A stretch of 62,101 nt of DNA, filler included, from Basidioascus undulatus (taxonomy: Eukaryota), in NCBI GenBank assembly GCA_000826855.1. It is 4 parts of 4 records of this genome, joined end to end, with 100 filler letters (N's around TTAATTAATTAA, not from the genome) between each part and the next. Parts side by side here need not be neighbours in the genome. Positions count along the whole stretch, not along the records: positions 10,582 to 40,960 come from JTLS01000112.1; 3 more parts are not named here. One strand, written 5' to 3'. A model generated the notes under the pieces. The model was not told where the DNA came from, did no database searches, and was given only the letters and a program-made list of their open reading frames with translations. Position numbers and translations under genes: made by a program. Within the stretch, counting starts at the first letter, position 1; each line of letters opens with the position of its first letter. Shown here piece by piece: positions 1 through 62,101 of this stretch.

Positions 1-5
1 GGGCG

Positions 6-2663
6 ATGTACACGCTCGGCTCCGCCGCGCGCGGGTCCGCCGAGCCGCTCGCGATCCCGTCCTTCGACTACAGCGTCAAGATCCTCCCGCAGAACGTGAC
101 GCTGACAGTGGACGAAGCGCACATCGTGGCCGAGTCGCGCGAGTGGGCCGAGTTCCACAACGCCGTCGCTGCCGCGCTGCGCCTCGGGCCCGGCCTGCAG
201 GGCGTCGACGACTCGTGGATCGTCTTCAACCGGCCTGCGCGAGGGCTGAACGCGCGCCATGCCGGGTTCCTGTTTGGCCTGGGGCTGAACGGGCACTTGC
301 GCGCGATGGACATCAGCGGGCACGCGTACCGGTGCTTGGAGCCCAAGCACGAGCTCACGTCCGTCGGGCTCTTGCTGGGGCTCGCTGCGGCGCACGTCGG
401 GTCCGCAGACGAGAAGGTGACGCGCGTGCTGAGCGTGCACGTCCCCGCGCTCCTGCCGCACAACTCGATCGAGCTCAACGTCGCGAGCCTCGCGCAGGCC
501 GCGGGACTCCTCGGCCTCGGCCTCCTCTACCTCGGCACGGGCCAGCGCCGCATGGCTGAGCTCCTCCTCACCGAGATTGGCGGGGCGGACGTCTCCCCCA
601 ACGACGGCCGCACGGAGCTTCGCGAGGCGTACTCCCTCTCCGCTGCACTCGCGTTCGGCCTCGTCATGGTCGGCCGCGGCAACGATGCGAATAGCCCAGC
701 GGACGTGGCGATGCTCACGAAGCTGCGGGCGTACATCTTCGGGGAGAAGCACCCCGTCGGCCCCGCGAGCGACTCGACCTCTCCCTCCACGATTGGGACG
801 ACGAGCGCGGCAGGCCCGTCCACCGCCGCGCCGCTCCCCGCCGACCTCAACACGACCTCCCCCGGTGCGACGATTGCGCTGGGGCTGATGTTCCTGCGCA
901 CGGAGCGCGCAGACGTCGCGGCGCTGCTCGAGATGCCCGAGACGGAGATGCAGCTCGACTACATCCGCCCTGACTTCCTCGTCCTCCGCGTCCTCGCCCG
1001 CAACCTGGTCCTCTGGCGCGGCATCGCCGCGAGCAAGGCGTGGATCGAGGCGCAGCTCCCGCGCTTCGTCCGCCGCGCGATGCAATGCAAGAGGGAGCTC
1101 TACGTCCCTGTCGAGGATTCGGTCGAGCTCGCGTACTACAATATTGTCGCTGGCGCGTGCTTCGCCATCGGCTTGAAGTACGCGGGTACCGCGCAGGAGG
1201 AGGCATATGCGACGCTGCTGCACTATATGGACGCTTTCACGCAGGCCGTCAATATCCGCTGTGCGTTCGATTCCCTTTCGCAAGCTGCCCGTAGGCCGAT
1301 GGCTGACAATCCTGTTCGTCTCACAGCTGCTACCTTTGAGGGCAAGATCCGCCGCGCCTGCGTGCGCTCCGGACTCAACATCATCTCCGTCTCGCTTGCC
1401 GCCGTCATGGCGGGGACGGGCGAATTGGGCGTCCTGAAGCGTCTGAGGATCGCGCACGGACAACATGGCGCCGCGTCCGGGTTCAACTACGGCTCACACG
1501 TCGCAAACCACATGGCGCTCGGGCTGCTCTTCCTCGGCGCGGGCCGTTACACGCTCGGCTCGTCGGACGCCGCGATCGCCGCGATGGTGTGCGCGTTATA
1601 CCCCAAATACCCGGCGTCCGGCAGCGACCACCGCGCGCACCCGCAGGCGTACCGGCATCTGTGGGCGCTCGCCGTCGAGCCCCGGTGCTTCGTCGCTCGC
1701 GACATCGACAGTGGGGAGGCTGTGTACGTCCCGATCCGCGTCAAGGCGCTTGACGACGATGGGATCGCGCGCTCGCACCACCTCATCTCGCCCACGCTCA
1801 TCCCCGACTTCGACCGCATCCTCTCCATCAAGGTCGACAGCCCGCGGTACTGGCCGCTCACGCTCGAGATCGGCAGCAACGGCGCGCACGCCGCTAGCCT
1901 CCTCCGCACGCAGACCATCTTCGTCAAGCGCAAGACGGGCCACCTCTCGTACGAGGCGGATCCGCGCGGGAACCGCAGCGCCTTCGCCCGCTCCGGCATG
2001 CTCACCGCCGGCACGGCCCTCGACCTCGTCTCGGCGTCCAAGGTCCTTTCCATGTCCCCCGCGGACCTCGAAGACTTTGCGACAGCCTTCTCGACCGAGC
2101 CGAGCTTCATCGCGTTCGCCGAGCAGCTCTGCCGCGAGCCCGCAGACGGGTTCGCCACGGCCATCCTCCTCGAGTGCCTCACGCAAGACAAGACCGACGC
2201 GCTCTGGCTCTACCTCGCAATCGACCAGGTCCAGCGCTCGCCCAACGCGCTCGCCGTCCGCGACCTACAGGTCGCCGCCGACTTCTACACGCACTACTTC
2301 GAGCCGCACTTCGTCCCGGACAAGCACCGTGGGAGCCGACCACCCTTGCTCCAGCCGACCTACCTCGCCAGCGTACTCCACGCACTGCGCGCGCATGCAC
2401 CCGAGCGGCCAGCGCTGCATGCGGTGCTCCGCGGTGAGAAGGTCAGCGCTGCCGCGGCGGTCTGGCTGGCAGTGCGGCGGGCGCCGGACGCGTGCGGGCT
2501 TGCTGCGCTGCGGGCGCTGGTTGAGGAGGCGAGAAGACAGGCGGGAACAGGGGAAGGCGTGGAAGACGGGATCAGGCTCGTGCTGGCATTGGCGCTCAGC
2601 GAAGGGGACGCGACGACGGATCGGGGTGAGCTGGTCGAAGAGATTGTAGCTGCTTGGCGATGA
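6..2663 (+). CDS. APC1: Anaphase-promoting complex subunit 1, C-terminal portion (5' end lies outside the window); one 66-nt intron at 1261-1326
   Basis: Proteasome/cyclosome-repeat motifs HAGFLFGLGLNGHL, ELTSVGLLLGLAA, TSPGATIALGLMFL, YGSHVANHMALGLLFLG, QAYRHLWALAVEPR and SPRYWPL. Intron GTGCGT...GCTGAC...CAG is in frame. Confidence 0.93.
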   Translation: MYTLGSAARGSAEPLAIPSFDYSVKILPQNVTLTVDEAHIVAESREWAEFHNAVAAALRLGPGLQGVDDSWIVFNRPARGLNARHAGFLFGLGLNGHLRAMDISGHAYRCLEPKHELTSVGLLLGLAAAHVGSADEKVTRVLSVHVPALLPHNSIELNVASLAQAAGLLGLGLLYLGTGQRRMAELLLTEIGGADVSPNDGRTELREAYSLSAALAFGLVMVGRGNDANSPADVAMLTKLRAYIFGEKHPVGPASDSTSPSTIGTTSAAGPSTAAPLPADLNTTSPGATIALGLMFLRTERADVAALLEMPETEMQLDYIRPDFLVLRVLARNLVLWRGIAASKAWIEAQLPRFVRRAMQCKRELYVPVEDSVELAYYNIVAGACFAIGLKYAGTAQEEAYATLLHYMDAFTQAVNIRCAFDSLSQAARRPMADNPVRLTAATFEGKIRRACVRSGLNIISVSLAAVMAGTGELGVLKRLRIAHGQHGAASGFNYGSHVANHMALGLLFLGAGRYTLGSSDAAIAAMVCALYPKYPASGSDHRAHPQAYRHLWALAVEPRCFVARDIDSGEAVYVPIRVKALDDDGIARSHHLISPTLIPDFDRILSIKVDSPRYWPLTLEIGSNGAHAASLLRTQTIFVKRKTGHLSYEADPRGNRSAFARSGMLTAGTALDLVSASKVLSMSPADLEDFATAFSTEPSFIAFAEQLCREPADGFATAILLECLTQDKTDALWLYLAIDQVQRSPNALAVRDLQVAADFYTHYFEPHFVPDKHRGSRPPLLQPTYLASVLHALRAHAPERPALHAVLRGEKVSAAAAVWLAVRRAPDACGLAALRALVEEARRQAGTGEGVEDGIRLVLALALSEGDATTDRGELVEEIVAAWR

Positions 2664-2997
2664 TGCATGATGCACAAGAATGAGGACGTTCATGAATGCA
2701 AGTGTGCCTTCTGGCGGCCTTTGGAAACTCTCTCTGCAGCTGAGAAAATGCACACTGTTTGGGTAGGCACGCACTGTAAAATTTTCATGGGCGTGAAGTG
2801 GTGGTGGTGCGCCCAGTGACCCAAGTGAATGCGGCTCGCGCTCACGTTGTCAAGCTGCATTACAGCCGACTTTCCCACTGTTGGAAATAGATCCGTTCCG
2901 GAAAGCCTGCACATTTTTTGTTCATTCGGACAACTGCGATCAGACCCACCACGCATGTCAAGCCTACATGTCAAAGCGCTCTTGATTTTCCTCACAG

Positions 2998-3582
2998 ATG
3001 AGGCCGTCTATGTCGCTCTCTCGCTCGTCCATCGCCTCCCAGGAGAGGGCAGTCGCCCGCCGTCCGCTATGCTCGCAACCCCTACCAGCGACGGTTCCGC
3101 GTGCTGGCACCGCGCGGACTGGAGGGCCGGCTGGATGAAGGGGTCTCACGATTTCCTCCACGAGAGGAAGAAAGGGGCGATGAACCTTTGGGAGCTCGAA
3201 GAGGAGGAGTTTAGGGAGAGCAGGCGGTGGGAGCTGGAGCAGGAGGAAGCCCACCGTCGAGCGCCGGGTAAGCTGGCTTACGTACCGCATACAGTACCGC
3301 GGCCCTCTGACTCGCACTTTGAGGCGGCCCAGTTGTTGGAAGGAAACCCGGCCGACGGACTCGGGCTTTCACGAGGGAGAGCTCATCGAACACCTTCCAT
3401 TCACACCCACCCTCTCTCGCACCTCTGCCTTTTCGAGACCACCGTCTGACAACTCACTCTCGCTGTTGGTTTCGATCGAATCTCTCGAGGAGGTCGATGA
3501 AACTGTACGTGCGCTCTTTCAAAAGTGGCAAGGCAGTCCTCACACGACGCAGCGCCGACGCGGGGGAGTGGGCGGAGATTGA
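2998..3582 (+). CDS. Hypothetical spliced gene or gene fragment
   Basis: GC-rich coding-like exon after a CAG acceptor (about 2997) and before a GTAAGC donor (about 3268). No recognisable domain. Confidence 0.3.
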
Positions 3583-4119
3583 CACATAGTTGGTGGCTGC
3601 TGTGATGGCTGGATCGGAGTTCCGAACGGAGAGGTTTGAGGGGGGTATGAGGACTCACATGAACCCCGGGATACACATTGGTTTCGCGACACGCTTACTC
3701 GATATGCGTCATGTTTTGTGGACCTAAGTGCCCTACAACCATGTCTGGGGCACCCAGAAGTTTGTTGCGTTCAAAATAGAGCTCTAAAAGAAAGTCCTCG
3801 TTGACTCTTTGAGGCCAAAAGTTAGCGAGAACCCAGGCGTCAGGCAACCATGGCTCATAACCCTTCTCGGCTGAAAGTACGGCCTGGATACCTAAGGCGG
3901 CATGCTTTTTTGAACTTGGACCCACATGGCTCAAAAATGGCATGTGCAGGTACTGAAATTCTGGGACGCATGGCAATTCGGTTGCCTGCGGCTTAGTAGC
4001 TTCGCGCGGGTCTTGCACCTCTTGCCTCCTGCCACCATCGTCCCCGCCCCACTGCAGCAACAGCTCCACTCTCTTTGCATCGCACTTCGCAGACTTTTTA
4101 CCCTGACAAACCTCTAGCA

Positions 4120-5400
4120 ATGCCTCGCACCTCGCTGCTCGATCTTCCGGACGAGACGCTGCCGACGATTTTCGAGTTCGACCTGCCGTCGTCCACGCTT
4201 CGTAGCGCCGCCCAGACCTGCTGTCGCCTTTAGCCAATCTTAACCCAGCAGCTCTTCATGTGTATCGATCTCCAAGCCCATTATGTCGCTTCTTCCGCCT
4301 CACTCATCACCACGCTCGTGCACGTACTCGACGGACAGCCCGGTATGGCCGCCCACGTTCCGGTTCTCCATCTCGACTTTCCGGATGCCTGAGCTGTGGT
4401 ATCGTTATGCGGCACTTAGTCAGCCTCCTAGTCTATCTTAGCCTATGAAGAGGCTCTATTTGAAGTGTGAAGTGAGACCTGAGCACTCTGTATCTTAAGG
4501 TGGAGACGGTCGGCAGCGTCTTCGACATGTTAGGCGCAGCGTTCCAGTGCAGTCAGCTTCAGGCTTTGTCATTCGACTTGGGGGAGCTCCCGGACAGTGA
4601 TACTTTACACCTCACCAGCGCCTCTCACCCTTCTGGAGGACGTGACCCCTCCATTGCTGCGGTCCTGATGGACCTACCCTCGTGGGTGCTGCGTTACTGG
4701 ACCCGAGCGACCCTTTGTCCCTGCGTCTGCTGCACAGTCTCCTTCTTGCTTGCGCAGACTTCCGCAGGATCAATTTTAGTGCAAGCCACTTCAATTAAAT
4801 TACCGCAGACCTGCTCAAACAGGGCACGCTTCCGCACCTGGAAGCCGTCATTCTCGCCAGCTCGCCGTGCACTCGCGCCCTCGCCACTTTCATTGAGAAC
4901 CAGCCGACGGTCCGACAAGTCCTCATGGAACTCATCTGCTGGGCAAAGGGTTGGCCCTCAGTTATTCTTCTTCATCTTACACTGCTGAAGGCCCCGTTGT
5001 CTGTCGCTCTCTCGATTCTCTGCGCCTCACCATCGCCGCAGCTGGCAAAACTTGTCACTTGGGGAGGCGAGTTCGACACCGAGTGTCTGAGCTGCTCCTT
5101 CGACTGCCTCAAACGCTCGAACATATGGTCTTGGAACACGTCGATGAAGAGGAGCTAGCGGTTGAGTTCTTGAGCCGCGTGTCAGACCACCTCCTGCGGC
5201 TGCGTTCCTTCGCTATGCCCGGCATTAGCCAGGGTCCGCCCAGCCTGCCTCACGTCCACGCTCAGAGCGACAACATCCAGTATCCTGAGCCTCGCATCGC
5301 CGAGCACGAGTGGGGGAGGGTCGCCCAGATCGCCTGGCAGCCTGAAAGTGTCCGCACCCCGGGTGGCCTTCTTATCTGGCCTTTTTCAGGACAAGGGCTA
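4120..5400 (+). pseudogene. Decayed F-box-like gene
   Basis: ATG 4120 gives MPRTSLLDLPDETLPTIFEFDL...AAQTCCRL, then in-frame TAG (4231) and TGA (4390). Leucine-rich fragments continue in shifting frames to about 5.4 kb. Confidence 0.6.
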
Positions 5401-6117
5401 AATTCCTTCCAGAAAACATTCCAAATACACCTGGAGAATGAGATGAGCTACACTCCGGGTGCTGGTCGGTGTCTATTTTCCTTTAGGCACGGCTTTTCTC
5501 TGCCCATATGGTGTTGGAAAGCAGCGCATCCTACGACTGCTCCTGCGAAGCGCGGAGCCTACACCGTAGTCATGCTTCCATACCTTGCATAAATCTCCTG
5601 CCCAGCTGCCCCAGGAGCATGTGAACGATCCTGTCACCTACTCCGAATCGGAACGACTGGCCGTCGAAGATAAACCTGCGCAACATTGCACAACTGCAAC
5701 GCCCATGGAATGCTTACGTGAGAGACTGGTCTGCTGACATACCAGTACCAGTGTACTGGGTTTCTGCAACTTCGCGTGTTCTGTGTGAAGGTCCGAAGCT
5801 GTCTCCCAGAGAACGTTGATCCAGCGTATCGGGTCGCTGTGGTCCTGAAAATTAGGACGGCCCGCGCGGCTTCCGTGCGATACATGCACAGCAGAAATAT
5901 CCTTTGCGTCTTTCCTGTTCACGCCATCTCTTGGCCGGCCCACCTTGCCGTGTATACGAACGCTCGGCGGGACACAATTGGGCCAGAGGGACATATGTGG
6001 TCAGGAGATTGCGGCAACAGTGTGTCCGCCAGACAGGTAACTGTGAGTCGTAGCCGGTCATGCTGTAGAAGCCGCATGGGGCGCGACCTGAAATGCCAAG
6101 AACAAGCTGTAAGAGTC

Positions 6118-8932
6118 ATGAAGAGCCAAACAACCACAGATACCTCGTCGTGTCGTCCCTTGTTTGTGTGCATGTCGGGCGTGTGTGCCGCTTGCTTCGC
6201 GCGTGGTGTCTCCGCGAAGACATGCGAGAGGAAACGTAGCCCGCTTCCGCACATTTGCTAACGGTAATCGAGATTGGTCGGCATTCCACCTCGAGGACCA
6301 GGCGGAAACTGTGTGTTCCGTTTTGAGTTGTTATTGCATGACCCACAGGAAACAGGTTGAAGTGCGCACGCCACAGCACGAGAGTCAGGCTGAACTTCTC
6401 AGCTACTAACTCTACCGAGCCTGAGTTCGAGCCCTTGCCACCGGCAGCCGCATTCTGCGAAACGCTCTTCTCAGCTCGTCCTACCTTAAAGATATGGACG
6501 ACACAGGTACGATCGGGGGTACCAGCGCAAGTACGCCTGCAGCAGCAGCAACTGGTCCGAGCGCTCCGGAGTTCGGGCTGTGGTCGGGATTGGAGCAATT
6601 CTCGTTGGATTCCCCTTCAGCACCACCTGTTAGTTATCACAGAACTTAAACCCGATCTTGTTTTGCTGTTAGAGGTCTAACAAGAACAACTGGCGGTCCA
6701 GGCACAGCCGAGTTACGCGTTCAGGCGCACGGCATTGTACGGAAGCGACGACGACGCTTTCAGGTGAGTTTACTTTCCACAGGTTCAAAGCCTCCGACAC
6801 CCTGTTGTGAACAAGGCCCTTTCAGACACCAGCAACAACAGGTGAGAGCGTTTGTTTCGACATTTCACATCGTTGCTGACATTCCTTGCCCAGCGCCTCT
6901 ACGACCACCGGATCTACGGCTCGCACGCAGGCCTTCAGAGCTACATTCGCTGCCAGCCGTCCGTTCAGGAAGTTTCCGAGCTTTCAGGGGTGCGAGAAGC
7001 ATTGTTCAAGCCTCTGTAGGTACTCCTGCTGGTGGCGACGATGTGAACTGACCTCCGACGTTGTTCTCAGGGCGTCTATTTCCCCTAATGTGCGTATATC
7101 GATCTGAAAGTACGTCCTGTTACGGTCATTCACCGTGTTTTCTTTCCTCATCTGCCTAGCCGGCGAGTTTTGCAAGTCGGGTCGAAGAGTCGTGGGTTTG
7201 CCCGTTGGACAGCAACTGGAACCCTTCGTGGTCGGCATTCTGCGCAGGGTGCGCCGTCTTGTTTCCTGGATACAGAAAAATCATATGAAATTTTTCCCCA
7301 CAGCTGCAACGCTCCTCGCCCTCCGCCAACTGCCGACATGCCTATCATGCCGTTGGTGTCGGCCCTCCAACCTCCTCCGCCCACTCTCTCTCCTCTTCCT
7401 CACCAGCCGTCCATCTCCCCGGTTTCGCCCTTCCCGGCGCAACTTGGACACTCTCCACCTCCTTCACCTCCTCTCGATCCTCTACAAACACTGCCCTTCT
7501 TCTCGATACCTTCCACCTCAACGCCCGAACCGCCTCGTCGCCGCGTTCTCGCGCTCCTGCAGATTCTCTCCGCGTCGGCTGGGCGTTTCGTCGTCCGGTC
7601 CTCAGGAGACTTACTTGGCCTTCCTGGGGTGGACGTTCGGTCTAACGAAGCGACCATCGCGTTTCTTCCCTTGCTGGCCGAAGTTCCTTCCGACATCGGG
7701 CCTGGAGATGTCGTCTTTCCTTCACCGGAAGCCTTCGAGGTCGTAAAGGTACCCCTCTCCCTCAAATTTGGCAGTTCAACTCCATGCTGAGGTCCTCATA
7801 CAGGAACACCTTAAAGCGGTCGGGCTGCGGCGCTTGTGCGTCTGGTTCTTCGTTGCCATGTCCTCTGGTCAAGACTTGACATAGCTGGGAACCATTACGC
7901 AGGAACCCCGAAACCTGGATGCGTTACGGGGACTGGCTTTGTCGTGAGCTTGTCCACCACCTCTGTTCAGTGTAGGAGGGGAGCGTTTCTGACCCAATTT
8001 CACAAATACAGCCAAATGCGGTTTGACTGTGCGCTGGTCCCCCAATTTTTGCCACGCCTCCTTCCCTCGTTCTGACGCAGTTTTTATTCCTCCAGGTCTG
8101 GGCGAAAAAGCCATTCTGCAACCGCAAAGAAGAGACGCGACAGGCGCACGATGCCCGTCTGCCGCGATACAAGCTGCCGATCCGCGACGCGCTCTGCCTC
8201 GACATGGTCGAGCGCGCCCTCGGGAGCGGCTTAGAAGTCTTTGCGCTCTCGGGGGAGGAGATCAGAACGGCGGCTGCGAACCCCTCTTTTCCTGGCGGAC
8301 CTCCCGCTTCCGTGCGGCGGCTGACCACCCAGTCCAGCCGATTCCCCCCGCCGAACACCAGCTTACGCTCTCCGAGCTTCTCGCTGCCGGATACCCGACT
8401 GGGCGGACGGACTGGACGGCAGCAGTCTGTTCCTCTTCCAGCGACACATTACGTGCAGTACACCTCGGCCGAACCGCCGCTCCGTCCCCACATTCACACG
8501 CAGCCAGCAGCTCCCCGCAGCGCCGAGCCCTCTTCCCTCCCCGAAAACCTGCTCGCCGCGCACCGTCCGCGATACCGCTCTTTCGCCTCCGCCGCCCTGT
8601 CAGGCCCCAGCCGCGCAGGCCTCCAGTTTTTGGAAGAGCCGCATCCGCCCAGTCCCCTCTCCCAACCCTTCGGCGCTTCCCACCTCCTGTGCCGACCTCT
8701 TTCGCCCGTCATCTCCCGGCCGGTGCAGCAGGGGACAATCACGACGGGCGCCTTCCCGGCGTCGGCGGCGGTCCCTTCCACCCTCCACGTTTCTACTCCC
8801 CCGACTGCGAGCGCGCCGGGTTCAAGTCGTGCACTGCCGCCACCGCCGCCCCCGTCCGGCGAAGCAGATCCTTCGGACGGCCTGACCGCCAGTCTGGCGG
8901 CGCTCTTCTTTCCCGGTCTCCTTGACTTCTGA
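6118..8932 (+). other. Unassigned, probably degraded multi-exon coding region (Cys cluster followed by Pro/Ser-rich ORFs)
   Basis: Cys-rich start (CRPLFVCMSGVCAACFARGVSAKTC), several GT/AG signals, and Pro-rich ORFs 7170-7790 and 8204-8932. No coherent gene model could be built. Confidence 0.25.
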
Positions 8933-10183
8933 TGTCCCATACGAGCGTATGACGACTGCCCTTCATTACGACTACTTGTTTTGCTCTGTATTTCTTGTAC
9001 CGTTGCTAGTGGAACCGCAAAGAATGTACGACTTGAGCTTGCTGAACAATGTGACCGGCGACTGCAGTTGCCTCTAGGGAGCGAACTGATTGACGAAGGT
9101 TTCTGATTCTCGAACTTTTCCTGATTGAACGAAAGGTGTGGACAGAGCATGGTGGCCTATTGGGCGGTTCAACAGCGAAGCATCGACTCGGCGTGGTCAC
9201 CGAGTTCAAGAAGGGACCATAACGTTGCTTCTCCCTACCTTGGGTGATAAAAAATTGGCGAGAATACGTGTGGCCTTGAGTGAACACGTCATAGCGGCCA
9301 AGCAAGATTGGAACGCTCAGGCCGCCGGCTGGGATGGACAAGGACCTGTTTTTGGCCGTTTTGCAACACGGTCATTGCCGTGAGAAAAGGAAGTGTTAAT
9401 ACTGCCTGAGGGAAACTGAGTATTAAAACGATACGAACTCAGTCTCGCCATAAATTCCAATAAGAGCAGGACACAGTCTGGTCTTCGTAGAGGGCCGTGG
9501 GCGACTGTTACTTCCCAGCCTGCACTCCTATTGCAGAGTTTCAGAGGCCTCTATCGCAGCCGCACCTCCGTGTTTTGCAGACGCATAATTTTGTGCTTAA
9601 GCCATGAAATTTGAACTGAGCTTGCTCCCCGGCAGATAAGCAGCGGTTCTCGGCCGTGCAACTGGATCGACGGTTTCCAAGTTTCTACCACGGCAGCATG
9701 TGCGTTCAGGCCTTTATGGAGAGAAGCGCTTAGCAAAAGATGAGCTCAGATAAGTCTAAAGCACTTAAAGACCAACTCGGCTCGGCAGACCGTCAGCTCC
9801 AATGCGGGAGACGAGCGGGCGAAGACGGACCCAGGCCGGTGCAGAGTGCGATGATCGTACCACTCAGAAAGACTTGGGTAATCTCAAGACCCTTTACAAG
9901 TTCATCTTTCTACCACTTCCAGGAGGGCCCATGGTAAACGGAATTATCGGGAGGGATGGGGCAGCATTCCGTCTTTCCGTCCAGGCATACTGACTGACGC
10001 ATCACACAGCCAACGCGTTTTGCGACACTGGCGGCTGCACAGCAGGCTGCATGAACGATGCAAGCGCACAGATACGAGAATCGAAAGACGAAAGAAACAA
10101 GAGTCCGAGTCGCAAGGAAAGAAGTGAAAACAAAAGCCTTAAAGTAGTCAAACAGTCCGTCTAGCGTTCTACCCCCTCGACGC

Positions 10184-10481
10184 TCAAGCAGCCTCCATCC
10201 CCCCCGCGCCGCTCGCGCTCCTCGCCCTCCTCTGGCGCTCGACATGCCGCTCAAAACTCGCGTCCCGCCCACGCCGGACGCTCGCGGCCGACCCCGGGCG
10301 GAGGAGTCCGCCCTCGTTCTCCTTGTCCTCCTTTCCCTCGTCCTCGGCGAACGACGACGCGGCGGAGGACGCCGCCGAGGGCGGGCGCGCGACGAGCGGG
10401 CGGGTGGAGATGGATGAGCGTCGCTTCGCGGACGTGGAGGTGGAGAGGGAGGACAGGGAAGTATTCTTCGACCGTGAGGGG
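10184..10481 (-). CDS. 3' end of a Ser/Arg-rich hypothetical gene, cut by the gap
   Basis: Open GC-rich frame PSRSKNTSLSSLSTSTSAKRRSS...ASGAGGMEAA ending in TGA at 10186-10184. Confidence 0.6.
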
Positions 10482-10581
10482 NNNNNNNNNNNNNNNNNNN
10501 NNNNNNNNNNNNNNNNNNNNNNNNNTTAATTAATTAANNNNNNNNNNNNNNNNNNNNNNNNNNNNNNNNNNNNNNNNNNNN
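10482..10581. other. Artificial contig-join spacer
   Basis: 44 N + TTAATTAATTAA (stops in all six frames) + 44 N. Confidence 0.98.
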
Positions 10582-10973
10582 GAGGGAGAGCGGGATGGGG
10601 GCGAATGGGAACGGTGTCCGCCTGGCGGTGGTGGCGGCTTGGACCTGGAAGACCAGGAGCATAGGAAGGGACAGGGAAGAGAGTGCAGGACGTCAGTAAT
10701 GCTCGCTCTGGGGCTAGGACACCCTGCGCAGCAATCGAGCATGCTCGTCTGCCTCCTCGCGCAAGGCAACAGGGCGGACAAGTCGACGGAGGAAGGCCAT
10801 GACACTGCTGCTCACCTCGTCGACCGCCGCTGATAGGGTACCGCCTGGTCCGCTATATCGCCTGGTACTCCCGGTGGTGGGGCGCGGTAGGAGGAATGGG
10901 CATGGGCGGCTCGCGAGCTGTTGCGCTCGCGATCCCGCCTCGGCGCCTGGGGAGGCAGCGGAGGCCCTTCCAT
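10582..10973 (-). CDS. 5' end of a Pro-rich hypothetical gene, cut by the gap
   Basis: ATG 10973 gives MEGPPLPPQAPRRDRE...; intron GTGAGC 10815 to CAG 10645 with a CTGAC branch point; next exon SKPPPPPGGHRSHSPP. Confidence 0.6.
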
Positions 10974-13085
10974 GATGGCTGATGGGTGCGCGTCGGTTAG
11001 AGAGTGGCTAGGGCGCGGTGGAAAGGGTGGTGTGGAATATTAAGCTGGATTGATCATTGTCGGTGTGCAAGATAGGGAACGTAAACCGGCGCAGAGGGCG
11101 CCCGGGAGGAGGAGCGCAGAGGAGGCAGAGGACTGGTGCTGCAGTGCTGCTGCGACCGAGACCGAGGACGAGAGGACTGCGGCGCAGCTCTGTCATTTCT
11201 CACTTGACACTCCTCTCTTGCCCTTTCTCTCCTTTTCTTCGACCACTTCAGCTCGCTACAGCCATACAATTGCTCGCACATATTTTTCCAATCCATGACG
11301 AGAACAGTTTCTGTTTCCCTAATCACCTGATAGCACTTCAGGGCCTGTAGAGCCGAGTGCCCGAAGGCCTCACGCGAGGCGTCTAGCGCCCAGGTAGACC
11401 GACGTCCCGCAGCGCTGCCCGGCACTGGCGCCGCCCTTCAGGTCACAGCGAGGAGGAAAGCAAATCAACTCTGTTATGAATCGTGTAAGCCGTTGGTTGC
11501 GCAGCTCACCCAAGTTCACGCGCTACATACCGTCGACGGTCACGCCAGCTGCGCCGCTTCGGTACGCAGCAAACCACCGTGTGCGAGAGGAGAGTGGCAG
11601 ATTCTCAGGCATCGAGCGATCATCGATACACGAGTTTGGGCGCTTGGACTTCGAGATTTCCTTCGAGGGCTTTGAACGAGCAGGGGGTATACTGGCAGGC
11701 GGGAGATAAGCAACACCCTGCGTCGCTGGATTTCACGAGCAGGACCGGTAAGCAATGAAAGCGAGCACGAAGGCAACGTGTGGCCTGAAAGAGTGGGCAT
11801 GAGCAACAGCAGAAGTGCCGCAGAGTCCTTCGTCGAGGGGATTGTGGACCCAAGTGGACCGCGGTCTTACACCAGTGGCGGAGAACGCTCTGATTTGCGA
11901 GTGGCAGTGCATCAGTTGTGTATAAGTTACCTAGATCATACAAGTGTCTGAGTTCCGGAGATTGAAAACACCCTTATATTCACTGTAGTAATATCCCAGG
12001 TTGGGTGAAGATTTTGATGCTCGAAGGCGAGGGCTGGCCACGGCGCGATATTGACGCACTGCCGCCGTCCGTTTACCGTGACTGCCTGTGAAACTCTCGT
12101 CTATCGGAAGCTGAGGCATATTCACCTTTCAATCCACTACAGAAGAAAACAAATGATGAGACCAACAGCCTGAGATCGCAGGATCACCCGCAGAGTCACG
12201 CTCTGGCTGCAAATTGAACGTACCACAAGCAAACGCTTGCCAAACCCTGCCACGACCAGGATTGCGGAGACAAGACTGGGGATATATTGGAACAAAGAGG
12301 TATTCTCCGTCCATAGAACTTTCCTCTGGTTTCGAACGGACTATAAGATGGCAAGGAGCCCACCGACGATCGCGTGTGGGGGGGTGCGGAGAAAGCAGGT
12401 CTTCATACTAACCAGCGCGAGACGTGTCCTATCCGTGGAGGATGAAGGAGCGGTCAAAGGATATTGGTCCATGCCGTCAGGCTGATCAGAAGGAGCGAGC
12501 CCAAGACTTTTGAAAAGGACCACCCGCCACGTGAAAAGACTGGACTGAACGTTCCAGCGCTGCAGTCAGCTCGCGCTGAGTGCCTTTCTTCGCAATGCTT
12601 TATTTCCCAAAAAGAAAAAGGATTCCCTTTCGAGAGCCTGTCGTCCCAGAATCATTTAAGCTCAAGGGGCTCTGGTATTGGGGCAGGACTGGAGTGGTCT
12701 TCGAAGTTCGACTGCAAGGTTGGAAGCAGGCGTCAGTGTACTTCACTGGGAGCCCGTTTTGTACGGTCTGTTCGACCCGTTGAAGTCCCCTGATTATTTA
12801 AAAGTCGTGATGAGCGACACTATTTGCAGTTTCAGCTTGCTCTACAGAAGCTCCACCGCCCCGATGGACTTGGCTCTCGGTGCGGCGAGAAGGCGCGCAC
12901 ACATACACACATGCGCACAGTCACCAAGCCTTCCCAAATAAGAAATGCAATTTATCCGTGTTACAGAAATGATTCAGGAATGTTTGCAGGAACTCCACAG
13001 ACGTGCTTCAGGGTGACGGAAGGGGTTCCTGTTGTTAAGACGCGACACCGGCCATTTCTTCAACTGTCCTCATGAAATTGACCAC

Positions 13086-13756
13086 CTACATCCACTCCAC
13101 CGAGCAATTAAACCCCAGCGGATTTGGACGCCGCCGGGCTGCCGTTGTCGTGGAGAACGACAGGCACTCGAGCGCAGGGAAGCGGTCCCCCTTCGCCTCG
13201 ACGACCTCTGCGAGCATGTCCGCGCACCGCTCGAACGTCCAACCCTCGTCGAGGTGAGGCTGGAAGCGGGCGAGCGCGGGCGGGAGGGCGTCGAGCCGGG
13301 GACAGGACGCGTCGCCTAGCCGACCGAGCAGCAGGCTAAGAGGGAGCGTGACCTGGCTAAGCTTGGTCCAATCCCTCAGGCTGCCCAGCGTCGTCCCGCC
13401 CCATTTGTACGCGAGGGGGTCGATGTGAAGGTGCGTGGGCGAGTATGCCACGTGCGCGTGCAGCGCCGCGCTGCTCGCAGCGTCGAACCAGTGTAGTGGA
13501 GCCTGCGCAATGCCCGTGGGAGGGCGAGGACGTGCACGAGGGGCTTGCGCGGCGACGTGATAGCTTGGTGCCAGAAGGGCAGGCGCGCCGAAGAGCCCCC
13601 ATCGTGGTGGGAGAGATCGATGGTTCGATAGAGCAGCGGCTCGGTCAGGGAGTGCAGGCGATGAGGGACGCGCGAAAGGGCAGGAAGGTCGAGCGGGTCG
13701 GTGAGGGAGACAATCTTCGCGAGGACCTCGTTGGGGAGGTCGAGGAGGGCTGCCAT
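13086..13756 (-). pseudogene. F-box protein with an internal frameshift
   Basis: MAALLDLPNEVLAKIVSLTDPLDLPALSRVPHRLHSLTEPLLYRTIDL is an F-box N-terminus. Coding switches frame near 13495 into HWFDAA...LGSLRDWTKLSQVTLPL...FPALECL. Confidence 0.7.
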
Positions 13757-14082
13757 GGCTACTGGCGGGCCCGACGATGAAAGAGAGGGAAAACGAGCGG
13801 TTGGCCTTAGTTGAACAAGGATGAGATTGAAAAGCGCAGAGGTCAGAACAGACGGAAAAAGGGACGATGGAGGTGAAAGACAACGAATATATTCTTCGAA
13901 TCGGTAAATTTACGACACTGCCGGTAGGTATCTCGGCCGGCGTAATCGGCAGGTTCGTGCGCTGGGGCTCACATCCAGTATTACTTGTACTTCGCGTGCG
14001 CTACCGGAGCATTAAAAGTGTCGCAGGGTTGCAGTTTCCTTGAGCTGAGCGTGGTGTGGTGTCCCTTAATACGCATGAACAG

Positions 14083-14101
14083 ACACACACACACACACAC
14101 A
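14083..14101. repeat. (AC)n microsatellite
   Basis: acacacacacacacacaca. Confidence 0.9.
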
Positions 14102-14650
14102 TGCAGGTGGCTGAGAACACATTGCTTCGCAAGTGGCCGTCTAATACCAACCATGTACGCTTGGATTGTAGTGTGTGTGTTTTGGCGGTTAAAAAACATG
14201 CCTTATCACTTACTACTGGGATAACAGACCAGGCTGGCTGAATCTTCAAGATGCCCGAAAGTGTGCTAGCCACGCGACATGGACGCACTGCCCCTTGTGT
14301 ACACTGTGCGTCTAAGCTCTATGAAAGTCTAGCGTCTATAGACAGTTCAAACAGCCATGCCTTTCAATCCACCCAAAAAGAGATCAAAGAAGACAGCAAA
14401 ACAGTATGAGATCGCATTACCACCCCAGGATCACGCCATGGCGGCACGGCGTTTGCTGGCATGTTCATTCTCGCATTCCGAACCGGCAAACGAAACGAGC
14501 CCTTTTCTCACATCCAACAACACAGGTACCACCATGATGTATCAATGATTCAGCGCTCGCAACCCAAACAAGGACAGGATCAAAGTACAGAAACCGGAAA
14601 CCATAACAAGTTCTTCGTATCGATTCGTATCCCCACCCACATGCATCCGC

Positions 14651-17441
14651 TCAGACCTTCTCGATGCGCTCATCCTTCTCTTTCTCGATCTCCCCGGCCG
14701 ACTCGACGTCGCCGAGGTGGCGGTCGTCGTGTGGCGGGGTGACGGCGCCCCCGGCGCGGTTGTCGTACCGCTTGAAGAGGTACTTGGTGTCGCGGAGGGA
14801 CTGCGCGGTGAGGGAGCCCTCGAAGAGCTGATGGATGTCCTCGATAGCGTACCCGCCTGTCTCGGGGAGGAACAGCACCGCCCAGACGACGGCGGTCATG
14901 GTCGTGCACCCGAAAAGCCTGGGCAGCCGCGGCCATGCGTCAGAGACGCTGGACGAGTTCGTAGGGGGAGGAGAAGTGGGAGGCGCACAGGTAGGTTCCC
15001 CACTTGATCTTGTTGAGGAGGATGGGCGTGATCTTGGAGATGGTGAAGTTGAACAGCCTGCAATGCAGAACAGAATATCAGACTGCGTCCCCCTGGAGAC
15101 ACAGCTGTGTCGAAACGTACCAGTTGCTCATCAATCCAACAGACATGGTGAGCGAGCGCAGGTGGTTTGGCACAGACTCGGACATCGCCGGCCAGGGACT
15201 GCAATAGCAACAAGGTCAGCCTCACCTGTGGATGCTGAGGGTGGGTCAAAGACGTACGCAACCGACCACTGTGAGGAATAGTGTCTCGTCAGTGGAACCC
15301 CGCGTATCCTGGGCATACGAGAAGTGTACACACCCCGAAAGCTAAAGAAACGGTTCGGGTCAGCCTCCTCGAAGAAGTCGGGAACAGGATGAAAGTCTTA
15401 CAGTACAGTGACACGTAGAGGCTAAAGGAACGGGCTTGGGGTCAATACGCTAGAAGGATTATGGACAGGGGAAAGACGGACTAAATAGCAAGGATTGCGA
15501 CGTAGCTGGCGCCGTCGATTTTGTCGCTGCCTTCGCGAATCTGGCGGTACCCGGCGATGTAGAACATGGGCAGAGCCTGGCCAACACCGCCCCAGACGAG
15601 GAGCGCCTTGCGGCCGTACTGCTCCATGCCCAAGGACAGGACGGTGAGCGTCATGACGATCTTGACGACCCCGTAGATGCTGCAGAGTGGCTGTTTCAGC
15701 GACAGCTGCTTCGAACAGGGAGAAACGCGCAGTCCCACCCTGTGCCCAGCAAGCTCGCTGTGTCGCCCTTCATGCCCAATTCCTCAAAGATGATGGGGCT
15801 GTAGTAGTTCTTTGGTATTTCGAAAGCGGAAGGTTAGTCGCCGTGCCAGACCTGAGAGACAGTTCGAGCGACTCACCATGCTGTTCACCTGGAATCGCAG
15901 ATCCGACTTGGTTAGCTACTTGCTCACGAAAAAATGAGAGAAAGATCCACGTACTCCAGTCCATTGCTGGAACGCCATCAGAATGAAAGGTAACGAGCAC
16001 CGGTAGAACATCTTCTTGCTAGAAGTCGCCTCGCGGAACTGCTCGAGCAGGCTGAGTCTGACGCGGCCTTCAAGGTCGGCGCGGATCGCGTCTGCCTCCT
16101 CCATGACCTGAGGGTCCGTAATAGGCCGGTCTCGAAGGCGTGCGATCACTGCTAAGCTCTCCTCCCAGCGGCCCCGCTCCGCCAGCCACCGAGGCGACTC
16201 CTTCTCGAAGATCATGGTTGCTAAGGGGTGGGAGTCGCTCGTGAGCTCGGAAGTGGCCAGGCGTATGTCAACACGTACCAACGAGAAGAACTCCCGGGAT
16301 GAGCTGAAGCGCGAAGGGAACGCGCCATTGAGCTACGGCATTCTCGTCGGCGCCGTACCTGCGTGGTGCGAGTCGCATTGTTCAGGACGTGCAGCCCTAT
16401 TTGATGAAAGAACAAGCGAACCTTTGGAGGAACGCGTAGTTAATCCAAAAGCTGACCGCTATTCCGACGACTATTGCCAGCTGGTACATCCCTGACATGA
16501 TAAAATACATGGTAAGCACAGGAGAGTTGACCGAGAAAAAGGCGACAGAAAACGCACCTGTGAGACGGCCGCGGATCGCCTTTGACGACGACTCGCTGAT
16601 ATACTAAATTAGAAATACGGACCGTCAGTTAGGAGCTTAAGTTATATTAAGAATCGATAGACATACCATGGGGACAACGACCGAGACCAAGCCTACGCCG
16701 AAGCCTCCCAGCGCACGCCCGATGTAGAGCTGGGGAGTCCCTTGCCGTCAAGAAGTTTGCCTCGAGTTAGTTTCCACAGATATAAGCGTACCTGAATGAG
16801 CCCCGCTCCCGGAGATTGACCACCAGACACACAAGCGATCTGAAGGACCGAGCCGAGGAAGAAGAAGAAGGCGGCTACGAAAAGTGCAACGCGTCTGCCC
16901 CAGCGCTCGGCAATGACGGCAGCAGACATCGCTCCCTGAATATATCTCATAGTTAATGGAGTGCAGAAAGGGGATATTGGATATTGGACAATCAATTGCA
17001 CTCACGAAGAAGCAGCCTGCCTGCAAGACAGATACGATCCATCCCGACAGGTTTGCATACGCCGCAGTGTCGACGTCCAGGCCGAACGACTTCTTGAATG
17101 ATGTCCGAGGCAGCTGTTCCAAAAATCAATGAGACCCCCCTTTCGAACATGGTAAATACAGCCACGCCACAGCTACTTACAATGCCGCCAATCAGTCCCG
17201 TGCTGCAAAAGGATGTCAGTATGCTGTTTCGCAGCCGCCACTGCGACTGTGCCGTCTACTCACTCCCAGCCAAACATCATTCCTCCCCAGCAGGCACTCA
17301 AAGCCATCCTGAATAGGGAAGACCTTTTGGTTGATCTTTCCACATCTCCATCTCAGCATGAAGGACGGACCAGTACTGCCGCCTGTTCGCCTTCATGTCC
17401 CGCGCGACATCGACCGTCTGAGCTATCGGGTTCCAGCCCAT
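14651..17441 (-). CDS. MFS sugar-porter family transporter (quinate permease/hexose transporter-like), about 18 introns
   Basis: Spliced: GGMMFGWDTGLIGG, IVSVLQAGCFFGA, ERWGRR, PMYISESSSKAIRGRL, QWRVPFALQLIPG, ESPRWL, FQQWTGVNSMNYYSP, YGRK and LPETGG. All introns are GT-AG and the frame is intact. Confidence 0.93.
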
Positions 17442-20121
17442 CCTCGTCTGCACTTCGTTGCCTGTAGGGTTGTTGGTGCGGGTTTCGGGTGTGAGATAGA
17501 TTGTGTGGACGAGGAAACGTGCATTCACTCGCGTGCGGACTTATGAGTGCGACGCACAGTGGGACGAGGCGGAGCAAACGGCCCGCCATTACCGGTCCGG
17601 AGACCCACAAGCTCTGCTTCCCCTGATCGTCGATACGAAGTTGCCTCGGGCCGCTCTTGTTCATGCGGGTGGACGAACAACCATCAGAGCTCAAGGCAGC
17701 GCCACGAAAATAGTGCTCTTGGAATTTGTCACCGCAGACTTAGAGCCACAGGGCAGCGTATGCAGAAAGTCGGCGTGAGCCAGCTGGTTGCCTAATACCC
17801 AGGCTGTTCCTCTCACCTCTGCGCCCACCAGCCAAACTGCGCATTGTGAGGCCCGCTTCAAGATAGCACTCTCATTCGCATTCGCCAGTCCACTAACTTC
17901 TAAAATTCCAGTGTCTATTCTGATCTCTTCCGGCATCCACGGTCCGGACGCTCTTGGCGTAAAGCAACGCCCGGGCAGCAGCACTCACGCGTGTCGCTGC
18001 CCACATGACCAGGATGGTCGAACGCCGAAAGGCCAGGCCGACGTATATTCCTCTTTTGCTCTTTCTTTACAACACCGAGACGCCTTGATCTGAGAAGGGT
18101 TGGCCAAAAGGGTTTGAGGGCTTGTGCATGAGCGAGTATCCAGGGAGTGCGTGGTGTTTGTGGCGCCGTTATCACTGGCACAAAGCAAGCCGCTTCAATT
18201 GTCGGTACGCTTTGGGAGATAGTTAGCTGTCCATAGAATAATTCCATAATACATCTTTATATTTCCCATGATAGCCGACGATAACATCCCTAGGTTTGTT
18301 TGGATGATGATGGTGCTCCCGCTTCTGTGGTACACACTGTAAAAGCACTTAATATCCAAGAATCGAGTGAATACATGTAAGAAAAAGTGGTCGTCCTGAG
18401 AGTGCCTATCCTTGGTGGACGCACTGGCTGTCAGGTGTCGCTTCCGCCGCGGGCTGCAGTGCCATCGATGACCCACTTATTTAAGTTTTGTGGTGTACAA
18501 GACCAGTTGAGGATCCAGCTTCAAGAAATGTCAGGAGCCAATGATACCTCAAGCGTCCGTCGGGGCTCCTCCACTCATGACACATTGCCTGGCTCACGGG
18601 CGGCACCCAACACGATTATGAGTTTGCATGGTCTGTGCTGATGGCTGAGGTATGTTGCAAAACATGTATCTTATGAAAACCAGCGGTTCAGCCAGGTTTT
18701 CGCCTGATAGGGTACCTACGTCTCCAGGCGAGATGGGCGAAGCCTGCTTGGCGAGCCACTCACTGGCAGCGGCGTGGGGAGGACCAACCTTTGGGTGGGG
18801 ATCACTTCGGATGTATAAAGCGTCTCACATTGAGTTACCCTTGATAAATATTTTGGAGTCGGGTGATAGCCAGAATGCATGACTGAGAATGGGTTCAGGC
18901 GGTGCACGCAGCCTCTGCAGGTAACGCTTCGCGGTCAACTCCTGCCGGGACTCGTCGAATATTCCCAACGGCATCCGTGCCTCTCTTATCCGCAGACCAA
19001 GGCGTAAAGGATGTAGCGCTGTCACCCATCGTTGCATCGTTCAGGGCCAACTATTTGGCCGTGAATATTCTTTGTGTTTGTGTGGGATACGAGAAGCATA
19101 GGGTTGCTCAATGACTGGGTCACTACTCATCGGCGGGCCTTCTGCGGATACGCTCACTGAGAAGACGACCTCTGCCACGAGCGAGCGGTTTCGCATCTAC
19201 TACTGCCGGCGAATTATTACACAAAGAAAGTGCACCTGAACCTATCGCTACCCATATGGTGCATCGCAGTACAGACCGGTGCTACCTGGTGCCACTGGCA
19301 GTCAGTGCTGGCAGCGCCCTTTCTCTCCGCCAGGAACATCGCTGATATTGGCAGGAACAGCTTGGATCGTCAGAAATATTTGGCGAAAGGCCCGTTCCTG
19401 GGTCGGAGGCTGATCCATTCGAACAGGAAAATATTAATTCCACCGTAGAATTTGTTACATATCACTCTTCAGGAAGGCCCAAGAAAAGAGCGCAGCTGCG
19501 GTGCGATAGGCTGCGCGCCAGTCGATGAGGACGTAGGACCAAGCGCTTCACTCCGACGCTTCACCATCTCGGCACTTTCTTACACTCTTCCATTCGCCTG
19601 AAGGCTTTGAAGGAGCAATAATACATCTTCAAGGACAAAGAACCGGGTGGGTCATGCTTGTGCTTTGGTGCAAGACCCATAATACAAATCTGGCGAGAAA
19701 GGCTGTTGATACGGTCGGCATTCTGAAAAGCGGAGCCTCTCCCTCTCTCGCAACCTCCAATCTCTGACGGTCTCCCGTTCTACTTTGGTTCTCTCTCCTG
19801 GCTTTGGCCAAGACGCTTACAGCCGCTGATGCCGCCGCATTGCTGTCCTTGCGCCGCTGTTGTGACATCCCTTCTTTTGGATCGATTCCATTTGTGTAAG
19901 CTCAAGGTCGATGCGAGACGATATGTTGGGCAGCCGACGTGCCGTCTGAGGGTGTAGCCCCTTGCTCACTCTCCTGAGCTGAACCACTGCGTCCAAAATC
20001 CCGCTATACACCGCTCATAACCACTTTGCACGGCCACTACCACGCTCTACCTCCCGACACTCGACATTCCCCTTGGTTCCACTCGCTCATCACTTCACCG
20101 CCCAGCCTGACGACGCCTAGG

Positions 20122-23100
20122 ATGGAGCCAGCCGGCGAGAAGACGCCTCCGGCCGAGCAGCAGCAGGAGCCGCAGGCGCTCCCAACTTCGCAGCCCATGG
20201 TTGCTACCGGTAGCTCCGAGACGGAGGGCAGCTCGCCCGAGCGTACCCGTCGCGTGCAGTGGAGCGAGGTCGAGAAGCACGACGCCGCGAGCGTCAAGGA
20301 GAAGGAGGAGGAGCCGCAGGTAGACCGTAAGGTGCTGGAAGACCTACGACGGTGTGTTTGCTACTTCATCGTTGCTTTGGGCGTGCTTTGGGCGCCGTTT
20401 GGGATGTGGCTATGGGGGGGGAGCTCGGCTGCGGGACGGTCAGTTATTAATCCGCCTCCGTCTTCGCAGCTCACTCTTCTCCGCGTCTGGCCAGCCTGTG
20501 CCGCACGGCGGTGGCACGCTGCCGAGTGACCCAACGCGGGCTGCTGAAGACCATGGCGTACTCGACAATTTTGCGGGCGCAGATTCCGAGTTTATGATTC
20601 CTTCGGGTGAGTCCTCATGCTTCAGGCCCATCATTCCGCTGGTCGCTGATCCACAATGATCTGGATAGGGGAGACCGAGGGCCTTCCGTCGCTTGCTGCC
20701 CGTCGGCGGGCCACCAAGTCGAGCGCTGATAACATCGTTTCCCGCAAGTTCCGGTCGTTCTTCGGCTCGAAGAAGAAGAAGGAGGGCCAGATGGCGAAGG
20801 AGGGCACGGACGTCGAGGCGCAGGGCGACGACGTGTCGGACGAGGAGGACCTCACGCAGGAGGACAGAACCGTCAACCAGCCCACGAGCGTCCTAGGCAG
20901 TCTTCTCGCGCTCAAGGAGGCGGATAACTCGTCCGCGAGCACGCCATCGGCGAGCGTGCTCAGCCTTCCCCTTTCCGATGCCGAGAGCAACTGGGAGACG
21001 GACGGCGAGGGGCAGGGGAAGAGCGGAGCCGGGAGCGGAGCAGCAACGCCGCATCTTCCCGAAGGGGACGTCGGGGACGGTGGGTACTATTCTTTGGCTT
21101 GGTCGCTGGCAGGTCAGATGGGTTGAGCTGATGAGCGAGCGCCTTTCAACAGCGACACTCCGTCCGACGACGCCCGGATCGACCACGACTACGCTCGTTC
21201 CGGAGTCGGGCGGTTCCAGCGCCGTATCGATGCGTTCCGGCAAGAGCGGGCTGCACCCAAAAGGTCACCCGGCTTTCCTCAAGCACGGCGCTAACGCGAT
21301 CTCGAGCGCCGCTCACAGCGCGGTGTCTACGCCGGGTTCTATCGCGAAGGTCGTCGGGCGCCAGCTCGGAAGTGACAAGAAAAAGAAAGAAGACGCTGCG
21401 GAGCGTAAGAGGAGGAAGAGGGAGAAGAAGAAGCAAGAGGTACGCTGCTGCGTCGACTTCTTGTCGGACGACACTGACCGCGATTTGCCGTCTTCTAGAT
21501 CGTGCTTCATCTCGCGGCACTCATTGAGAGGCAGGAGTTCATCATGAAGCTGACTCGTGCTCTTATCATGTGCGCTCATCTCTTCGTTAATCGTCCTACT
21601 TCCTTGCACCTTACTGCTTTCTCACACCTCGAGGATGGATCACCGCAGGTTCGGCTCGCCCTCGCACCGCCTCGAGCAGCTTATCCAGAATACGGGCAAC
21701 TATCTGGAGGCGCCCGTCCAGTGCGTGTTCACACCCGGCGTGATGACTCTTTCCTTCTCGGATCCGGGTACCCGCACGAGCGACACCAAGTTCATCAAGC
21801 AGGGCTCGGGGCTTGATCTTGATCGCTTGCCGAAGACGCACACCGTTTACCGGAAAGTGCTGCACGGCAAGATGACTGTCACGGAAGCTTCTGCGGAGCT
21901 GGACAGCATCGTGCGTTCTTTCCCTCGTTGGTGTTGTGAGAGCTCGTTCGAAACTCAGCTGACGAAGGAGGCGGTGTTAGATGCTCTCGAAGCCGACGTG
22001 GAACGCATTTTGTACCATCATCATCGGCATGTTCTGTTCTGCCTGGTAAGTGACTCGCCGTAGTGTGGTAGCACTGGACCGTATGTTTACCCTGCTCTGT
22101 AGGATTACTCCGCTCGCGTTCGGCGGATCGTTCGTTGTAAATAATTCTCATTGCTCTGAGTTCTTCCACCGCCTTCATTAACCCCTTCATCACTCCACAG
22201 GATGCTCTCGCGGCTGCCATTCTCGGTGGCTTGCTGGTGACTGTGCAGATGATCGTGGCCAAAAAGGTAGATCGCTCTTCCATTGTATCAGAGTTTCGGG
22301 ATTGACAACTGAAATGCTACATTTCCTTGCGCTGATCAGGAGTCGTACAGGCAAGTCGCTCTTCCGTCACATCAGGCGGTCTGTACTGACGCACCGCTGT
22401 GATTTGAATTGGTGCAGCAACATCTTCGAGTAAGGTTTACCAATAACCTCTTTATATTCCAAAGATGCTGACGCGCACTGATTTGGATAGGATCTTGGTT
22501 TCGGCGATCAACTCGTTCATCGCGGCAGCCCTTGGGTATTCGGGGGTCTTCTGCTACAGTGCCGTCGTGGCCGGCAGCGTTGTGCTCATCCTGCCTGGTA
22601 TGTATTCTAACCGCCTCGATTACCAGACGACTCAATCTCACATTCATCTAATCGCAGGGTTCATCATCCTATGCGGGTCCCTCGAGTTGACGTCGCGTAA
22701 CATCTCCGCCGGGTCGGTTCGCATGTTCTATGCCATCATCTACGCTTTGTTTCGAAAGTTACTTTTTCATGTTTTATTGAGAAGAAGTAGTCCTGACAAG
22801 CATAACGACTCTTTTGGCGCGCACAGTGGGCTTCGGGATCTCGTTGGGCTGTGAGCGATTCCCTCCCCCACCGCGCTTCCTTGGATTCTTCAGCTAACCC
22901 ATGTTGCCTAGATTTGTTCTGGTTCCTTATCACCGGCAAATCGGTGCGTGAGACTGTGCATGGGCGACGACAGGAGCAGACTCTGTTCGCGAAGCCTTTA
23001 CTGACTTTATCGCCTTTCATACTTTCGCAGGTGTACGACAGCAACACCCAAGACTGCACGGCGGTATCTCCTCTCAACGACCGTGCGTTTTAGCGATCCT

Positions 23101-24071
23101 CTGTCGAATTGCCATCCTGTCTAACTCGGCGATCGTTCAGCTTCGGTACCATGGTGGAAGCGCGCCGCTCCCGTCAAGTACTACATCCTCTTTGCGCCCA
23201 TGTTCCAGCTGTTCCTGGCGCTCCGTAACCAAACAAGGCTGACGTCGAGGACGCTCTTTGTCATGGTTCGTCCAACTCCGCGAGCAGCAAAGCATGTTCT
23301 CGATAGCTTCGATGCTGACGTTTCCTGCTGCACAGGTGTTCATCGGCTCAGCAGGGCAAGCCCCAACACCTCCTTTAATCTGGATGCCGTCCAGGTGCTA
23401 ACATAAATTCTGCAGGTACACCGTAAACTACTTCGTATCCCACAACAGTCGTTTCGGTGGCCGGTACGAACTCTGACATGGACATGCTCGATGAAGCTGG
23501 AGTTGAGATATTCTCTTCGACATCAGCGCCGACATCTCCAGTGCTTTCGGCGCCTTCACTGTCGGTCTGCTCGGTAACCTTTGGGGTCGCCTTACATCGT
23601 AAGTATTCAGACTGGGGTGGAGGAGATGACCGATCCAACTAATGTCGCCCATCGTACTCTACAGCGACTCCGGTTTCGTCGTCATGACTCCCGGCATCTT
23701 GTTTCAACTGCCTTCCGGCTTTGGTCAGGGCGGTTTGCTGGCGTTTGCGTCGACGAGTAGGTCGGCGTGCTGGCGTAACACTTCTGCTGTATACTCACAG
23801 ATGCGGCGACGCTGCACAGACTCAAGTAGAGACGTGCAATACAACGCCGGACAGGATCTTGGACAGAGCCTCATCGCCATCGCCAACGGTAAGCTGTGTT
23901 TCCCATCTATAATCCGGTCGTCTCGTGGTGTCATCGCGCGTCGTTGGGGTATCTGGCTGAAGGACGTTCTTTCCGGATGCAGGCCTTACCGTCGGTCTGT
24001 TCTTCTCGTCGGCCCTCATCAATCCTTCGTCGAGGAACAAGCGCAAGCAGGCGCATCTGTTCAGTTTCTAG
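20122..24071 (+). CDS. PRM10: Pheromone-regulated membrane protein 10-like (ThrE/DUF1212 family), about 22 introns
   Basis: FIMKLTRALIMFGSPSHRLE, QGSGLDL, FGGSFVD, YSNIFEI, VLILPGFIILCGSLEL...GSVRMFYAIIYALFLGFG, PGILFQLPSG and C-terminal LFSF*. Confidence 0.9.
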
Positions 24072-25447
24072 ACCAGCTCGTTTCATACCATCAACTGTCT
24101 TTGTCCTTTCTTTCGTTACCCCCTGGTATAAGACAACGTTGCACATTCGGAATAGACCTGATGTCGATAAAAAAAAGAAATCTTCGCTTCAAATTACGGT
24201 CTTTGTTATGTTCACGGATAGGATAGACTAATGTCGTTCTAGACTAGACGATCGTGGCCTTTACTGCTGGTCGTGGACTAGACCTAATGGAAGTTCTTGA
24301 GCATCACTACTGTGCTCGTCGTCGTCTTTTGGCTCAAACCTCAACACGCACTGCCTCCTCTGTACCTTAAGAACCGAGCGCTATTAAGCACACCGCGTCC
24401 CGAGCATGATTCAGAGTTCCAACAGCGCTCTGACGATTCGCAGGAGCCGCTTCATACTCTCCGGAAGCTTGTGCAGCGAGGACGGAGAAAGCCGCAAGGC
24501 CGCAGATGCCCTAACCTGCTCGGTAATGTGCGTACAGTCCAGTATGCTCTCTGACTCGGAGCTTTTCAGGGTTTTCGAGAGAACTTAGTAAGGATGTGGT
24601 TGGGACGAGCAAGTAAGGGCGACTGCGATAGCGGTGCGCTTGTAGAATACTCAGCGGTCGTACCAGGATGTGTTCCCCGCGGGAACGTTCTACCTGATGT
24701 AATCTGCTGATGGGAAGCCTACATAATGGGACGTTTTGTAAGTATGGCACTTCTTTATTCCCGTTGACCTTGCCAAAGCAAACGCGAAATCGGTGGGGAG
24801 ATCGCTGGAAGCCGCTCCCGGGCCTACGGCTGATAGTTCAGCGACGCTTCATCGGAAATGAGAGCTCTAACTTTCAGGCTTGGTAACGTCAGGGGAAATA
24901 ATATTTGAGAGCTTATGGAAGAGCAGACCCGAAGGTGCAGCACGAGACTGCGGCGCAAGTTCTGCCATAAATGTCGCCTTACTATGCAGCGTACAATGGT
25001 ACACTGTCTTGTACGGGGACAGAGGGAGCGCAAATGTATGAGATTTTCAACAGTCTACCAGTTCTTTCCATGACATAGTTTTACGCGAAATGTCGCATTC
25101 AATAAAGCCTCTGATCGCATCGCGCTTCGAGGATGCGCTAACAGGCGTTCGCGCATTCGCGTCCCACCCGCCTTCCGTCGACGTGAGTCCTTCTGAATCC
25201 TACGCGCATCCAGTGCTGCCGAGGATTGAGCTGACAAGAGTAGGTGAACTATCAGTGCAGGTATGAGAAGTGCCACAAACGCGAGCAGTCACTTCAGCGT
25301 GCGAGCGTCCACCGCTAAAACACAGGCGCCGGAGCAGCTGACACTGGTGCCTAATCAGCTTCGTCAAGTGATGAAGTACAAGCACAATCAGTCCCAAATC
25401 TACGCAATGCAGCCCAGAACCAGAAACAAGAACGCCTCCCCGACACC

Positions 25448-27543
25448 TCACGCCGCCGCCTTCGGCTTCTTCGCGTGCCCGACCTCGACCCAGTCCCCCG
25501 CGGCAGTGAGGACCTCGCAGCCGTCGTCGGTGATGAGGATCGTCTCCTCGAACTGCGCGGAGCGCGCGCCATCGCGCGTAACGGCCGTCCAGTCGTCCTG
25601 CAAAGTAGGAGATGGAGGTCAAAGGTGGAGACGTGGGGCACACTGGCAGATTAGAGGGAGGAAACGGGCGAACGGGCCAGTGGTCGACGTGGAACGATGG
25701 GGAGCCGTTAACCATCCTTCATGTGGACAAGGCGCGTCAGCATGCGGAGAACAGGAGGGTGAAGAGGAGAGAGGTATGCGAGAGGGGGAAGACGAACGGC
25801 TCAATGGTGAATATCTGGTGGACACGGCAGAACGGATAAGCAGGGAACGGGAAAGACAGTAGGAAAACGGGCAAGGAAAGAGGGAACGAAGGAACGCACC
25901 ATGCCCGGCTTCATGACGCCCTTGCTCCTCGCGTTGTTGAAGTGCAAGATAGTCGGATCTTGGTGGAACTGCTTTCCGACGCCATGTCCTGTATCTGCCC
26001 GCCGACAAAACAGTCCATTAGCCATCGCCTCCTTCCCCGTGCCTAACCCGCGAGCGGAATCACAAGTCCTGACGACGCTGAAGCCCTCCTTCGTGCAGAT
26101 GGGCTCGATCGCCCCGCCGATGTCGCGGAACGGCGTGCCCGGCTTACAAAGCGCGATCGCGGCGTCGAGGGACGCGCGCGTGGTGCGGATCAGGCGCGCC
26201 GAGTCGGCGGAGATCTGCCCGACGGGGTAGGTCGCGTTGAGGTCCTATATAAGAAGGGAGAGGAGATCCAGGTCAGGGTCGGTAGTTGAAGGTGGGAGGA
26301 GGAGGAGGGACGGACGGTGTGGAAGCCTGCAAAGTGAGATGGGCGTGAGAAGGGTTGAAGAAGTGTTACGTTGTGAAAAGGGTAGACGCACCGTCCTTGT
26401 AAAGGGAAACGTCGAGGTTGATGATGTCTCCCTCTTCGAGGGGGCGCTTATCGGGGATGCCGTGGCAGATGACCTCGTTTATTGAGCTGGACACCCGCCT
26501 CATCAGCTCCAGCGCAGAATATGAGGAGAGGACGCAGACACACGTGCAGACGCTCTTGGGAAATTTGTGGTAGTTGAGCGGACTCGGGTACGCGCCCGCA
26601 GCGACCGTCGCGTCGTGCACGACCTTGTCGATCTCGTCCGTCGTCACGCCGGGCTTGATGTGAGACGCGGCAAGGTCCAAGACCTCACGGCCGACCTGTG
26701 AGGGACAGCCAGACACACGAGAGGTACACGAATTAGAGGGGATCGGATGGGGAAGACCAAGGGGAGAAGTGAAAGGGGGGGCGGGGAGAAGACGCACCCG
26801 AGATATCCTCCGCATGGTCTCGATCTGCTCCGGCGTGTGGATGTCGATGCTTGCAAGTCCGCGCGCAAGCTTTTGTTCCTCTCTCGGGATCCCGTTAACT
26901 ACCAACACAGACGAAAGAAGCGTCAGCCGGGGGGAACGCATGGCAGCCACACTCACCCCCCACCACGTCTTCGCCGTCGCCCACACACCATCGTCTGCCC
27001 AGTCGGGCTTAGCGACCCCCTCGCGGATCTGGCGGCGCGGGGAGAGCGGGTAGACGGGTCGGAGCGCGCCGGTGAAGCGGTGAGTAGGGAAGGGGTTGTG
27101 GGTGCCGGGCGGACCCGCGGGATCGGACAGCGCCGCGGCCAAGGCAGCGAGCTTGGAGGAAGCCGCTTTGTGGACGTTCTTATGAGAGGACCCTGAATGG
27201 GGGGAGACGAAGGGGGGGTGCGGTGCGCGGGGTAGAGGTTGAGGGGGAGAGGTGGGGAGATGGGGAAATGGAGAACGGATTGAGCCGAGCAGCGAGGACA
27301 AGATGGCCACGAGATTGGAGAGGACGGACATGATTTTTTGAAGCAAGCCTGGTCGCAGAAGACCGAGTTTTGGATGCCCAGTCTATCCGGGAAGCAATGT
27401 TGAGCGCGTTGAGGCAAGGAAGGTACGGAAACGAAAGCCGCAGGGGCGAGACCGACTCTTTGCACTTTGGGCATTCCAACCTGCTCGCGTCCTTGTTGCA
27501 GTTGAGCCCCTGGCAGGGCAACGACTGGGTTACCGTAGACATG
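25448..27543 (-). CDS. MAP1: Methionine aminopeptidase type 1 with an N-terminal zinc finger, 11 introns
   Basis: CQGLNC...CPKC...[82 protein letters not shown]...[11 protein letters not shown]. Confidence 0.93.
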
Positions 27544-27793
27544 GCCCGGTTGTAGAGTATCCGGCGAAAGGGAGCGACTAGCAGGCGGGCCAGCTTTGTG
27601 GCGAGGAGGAGGAACAGAGAAGAGCAGGAGCAAGCCCGAAGTTCGAAGCCCAACTTGCGGCAAGCCGGCCGACATCGAGTCATGCCTCGGTGGCGCGTGC
27701 TACTCATGCGCCAGCGTCACTACTGGACTGACAGAGCTGCACTCGGTCTCCCACCATTTCCTTCTCAACTATCATCTCCCAGCACCCTTCAGC

Positions 27794-28224
27794 ATGAGCG
27801 ATCCCACCGCGTCTCAGTCGGCTGCCAAACCCATCTTCGACCCCTCCAAGCTCAGCCCCGCGCAACTCCACTCCTTCGTCAACTCCCTCCCCCGGCCCAT
27901 ACACAACCAAGCCGCCGACATCACGTTCTTCCGCCATCCCAATTCCGGTTCCGAAATGCTGCCCGTCCGGCGCGACCTGACGCTCGAGCGGGAGGCCGCG
28001 GTGCGCTCGCGCGACTGGGCAGAGGTCCTGCGCGTGTGCGCGGACAAGATCTACAAGGACCAGGCCGCGCTGGACGCTTCGGGGTACACGCCACACATCA
28101 CGCCTACGAGCGATGGGAAGGTAATGGATGTGGATTCGGAGGGTATAAAAGGGAGAGGGAGGAGCATGCGCAGAAGGTGAGGGAGGCGCAGAGAAAGTGG
28201 ATCGTGGAGAACGGGTTTGCTTGA
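27794..28224 (+). CDS. Small hypothetical protein with a probable 1-nt frameshift near 28141
   Basis: MSDPTASQSAAKP...MDVDSEG continues naturally in another frame as YKREREEHAQKVREAQRKWIVENGFA*. Confidence 0.5.
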
Positions 28225-28935
28225 TCCGGTCTCTCACCGCCACAACCTCGGTCATTGTGGTAAGACGAGCACCAAGAACGGTGAACGGGCGATGTGAAGT
28301 TTGGCTTTTTGGTAGGGGGGGACGAAGGTCGAAATTCAGAAAAGATGAATGCTCGAAGGCTCGCGACCGTCGATTCGTTTGTGACCTGGATGCTCGTCTG
28401 CGTTCCTGGTGGAAGTCTGCAGCTTCGTCAAAGTGGCTTCTGGGACAAGGGGAAGCTGGTTAGGAACGATAAAGCGATTTACAGCACAGCTGCCAGTTGG
28501 TACTTGAGTTCAGTCTATCGCCTGAATATATTACGAATGCTTTGCTTCGAGTTGTCAGTTGGGGGGACCGTCGTCTCGTAAAGATGGTTGGTTGGTCCCG
28601 TTGGATTCAGCTTTCTAAAGCAGAAGAAGCTGACAGATGCACCTCGATGCGTACGGCTTCGACGGTACTCACGCCCCGTGCATTTTCATTGCACAGCCTC
28701 CAACCTCAAGCCTGCACAGTCTCGTTTCAGGTGTCTCTCCACCCGTCCAACTGCCTTCATGGTAGTACCCAGACCTGCCGAGACCATCTAGTGTATGGTC
28801 GACAAGCATGCAAAGTTCATGGACGGCGACTTGACTCGACAAAGTTCTGAATGTCCGATCCCCGGTCTCGCCAGAACAGCTTGAAAGCGCTGAAAGCGCC
28901 ATTATAAACGCCGCTCTCACTCCTCTCTCATCATA

Positions 28936-30170
28936 ATGGCCATTCCTTGGGCCCTCGCAGCACAGCTCTCCAAACTTGACCTTCATCCTGGGCGCAGCCA
29001 CCGCGTCGCGCCGGCTCTGCCTCTACCTCTGGCTACCGCTCACGCTCCTCCTCCAAGGGCACATCTACCTCAGCGCAGGGCTCGATCCCTCCCTGTCTCC
29101 CTTCGAGCGACTCCGTGCCAGCAGCACGGCCGTCATCGGCGCCGCGCGCACGGCCGCGACCTTGCTCTGCTCCGACCCGCTGCGCGAGTACCGCCGTGAG
29201 CGTGACCCGGAGGGATACGAGCCACAGGGGGTGTTTGCCCGCCTGCGATGGGCGGCTGAGCTGTGGCTCACGCCGAGAGGGGTTGGGTGGGATTGGTACG
29301 TCATTACTCAGCTTTCAGATTAATCCAATATGGAACTCTGAACCTTTCCCTCAATTTCACGCCGGCTGTACGCATGTCAAGAACACGCCCCCCTCGCCCC
29401 CCTCCTCCCGCAGTGTCTTCCTATTGCACACCTTCCTAAAAGTAGCGGGTTATTACCTCCTTCTCGACTTGCTCGACGACTTTGTGCACCGCCTCGGGCC
29501 AGAGAACATGCTGGCGGCCCCGTCGCGCCTCGTCCACTTCGGCGTGATCTGGGCGAACCAGGGACTGCTGCGTTGCCTGGTTGCTCTGTGCCGGGACGGG
29601 CATCTCGAGCCCCGCGGACTGCCCGTCCCTTTGGGGAGCTGGGAAGACTATCGGAGCGTGAGGACGTTCTGGGGTAGGGGGTGGCATCAGGGACATCGTC
29701 AAGTGCGTGCGCTGAGGTCGCGGAGTGGGATATGGCTGATGGCTGTGTTCTTGGGGAGGCGTTCACCTTGATACCGCGCTCTGTGCTCGCCAGCCACGCA
29801 CAAACCTGACAGGGGCCTTCATAATTTCCGGAATCGTGAGATACTTCGTCCATTCCCGCGTTGGGGAAGACAACTCACCGTCGTCCCACCTTGTTTTCCA
29901 ATGACAGGAGCACGCCGCGAGGACCTACTGCCTCTCCGCCGGGCACGAGATCGGGCAAGGAACGCTCCTGATCTTCGTCCTGCAGCGCCTTGCCATCGTC
30001 TTCGAGGACAAGGTACTCCGGATCAGGCGCCGCCCTGAATGGCTAGGGAATCTCTGGGCCGCTGCCTCGTTTACTGTGACTCTGCCGATGTGGTGGAAGG
30101 AGTGGGTGCGGGGCGGGTATTATGACTTGGCGGAGAGGCCGCTGCCGGTATCTGTCGTTGAGAAGGTTGT
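28936..30170 (+). pseudogene. MBOAT/wax-synthase-domain O-acyltransferase, degraded
   Basis: Motifs PRGVGWDW and SVRTFWGRGWHQ. Frameshift at TCCAAAC (about 28973), an expected acceptor near 29370 reading TAC instead of TAG, and further breaks downstream. Confidence 0.75.
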
Positions 30171-30582
30171 AGAGCGCTGGATGTGAGCCCCGCTTCAACG
30201 CATGGCTGGAAGCTTCTTTGAACTTTTTATAATCATATCTCCCCTTTAGATAGCAGTGGCACAATGATCGGGGTTGGGTGGACTGTTCAAATGTGAGCCG
30301 TTGCAAGTGCGCCGTTTTCAGCAGCGTTGGAGCGCAGTCGTGTGCCTCTGCCAACATGCTCTATAAACTCTTAAGAGAAATTTGGAACTCGACCTCGCTA
30401 ACAATCTGGCATCCCAATCAGACCTTATAGAGTGAACACCGCGTCCCACAGCCCCGCAAAACCGCAACGATCCCCCTTCAACGAACCCAGCTAATAACCA
30501 CCAAATAGCCTAGGTACATACACTATGAGAACTAAAATAGCATAAGCAGCCACAAACAAGAAAGATAAAAGGTAAAGGACAT

Positions 30583-31340
30583 CTAGAAACGGAAGTATGG
30601 GCGTCGACACCGTGGAAGGTGCCACACGCTCGCGCAGCCAGCGCAGCAATGATGGATGAGCGCGTCGAGCGCACAAGATGGCATTCGAGGGTATGTTCCC
30701 ATCTGTCCTGTCCGGCAGTCAGGACAGCGAGGCCGGAGGTCCTGTGTGTGGAGATACAGTGGCTGAGCAGCGGGGTGGAAAGGTCGAGGCTACGAGGAGG
30801 CGGAACGGAGCTTAGCCCCCCACCCACCCACACCAAGGCGGTTGACCTTATCCTGTTAACCTCAAGTTGGAGGTAATTCAGAGGATTACCAATCAGGGCC
30901 TGTGAAGAGGCGGACCTCGTCAAGCACTTCCAACAGGCACATTCCGCAGAACGTGTGCCCGCATGTCGTCGAGTGAGGGCCGAACATGATATCGGAGCAT
31001 CTGCTCCCTCATTAATCTCATAATTATAAGTCAGCTCTGTTCCATTGAGAGCCCCGCCCTCCTACTCACATGGCGCACCCAAGCTCCTCCGGAGGTACCA
31101 ATCCCACCTTCTGCACCCCCCGCCGCATCAGCTGCCTCAAGCTGGTCCCACACAACCCTCGCGTAGGCCTCCCTCAAAGCCCTAAGCCCCCCAAATACGT
31201 ACTTCTTTTTATCCGGACTTTCAAGTGGCTTGGCGCGAAATGTTTCCGCGGTCAGCCGTTCGTCCCGGAAGCGTGCACGGACTAATCGCGCGCGATTGAG
31301 CGTGGTGCATGCGTAGAATGAGAACACGGCATGGTAGGGC
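30583..31340 (-). pseudogene. C3HC4 RING-finger gene (E3 ligase-like), frameshifted upstream of the RING; 5' end uncertain
   Basis: Splicing intron 31069-31001 gives EELGCAICSDIMFGPHSTTCGHTFCGMCLLEV, and a downstream exon supplies RCPDCR. Confidence 0.65.
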
Positions 31341-32759
31341 CCGGAGTGATAAGCAAGCGGTCAAGGCCAATAGTGGGCCCGGTTAAGGGGCAGGAGAAGT
31401 GCAACGTTCCGCGGAGGTGGAGCGCTCCCACGGTGCTTTGGCTTGCTGCGTTGTGATGTATGGTTGCTGTCGTGGATGTTATTGCAACTGGTTGGCTTGG
31501 GTATTATGCATGTACATCGGTTGATTTGTTTTGGCTGATAGCCCCTGTGGAAGAGAAAGACCGAACACGAGAACGATTACTGGTGAAATCGTTGACACCC
31601 CTTTTGCAGATTTTCTGATCTCCTCCCTCTCCGACACACGCTCCTCATTCTGACCTATGATGATTCATCCTCTCCTCTACTTGACACCTAGCACCCGTTC
31701 CTGTCGGTATCACCGAGGACCTTGAACTCCGCCGCAACGTAGAATCAGCCCCAGCTTCTCGTGCCCAAGCTGTGAAGCGTTCCGCCATCCTCCTCACTCA
31801 TCATTCGTAATTGTAAAACTCACTAGTTGAATGTGCAGATCTACTTTTTTTTAACCGCACCACGCTCCCCTCCGATATCTTCAGGACGGTCGTTTCGACC
31901 ACGCGGCTTGCCATTGGCAACCCAACTGACATGAACAAGGGACAACTATATGGGCCAGGGTCTGGCGCCGGTGTCGAGACATCCACCACACTTTTTGATC
32001 TGGTCTCCAGAAGAAGATTTATGTGTGTTGGTTAACCCCAGGCCCTTGGCGGCTGCGTAGAGGGAAGACTGTCGTCGTCTTGCTGTTGTCTGCCCTCGCT
32101 TCCCAGGAGTTCAGTAGGCCTGCTTGGCATACCAGCCGAACACCTGAGTCTAATGATTCTCAACTGTGCATATGTTTCTTCCTAAAGTGCTCCTAGAGGG
32201 CGGTGTTTTTGTGCTTATGTGCACATTCAAAAGGTTCACGCCTGACAGTAAGGTGGTGATGGCTAGTCGTGCGAGGCTTAACTGCCCGGCGGCCACTGGA
32301 TCGAGGCTGTACGATTGAGGAGTACATAGAAAACCTTAAACATAAATTCGCTGGCTGGTAGCACGCCATGCGTGCTTTCGAGGAAGTTGACATCCACGCC
32401 TCATGCCACATCCAGCGCGATGGTTCCCTAGACTGACCTCGCGCTGACAGAAGCTCTCAGAATACCAGAACCCACCTCAAGGTTCTTATGAATGTGTACC
32501 TTTTTCACCAAAATATGGCGGTCATCTACGAGATTCTTTCAGGTTGTGAGATGCACGAGGGTGGCCACTAACCTTACTAAACTACCTAAGTGGTTCCTCG
32601 CGTCGTGTGGCCTTCCCTTCCCCTCGCGTTCAACACCCACGCGCCAACACTCGCTCTACCAGCTACTTCTCCCTGGTCGATCTGACCCACCCTCCTCACG
32701 ATTGGTTTCGATCGTCTTAAATCGCTGCGAAACACGCTGCCCGCGTCTTCTTCGCGTCA

Positions 32760-33789
32760 ATGTCAGATTCCGATCAACCCTCGGGTTCTGCCCTTACGTC
32801 GACTCCGCCTCCATCGATGCGTAGCAAATCGGATTCGGGCGCGTCGTCCACCCCGAATCAGCCTGAGAAAGGCCGGACGTCGGGCGAGACTGACGACGGG
32901 GAAGGAGAGCCTTCGAGCGAGGTCGAGCGGCTAAAAGCAGAGCTGAGCGCCGCTCTCGCTCGCGCAGAGAACGCGGAGGGGCGGTTGAGGAGGCACGACG
33001 TACGTTCAGAATCTCAGCAGCTTTCGTATCCAAATCACGGAAGCTTACTTATATCCGCGATCCCAGCTCACCCTGCTCAACCTCTCCTTCGGTCGTCGCC
33101 CACATCGCCTCTTATTTCTCCGACCTCAGCGCCTTTTCTCACGCATCGTCTCTCCGAAGCGCCGCGGAGAGCGAAACGCGCAACGCGCTCGGGCCCCGGA
33201 AGGCGAGGGAGGATCAGGGGGTGTACGGCGATGGGACGATCAAGTGCAAAGTCTGCTTTGAGTACCCGGGATTAGATGGTCTGTACGACATGGTCGATTC
33301 CGCCGTGGTGTTGCACCACACCGTACGTCGTCCTCTTCCAGCCTTTATCCCTTCCGCTCAACCCACGCTGACGTGCTGTACAAGTCTGGGCGGCGTTCGC
33401 GATCACCCCTCCCGTATCCGAGCTGCCGTGCAAGGCCCTCATCGCAACGGACGGCATTTACAACTTCGTGGTGCGGAACGAGGCCGGGGTGAAAGTCTGG
33501 GCGTCGTTCAAGGGCTCTGCTCGTGGTGCGCCTGCTCTCTCCTGTCCTGTCTCGCATCTTCAAAAACCTAGCTGAGAGCGAGAACCTTCAACGCAACCTG
33601 TGGACGCCTTTCGAGGAGAACGACAACATTGAAGGTCGAGCACAACACGAGGCGGCGCTGGCGGAGGGAAGGGTGACCAAGTGGAGGGGCGACAATTCAG
33701 GTCGACCTGTGTTCAAGTTGAACCCGTTTAAGGGCGATGGCCTTCCGTCGAAAGTACATTTCCTACTTCTAAGAGACTTTTCTGCTTAG
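32760..33789 (+). pseudogene. Coiled-coil plus F-box-like hypothetical gene with frameshift(s)
   Basis: Exon 1 has a coiled coil (EVERLKAELSAALARAENAE). After the intron, LTLLNLS joins SVVAHIASYFSDLSAFSHAS only through a frameshift at about 33088. Confidence 0.45.
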
Positions 33790-34203
33790 CATGCTAGGCA
33801 TCGTACCCGGCTTTCAGGAGTCCTGCACGCAGTCCTCATCGCACAACTCGCTTCTCATTCTCATCTCACTATGCATCTATGGTCCTGATTCTCCCCAAAG
33901 ATAAAGAACTTCAATGCCGGCCCTTTTCTGCAGTTCTGCCGTATGTGTGGCGCGAGCAGTCAGATTCACATTTGCCAGCTGCACCGACATACGCAAGGGA
34001 TGACGGACGCGATGCGCGATACGCATTGACAGCGTAACATGAGATCAAAGAGTGAGCGGTACGAAAGCGAGTACAAGTATAACAAGGCAATCATAGCGTT
34101 CGAACAAAGCAAAAGAAGGGACAGCTATGCAAGAGTGCGGGGCAAGACAGGGAACCGCATGTGAAGGGCAGAAGAGTGGCAGGAAGAAAAGCAAGATAAT
34201 CCT

Positions 34204-35694
34204 TCACGGCGTCCCCGTCCCCAGCGTGGCCCTCAGATGGAGGTGCGGCACCTGCGTGAGCTTCTCGACCCACGACGCACGCTTCCCAAGCTTCGGGGGC
34301 GGGCGCCGCTCCTGCTCCCTCTCCCTCTCCCGCTCGGACGCGGTTGGCGGAATGGGGTGGGAGACGGACCTGCTCCGCGCGGGGAGGGACGATCTGCGCG
34401 GGGGGGCAGCTGACGGCGCCGGCGCGCGCGGGCCGGGGGTGAAGCCGAGGCCTACGAGCGGTTCAGGCTCGGGCTCGGGCGGCTTCTCGTCGCGCGGGCT
34501 GGGAATGGACGTGGGCGTCGGTGTCGGTGTGCGGCTGCGGCTTGGCGGGAGGGCGAGGAGGACGGCGGAGCCGGTGCGCGGGCACGGCGGGCGGAAGACC
34601 GCCCCGTTTGGTGGAGGGCGGGAGGTGAGCCAGGCCTCGCAGGGCGCAGGGGAAGGTGCACCGGAGAGCGTAGCCGTGGTGCAAGGGGTGAGGGGGGTGG
34701 TCAGCTCGGAGGAGGCCGGCGACGGAGAGGGAGAGGGCGACAGTTCGTCTTCTTCTTCGTCCTCTTCCTCCTCCTGGAAGACCGGCTCGTGCTCGGACTG
34801 GACCTCCTCCGAGGCGACGCGCGGCCTGGGCGGGAGGGAGTCGACCTCGTCGACGCGCACGACGGCCGTCTTCTTCCCGCCCACGCCCCGAAGGCTGCCC
34901 CGCTCCGCCCAGTCCTGCTCCTCCTCCACGCCCTCCAGGAACCCGCGGTCCGCGAACCCCATCCGCCCGGCCTCCTCCATGTCACGCCTGTGTTTGAGCC
35001 GCGCGCCGCGCGTCCAGGGCGGGTCGCGCGTGAGGCCAGCCGCGGCGGTGGCGAAGCATTGCGGGCAGCACGGGCGGAGCGCGAGGATGCTCGCCGCTTG
35101 GAGAGTGGGCGACGTGAGCTGCGGGGGAGGCGCGGCGAGTGAGGAGAGGACTGGAGGGGGCGAGTGGAGCGGCGTGGGACGCCGCGGGGGGAGGGACGAT
35201 GCTCGGCGGAGGTTGGTCGATGATGCGCGTCCACGAGCGCAATCCTCTCCCTCCTCGTCATCCGATGACTCAGCAATCGCCGACTCCCCGCTCCCGCGCC
35301 TCAAGCAGCTCCTCAGCTCGACGTCCGCCGCGCACCTCGGTGGAGGCCCCTGCCCCGGGCGCCTAAACACAGGCACACGCAGCTCCCAGCGCGGTGCACG
35401 GCTCGGGATGAACGCCTCGTCGTTCAAGTTCGCCACGGAGGGGCGCCGCGTCCAGCCGAGCGGGACGGACAGCGTCCGGCTCGAGAGGTGCAAGTCGCGC
35501 GTGAAGGACGCGCGGCGGGCCATCGGCGGTGCGCCGGGGGGGATGACGAGCACGTGCGGGGAGAAGGAGATGTTCTTGTTAGGAGGATGGGAAAGAGGAG
35601 GAGGGGCGCCGGAGGTCGGGGATGTAGGAGGGGAGGAGAAGATGGGGTCGGTCAGGATGCGCGTGGGCGCGGGTGGGGGCGGCGAGGTCGGCAT
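34204..35694 (-). CDS. Intronless Pro/Ser-rich hypothetical protein (about 496 aa) with a CCxxC motif
   Basis: Long GC-rich open frame from ATG 35694 (MPTSPPPPAP...), containing LRPCCPQCF...WTRGARLK. Confidence 0.7.
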   Translation of the reverse strand: MPTSPPPPAPTRILTDPIFSSPPTSPTSGAPPPLSHPPNKNISFSPHVLVIPPGAPPMARRASFTRDLHLSSRTLSVPLGWTRRPSVANLNDEAFIPSRAPRWELRVPVFRRPGQGPPPRCAADVELRSCLRRGSGESAIAESSDDEEGEDCARGRASSTNLRRASSLPPRRPTPLHSPPPVLSSLAAPPPQLTSPTLQAASILALRPCCPQCFATAAAGLTRDPPWTRGARLKHRRDMEEAGRMGFADRGFLEGVEEEQDWAERGSLRGVGGKKTAVVRVDEVDSLPPRPRVASEEVQSEHEPVFQEEEEDEEEDELSPSPSPSPASSELTTPLTPCTTATLSGAPSPAPCEAWLTSRPPPNGAVFRPPCPRTGSAVLLALPPSRSRTPTPTPTSIPSPRDEKPPEPEPEPLVGLGFTPGPRAPAPSAAPPRRSSLPARSRSVSHPIPPTASEREREREQERRPPPKLGKRASWVEKLTQVPHLHLRATLGTGTP

Positions 35695-37329
35695 GCTATG
35701 TAGGTGTTCAAGGAGTGACTGGTGGATAAAGAAAGAATGAAAGAGCGTTTGTGAGTATTGAGCGCGGGAACGGCAAGATGGGGTTTGCGAAGGAGTATGA
35801 CAGGGTACAGGGCAAGGGGCAGACGGGTGAGTCGTACGACCCCTGCCCCCACCGTTCCTCCGTCCAGCCGTCCAGCCATCCAGCGACTTCCGCCAGCCAA
35901 CAGCAACGCTACAGCGGCCCCCGAGGTAAATAACCGACGAAAGCGCACCTCCATGCGTGTGTAGTTTGGGCCTAACCAGCGAGCTGAAGGATGAACAAGC
36001 GAAGACGAGCGGCGCTTGGGCCAGAGGCGTTTGCATCCGAGGAGATGCAGAAGGCGGTTAGAGGCGGTTAGCTATTAGATGAACGTGAGCTCGGTCGTGG
36101 TCGTCGCGATCGATGATGAGCGTGAGGCAGGAATGAGCCGTCGAGGATGTTGATGCAAGTTTGGGGAGATGGGAAGGAGGAGCTACTGCCGAGCGCCTCG
36201 CTTTTCGAGCGTGCAGCAGCGAGGGGCCAGGGCGAGCAAGCGCGAAGCCTTGAGAGTCCGCCTGACCACGCCCGCCGCAAGCGTAAGCTCGCACACGTGA
36301 ATTCACGTACATCCCGTGGCGCATGTGGGCGTGTGACCCGAAGAAAATTATCATGGTCAGTAGGCGACATGCAACGGCGAGAAGGGCACGGTACATGTTG
36401 ATGGTGATGGTCGTGGTTCAAGGAGGATGGAGGATCGGACCCGTCGGGAGACGGCGATGGCGAAGTTCATGAGCCCGAGATCGAGCACAGTCAGCCCGAC
36501 GGGGCCCGACGCTGACGATTCAGGGTCCGTCGAGGCGCTCATACTTGGACTGCTCACATCACTATTTCACTTTTTTCGATCCGTTGTGACCTGCAGCTGC
36601 GTATATTTCTCGCTGAATGCATAGGCGAGAAGGAACAATGGGCTCGCTGATGATAGTGCGTTCGTAGCCACACTTCACTTGCTTTCCCGCGCAAGAGGCA
36701 AGTGTGCGCTTCTGGCCTCTCGCAAGCGTGTGGGCGCTTTCGGCAGGCCATGAACTTCGACTTCGCACTTGACTTGGAAGGAGCAGTTTAGAGATGAGAG
36801 GAAGGCAGATTCAAGCGTCATTAAACGTGTCTCGCCTGCCGTTTTCTTTAGACAAGGCGACTCTCTGTTAACGTCTGGATGCGAAAACATCTACTCATTA
36901 TTGTATGCAGAGGGTTTCCTTCCGCGGGCCGCGACAATATGGGTTCGGGAGAGAAATCGGTGCGCTTGGGCTCGTTCTCGAGCATGTCTTCTTTTTCCGG
37001 TCCCATCCCTTGCGTCCTAGAGGGTATGCAAATGATGAGAGGACAGAGTTGAAATAATAATTTTCTCAAGTTTGTTGACTGCGAAAGCCGTTCAAGAGAT
37101 CGCGTGGCAGCAGCAGGGCGGGCCGACCTGCCGATCAGCGAACGCCTCACACCTCATCGCTGCTTGTCGCTGCAAGGAGGAGTAGATTCCGCAGATTCCA
37201 GGCCCTCGCCCATCAGCAACGACACCGTCAGCCTTGAAGGAATTGTCTTCCACCTGACCATCACAATCGTTGTAGACGCTCACGGTCTGCATTCATCTCA
37301 TCACCAACTCCTCGTTCAGTCGCGACTCT

Positions 37330-40300
37330 AGATTGCGGCGCCAGCCTGGCAGGCACGATGCACCCCCTCAGCCTCACGCCCGGCGACCCCCCTCCCCCTC
37401 CGGACACATCTCAGCACCTCCCGCTCCCGCTCCCGCCACAGCCCCGCTCCGAAGTCGACCGAAGAGCTCTTCTTCCGCGAAGACATCCTCTCCGTGCCGG
37501 CCATACTTGCATGCCGGCGGCGAGACAGTTCGTCTTCGCGGATGACTGCGCATCCGCAGTGAGAGCGACGATCGGAAGCTGTTCCTACAACACAGAACTG
37601 CCTTAGGTAGCTGCGTGCAAGATTGCGTGAGCGGGGGTGTTGGATTGCGCACCTCAACCTTGCCATCCTCCTCGAGTGTTCGGATTCGTCTGGTGGCCTC
37701 GGCCGTCACAGACGGGCATGTCTACGATCCATCAGAGCAAATAACCTATAGTATTGTGAGGGTTGACGAACGATGGTCGAAGAGGGCGACCTTGAAATGT
37801 CCAGCCGGGTGAGCTTGCCAGCCTGAAGCGCCTTACGCGGAGTGTTAGCGGGTTGAACATGGCAAGAGTAAGAGAACATAACGAAGACGTACGCTCGAGC
37901 GCCTCCCGTTATCGCTCGCGGTGACACTGAAGCCAAGCTTGGCGAGCTGGCGGCAGACTGGTGTGAAAGAAGCATGAACGCTGAACACGCCAGCGAAACC
38001 GCAAGAAATCACATGCGAAGTTTCTTAGCTACCGGTTTGTCTATGAGACGGAAAGAAGGAAAAATTAGTAACGTCCAAGGCCAAGAAAAGCGAGCAAGCA
38101 ATGGACCTTCGGCAACCAGCACTCGCACGCTCTTGAAGTACTCGAGCTCGACGTGCCAGAAATTGTCGGCGACCTTGGCCGCTGTAGACAGGCTGTGCGG
38201 GTGGTCGAGCCACAGTCGTGAGAGTCGACTCGTCGCGCCCATTCGACTGCGCGTCCACGCCCTTTAAGTTTCAGTCAGCCTTTGACGCGGCATCGGTGGG
38301 CCGAGGAGTGCAAAGCACTGACGTTGTTCTTCGCTAGTAGGCGCAGCAGGCGCAGAGGCCGGACAGGCTTGCTGCATCGGATCGTACGGGTAGACGGAAC
38401 TCGTTCGCCTCGGTCTCGCTGGAGCGGCGGGAGACGTCGGGCGTCCGGTGCAGCATTTCCACGGCCGGCGAGAAAAGGTGGACGAAGCAGGTGGACGCCA
38501 GAGCGGGAATACCGGAAGCAAGTTCGACCACCTCCTCGAAGTCTGCTCTGCTCTGCACAGCGACGGTAACGAATTGAGGCGGAGAAGACGGGAAATGAAG
38601 ACGAATGGTCGGATGACAGCTCGGAGAAGTAGCGGGTGACGACAGCTGATGCCGCCTTGAGGTCGTCCAGGGACGTGACGGCTTCGACTTCGAAGCCTTC
38701 GAGGATCGTGCGGAGGAAAGAGGCTGTAAGAGAGAAGGGGAAAAGAAGACGACGGATGTTGGCTCAGGGTGAGTCAGAGAACGACGCAGCGCGTCGAGCT
38801 CGATGGAACTGTCCGGCGCTGGGGAGAACGCAGACGTTCGGACAGGAATGCGGAAGCAGAACCTGAACATAAAGCGCTCAGTAAGCGGTTGCCTTTCCGA
38901 AGGACGAAGGGAAGGCGCACCGCGATCCAACACTGGGAGTTGAGGTGACGGAAATCTTGCCGCGCAGGAGACTGACGAGTTCGCGACAGATGGAAAGGCC
39001 AACTGATGATTGATGGTAAGCGGGAAACGTGCCACGATCTGGAAAAAAGGTTGGTGCGATTGATGTCCGGTTCCTCCAAAGCGTTTGGTAGATGAGGCGT
39101 CGACTTGGCTGAACGGCTGGAAGAGAAGCGACAGGTCTCGCTCGCTCACACCGATGCCAGAGTCGGCCACGGCGACGTGAAGCACAGCTTCGCCCCCGCA
39201 CGCCTTCACCCTTCCGGAGCGATCGACGCCGACCTTGACGTCTACCGACCCCACGAACGTGAACTGGCAAGCACGGACAAAATCAGCACCAACGGGCGAG
39301 ACGGATGAGCATTTTTCGGCAGATGTGAACCTTCAGGGCGTTGCCGATGAGGTTTTGCAAGACTATGTCCGGTATGTCAGTTAACAGACCGAGACAAAGC
39401 CGGGAGGCATAATCGTCGACGTACTTTGGCGGATGCGCGGTCCGTCGGCGTCGATCATAGCCGGGAAGGCGGGATCGAGTCGTACGTGAGATCCACACCT
39501 TTCTCTGTCGCCAACGATAACAAGAGATCCTGACAATCGGCAACAAGATCGCCGGATGAGACGGGCGCGATGTTCAGCTTGACGGCGCGAGCCTCGAGCT
39601 TCGAGAAGTCCAGGATGTTGGAAATGGTCTTGAGGCCGATAGGTGTCAATTCGGCGTTCACCGCAGTCAGTGCATGCTCTTACCTCGAGGAGAAGCTCGC
39701 AGGATTGCCTGGCAGTTTTGATTAATTGAAAGACTTGTCAGGGCGGGCAGTCACAAAAAGTACGTGACGGCATCAAAGCAATTCATGCTGCTCATGATCC
39801 AGCTGCGTCTCGGCCAGGAGCCCGAGTAGCCCGTAGAACGGGCTGTTTCGAGAGGATCAGGTACAATCGCCCACATAATGTCCGGGTAACTCACGCAAAA
39901 GGCGTGCGCAGCTCGTGCGACATGTTGGCCTTTGAAGAGGATGTGCTTGCGTCAGTTTGGCGTGTCTCCAGGTATAGATCACGAAGCTCACGAGGAATAT
40001 AGATTTGACCTGAAAAGGCTTGTCAGTACACACGGCAGCGTCGGTACTGAGTTCACATATACAGTCAGACGTCAGTTTCGCCCAATCGCCCAACTCGGTG
40101 CGCGGCACGAGAGGCATGACGGCTTAGTTATTGGGAGACCGTCGAGGAGCAGCTCGCCAGATCGAAAGGCTGGCTCACAGCGAGCCAGTAGCCCGACCTA
40201 GCGAGAGCGCGCGAATGGGAGTGGGTGGGTCAGAACGAGGGAGAGTAGTTTCGGACGGCCCCCTCCCCCCGCCGCCGCTTCAGCGCCGACATGCCCTCTG

Positions 40301-40590
40301 CCGCTCTGGAACGAAAACATATAGACCAGAGCATGGCACCCGGAGACGCGGAGAGCTGCGCGGCTCGAGGAAGAGTGAGAGATGAGATGAGGGGTTGGGG
40401 TTGGGAGGGGTGGGTTTTGAGGTTGGAGAGTAAGGTGGAAGCATGGCGTGTGAGGCGGTGATCCGGGGAAGGGAAGGGGCAAGAAGGTGCGCGAGGTGTG
40501 AATCCACAGCTTGGGCTTTGGGGAGCGACTTTGAGGAGGAGAGGAAGATCGCGGGCTTGGGGAGTCGAAGCATTTACGAGCAGCCATCGA
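37330..40590 (-). pseudogene. Hybrid histidine kinase (HisKA-HATPase-receiver), degraded
   Basis: H-box ANMSHELRTPF, ILDFSKLEA, N-box NLIGNALKFT, G-boxes DSGIG and FSQVDASSTKRFGG, and receiver VLVAED...MPVCDG..EATRRIR...LPIVALTADAQ. Frameshifts and lost splice sites; both ends approximate. Confidence 0.85.
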
Positions 40591-40960
40591 TGGGGAGGGC
40601 TGACGAAGGCGAGGCGGAGTGCAAGTGAATACGCGCTGGGATGGTTGGAGAGGACATGAGCTGGGAGAGTAATGAAAGAGCGACATCTTGCTGTGTGGGT
40701 TGCGTGTGAGTGGGAGTTTGATCGATCGAGAGGAAAAGATGGGTCGCTGCCCAGATGTCCGGGTGCAAGTGCGCGTATCCCGGCCTACTGCTCAGCGGTC
40801 GGCATTAATGATCGAAAGTGAAGTAGTAACCGACGTGAAGCGATGTAAGCCCGTGTCCAAGTCCGTCGTCGTCCCCATCCCACTCCTCTCCCCCCCCCGA
40901 TCGCATTCCGGCGCCGGCGGCCCACGCCCGCGCAACCGCGCCGCTCATCAGGCTCGACCA

Positions 40961-41060
40961 NNNNNNNNNNNNNNNNNNNNNNNNNNNNNNNNNNNNNNNN
41001 NNNNTTAATTAATTAANNNNNNNNNNNNNNNNNNNNNNNNNNNNNNNNNNNNNNNNNNNN
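40961..41060. other. Artificial contig-join spacer
   Basis: N44-TTAATTAATTAA-N44. Confidence 0.98.
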
Positions 41061-42342
41061 AGTATGACGTTGTCGCAACGCCGACAATGTAGGTCACCGT
41101 CAGAACAGCGTAGAGAATCGCGTCCGCCGCATTGACAAGGTACGGTGATTGAGAATCTAATAAACGGAGAGTTCCAATTCAGAAACCTTGGGTTTCTTCC
41201 AGAACAGCTGGTACACACCTCGGGCGCTAGTGGATTTCATGCTGCGAAGCAAGCTCAGTGAAGTCGCACGCAAGAATTGCAGCGCGGGGCACTGACCTGT
41301 TCCAAAGTCCTGTTAGAAGCCTGATTAATTCAATTGAACTCCGATCAGCTAATGGCCGGCGCACCTGGGGCAAGGAAAGCGCATAATCTGACGATCAAAG
41401 CCTGAAAGAACGGAGTGCGGAAGAAGTTCCGCTTCGTGGGCGGCTGCGCTACATCGAGTGCATCGCCGACAACGTATGAATGTCTTTCTTGTCATCTAGG
41501 GGGTCCCGATTTGTGCTTCGCTGTGTTGGTGCCATCTTGCAGTCTGCTGAGTGTGTCGCCGAAAGCGTGTCGATGATTGGGGGCGGTAGCTTCAAGCAAT
41601 GCCGCGTGATGAATCAGAGGTGTCACTCAGTTTTCTAGTTTGGGCTGCTCTTATAAGAAATTTATGACTCCCGAGAGTGCGATAACGTAGCTCTGTGGCA
41701 GCCCCTTCATTGCCGCCTCTCCGGCAGAAGTGAGGGCGGCCGGTGGAGGCGTCCACTGGACGGACTCCCACGGAGGCGACCTTGCTGATAACGGGTGGCG
41801 GCAGGAGCAGCATCGCAATCATTCCTGATGGGATCCGCTGGGATCCCGCGGAGTTCCCCACCTCCTGGGTGTTTTGAAAAGTGGGGCCGCTGGGCAAGGC
41901 TGATAGCCCCCACGCGAGAGCAACAACTTGGTAGGCTCAAGCGCTGAAGCTCGCACACTCTTCAGAACGCGTTTGTATACAACCATCTCGCCGCAGAGGC
42001 GCACTCGAATGTAACCTATCTATGACCATGGCCACCCTGTGTTACAGTCAGTTCTGTCATGACGCATCAGCTGCAGTTTGCAAGGAGGTCTACGGTTCTT
42101 GTACATGAACCGACCTGCTTTGTGTTGTTTCTCCGCATCGAAAGGAAAACCAGAACTAGCACAAGACATTCCACCATGTGGGAGCTTTCGAGGTCGAAGA
42201 TTTGCTCGCGACCGTATACCACTCCTCCGACCCTCCCTGCAGGCCGAGCATGTTGGCCTTGTGACTTTTCCTGCAATTCACCAAACCTTTCGGCTCTACA
42301 AACTAGTGAGAGTGACAAATAGTATTGTTATGATGAAAATTT

Positions 42343-43649
42343 TTACACGCTCGATCTATATGCCTCCTCAAGGGTATCGCAGTTCCTCCTGCACGCCTCG
42401 TCCACGAACTTGAGCTGCTCCCGGTAAAACACGCCATCGACGCTGCATTCCGCAGCTTGTCCTGCACAAGTACTGTTCACCAGCCTCCCTCCTCGTATCT
42501 GAACAGAAAAAGACCTACCGTTCAATGAAGAGGTACCGAGGAAGGACATGAACCCTTTGAGGACCGTCGCGACGGGCGTTATGAGGCCCTGGGCTGTGAC
42601 GGTGTCGAACAGCGTTTGAGGGCCGAGGTTGGTGGCTGTAAAAGAGTTCTCAGTGATAATACTGGAATGGTTATTATGTTTCCATGGTGACGTACGGGCT
42701 ATGTTGGGACAGACCGCATTGACGGTGATCTTCTCATCGGCCACCTGCTTCGCAAGAGACCGGACGAAGCCGACGACGCCATGCTTGGACGCGACGTCTA
42801 GACCCAGTCGTTTATTCAGCAAGAGATTTCCACATCTTCTCAAGACTCACTCACAGAGAGGCATAAAAGGGATAGCGTAAAACGAGCTGATTGGAAGGAA
42901 GCGATCAGCCCTCTTTACGGATGGCTCCAGACTGCGCGCTGTCGACGCACCATATCGACCCTGTAACGACCAGTTTCCCGCGGTACCCGTTCGCTCCGAC
43001 ATCCTGAGCCCTAAAAGTCTGGATCGCAAGCGACGAGGTGTACAGCGCGCCGACGAGGTCGACCTCGACCGTGCGCAAGGCCGGTTTGATGTAGCTCTCG
43101 CCGGCGGGAGGACGCCCGGGGGATAGCGGGATGAGGGAGGTTTCTGCTATCCCTGCGTTTGAGAATACTTCCAGAAGGAAGAGGGAGGGGATAGATTCAG
43201 CTGGCACGGCTGTGGAGTAGGAGTACGTGAGCAGGCGACCCACCGTAGTCAATCGGCCCAAGAAACGTCCTAGCGCGGTCGAAGAGCGCCGCTTGCTGCT
43301 CCCAGTCGGTCACGTCGACTTTAACGAAGAGGGCTGAGCTGCAGAAAAACAACCCAGAGACCTTCAGATCAAGTGGTCAAAGTTCTGTTAGACAGGTGCA
43401 CTTACTTGGAACGGCTAACATTCAACAACGCAGCGAGCGCCTCGCCCCCCGACTCGTCGCGGTCCCCGAGCGCGAGCCGCATGCCCTGCGCGTGCAGCGC
43501 TTCGGCGAGGGCTCGTCCGAGTCCGGAGGCGGCTCCTGTGGGCTCGATGATGAATCAGACCACAGGTTAAGTGAGTGAGCGTGAAAGAGGCGCCCATGAG
43601 TAAGGGGCGCACCGGTGATGAGTGCCGTCGGGGTTGAATCGAGCGCCAT
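42343..43649 (-). CDS. Classical short-chain dehydrogenase/reductase (15-PGDH-like), 7 introns
   Basis: Spliced ALITGAASGLG, VDVTDW, FSNAGI, catalytic YVASKHG and VNAVCP; frame intact. Confidence 0.9.
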
Positions 43650-44690
43650 TGTAGCTTGGCAGCAGTTTCGTTTGCTTTCACCTAGAAGGAGAGCCTAGCT
43701 GGGTTTTTAGAAGATGTAAATGTCGCTGTGTGTGGTGAGTGAAGGATGGTCGCTCTCAGCGACTTTATGGCCCGCCCGGGTCGCAGTGTGGGTCACGCGT
43801 CCGCTAGGCTGGCATGTGGAGAGCTCTGAGCCGGCAGGGTGGCAACCGGTCCCGCCACTGTGGCAGCAATATTGACTTGAATCGCCTTGGTATATTATCC
43901 ACAATTCAAAAGGGACCAGGTCTGTTCAACTGCCAGGCGAGTTCTGATGCGCCTCCGTGCCGAGGCTGAGTCGAACGCAGTGCTGCGCGGTGATCCTCTT
44001 CTGGCCTGTGCTTCAAGCCTTTCCATGCGAAGTACCGGTCCAAAGGCGCGGTGATTCATGTTCAAATTTTTACCCAATACCACTTCTAACAGCTTCCCAA
44101 TTCCGTCGAATCCTGTGCATACAATGGGGACATGCAGCGCTCTCCCAGCCTCGCACGCATAGTGCATCCCTAAGCAGGGGGCTGACCGTCGAAAGCTCAC
44201 TACATGTAAAAAGTGTTGAATATTAAATGAACCAGCACCCATATCCACTGTTCAAAGAAAAACGTGTTGGCCAGGAGCGAGTTACAGCCAAAACAGCTGG
44301 GACAGAGCGAGCCGAGCAACTTAACTGCTGCGTCGCGATCGCGAAGAGCAGAAGTGCGAACGCACTGCGTTGTATGACAGCGTGCACATACAAGAAACGA
44401 ACCTTTACAAGAGCCCCTTATAAAAGCCGAGATCTCACATCAAGACTTGACCCATCGAAACGGAAGGCGCCACGGGCTCGACTCGGGTGCGCCACTGCGG
44501 CACTTTCAGAGATTGGCCTCTGCGCCAATGTCTGCGGTGCTTGCCCCAAGTGGACTCGTGCTCAAGATAGCTATTGCTCAAAGAAACGCCGAATGAATTA
44601 AGTGGTGGGCCAACGAAGGGTACATGGCGACGCCTTGGCTCATTATAGTACGTCCACAGGCCCCCCTCCCCGTCACCACCCGACGAATAC

Positions 44691-44729
44691 ATAATGCAGT
44701 TCCGTAATGCAGTTCCATAATGCAGTTCC
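44691..44729. repeat. Tandem repeat, 3 x 13 nt
   Basis: ataatgcagttcc gtaatgcagttcc ataatgcagttcc. Confidence 0.9.
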
Positions 44730-44800
44730 TCGCGATTCTTTCAACCCGGACCAAAACTACCAAAACCACCACAACATACTCATCAACCCCCTCCCCGAGC

Positions 44801-45200
44801 TCACCGCCCCCGACGCGCCAGCCTCGCCCACCACCATCTCCCTCCCTTCCTCCTCTCGCGCTCCTCCTCCGCCTTCCTCCCCTCCTCCTCTTCCATCGCC
44901 CTCGCCCGCTCCGCCGCCCCCCTCCCCCCCAGAGCGCTCTTCAACCTCCAAAAAGCCTCCTCAGCCTTCCCCTCGCTCAGCGTCCTCTCCCTTCCCTCCC
45001 CACCTTCTCTCCTCCACTCAAACACCACGTCCCTGTCCGCCCAGCGGACGCTCTTCCGCGAGAGGGACGAGCTGGAGGAGGACGCGCTGGGGGCAGCGGC
45101 GGATCCGGAGGAGGTTGAGAGTGTGCGGGTGCGGGTGCGCGGGCGGGGGCAGGTGGGTGTGGGGAAGGGCGGGGAGGAGGTGGACGCGCGCGTAGAGGAG
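44801..45200 (-). CDS. 3' fragment of an unrelated hypothetical gene, fused downstream of the EED fragment
   Basis: SSSLSRKSVRWADRDVVFEWRR...KGGRWWWARLARRGR*; no WD40 character and no start codon of its own. Confidence 0.4.
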
Positions 45201-45229
45201 GAGGAGAAGGTGAGAAGGAAGAGAGAAAG

Positions 45230-46121
45230 CACGCACGATGCTGACCACCCAACTCTTATGACCCCCCAGCGCCGCGCCCGCCAGAACAGCAACCAGCTCC
45301 CCAACGCGCTCCCCCCCGCGCTGGAAGGTACGCTTCGCCGCCGTATGTGGGGGAGGAGGGACGGAGAGGTCCCACAGGCGGATGGTCAGGTCTTCTGAGG
45401 CGGAGGCGAGGATGTGCGGGTGCGTGGGCGAGAGGGCGAGTGAGAGAATCGGCTGCGGGTGGGGCGGGGGTGAGTTTCTTTGGAGGAGGTATGGTGAGGG
45501 AGTTGTGGGAACGGACCTCCCCGTGCCCGATCAGCGAGCGCGTGGAACCGGTAGAGAGGTCGAGGATCCGGATGACGCGCGACTTGCCCGCGGTGATGAG
45601 GAGCGGAACGCAGGTCGTGTGGTCCAGCCCCCAGGTGAGGCAGGTGAAGTCTTCGCATTGCTGTCAGGTGAGTGGGTGAGTAATAATGGGAGGAAGGGAG
45701 AAGGACGAAAGGGGACGAACGTCTTCGGACGTGAACTTGAAGAGCGGGTCTAACAAGTCGTCGTCCGGTAGGTGGTCCTCAAATTTGAAGACCCATACCT
45801 GTTACTCCTCCCCTAAGCACGCAGCGTTCCTCAAGGAATTTATGACAAAGACGGCAGGAATGAAAAGAAGCCACGCACGAATCGACCCCCACAAACAGCC
45901 ACAGCCCCCTCCATATCCTCCGCCACACTCCGCATCCGCGGTGTCGTCTTCGCCTCATCCACCGTAAGCGCCAGACAGAAAGGAAAGAACTGCGCGGCCC
46001 AGAGGGGTGGGAGGGGCGCGCTCGGGGAGTCGCCCGGCTCGAAGGAGGTCGGTTTGTGCGCTGCGAAGCGGTACGGGTGCGGGTTTTCGGGGCTAGGGGC
46101 GCGAGAGTACCACTGGGGCAT
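45230..46121 (-). pseudogene. EED: EED/ESC-like WD40 subunit of PRC2, N-terminal half only
   Basis: Spliced: PLWAAQFFPF...AVCGGRFVWVFK...EDFTCLTWGLDHTTCVPLLITAGKSRVIRILD...LIGHGEPILSLALSPTHPHILASASEDLTIRLWDL...VAVLAGAALGGHK. This is colinear with EED motifs (PLFGVQF, FYTCAW..PLLAVAG, GHGNAINEL, LRLWN, GGHR). Confidence 0.75.
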
Positions 46122-46415
46122 AGGTGTGGGTTGTGAATTGAAGATTTGAAGGGGTGCTATCGATGGGTTTGAAAGGTGAGAGTCAGTAATGCGCGGAGGA
46201 AGGAAATGTTGTGAAGGTAGAAGCAAGGAGAAGCGAGGACTTCAGCCGGTCGTGCTTGTCACTGCCGTTGCAGAGGTTCATTATCGTATACAGACTCCTG
46301 AGATTTCGTAGCGTGCTGCTTCATTTGAGTCTTGAGCGTCCGACTCCGTGGTTTGCGTCAATTTGTCTTTCCTCTCATGGTGTTTCATTTTGTTATGTCT
46401 TTAATATTTTTCACA

Positions 46416-46498
46416 GGGCATATGGTGTAGTGGCTTATCACGCCTTCTTAGCATTTGCTGGTTGGAGGAGGTCTCCGGTTCAATTCCGGATATGTCCA
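46416..46498 (+). tRNA. tRNA-Ala(AGC) with a 9-nt intron
   Basis: Acceptor stem GGGCATA/TATGTCC, anticodon stem CCTTC/GGAGG, T-arm TCCGG-TTCAATT-CCGGA, intron TTTGCTGGT after position 37, and a downstream T-run. Confidence 0.92.
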
Positions 46499-47296
46499 TC
46501 GATTACATTTTACAGTTTCCTTTTCCTCCCCGGTCGGTGGGAGCATGGGTCGCCGTGAGACTGAGTGCGGTATCGTGTCCGAAGAAGGTCAGCGCCGCAG
46601 CCCCAGAAGGGACAGGCGGTGCACTGTGAGCGTCTCCTGACTGCGGCTGACCGAGGTGTATTCTTTCCTATATTAACATTGATTTCTACAGATAGACAAA
46701 AGATCACTTTGCTTCAAAACGTGTTTAACATCGCAGGCTGCGCGTGTTATGTGGAACAATGTCGTTATAGCTGCCGAGCGCTCAATTGACAGGAATACAA
46801 GCAAACGGCATTATCGAGCGTCTCCCTGCAGGTCCTACTTTCAACCCGCCTACTCACCCATGTGCATATGCTGAGTGGAGTATTAACTTGGATTCTATCA
46901 GGCGAGATGTCCTAGTTTGTGGCTTGTTGAATGTCACATAGTAGCAGCGGAGGCATTCGGTCTCACCAAGTCGTCCGCCATGTACATAACTAAATTCCAC
47001 AGGCTGAAGTTTATAGTGAATCAGTTCCGTGCTCGCCCTAAAGAGATCAAGCAGAGGTCCTCACAAGGGCAACCAGGCAACGCACGCAGCCTGCTCTCTA
47101 ACCTTTCACTGCACTGGCATGGCAAAGACCCTGATCACGTAACTTTGGGTGGACGTTCTATGCCTTTGTGTGCTTTTCATAATCTTCCTGAACTCGCACG
47201 TCAAACTTCACATGCGGTTAATCATTTTTAGGTACAGGAGTGCCGGAGCACACGACAAACCGATTGAAATTGAATTATCCCACCTGATTGTCAATT

Positions 47297-47383
47297 CTCT
47301 CCTTAGCTCAGTTGGAAGAGCGCGAGACTGTAATGTTAATTTAGTCAATCTTGAGGTCCCTGGTTCGATCCCGGGAGGGGAGA
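47297..47383 (+). tRNA. tRNA-Tyr(GTA) with an intron of about 14 nt
   Basis: Acceptor stem CTCTCCT/AGGGGAG, D-arm GCTC...GAGC, anticodon stem CGAGA/TCTTG, GGTTCGATCCC T-loop, and a TTTT terminator. Confidence 0.95.
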
Positions 47384-47899
47384 AGTTTTACATCGTGCCA
47401 GTCTGCGTGGGCTTGTTTCCTGCCTTGGCACCCTAAATTTCTTGTACGGTCACAAGCGGTTCACATTCCAATAGATATGACCTTTGTTTTTGCTGATCGC
47501 AGGCAATACGGCGCTACTTGTTGATGTCTAGATATCTAGACTAACAGGGCCATCCTGAGTCGTGTATATGCGCATGGTCGGGTACTCATTGAAGCCTAGG
47601 GTGGCTGTTCTACCTTGTCAAGGCCCGGCAGGCGCATTCGGGGACGGGCGCATGTTGAGAGGTTGAAGTAACGGTGCGCCTATCGATTTGGATGAAGTAT
47701 TCAGAAAATGCGGAGACAGGAAAGGAGAAGACCAGACAATGCAGAGAGAGCCAGCTGTGGCGAGATCGGCGCCCTCGAGGGTAATGCTCGAATGCTGGAC
47801 AATACTGAGGGTCGGAAGAAGCAGCGGGAACTAGCGAGGAAGGTAAAGTTCAATGCGGTCTTTGAATTCCTAACGGAGCGCATTAGGTGAAGCAGGCAT

Positions 47900-48821
47900 G
47901 AAGATGCAGCCAGCAGCGCGCGGACTCATTGCACGGAAGCACAGACAGTCGCCCAGTACAACAGAGGTCCTTGGCGGGTTTGTATTACTCTACATTGGTA
48001 CAGTCGCATGAACCGGACCATCAGGCATAGGGACTAGTACGACATCGCATGCCTCTGACCACCATGACCGAGAGCGCTCCCGTGCCTGCTCAATGTCGGA
48101 TTAAACGTCCGCCTTGAAATGTAGAAAGACGAAGCGCCTCAGGGTAACATGCTTCTCGACGAAATCAGTGTACATAGCGTCGAGACTGAAACTCAAGTGT
48201 GGGTGCGTCTCCGTTAAGGAATAGCTGGAAGGTTCGACCATCACAGTAAGCTAAGAAGGTCGAACCACGCGAACGAAAATCCCTCTAGAACAGGTTGCAC
48301 GACTGCAACGTCATAAAGCGCTGGATGTGGCGGGAGTTACCAGGATGGAGGAGTTACCAGGATGGAGTAGCTCGCATGAGATTACTTCAAATGAATTCCT
48401 CCAGGTGATCCAAGTTGCGGATGGACCGCGCGCAGAAGGCCAGCTCGAGCAAGGAAGCAACAGTCATCTGAGTTCGGAGACGATCGCAGCCACGATCTTG
48501 GCAGCTTAGCTCACGGCAAGGAAGTCCTCTTCTCCAGAAAAGCCGGGTACAGCTGGGAAAGACGTCAGGGCGAGCGAGTGCACCTTGGATGCGACCGATG
48601 CATAGGCTTCAAGTGTTTCCGCCAACACCTCAATTTCCTCGGGAGATAAGATCACGATTGATTGATAGAGCTGTTGAGCGATCGAAGACAACGTGCGCGG
48701 GACGAGGCAGAGCGAGGCGAGAGTCGGCCAGTCGCGAATGTACGCGAGCGGGTAGGCCGGCTCAGCGGCAAGTTCCAGGATGCGCTGCAAGACGTCGAGG
48801 GGGAGTTGCGGAAACGGGCAT
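47900..48821 (-). pseudogene. Decayed F-box-like gene
   Basis: ATG 48821 is one C out of frame with PFPQLPLDVLQRILELA...LASLCLVPRTLSSIAQQLYQSI. In-frame stops occur from 48506; 3' end approximate. Confidence 0.65.
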
Positions 48822-49696
48822 GATCGAGGAAGGTGGGTTGACCTTGACGCTTGAGAGGGTGAGGAACTGATGGTCCTGAGCCTGTGATGGATGGTGGTAA
48901 TGGTGGAAGGGAGAGTGGCGTGACGTGTTAGTGTGACGGGCACCGCCCATGTCAACGAAAATCGCAACCCGCCTTGCCAAACAACGTTCTGTTGTGCTTT
49001 AAGCGCCAACGATTGCAAAGTGGCAAGAGTTTTTTAAGTTGATCACAGGGGCCGCGCGTTGAGTGAGGACTGTTCATGCACTTCTGCGCCGATGCAATTC
49101 TTCTTTGCTCTGCCCTCTTTGACTGCCTGTTACCGCGTTGGTGAAATTGTGCCGCACACCCATAATCAAATCCTACCAAAAATTCCATGCTGTGTAGTTA
49201 AGTTTTTGATTGGGAGACCAAAGCCGCCTATAAGGTTCCATTATTCTCGCTGCAGCGAGCAGCGCTGCGAAGGGATGGTCGCAGGCAACACAAGCAGTCG
49301 CCCAACGACACAGGGAACTTGGCTGCATGCTGTGCGAGCGCCGAGACTGCCAATTTATCACGGTAGCGAAAGAGTCCCCTCGCGCTCAGCTCTGCCTCGC
49401 TAAGACGGACCATTTTGCTCCAAAGCATCATGTAAGTGCATTTAAACCTGAAAAATAAAAATAAAAAACAGTCATGTCGAGGCTGGGTCAGCGAGGCTTG
49501 AGGATTGAGGGCACGACGGCCTTGCCAGCTGGACGGCTGTAACCGGCAGTCGGGGGTTCTCGCACTCTCCAGCTAACTGTGTAAGGGCGCTCCGTCGTCG
49601 CTCTTAAAGAGTTTGCCTCTGGCTCTTACCGCATACCTCCATACGTCGATTCTGTCTCGCCTCCGCCCCCATACTCCACACTCTACAGTGACTAGC

Positions 49697-50356
49697 ATGC
49701 ATCTCTCCTGAACGCTCGTGCTCGCCCTGCACGCGCTCAACCTCTCCGTGCACGCGCTCGCGCTCAAAACACCAGCAGGAGGCCGCTGCCGGGCCGGACT
49801 CGCAAGGTGCTCCTTCGAGCTTCCCGTGCTGGTACTGTCAGCCCTGAAGCCTACTGATAGCAGCTCGACCTCCTCCAGTCGGCCAGCTGGGTGTGCGCGC
49901 TCCCGCTTCCAACTTGAGGCCGGCTGCCGGCCGGCCACCCGCCCCTCGACACAGCCCCCCGAGCGAAGCGCGGGCTTGCCTTGCGGCTCCAGTGGGCTGC
50001 ACCCAGCTCTGCGAGTAGACACCGCACAACCTCAGCGGCGTCCGCCGGCGTCTGCGTCCATACCCAACAAGTTGCGTCCAGAACTCGGGCTCGGATACGG
50101 GTGTTACATGAGGAACGCGCATCACACTCCCCAAACCCAGCTGGCAAAAGAAAGTCTGCACCTGCAGTCTAGCGTGTTCCTCACTGCCCACAGTCACACG
50201 CCCCCTCCCTTGTCAACAATTTTGTCATTATCCATCCCTCATTTAGCCGCCAGTGCATACATCTCTCTCGAACCGCCCTGGCTAGCGGCTTCCATGACCT
50301 TACCAGCATGGGATTCCATCAACTTGCATGTTTTGCATCACCACCTCCCGTACTGA
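49697..50356 (+). pseudogene. Possible secreted-protein pseudogene
   Basis: MHLS*TLVLALHALNLSVHALALKTP: a signal-peptide-like start interrupted by TGA at codon 5, in frame with ORF 49718-50356. Confidence 0.35.
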
Positions 50357-51533
50357 GTTGAGCTTGACTCGGGCCTCGGTGGGACTTCTTGCGTTAAGAC
50401 GTGGTTTGCACGGTGGCCGGTGGACGTGACGCGTTTGGTATGAATGGTGTGGTAAAACCAGACTATATACACGTTTCAGGAAGGCGAGAATATAATAGTG
50501 TGGGCCCTGGGAATTCTTCTTGGGTGGCGTAGACACGGAGCGGGTGCGGTGCGGTGCACATCACGGGGTTGTCTCGGGCAGAGTGCTGACACGCAGGCTG
50601 CTGGGTTTGTTGTTACCGTGCCATGTAGATTTGAGCCCAGTCTGGGATAGTCAATACCAAAACCGCAGTCGAATTCAAGAGTGTGGTTGCGTCCGTGATT
50701 TAAAGAAGGTAGGCTTTGATTTGGGACCACGAGCGCGCCGTCAAGACCTCCGCTCGTCTGAACGTTCTCATGCTGCGAATATTCGTCCTTTGAATAGCCT
50801 CGCGAAAGGGCGACATACCCATCTGTAACGCTGCGGACCAGTATTATGCAAAGCGTTCCACGTGCATTCTCGCAAGCCGCTGTCGAGAGTGCTGGTCAAT
50901 GTTAGCGGCAGCTCCGCGGAGCGCGCCGATCCTTGAGGAAGGGCGACCTCCGGGAGTAGGGGGGAATGGAGAAGAGGTAGGAATGATGATGAGGGAAGAG
51001 GGGGTGAGTGGCAAGCGAGCGAAGAAAGAGGCGAGTGCGGTTGCGGATGCGGGTGAGGCTCGGGAATGGCACATGGACGTTCCCGTCGCGTCTTCCTAGA
51101 GGGCTCATTTACCAATTTATGAGGGGGTATTAGGTGGTATATATCCCGTGAATGATTGAAGTCCGTCCCAAGGCCCTGTGAGGGGGAGTGAGCGCACTGC
51201 GAGAGAAGATGCCGCGCTGCGGAACCAGCGAGTCCATCCGTGCAGGAACAACAAACATCAATCGCCAACCAACGAGTGCCTTTCACGTGGCCGATTAACG
51301 TTAAATATGTAGTATCGATCAGAAACTCGATCATGCCGTGAACTCCGCGCTGTCTGCCTTACGTTTTGCATGGGCAGTGAGGAAGGAAGCTCCCAGCTGC
51401 TTTGTACCATGATCGTGCCAGATTGAATCTCCGCACCAGCTTTAATCCTATTTCAAGCAAATGCATGCTCTCATTTTCTCAGACCAAGATCGGGAACGGG
51501 TTCAAGGAGAGGAGAGGAGGGAAAGCAACGCAG

Positions 51534-51633
51534 NNNNNNNNNNNNNNNNNNNNNNNNNNNNNNNNNNNNNNNNNNNNTTAATTAATTAANNNNNNNNNNN
51601 NNNNNNNNNNNNNNNNNNNNNNNNNNNNNNNNN
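51534..51633. other. Artificial contig-join spacer
   Basis: N44-TTAATTAATTAA-N44. Confidence 0.98.
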
Positions 51634-52125
51634 GCGGCGGGCAGCACTTTGCGCAGCAGCATGGCTGGGGCGGGTCGTCGGCTGATGCTTGTGCGTTCGC
51701 GATTTGTCTCATCGCCCACCGCCCATTCCGTCTCCTTCCCATTTCCCTCACTGACGTGCCCCGATTACTGCAGACGACTACAACAACTACGGGGCATACA
51801 CGGACCCGTCTTCGCACGGGCACTCCGGCCCGCTCCCATCGCTCGCACCTTCGAGCCCGGCGGACCCTTCCTCGTCGCAGCATGACCACGACGCGCCCGC
51901 CGTACCTGTCGACCAGCGCCTCGACCCGGGCGCTGTCCTCGAGGGGTACTACAACCGCGCGGGGCGCAATGGCAGCGTGCCGAGCTTGGCGAGCCGCAGC
52001 AGCCTGCGAGATGAGGCGGACTACTCGCGGAGGCTCGGGCTGAGGGTGAGTCTGCACATCTCCAAAAGAGGCATGGAGCTGATCACGATCGATCGCCGGT
52101 ACAGGTGCGCAACTCCGACGAATAG
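51634..52125 (+). CDS. 3' end of a WSC/Mid2-like single-pass cell-wall sensor
   Basis: Cytoplasmic tail DQRLDP...SRSSLRDEADYSRRLGLR/VRNSDE*, resembling the WSC-type C-terminal DxxDYSRxxLxVxN motif; two introns. Confidence 0.6.
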
Positions 52126-52808
52126 TCCATCGATCGCATCGCCACCGGGCCGCTCGCTAACTCGCGCCGCTTGACACTTTGTATATGCCCTTTACCGGCC
52201 GTCTGATATGTTCATCGTCCCATATCATTACATACCTTATTACCCCTGCCCTCTCAATCTACCCTCGCCGCTCAGTGCGATGCACGTTGTACTACCTCCT
52301 CGTCCCACACTCGTCTCACCCTATTCGACACCCCGCCGCATTGCGCTTTCCCAGCTCTCATTTCAAGGGACTCGGGCCATTTTTCTTCTTCTAATTCTTT
52401 GCTTTACTTTCCAGCAATGCGGACGCGTTGCACGCCTTTCTTTTCTTTCTCCACTTCCGTTGACTGGCCGGACTTCTTTTTCCTTTTCAGGTACATACTT
52501 ACATCGATTAGCTTACATTCTATTACACCCTCTTGTTCTTGTTCCTTCTTAACATTTCTCCTTCTCTTCCACTTGTTGCCTGCCCTTCCGGACGGACTAC
52601 CTGTATCGCACGTTAGTCAGGTCCACACATGTTGCCAACGCTTTATCACACACGCTGTCCCTGTTGCAAATGCTGGCCTGTTTGCATGGGTGTCAAAGTT
52701 GTATGCGCTGTGCAGCGTGAAGCATGGAAGGATGTGGCAGTGGAGGACTGCATGCTCAGCAAACACTTGGTTACAAGCGTTGATTTGCCTGCTGGATGTA
52801 GATGGACA

Positions 52809-54318
52809 TCACCTGGCTACAGTCTTCTTGAGCAACAAACGACCATGTTCGAGTACCCCAGCTCTATTGGCGGCAAGACAGCGTACATCGATTTTCGAAT
52901 CTCCAGTGTCAGGTCTATGTGCAAAGTCTAGTATAACAGCGTCCCAACCTTCCTCGCCTGCCTCAACATGTTTTTCATCAAGTTGGGGTATTGCCACAAT
53001 CGCATTCGCTGGGATCGTCGTCAAGCTCGCCTGCTGCTCCCTTCCCGGTGCCCCGGTCCTGTTGCGTTCTTCGCAACGTTCCAAGCCTTGTCAGAGATGA
53101 GCGAAGACGATGCGAATGCAGTAGAGAGGAGGTGCACCGGCTTCATGTTCACGTCAAACAGTGCCAACTCCACCCTTCCCTTGTCGTACCGCCGCGCGTC
53201 GACACGGATGGGCGGAAAGCTTTTGCACGCCTGCGCGACCACCGGTGTGCAGCGATCTGGTAGTGCTTGTCGGCGCGAACTCGGAGGCGGTGACGGCGTG
53301 AGAATTGGCTGTCACAGCAACCTATATTACGGAGGCATGTCTTTCAGTTAGTTAATATGTACGAGCAGGCAAGAACAAGAGGCGTGACAGTCAAAGGGAA
53401 GGCAGAAGGGACGGTACGCACAACACCGTTGTAGGGCGCGATACCGTCGATATGGTTGTAAGCGCGTTACAAGAGGGATGAGACCAGTGCGTCGATTTGT
53501 GCCCGACAGTTTGATCTGGAGGAAGGTCGTAAGCCACCGGCGCGCATGGTACAGCGCAGGGCGCCGAGAACAAGATAGAGGGATTAACGCACGTCGTACT
53601 CGCCGGGCGGCACAACCGTGGCCGTGATCTCCTCCCTCGCAAAACCGCTCAGTCAAGATCTTGTCTCCCTCCTCCCATAGTTCCTTCGCGCGCGCCTCGA
53701 GCTCCTCCCTCGTTTTGACGACTACCACGCCGTGGGACCCTCGTCCTCTGACGGGCTTCACCACAGCCGGCAGCTCGACGCGCTCCAACCCCTCGGCCTC
53801 GTCCCTGTACGAGCCAGGCAGGCGAGAACGCGCCCTCGAGCGCAGTCGTTGACCCACGCCTTGTCCTCGAACTTCTCTAAGTCCCGCGGGTCCTGCCCGA
53901 CGAAGCGCACCTCCTTGAGACGCTCGGCTAGTTGCACAGCGTGTGCGTAGAGTGCAGCGTCGGGTTTGCCCAGAGGACGTTGGCACTGTGCTCCTCTACA
54001 GCGGCAAAGACGCTGGCGGTCGTGTCGGGGAACGACCAGTCGGCCTCGATGGTGGGCGAGGGGTCGCGCGAGGGCGTGACAACCTGGATGTTAAATTGAC
54101 GGAGAGCGTAGGCAATGTCCACCTTGCTGTCCTTATAGCTTGTTTGAGAGGGATCGCGCATAAGACCTCTGATCGAACTGGGAAATGAAGTGATGGATGG
54201 GCTTGAACAAGCGAAGACTTGCCCCCTGCTTTCGGCGGCTTCGAAACACCCCGATCGCAGGCGTAGGTCCGCCTTGATGGAGGACAGCGACGCGAAACGT
54301 CGAAAGAGTGTCAGACAT
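52809..54318 (-). pseudogene. Fungal ATP-grasp (D-Ala-D-Ala-ligase-like) gene, frameshifted
   Basis: RVAVLHQ...YKDSKVDIAYAL...WSFPDT...LWAN; VGQDP...FEDK; LPAVVKPVRGRGSHGV; APIRVDAR; LFDVNMKP/NATGPG. Frameshifts occur at about 53941 and elsewhere. Confidence 0.75.
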
Positions 54319-54888
54319 GACGAGGGTCAGTGAGCGAGTGCGTGGTGAAGAACGAGCAGTGAAGATCGCAGTGGATCGAGAGTGGAGATGGTGGTAAAAT
54401 AGGGAAAAGCGGCGTGCACCGCCACGACTGAAAGGCCCGACTTGGAGTGGACTGTTCGGCTCAGCAGAGTGTTGGTCCGACAGAAACGATGGCTGCAACG
54501 TTGCCGCACTTGGTCGGCACGAGTTTTCTAACCAATATTCATTCCTGTAATAAGAGCGAGATAGCAAATTGGTGATGACGGGACGAAGTAGGCGTTCGTT
54601 CGTGTCCGCTTGGTGCACTCTGTGGGGTCGCCAAGCTGTGCAGCACGCCTTACCCGATTCTGAATGCATGCCAAAGCAGGAGACACCCCTCATGTGGAAG
54701 CTATATCAAGTGCAGCCATGATACAGCACAACGGAGGTACTCTGTGGGAAAGTGGGAAAGATGCGATGTCGGGACACGACACAATGCATTAGGGCCCTCT
54801 TGGTCCAGACCAGGGCCAATTGTACCTCCCGCGATACAAAAGGTCGCAAGCCGAATAGTTCAGAGAAAATCAAGCGTTCATGGCCACT

Positions 54889-55832
54889 CTACTCGTCCTT
54901 CTTTACCCTGCCATCCCAGGTGTCGCCGACACCGTCCCTCAACCTCAATCCCATGTCCTTCCGTAGTCTTTCCTCCTCCCTCCTCCAGCCCGCCAGATCG
55001 CTTCCTCCACTCGGCCAGACCATCTCGAGCGACCTCGCTTCCTCTGTCCGCTCGTCGCACGTCTCCCTCGCGCGCGCCCAGCTAAACTCGGGCGAGTCGA
55101 CCTGCACGTCGCGCAGGCTTGGGAATGCCTCGTGCGAGAGCGATGCGAGGAAGGGTGCGACCGGGGGGAAGGGCTGAGTTGTATCGAGTGCAAGGAAAAT
55201 GGTACGGAGCTTGCAGTGCCAAGGCGGCTCCATGTGCACGAAACGCGGGTTGTGGATCTCGAGGTGGAGGAGGGAGGGACAGGACGACAAGATGGCGGGT
55301 AGGTCCAGCTCGCACCAGGTCATTGGACCGAATCGGAGTGTGCGGAGGTTCGCTCCCAAACGGGAGAGAGAGGAAAGGAGCGCGGCAGGATGGCGTGTAA
55401 CGGTCGGAGCGATGTGTAGCGTCGTGAGCTGCGGCAGATCTGCCGGAAGGAGGGAGAGGAGGGAGAAGAGATGTATTTGAAGGGAGAGAGTGCGGAGGTG
55501 GCGTGTTGAGTGCGGCGAAGTGAAGAAGGCAGATATTGATGGGTAGGATGTGAGGTATGCGGTGCGATACAGGACGGGATAGCAGGCGTCCTACCGAGGC
55601 GTCCGTTGTCAGGCTACTTCGGTAGATTGATAAGGGGATCGGTACGCACACGCAAGACTCGGCAAACCTGTGACAAGCGGGCGCCATCGCGCGCTCCCGT
55701 CCAACCTCCTACCGGAGAGATCCCCCCGATCGACGAAAGCTGAGCCTCCGAAGGTAGGATGAGATGCGAGGCGATGAGAGACCAGAGGTCGTAGGGCAGC
55801 CCAGCGGGCGAAGACGATTCAGAAGCTAGCAT
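54889..55832 (-). CDS. F-box / LRR-like protein, intact, one 59-nt intron (55649-55591)
   Basis: LPYDLWSLIASHL...LSQVCRVLR/DACYPVLYR followed by LRTLxL repeats; frame open to the stop at 54889. Confidence 0.75.
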
Positions 55833-56606
55833 TGGTCAAGGGTTCGAAAAGAAGGGATCAAGGACTATCTAGCGCTCATGTGTGAGGTGATGCCGCAGGT
55901 GCGAGACGATGGTGTGGTGAAGGTCAGAAGAGAATACGCAACCCTGTCGCAACGCCTCGTGCCTTCGCGCCATCCTCGGTTGTACTGCGGACGGGACGGT
56001 CTGAACATTGCTGCGTCTGACTGCTTTCAACAATCCCTCATGGGACTCAACTGTACAGCAGCCTCAAGTGCAGGGTCACAAGCAAATGGACGATGCACTG
56101 AGTCGTGAACAGTCGGAGACCTCAGATTGCATCGTCAGGTGCTACCATCGATCTTACCCGGGGGCATCGCATAACCGCGCGCCAGAATGCAGGTCCGCAG
56201 CGATGCATAAGCGCAGCGCGAGCCACGTCTACAGGTGTAGTAAACGAGCGAAGGTGGGTGGGGTAGGTTGAGGAGACAGCGGGACGAGTCGAGGTGTGTC
56301 CGTCCGACCAGGGCAAGCCCGCGCCGGGCGACCCCGCCTTGTCCCCCGACCCCGTCTAGTAGTGTGTGTGGAGCAACGCAAAAGTCGGGCAAAGGAGAGT
56401 GAAAAACAAAGGCGAATGCGAAGGAATGCGAGGGCGGAAACACAGGAGAGAGGGTAGTGGGTGCCGTAAAAGTGTTCGTGTTCGTAAAAAGTGTACTCCT
56501 CCCTCCATCCGCTCCGTCCAGCCATCCGAAACCCTGGTATCATGATGCTCATCCTCGTCGATCTGCGGGCCCCTTCTCCCTTCTCTTCTATGCACCTCAT
56601 TAAAGA

Positions 56607-58797
56607 TCATCGCCAGCTGCCCCAAACCTTCCACAGCTTGTTCACGGACGCGCGCCCGAGCTCGGGGTTCTCCTCGTCCCAGACGACGTCGAGCGTCCGC
56701 CCGCCGACCTCTTCGAAGTGCATGACCATGCGCGTCGGGGACTGCACGTCGATGGACGAGATGAAGTACTCGAAGCGCTTGCGCGGCTCGGGGCGGACGG
56801 GGTAGCGGTCGATCAGCTCGATGCCGGGCCATCTGCGGGAGAGGAGGAAGTGTGAGTCGAATGCAGCAAGAAACTGAAAACACTGTGGCAGGGAGGCGTA
56901 CCCAAGGGTGTACTCTAGAATGACGTAACGGAAGATTACATCAGTCTTTGGCTGTACGAGGCAAAGCGACTGCTGACACAAAGGGAGGAACGCACCGATC
57001 TTCGTCAGGTCCTCGTTCGTCAACGGCTTCTCGTAAACAATCAAGCTGTGTCCCAAGCAGAGGAGCGTGCGGCCACCGTCGAACACGAAGCGGCGGAAGA
57101 GGTTGTCGCCGCCGAGGAACTGGGCGGCCTTCATGATCGTGCGGAAGGAAGTCCAGTCCTCGGACATGCGGACCGGCATGTGCTACAAAGTCGCAGAGTA
57201 CGTCAGAGTCAGGAGGGGGGGCGTTAGGAGAATGAATGCAAGGCTTGCCTTGGGGATCAGGTCAGTCCAGCCAGCGATCATGTGGTGCAGGGAGATGAAG
57301 GGGAGGCCAGACTGGAGGACGAGGTCAGTCAGCACGGACGTCGGAGAAGCAGCCAGGGTCGATAGAAAGCGAACCTGGAGGAATCCAGCACCTGCATGCA
57401 GCACACGATAGGTGTTGGTCAGCAAAGATGGGCCGGCGTTGGAGAGAATGCAGGAGATCATAACGCACCAGACCCGTGCAGATCGAACTGGTGGATGCCC
57501 GCCTCCTCAATGAGAACCTCCTCCCACGGCTTGTCGAGCGCGCGCGCCGCGCAGTGGGTGAGCATGGCTGTTATAACCCCGCGGCCATTCCGTCAGTCTC
57601 GCAATTAAGTGCCTTCCTGTCGGAATGCCGCGCGAAGCGACAAGAACGCACTATCTCCGCCGAAGAGCTCGCTGAAGTCGCGCGCGCACTCGTCGAAGCG
57701 CTCGGCCATCTTCTGGAACATGGGCGGGGTGAGGAAGATACCGCCGCCGCCGAAGACTGTGGGCACGAGGAAACGGGGTGTGAGCTGCCGTTGAGGCTGT
57801 GGGGTTTGTAGCGGGGCTGTGTGTACCTTGACGGCCGAAGATGTCTGAAGAAAGAGACAGGGGTCAGTCACGGAGTGGGGAACGAAAGCCCGAAGGGCGA
57901 AGAACGCACTTCTCTGCTCGAGGCCCTCGGAAACGGAGCCGACTGCGTGTACGGTGCTGGTAAGCCCACAGCGTCAAGCTAGCATAGAAAAAGCAGGAAC
58001 GCACCAAACAGCGATTCGGAGGTGTCGTACTTTGCGAGCATGCGCTGCAAGGTCTTGAAGTCGACGAAGAAAGTGTCGCTGCGCCGCCGGATACCCGTCT
58101 CAGCCCCGCTCGCGCCAACTGCAGAATCAAAAGAGAGCACTCACTCGTCGGCAATGACAAGCCATTCAACCCCGCCAAACTCGTCCGCATACCGGGCCCC
58201 CTCGCGGGGCATGGCCATCATACGGACCTCGTACTTGTCCACATCCGACACGCGCACGGTGCAGCGCAGGCCACGCTCGACGGTGAGGAGGTGCTCGACC
58301 TCGTCGCGGAGGTGCGCCTCGCCCGGCGCGAGCATGAGGAGGCACCTGCTGCCGTAGTGCATGAAGTGGGGCCAGAGGGTCGAGTACTCGCGCGCGCGCT
58401 TGGCGGTCGTCGTGAGCGCGAAGAGGACGCTCTCGGGCTTGGGCGCATGGGGCGGGACAACGACGTTGCGAGGGAAGACGGGGACGACCTGCTCGGGGAT
58501 CGTGTTGTTGGCGAAGGGGCGGATGAGGCCGCCTTGAGAGAGGAGGGGCGTGTCGAAGCGAGGGACGGGGGCGTCCAGGGTCGTCTCGCGCTCCCAGCGG
58601 ATGTAGGTGGGGTGTATCACGCCGTGCTGTTGGCGGAACAGGCGCGGGAAGAGGTGTTCTCGCGGGTACGGGTAGATGAGGGTCATGAGGAGAACGCAGA
58701 AGAGGATGATGCCAAGCAGGATGCGGCGCGCGCGCGGGGCCGGCCCTCGCACGGCCGGGAGGGCGTTGTTGTGCAGCGGGAGCGCGATGCGGCCCAT
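56607..58797 (-). CDS. Glycosyltransferase family 31 (Fringe-like/DUF604), type II membrane protein, about 10 introns
   Basis: N-terminal TM segment ILLGIILFCVLLMTLIY, WLVIADDDTFF (DxD), FGGGGIFL, FGGD, HQFDLHG and FISLHH. Confidence 0.9.
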
Positions 58798-61497
58798 TGG
58801 TCGAATGCAGCGCTGGCACAGGCGTTGGGGAAGGAGGAGAGCCCGAATCGTAAGGTGGCGGGGAGGAGGAGAGGAGACGGCGCGAGAGAGGAACCCAGGG
58901 CAAGGGGAAGGGCAGAGGGGCACGGGGAAGAGAAGACAAGGGGGGAGAGGACCGGCAGGGGTGAAAGTGACGGCGGTATCTATGTCCGGTCGGGTTATCT
59001 GTGTTGGGGCGGTGCTCTACGAGAGCTATATAGTGTACAGCGGCGGCAGGGGCGGTGGCGGCGTCGGGTAGCGAGTGTGGCAGATGGTGATGGGGAAAGG
59101 GAAGGCCGGGCAACGTCGAGGGGTTCACAATGCTGCTGGGTATCGCTGCGGATAGTGTGTGGGTATATAAAACAAGCCCCCCCGAACTCCGTAGAGCGTT
59201 GCTGCGCCCCGCCTGCGCCGTCGTTTGTGAAGCGCGCGCGCAGCAGGTTGGCGTGCGGCTCGACGTCAAGAGCGCTGATGGCGGTGTCGAGGCTCGAAAC
59301 CCGGACGGACAACGCGGGGGCACGCAACCCGAAGCGACGGCTGACACTTGAGACAGTGCTCAGCTTGTTATTTTATCCGCTCCGCAGCACCTCCTCATCG
59401 CGTGGTGAATTGAAAGTTTTAGTACACTTTGGCGCCTTGGAGTTCGCCGCTCCAAGCCGCTCGCCTCTCGAATTGTTGTTGCAACTTCGATAGCCAGGAT
59501 GTTGTGCTCGTCCGCAGTCAAGGGTGTCCTGCTATCATAAAGACCATCAAAATGGCTGGTAGACGGTCAACGCAGTGCCAGAATCGTCCCTCACTTTGTG
59601 CTTCTAGAGTACAATTAATTTTCAGAAAGTAGGTAGAACTGTATTCCCTCTGCAGTTGTTGCTTATCATTGCGTGAACAAGAGATTGTAGATTGCTCTAG
59701 AAAGAACCCCGCAACATACAGTTCACCCTTTTCACCCTCTTCCCCTTGCGCAATACGGCAGCAGCAGTGCCGCAGTCCCCACCGCCGAAGACAACAAAAG
59801 TAAGCAAACGAGCATGGGGAAATCTCCATAGGTAAATTTCCATATCTACGTTGGCGTGCATACAGCTTCGCCCCAGCTGCATGAAACCGTAGGACGAAGT
59901 GTTACAGGTGGACCTCCTCGGTCCCTCTCTTCTTACACGCTTCAACACTGAAGCGGAACGCATCATATACACAAGCCAAATGTCCCTCTTCAACCTCCGC
60001 GAAACCTGCAATGTCCTGCGACGCATCGTGCCGTGATATGCGGTGATCGCGATGTTGCAGTGCTTTGTAGTCCGCCTTGCAGCGATGAGCGCCGCCGCCG
60101 CCGCCGCGCAGCGCAAGCGGCGTCCCCGTTCCACATATCAGCTCTTGCAGCGTGTCATTTTCCTAAAATGAGACTTCGTCATTAAAAGAACCAGTGATTC
60201 TCAAAAACGCATAGGTTTCCGATGTACTTTGAGACGGGGTCACGACTCTGAAGTGCTAGTGCGAGCCTCATCGGGGCAGCAAATGAACACCAGAATTGAG
60301 TGGTCTGCATCTTTATTGTGTTTGCTGAAATCCAGTCGCAAGAAGTGGGGTGCATGCTCGTAAGCAGGTTGCGGATGCACAGCACTGCTCTCCACGACGC
60401 GCAGTGCCCTTGGGCGTTGCAGCATTCCCTCCTTCTCCCATTCGGAGATCTTGGAGAATGAGATTCAAATGCATGCTCTGCGGATCCATAAAGCACTCAG
60501 GTATTTCCAGAAAATACAACGAGAAATGGCGCGAACGCACAAAGTGCATCGGAGAGCGGTTGAAAGGTGGCACAGTCGTCAGAAGCAGTGAACTGCTTCT
60601 GCTTCGGTGGGTCAACGGAGAAATTGGATTAAAGTCTTGTCTTCAACCCAATTATCAAAGCTGAGTTCAGCTGTTGATCAGTGTCAGACGCTACAACGGT
60701 CTTTCGGTGATCGCATGAGCTTCATGCCGCAGCGTCGGGTTTGCCAGGAAGGCATCACACGCCGGCGTCCTTGATTCCCGGTGATCGTAAGACAGACGAA
60801 GTCCGTTAGAGAAACAAGCATTTAGAGGATCCCAGATACTGTTTAGACACAATCAACAAATACGAGAGCAGGCCATGCAGACCGTCATAGCTTCGGGGGT
60901 TCCGCTCCTGATGACCTCCAGTCACCACTTTACACGAGTGGGGTGAAGGATAAAAATTCATAAAAAGTACACAAGGTCTGATTCCCCAAGCGTCGGGATG
61001 AACCGCCGGCTGTCTTATTGACACTTCTGCTTCTGAATGACGGCAGCTTGCGGCGCGGAGCGTGCAATTGCTCGCAGCCCAGGTTCCCTTGGTGGATTGA
61101 GAGATGATAGGCCACAGCTTTGTTCCAAGTTTATGAGGCAATTTATTTGGACGACGGTTATCAGAAACCTTCTACGAGTTGAGGCAGCACCCGGCCTAAT
61201 CAACGCTTTCGTGCGCTGCGTACAGTTGCAACCTGCGCTTCAGGTACCTCTCATACCATACCTCTGAAGGGAATGGGAAATATTAGTCAATTTTGCGGGC
61301 CAATCCATACTTGGCCAAGTGCAGGCATGCCAGACCGCGCAATGCGTAGGTGAGCGCGCAGTTCGACAGTGATCTGAACGCCTGGACTGCGTGGCCCGCT
61401 GTCCTACAAAAAGGTTAATAATGTTAATGCAGAATTATTGTAAGTGGCAAAGCCAGCATTTCCAGTGTATGTGGAAAAATTCGACATAGTGTCTTGA

Positions 61498-61720
61498 CGG
61501 CTAATTCACTGCCTCATCAATTGCACTTGCAAGGCAGGTAGCTGCACGGTAGCCAGCGCGTTTCTCGGGTTGGGGCACTTTAGTCTCCACACCCGGGTTC
61601 CCAGTGACCTTTGGGAGCCTGGTTCCCGGAGCAGGGCAGTGGGAGGAACAGTCGTTCGCCTCGGCTGTTCGTGAGCCTCAGCTCGCGTTCCCTGAACAGA
61701 GTCCTTCCGTTTGTTTTTTC
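61498..61720 (+). ncRNA. Candidate structured RNA of unknown family
   Basis: Five near-adjacent hairpins with G-U wobbles on the + strand, followed by a T-rich tract (see findings). Confidence 0.35.
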
Positions 61721-62101
61721 TCCAATAATTACAGAAGGTTAATTCCTGGGTTGAGCGCTTTCAATAAGGATGTCGGTCCATGAGGAGGTACGACTAAATA
61801 CGCGCGAAAGCAGGCTGCATCAACCGAAATGAATACACCAGTGCCGATAGCTGGCCGCCCCCATTCCTTGACGCGTCTTCCCAAGTTGACCGTGCACTTC
61901 CGACCGTTTGGCGTTTCTACCGCTCCCCCTTTTCACAGCCAAATCTCTATCGTATCCGGGATGGCGACGCCCCGAATTCCCGCGGGTGGTATGCCCGGTG
62001 TAGGCGTCCAAGTGACCGACGTCGCTTCGCTAGTGACGACGATCCGGCGCCTTTACCCCGCGCATCTCGCCGAGCCCGTCGTCGCGCGAATCATGACCGG
62101 C

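Follow-up and report, generated by a model that had tools for sequence, protein, structure and literature searches.

GA-AG introns in other organisms

Introns that begin with GA and end with AG are already known, as rarities, in fungi, plants and animals, and the intron described here would add one case. The curated manual annotation of Ganoderma lingzhi is reported to hold 35 of them among about 92,100 introns (0.038%; PMC11590231), and GA-AG figures among the non-canonical donor-acceptor types of Fusarium graminearum. (Seven non-canonical cases in the latter fungus were checked by Sanger sequencing; the passage that describes the check is silent on whether GA-AG was one of them; PMC3577648.) In the plant Trema orientalis, intron 12 of SYMRK has a donor changed from GC to GA and is described as spliced at about 95% (PMC10668435). 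For animals, the genomes of Eurytemora affinis and Oikopleura dioica are described as rich in GA-AG introns, and a GA donor is reported from human FGFR (PMC7072748). These four reports bear out the premise of an earlier note on this DNA, that GA-AG introns are very rare but have been reported (PMC11590231, PMC3577648, PMC10668435, PMC7072748).

Two further reports concern GA donors that fail. A natural GT to GA change at a donor of AvrPm8 in wheat powdery mildew is reported to have largely abolished splicing (PMC9909948), and the U2A donor mutation in budding yeast is reported to block exon ligation (PMC4836653). As for GC donors, those of F. graminearum are described as continuing with AAGT (PMC3577648); the reported GC-AG rate of G. 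lingzhi is 1.85% (PMC11590231), and for basidiomycetes a rate of up to 3% is cited in a paper on a related fungus (PMC4500085).

The window and its ThrE/PRM10-family gene

The window (the whole stretch of DNA that was analysed, 62,101 nt from the Basidioascus undulatus assembly GCA_000826855.1) is intron-rich fungal DNA of about 57% G+C. It consists of four contigs artificially joined by identical spacers (10482-10581, 40961-41060 and 51534-51633), in each of which TTAATTAATTAA, giving a stop in every one of the six frames, stands between two runs of 44 N. The gene neighbourhood across the spacers is therefore not real, and the assembly is to be taken as a draft. The window is very densely set with short introns (median length about 66 nt). 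Elsewhere in it, a tRNA gene (47296-47384, + strand, 89 nt, 49.2 bits with Rfam), for which ARAGORN named no anticodon, probably contains an intron, and on both strands of 34100-36060, where G+C rises to 64%, there are low-complexity open frames of 547 and 617 residues with no Pfam match.

The gene that harbours the probable GA-AG intron, and two GC-AG introns that it also contains, are placed as follows.

20122..24071, + strand: gene of the ThrE/PRM10 family, 23 exons separated by 22 introns (PF06738 exon matches, spliced alignments, ab initio model)
22351..22417, + strand: GC-AG intron, donor GCAAGT, between an 11-nt and a 12-nt exon (brute-force enumeration against Wallemia, alignment)
23356..23415, + strand: GC-AG intron, donor GCAAGC (brute-force enumeration against Wallemia, alignment)

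Pfam PF06738 matches exons 21650-21909 (E = 3e-14) and 22648-22752 (E = 2.1e-07), and the fungal branch of this ThrE/DUF1212 family is what we take to be PRM10. The C-terminal half yielded no ThrE_2 (PF12821) match in searches whose queries were single exons of only 23-41 residues; over its full length the gene is colinear with annotated fungal members that bear PF06738 and PF12821 together. The nearest proteins in a collection of 5.8 billion are Wallemia orthologues (4 matches, 78-80% identity over one exon). With one of these, the 802-residue P0001, the spliced model is colinear from near residue 6 through to the C-terminus, ending in FSF followed by a stop. Neither this alignment nor the ab initio model shows a frameshift or premature stop through the 22 introns, and the claim that the rest of the gene is intact stands.

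The two GC-AG introns were delimited by the protein. In each, among the variants of the top-scoring excision, only the GC...AG version ends in AG, and the best GT option scores 41 vs 59 at 22351-22417 and 30 vs 51 at 23356-23415. Intron density in the gene is about one per 180 nt, and four internal exons are very short (22340-22350, 22418-22429, 22827-22850 and 23336-23355; 11, 12, 24 and 20 nt); the alignment to Wallemia proteins supports every one of them, and they are of a kind easily missed by ordinary predictors. The annotated Wallemia mellicola orthologue, P0003, is without 17 residues, GFIILCGSLELTSRNIT, that are present in P0001, P0002 and the window, likely through the skipping of an exon in the public annotation.

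Excision of 73 nt restores the family motif

The intron and its surroundings read as follows, all on the + strand.

22658..22753, + strand: 96-nt exon 5' of the GA intron; its 3' end encodes ...YALF and supplies the first base of a split Leu codon (ThrE profile positions 195-229)
22754..22826, + strand: intron of 73 nt, phase 1, with GA...AG ends (excision enumeration, spliced alignment, ab initio model)
22754..22759, + strand: donor GAAAGT, the non-canonical +2 base being the A at 22755 (sequence)
22792..22797, + strand: branch-site motif CCTGAC, in which the branch A (22796) is 30 nt from the 3' junction (sequence)
22824..22826, + strand: acceptor CAG (sequence)
22827..22850, + strand: 24-nt exon coding for (L)GFGISLG (sequence, enumeration, alignment)
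22851..22911, + strand: next intron, canonical GTGAGC...TAG, 61 nt (alignments, ab initio model)
22852..22854, + strand: in-frame TGA stop met on retention of the GA intron (ORFs 22447-22854 and 22465-22854)

The upstream exon ends ...TAC GCT TTG TTT C at 22753, and TG GGC TTC GGG follows 22826. The boundaries, with GAAAGT, CCTGAC and CAG, had been claimed in the earlier note, and both the sequence and an enumeration of excisions uphold them. In the enumeration, every excision that starts within 22725-22799, ends at or before 22844 and leaves the frame open was taken, and its product was scored against three Wallemia proteins. The eight top-scoring excisions are all of 73 nt. Excision of 22754-22826 comes second by mean score (71.3 vs 72.3 for the top one), and it alone among the 73-nt excisions listed ends in AG. 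Skipping of the 24-nt exon was rejected, at a score of 59-63 vs 109.7. A homology-guided spliced aligner restricted to GT and GC donors was forced to invent introns of 36 and 37 nt across the site; given the choice of any donor at a penalty, the same aligner chose GA-AG, and an ab initio gene finder chose it too.

What the excision restores is a motif. All three Wallemia proteins have YALLLGFG at the junction, and 18 of 20 relatives from metagenome contigs have Y-S-L-F-L-G-F-G, the other 2 differing at one residue. The motif region is uninterrupted, and without an intron, in 20/20 of these metagenome loci, which are distant relatives (34-40% identity, mostly without introns in the gene) and inform the protein motif only; the motif is present in 3/3 Wallemia orthologues as well. 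Since the 73-nt excision re-creates what is uninterrupted in relatives, the proposed junction is the one that the protein family demands, and the earlier statement that the joined exons match the family motif holds.

Cryptic canonical sites offer another way of clearing the region. The AAG at 22800 could be paired with a GT at 22749 or 22758, or the CAG at 22826 with one at 22787 or 22790. These are the best GT/GC-AG alternatives in the enumeration (22749-22800, 22787-22826, 22758-22800 and 22790-22826), and all four combinations leave the frame open. They score only 47-49, however, and each would insert 7-12 residues within the most conserved motif of the family. The introns removed would be of 37-52 nt, and just 1/70 of the introns in the census described below is shorter than 57 nt. 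The donors (GTTTCG, GTTACT, GTAGTC and GTCCTG) lack the G at +5 that is found in 66/74 predicted GT donors, and a single CTRAY motif is available to the acceptor at 22800, at 3 nt from its AG. Use of these sites is therefore very improbable, and the view that there is no usable GT or GC donor is sustained: the alternatives add 7-12 residues or lose the motif, with short introns or weak donors.

The GA-AG intron itself is ordinary in its dimensions, its length of 73 nt and branch distance of 30 nt falling within the census ranges (46-120 nt and 9-53 nt, respectively). In introns of the minor, U12-type spliceosome the donor consensus is [AG]TATCCTT, and the branch site lies 10-20 nt from the 3' end. 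The sequence TCCTGAC loosely resembles the U12 branch consensus. Against this, the donor is GAAAGT, and the branch motif, 30 nt from the 3' junction, is the same CTGAC that the GT-AG introns of the window use. A U12-type intron was rejected on donor and branch distance, and its probability is close to nil.

Donor context in an intron census

The setting of the GA donor was judged against a census of 70 introns in the window, 31 homology-guided and 39 ab initio. The homology-guided set consists of the 22 introns of the PRM10-like gene and 9 from a methionine aminopeptidase gene (25.4-27.0 kb, - strand; aligned to P0006 and P0089). Three of the PRM10-like introns lie in the poorly conserved N-terminal part, and two of the gene's introns (23083, 23757) were set by eye against the aligner. 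The ab initio set comes from Pfam-supported genes (Sugar_tr, DUF604, APC1, SDR and WD40). Homologue searches with an exon of the sugar-transporter gene and one of the DUF604 gene gave no matches, and the introns of both genes accordingly rest on the ab initio finder. Because later rounds of self-training of the finder took up antisense models, first-round and homology-guided intron lists were used. A coding-potential scan for further G[ACG]AAG[TC] donors discriminated too weakly for use.

The census donors are 66 GT, 3 GC and 1 GA. The GC donors comprise the two in the PRM10-like gene and the following.

57248-57183, - strand: third GC-AG intron, donor GCAAGC, in a DUF604-like gene (ab initio; no homologue confirmation)

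Reading through this intron meets a stop, and the frame stays open with none of the GT donors. GCACGT at 13535-13471 (- strand) may be a fourth GC donor; it came up in a single run, within an F-box model of low score with an intron that shifts between runs, and was left uncounted. If real, it would weaken the observation on AAG that follows.

AAG occupies +3 to +5 in 4/4 non-GT donors vs 7/66 GT donors (one-sided Fisher P = 3.6e-4), a statistic that takes in one ab initio GC intron and a finder whose non-GT penalty favours a good consensus. The figure for the homology-guided subset, 3/3 vs 4/28 (P = 0.0078), is the safer one, since that penalty biases non-GT picks toward good consensus. It is in this way that weak donors are usually compensated, and the GA donor is no exception: its AAGT at +3 to +6 fits the U1-complementary consensus, which its exon side, TTC, does not. 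The earlier note had called GAAAGT equal to the consensus GTAAGT except at +2. The near-consensus context is there; GTAAGT is not the commonest donor here, accounting for only 4/66 GT donors in the census, and that place belongs to GTGCGT (14/77 predicted donors).

How readily the finder calls non-GT donors was controlled by giving GC, GA and GG each a prior of 2%. It then picked 3 GC, 1 GA and 0 GG in the 76 introns of seven supported genes. Outside the supported genes, in low-scoring or antisense models, GA and GG were picked 4 times each.

The earlier note had also proposed that the intron may point to a spliceosome tolerant at +2. That proposal found no backing in the window: there is 1 GA in 70-76 introns, the GC-AG rate (3/70) is in keeping with published fungal values and not significantly above the 1.85% reported for G. 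lingzhi (P = 0.14; PMC11590231), and the +2 deviation comes with AAG compensation. No special machinery is needed, since all non-GT donors show the standard compensation by AAG. An Rfam search of the window for snRNA genes found none, only a tRNA. A broader form of the proposal would have a Wallemia-related lineage with relaxed +2 discrimination, in which G[C/A]AAG[T/C] donors (4/70 here) would be elevated genome-wide and GA-AG would recur as in Eurytemora and Oikopleura; we regard this as improbable.

The A at 22755

On the reading that we prefer, 22754-22826 is a genuine, ordinary U2-type GA-AG intron, spliced out of an active ThrE/PRM10-family gene; from the sequence, its probability is put at roughly 0.7. 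The ordinary spliceosome would remove it, accepting a donor that is without U at +2 but retains G at +1 and all of AAGT at +3 to +6; a normal CTGAC branch site and CAG acceptor would complete the intron. A GT donor would perhaps be spliced somewhat more efficiently. The U1 5' end is conserved, and with it GAAAGT should pair at +1 and at +3 to +6, that is, at about as many positions as GTGCGT.

The competing view that carries most weight is that the functional base at 22755 is not A. The A could be a base-call or consensus error, or a T>A or C>A change of recent date, specific to the strain or allele, that cripples splicing. (In its mutational version, this would make the PRM10-like copy a null allele so young that decay has yet to set in.) In favour are the draft state of the assembly, with its contigs joined by linkers, and the downstream exons, whose intact state is as compatible with a very recent change as with function. 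The reported consequences of GA at other donors are also in keeping with a crippling change, splicing of AvrPm8 being largely abolished by the natural fungal GT>GA change (PMC9909948) and the second step being blocked in the yeast U2A mutant (PMC4836653). Moreover, GCAAG[TC] donors occur twice in the PRM10-like gene, and C>A in one of these would likewise leave an AAGT context.

Against this stand three considerations. Judging by the census counts, only ~7% of chance hits on donors drawn at random would fall within a G[TC]AAGT context, so that an error or mutation would have had to strike one of the few donors of that kind. No indel or stop errors are found in ~6.5 kb (an estimate) of conserved coding sequence of the APC1, PRM10 and MetAP genes. 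Finally, published GA-AG rates (0.01-0.04% of introns, in the reports as cited) would exceed plausible per-site rates of error or null mutation, a comparison that we infer from the literature and that is not computed on the B. undulatus genome. An exact look-up, in the protein collection, of three ORFs that overlap 22755 (one sense, two antisense) found none; a match to the antisense ORF would tell A, T and C at this position apart. An error or crippling mutation is accordingly held to be unlikely, though worth taking seriously, and a genuine spliced GA-AG intron is favoured because of the ~7% chance of the AAGT context and because published GA-AG rates exceed plausible error rates.

If the GA-AG intron is real, it is a further instance of the major spliceosome accepting A at +2 when +3 to +6 are optimal; by itself it would not point to a changed splicing machinery. 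There is also a practical side: predictors limited to GT-AG and GC-AG would truncate or distort the PRM10-like gene, in which two GC-AG introns and exons of 11-12 nt add to the risk. Should the A prove to be an error or a null mutation, the site is without wider interest.

Comparison with known GA and GC donors

The GC donors of the window (GCAAGT and GCAAGC) resemble the GA donor in that a weak +2 is offset by A-A-G-T at +3 to +6. A C at +2 still pairs weakly, whereas an A does not. The exon side differs too: position -1 is G in all three GC donors but C in the GA donor, whose exon side is TTC, and without that G it is the weaker site.

AvrPm8 presents the same dinucleotide change at a fungal donor. 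It is, as reported, a loss-of-function allele with splicing largely gone, and in this it is unlike a genuine spliced GA-AG intron and matches error or mutation at 22755 (PMC9909948). The GA donors described for Eurytemora, Oikopleura and FGFR, like the one proposed for B. undulatus, are donors of the major spliceosome with A at +3 (PMC7072748). In the two animal genomes GA-AG is described as outnumbering GC-AG, with a conserved AG upstream; the B. undulatus window has 1 GA to 3 GC, and TC upstream of the GA. The FGFR donor, for its part, is said to need a canonical site 6 nt upstream, and the GTs nearest to the GA donor of the PRM10-like gene (at -5 and +4) are poor (PMC7072748).

The GA-AG introns reported for Ganoderma and Fusarium are, like the probable B. 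undulatus intron, U2-type fungal introns with a GA donor and an AG acceptor, rare and scattered in ordinary genes (PMC11590231, PMC3577648). They differ in the evidence behind them, which is transcripts for Ganoderma and Fusarium and homology only for B. undulatus.

Trema SYMRK, as described, differs in being a plant gene, in that function is established by complementation together with RNA-seq, and in that the ancestral state is known from relatives. What it shares with the B. undulatus case is a lone GA donor within a gene that is normal in other respects, with GC donors also in use in the gene or lineage (PMC10668435). Given such GC donors, the comparison suggests that the GA donor may have been reached from GT or GC by one substitution.
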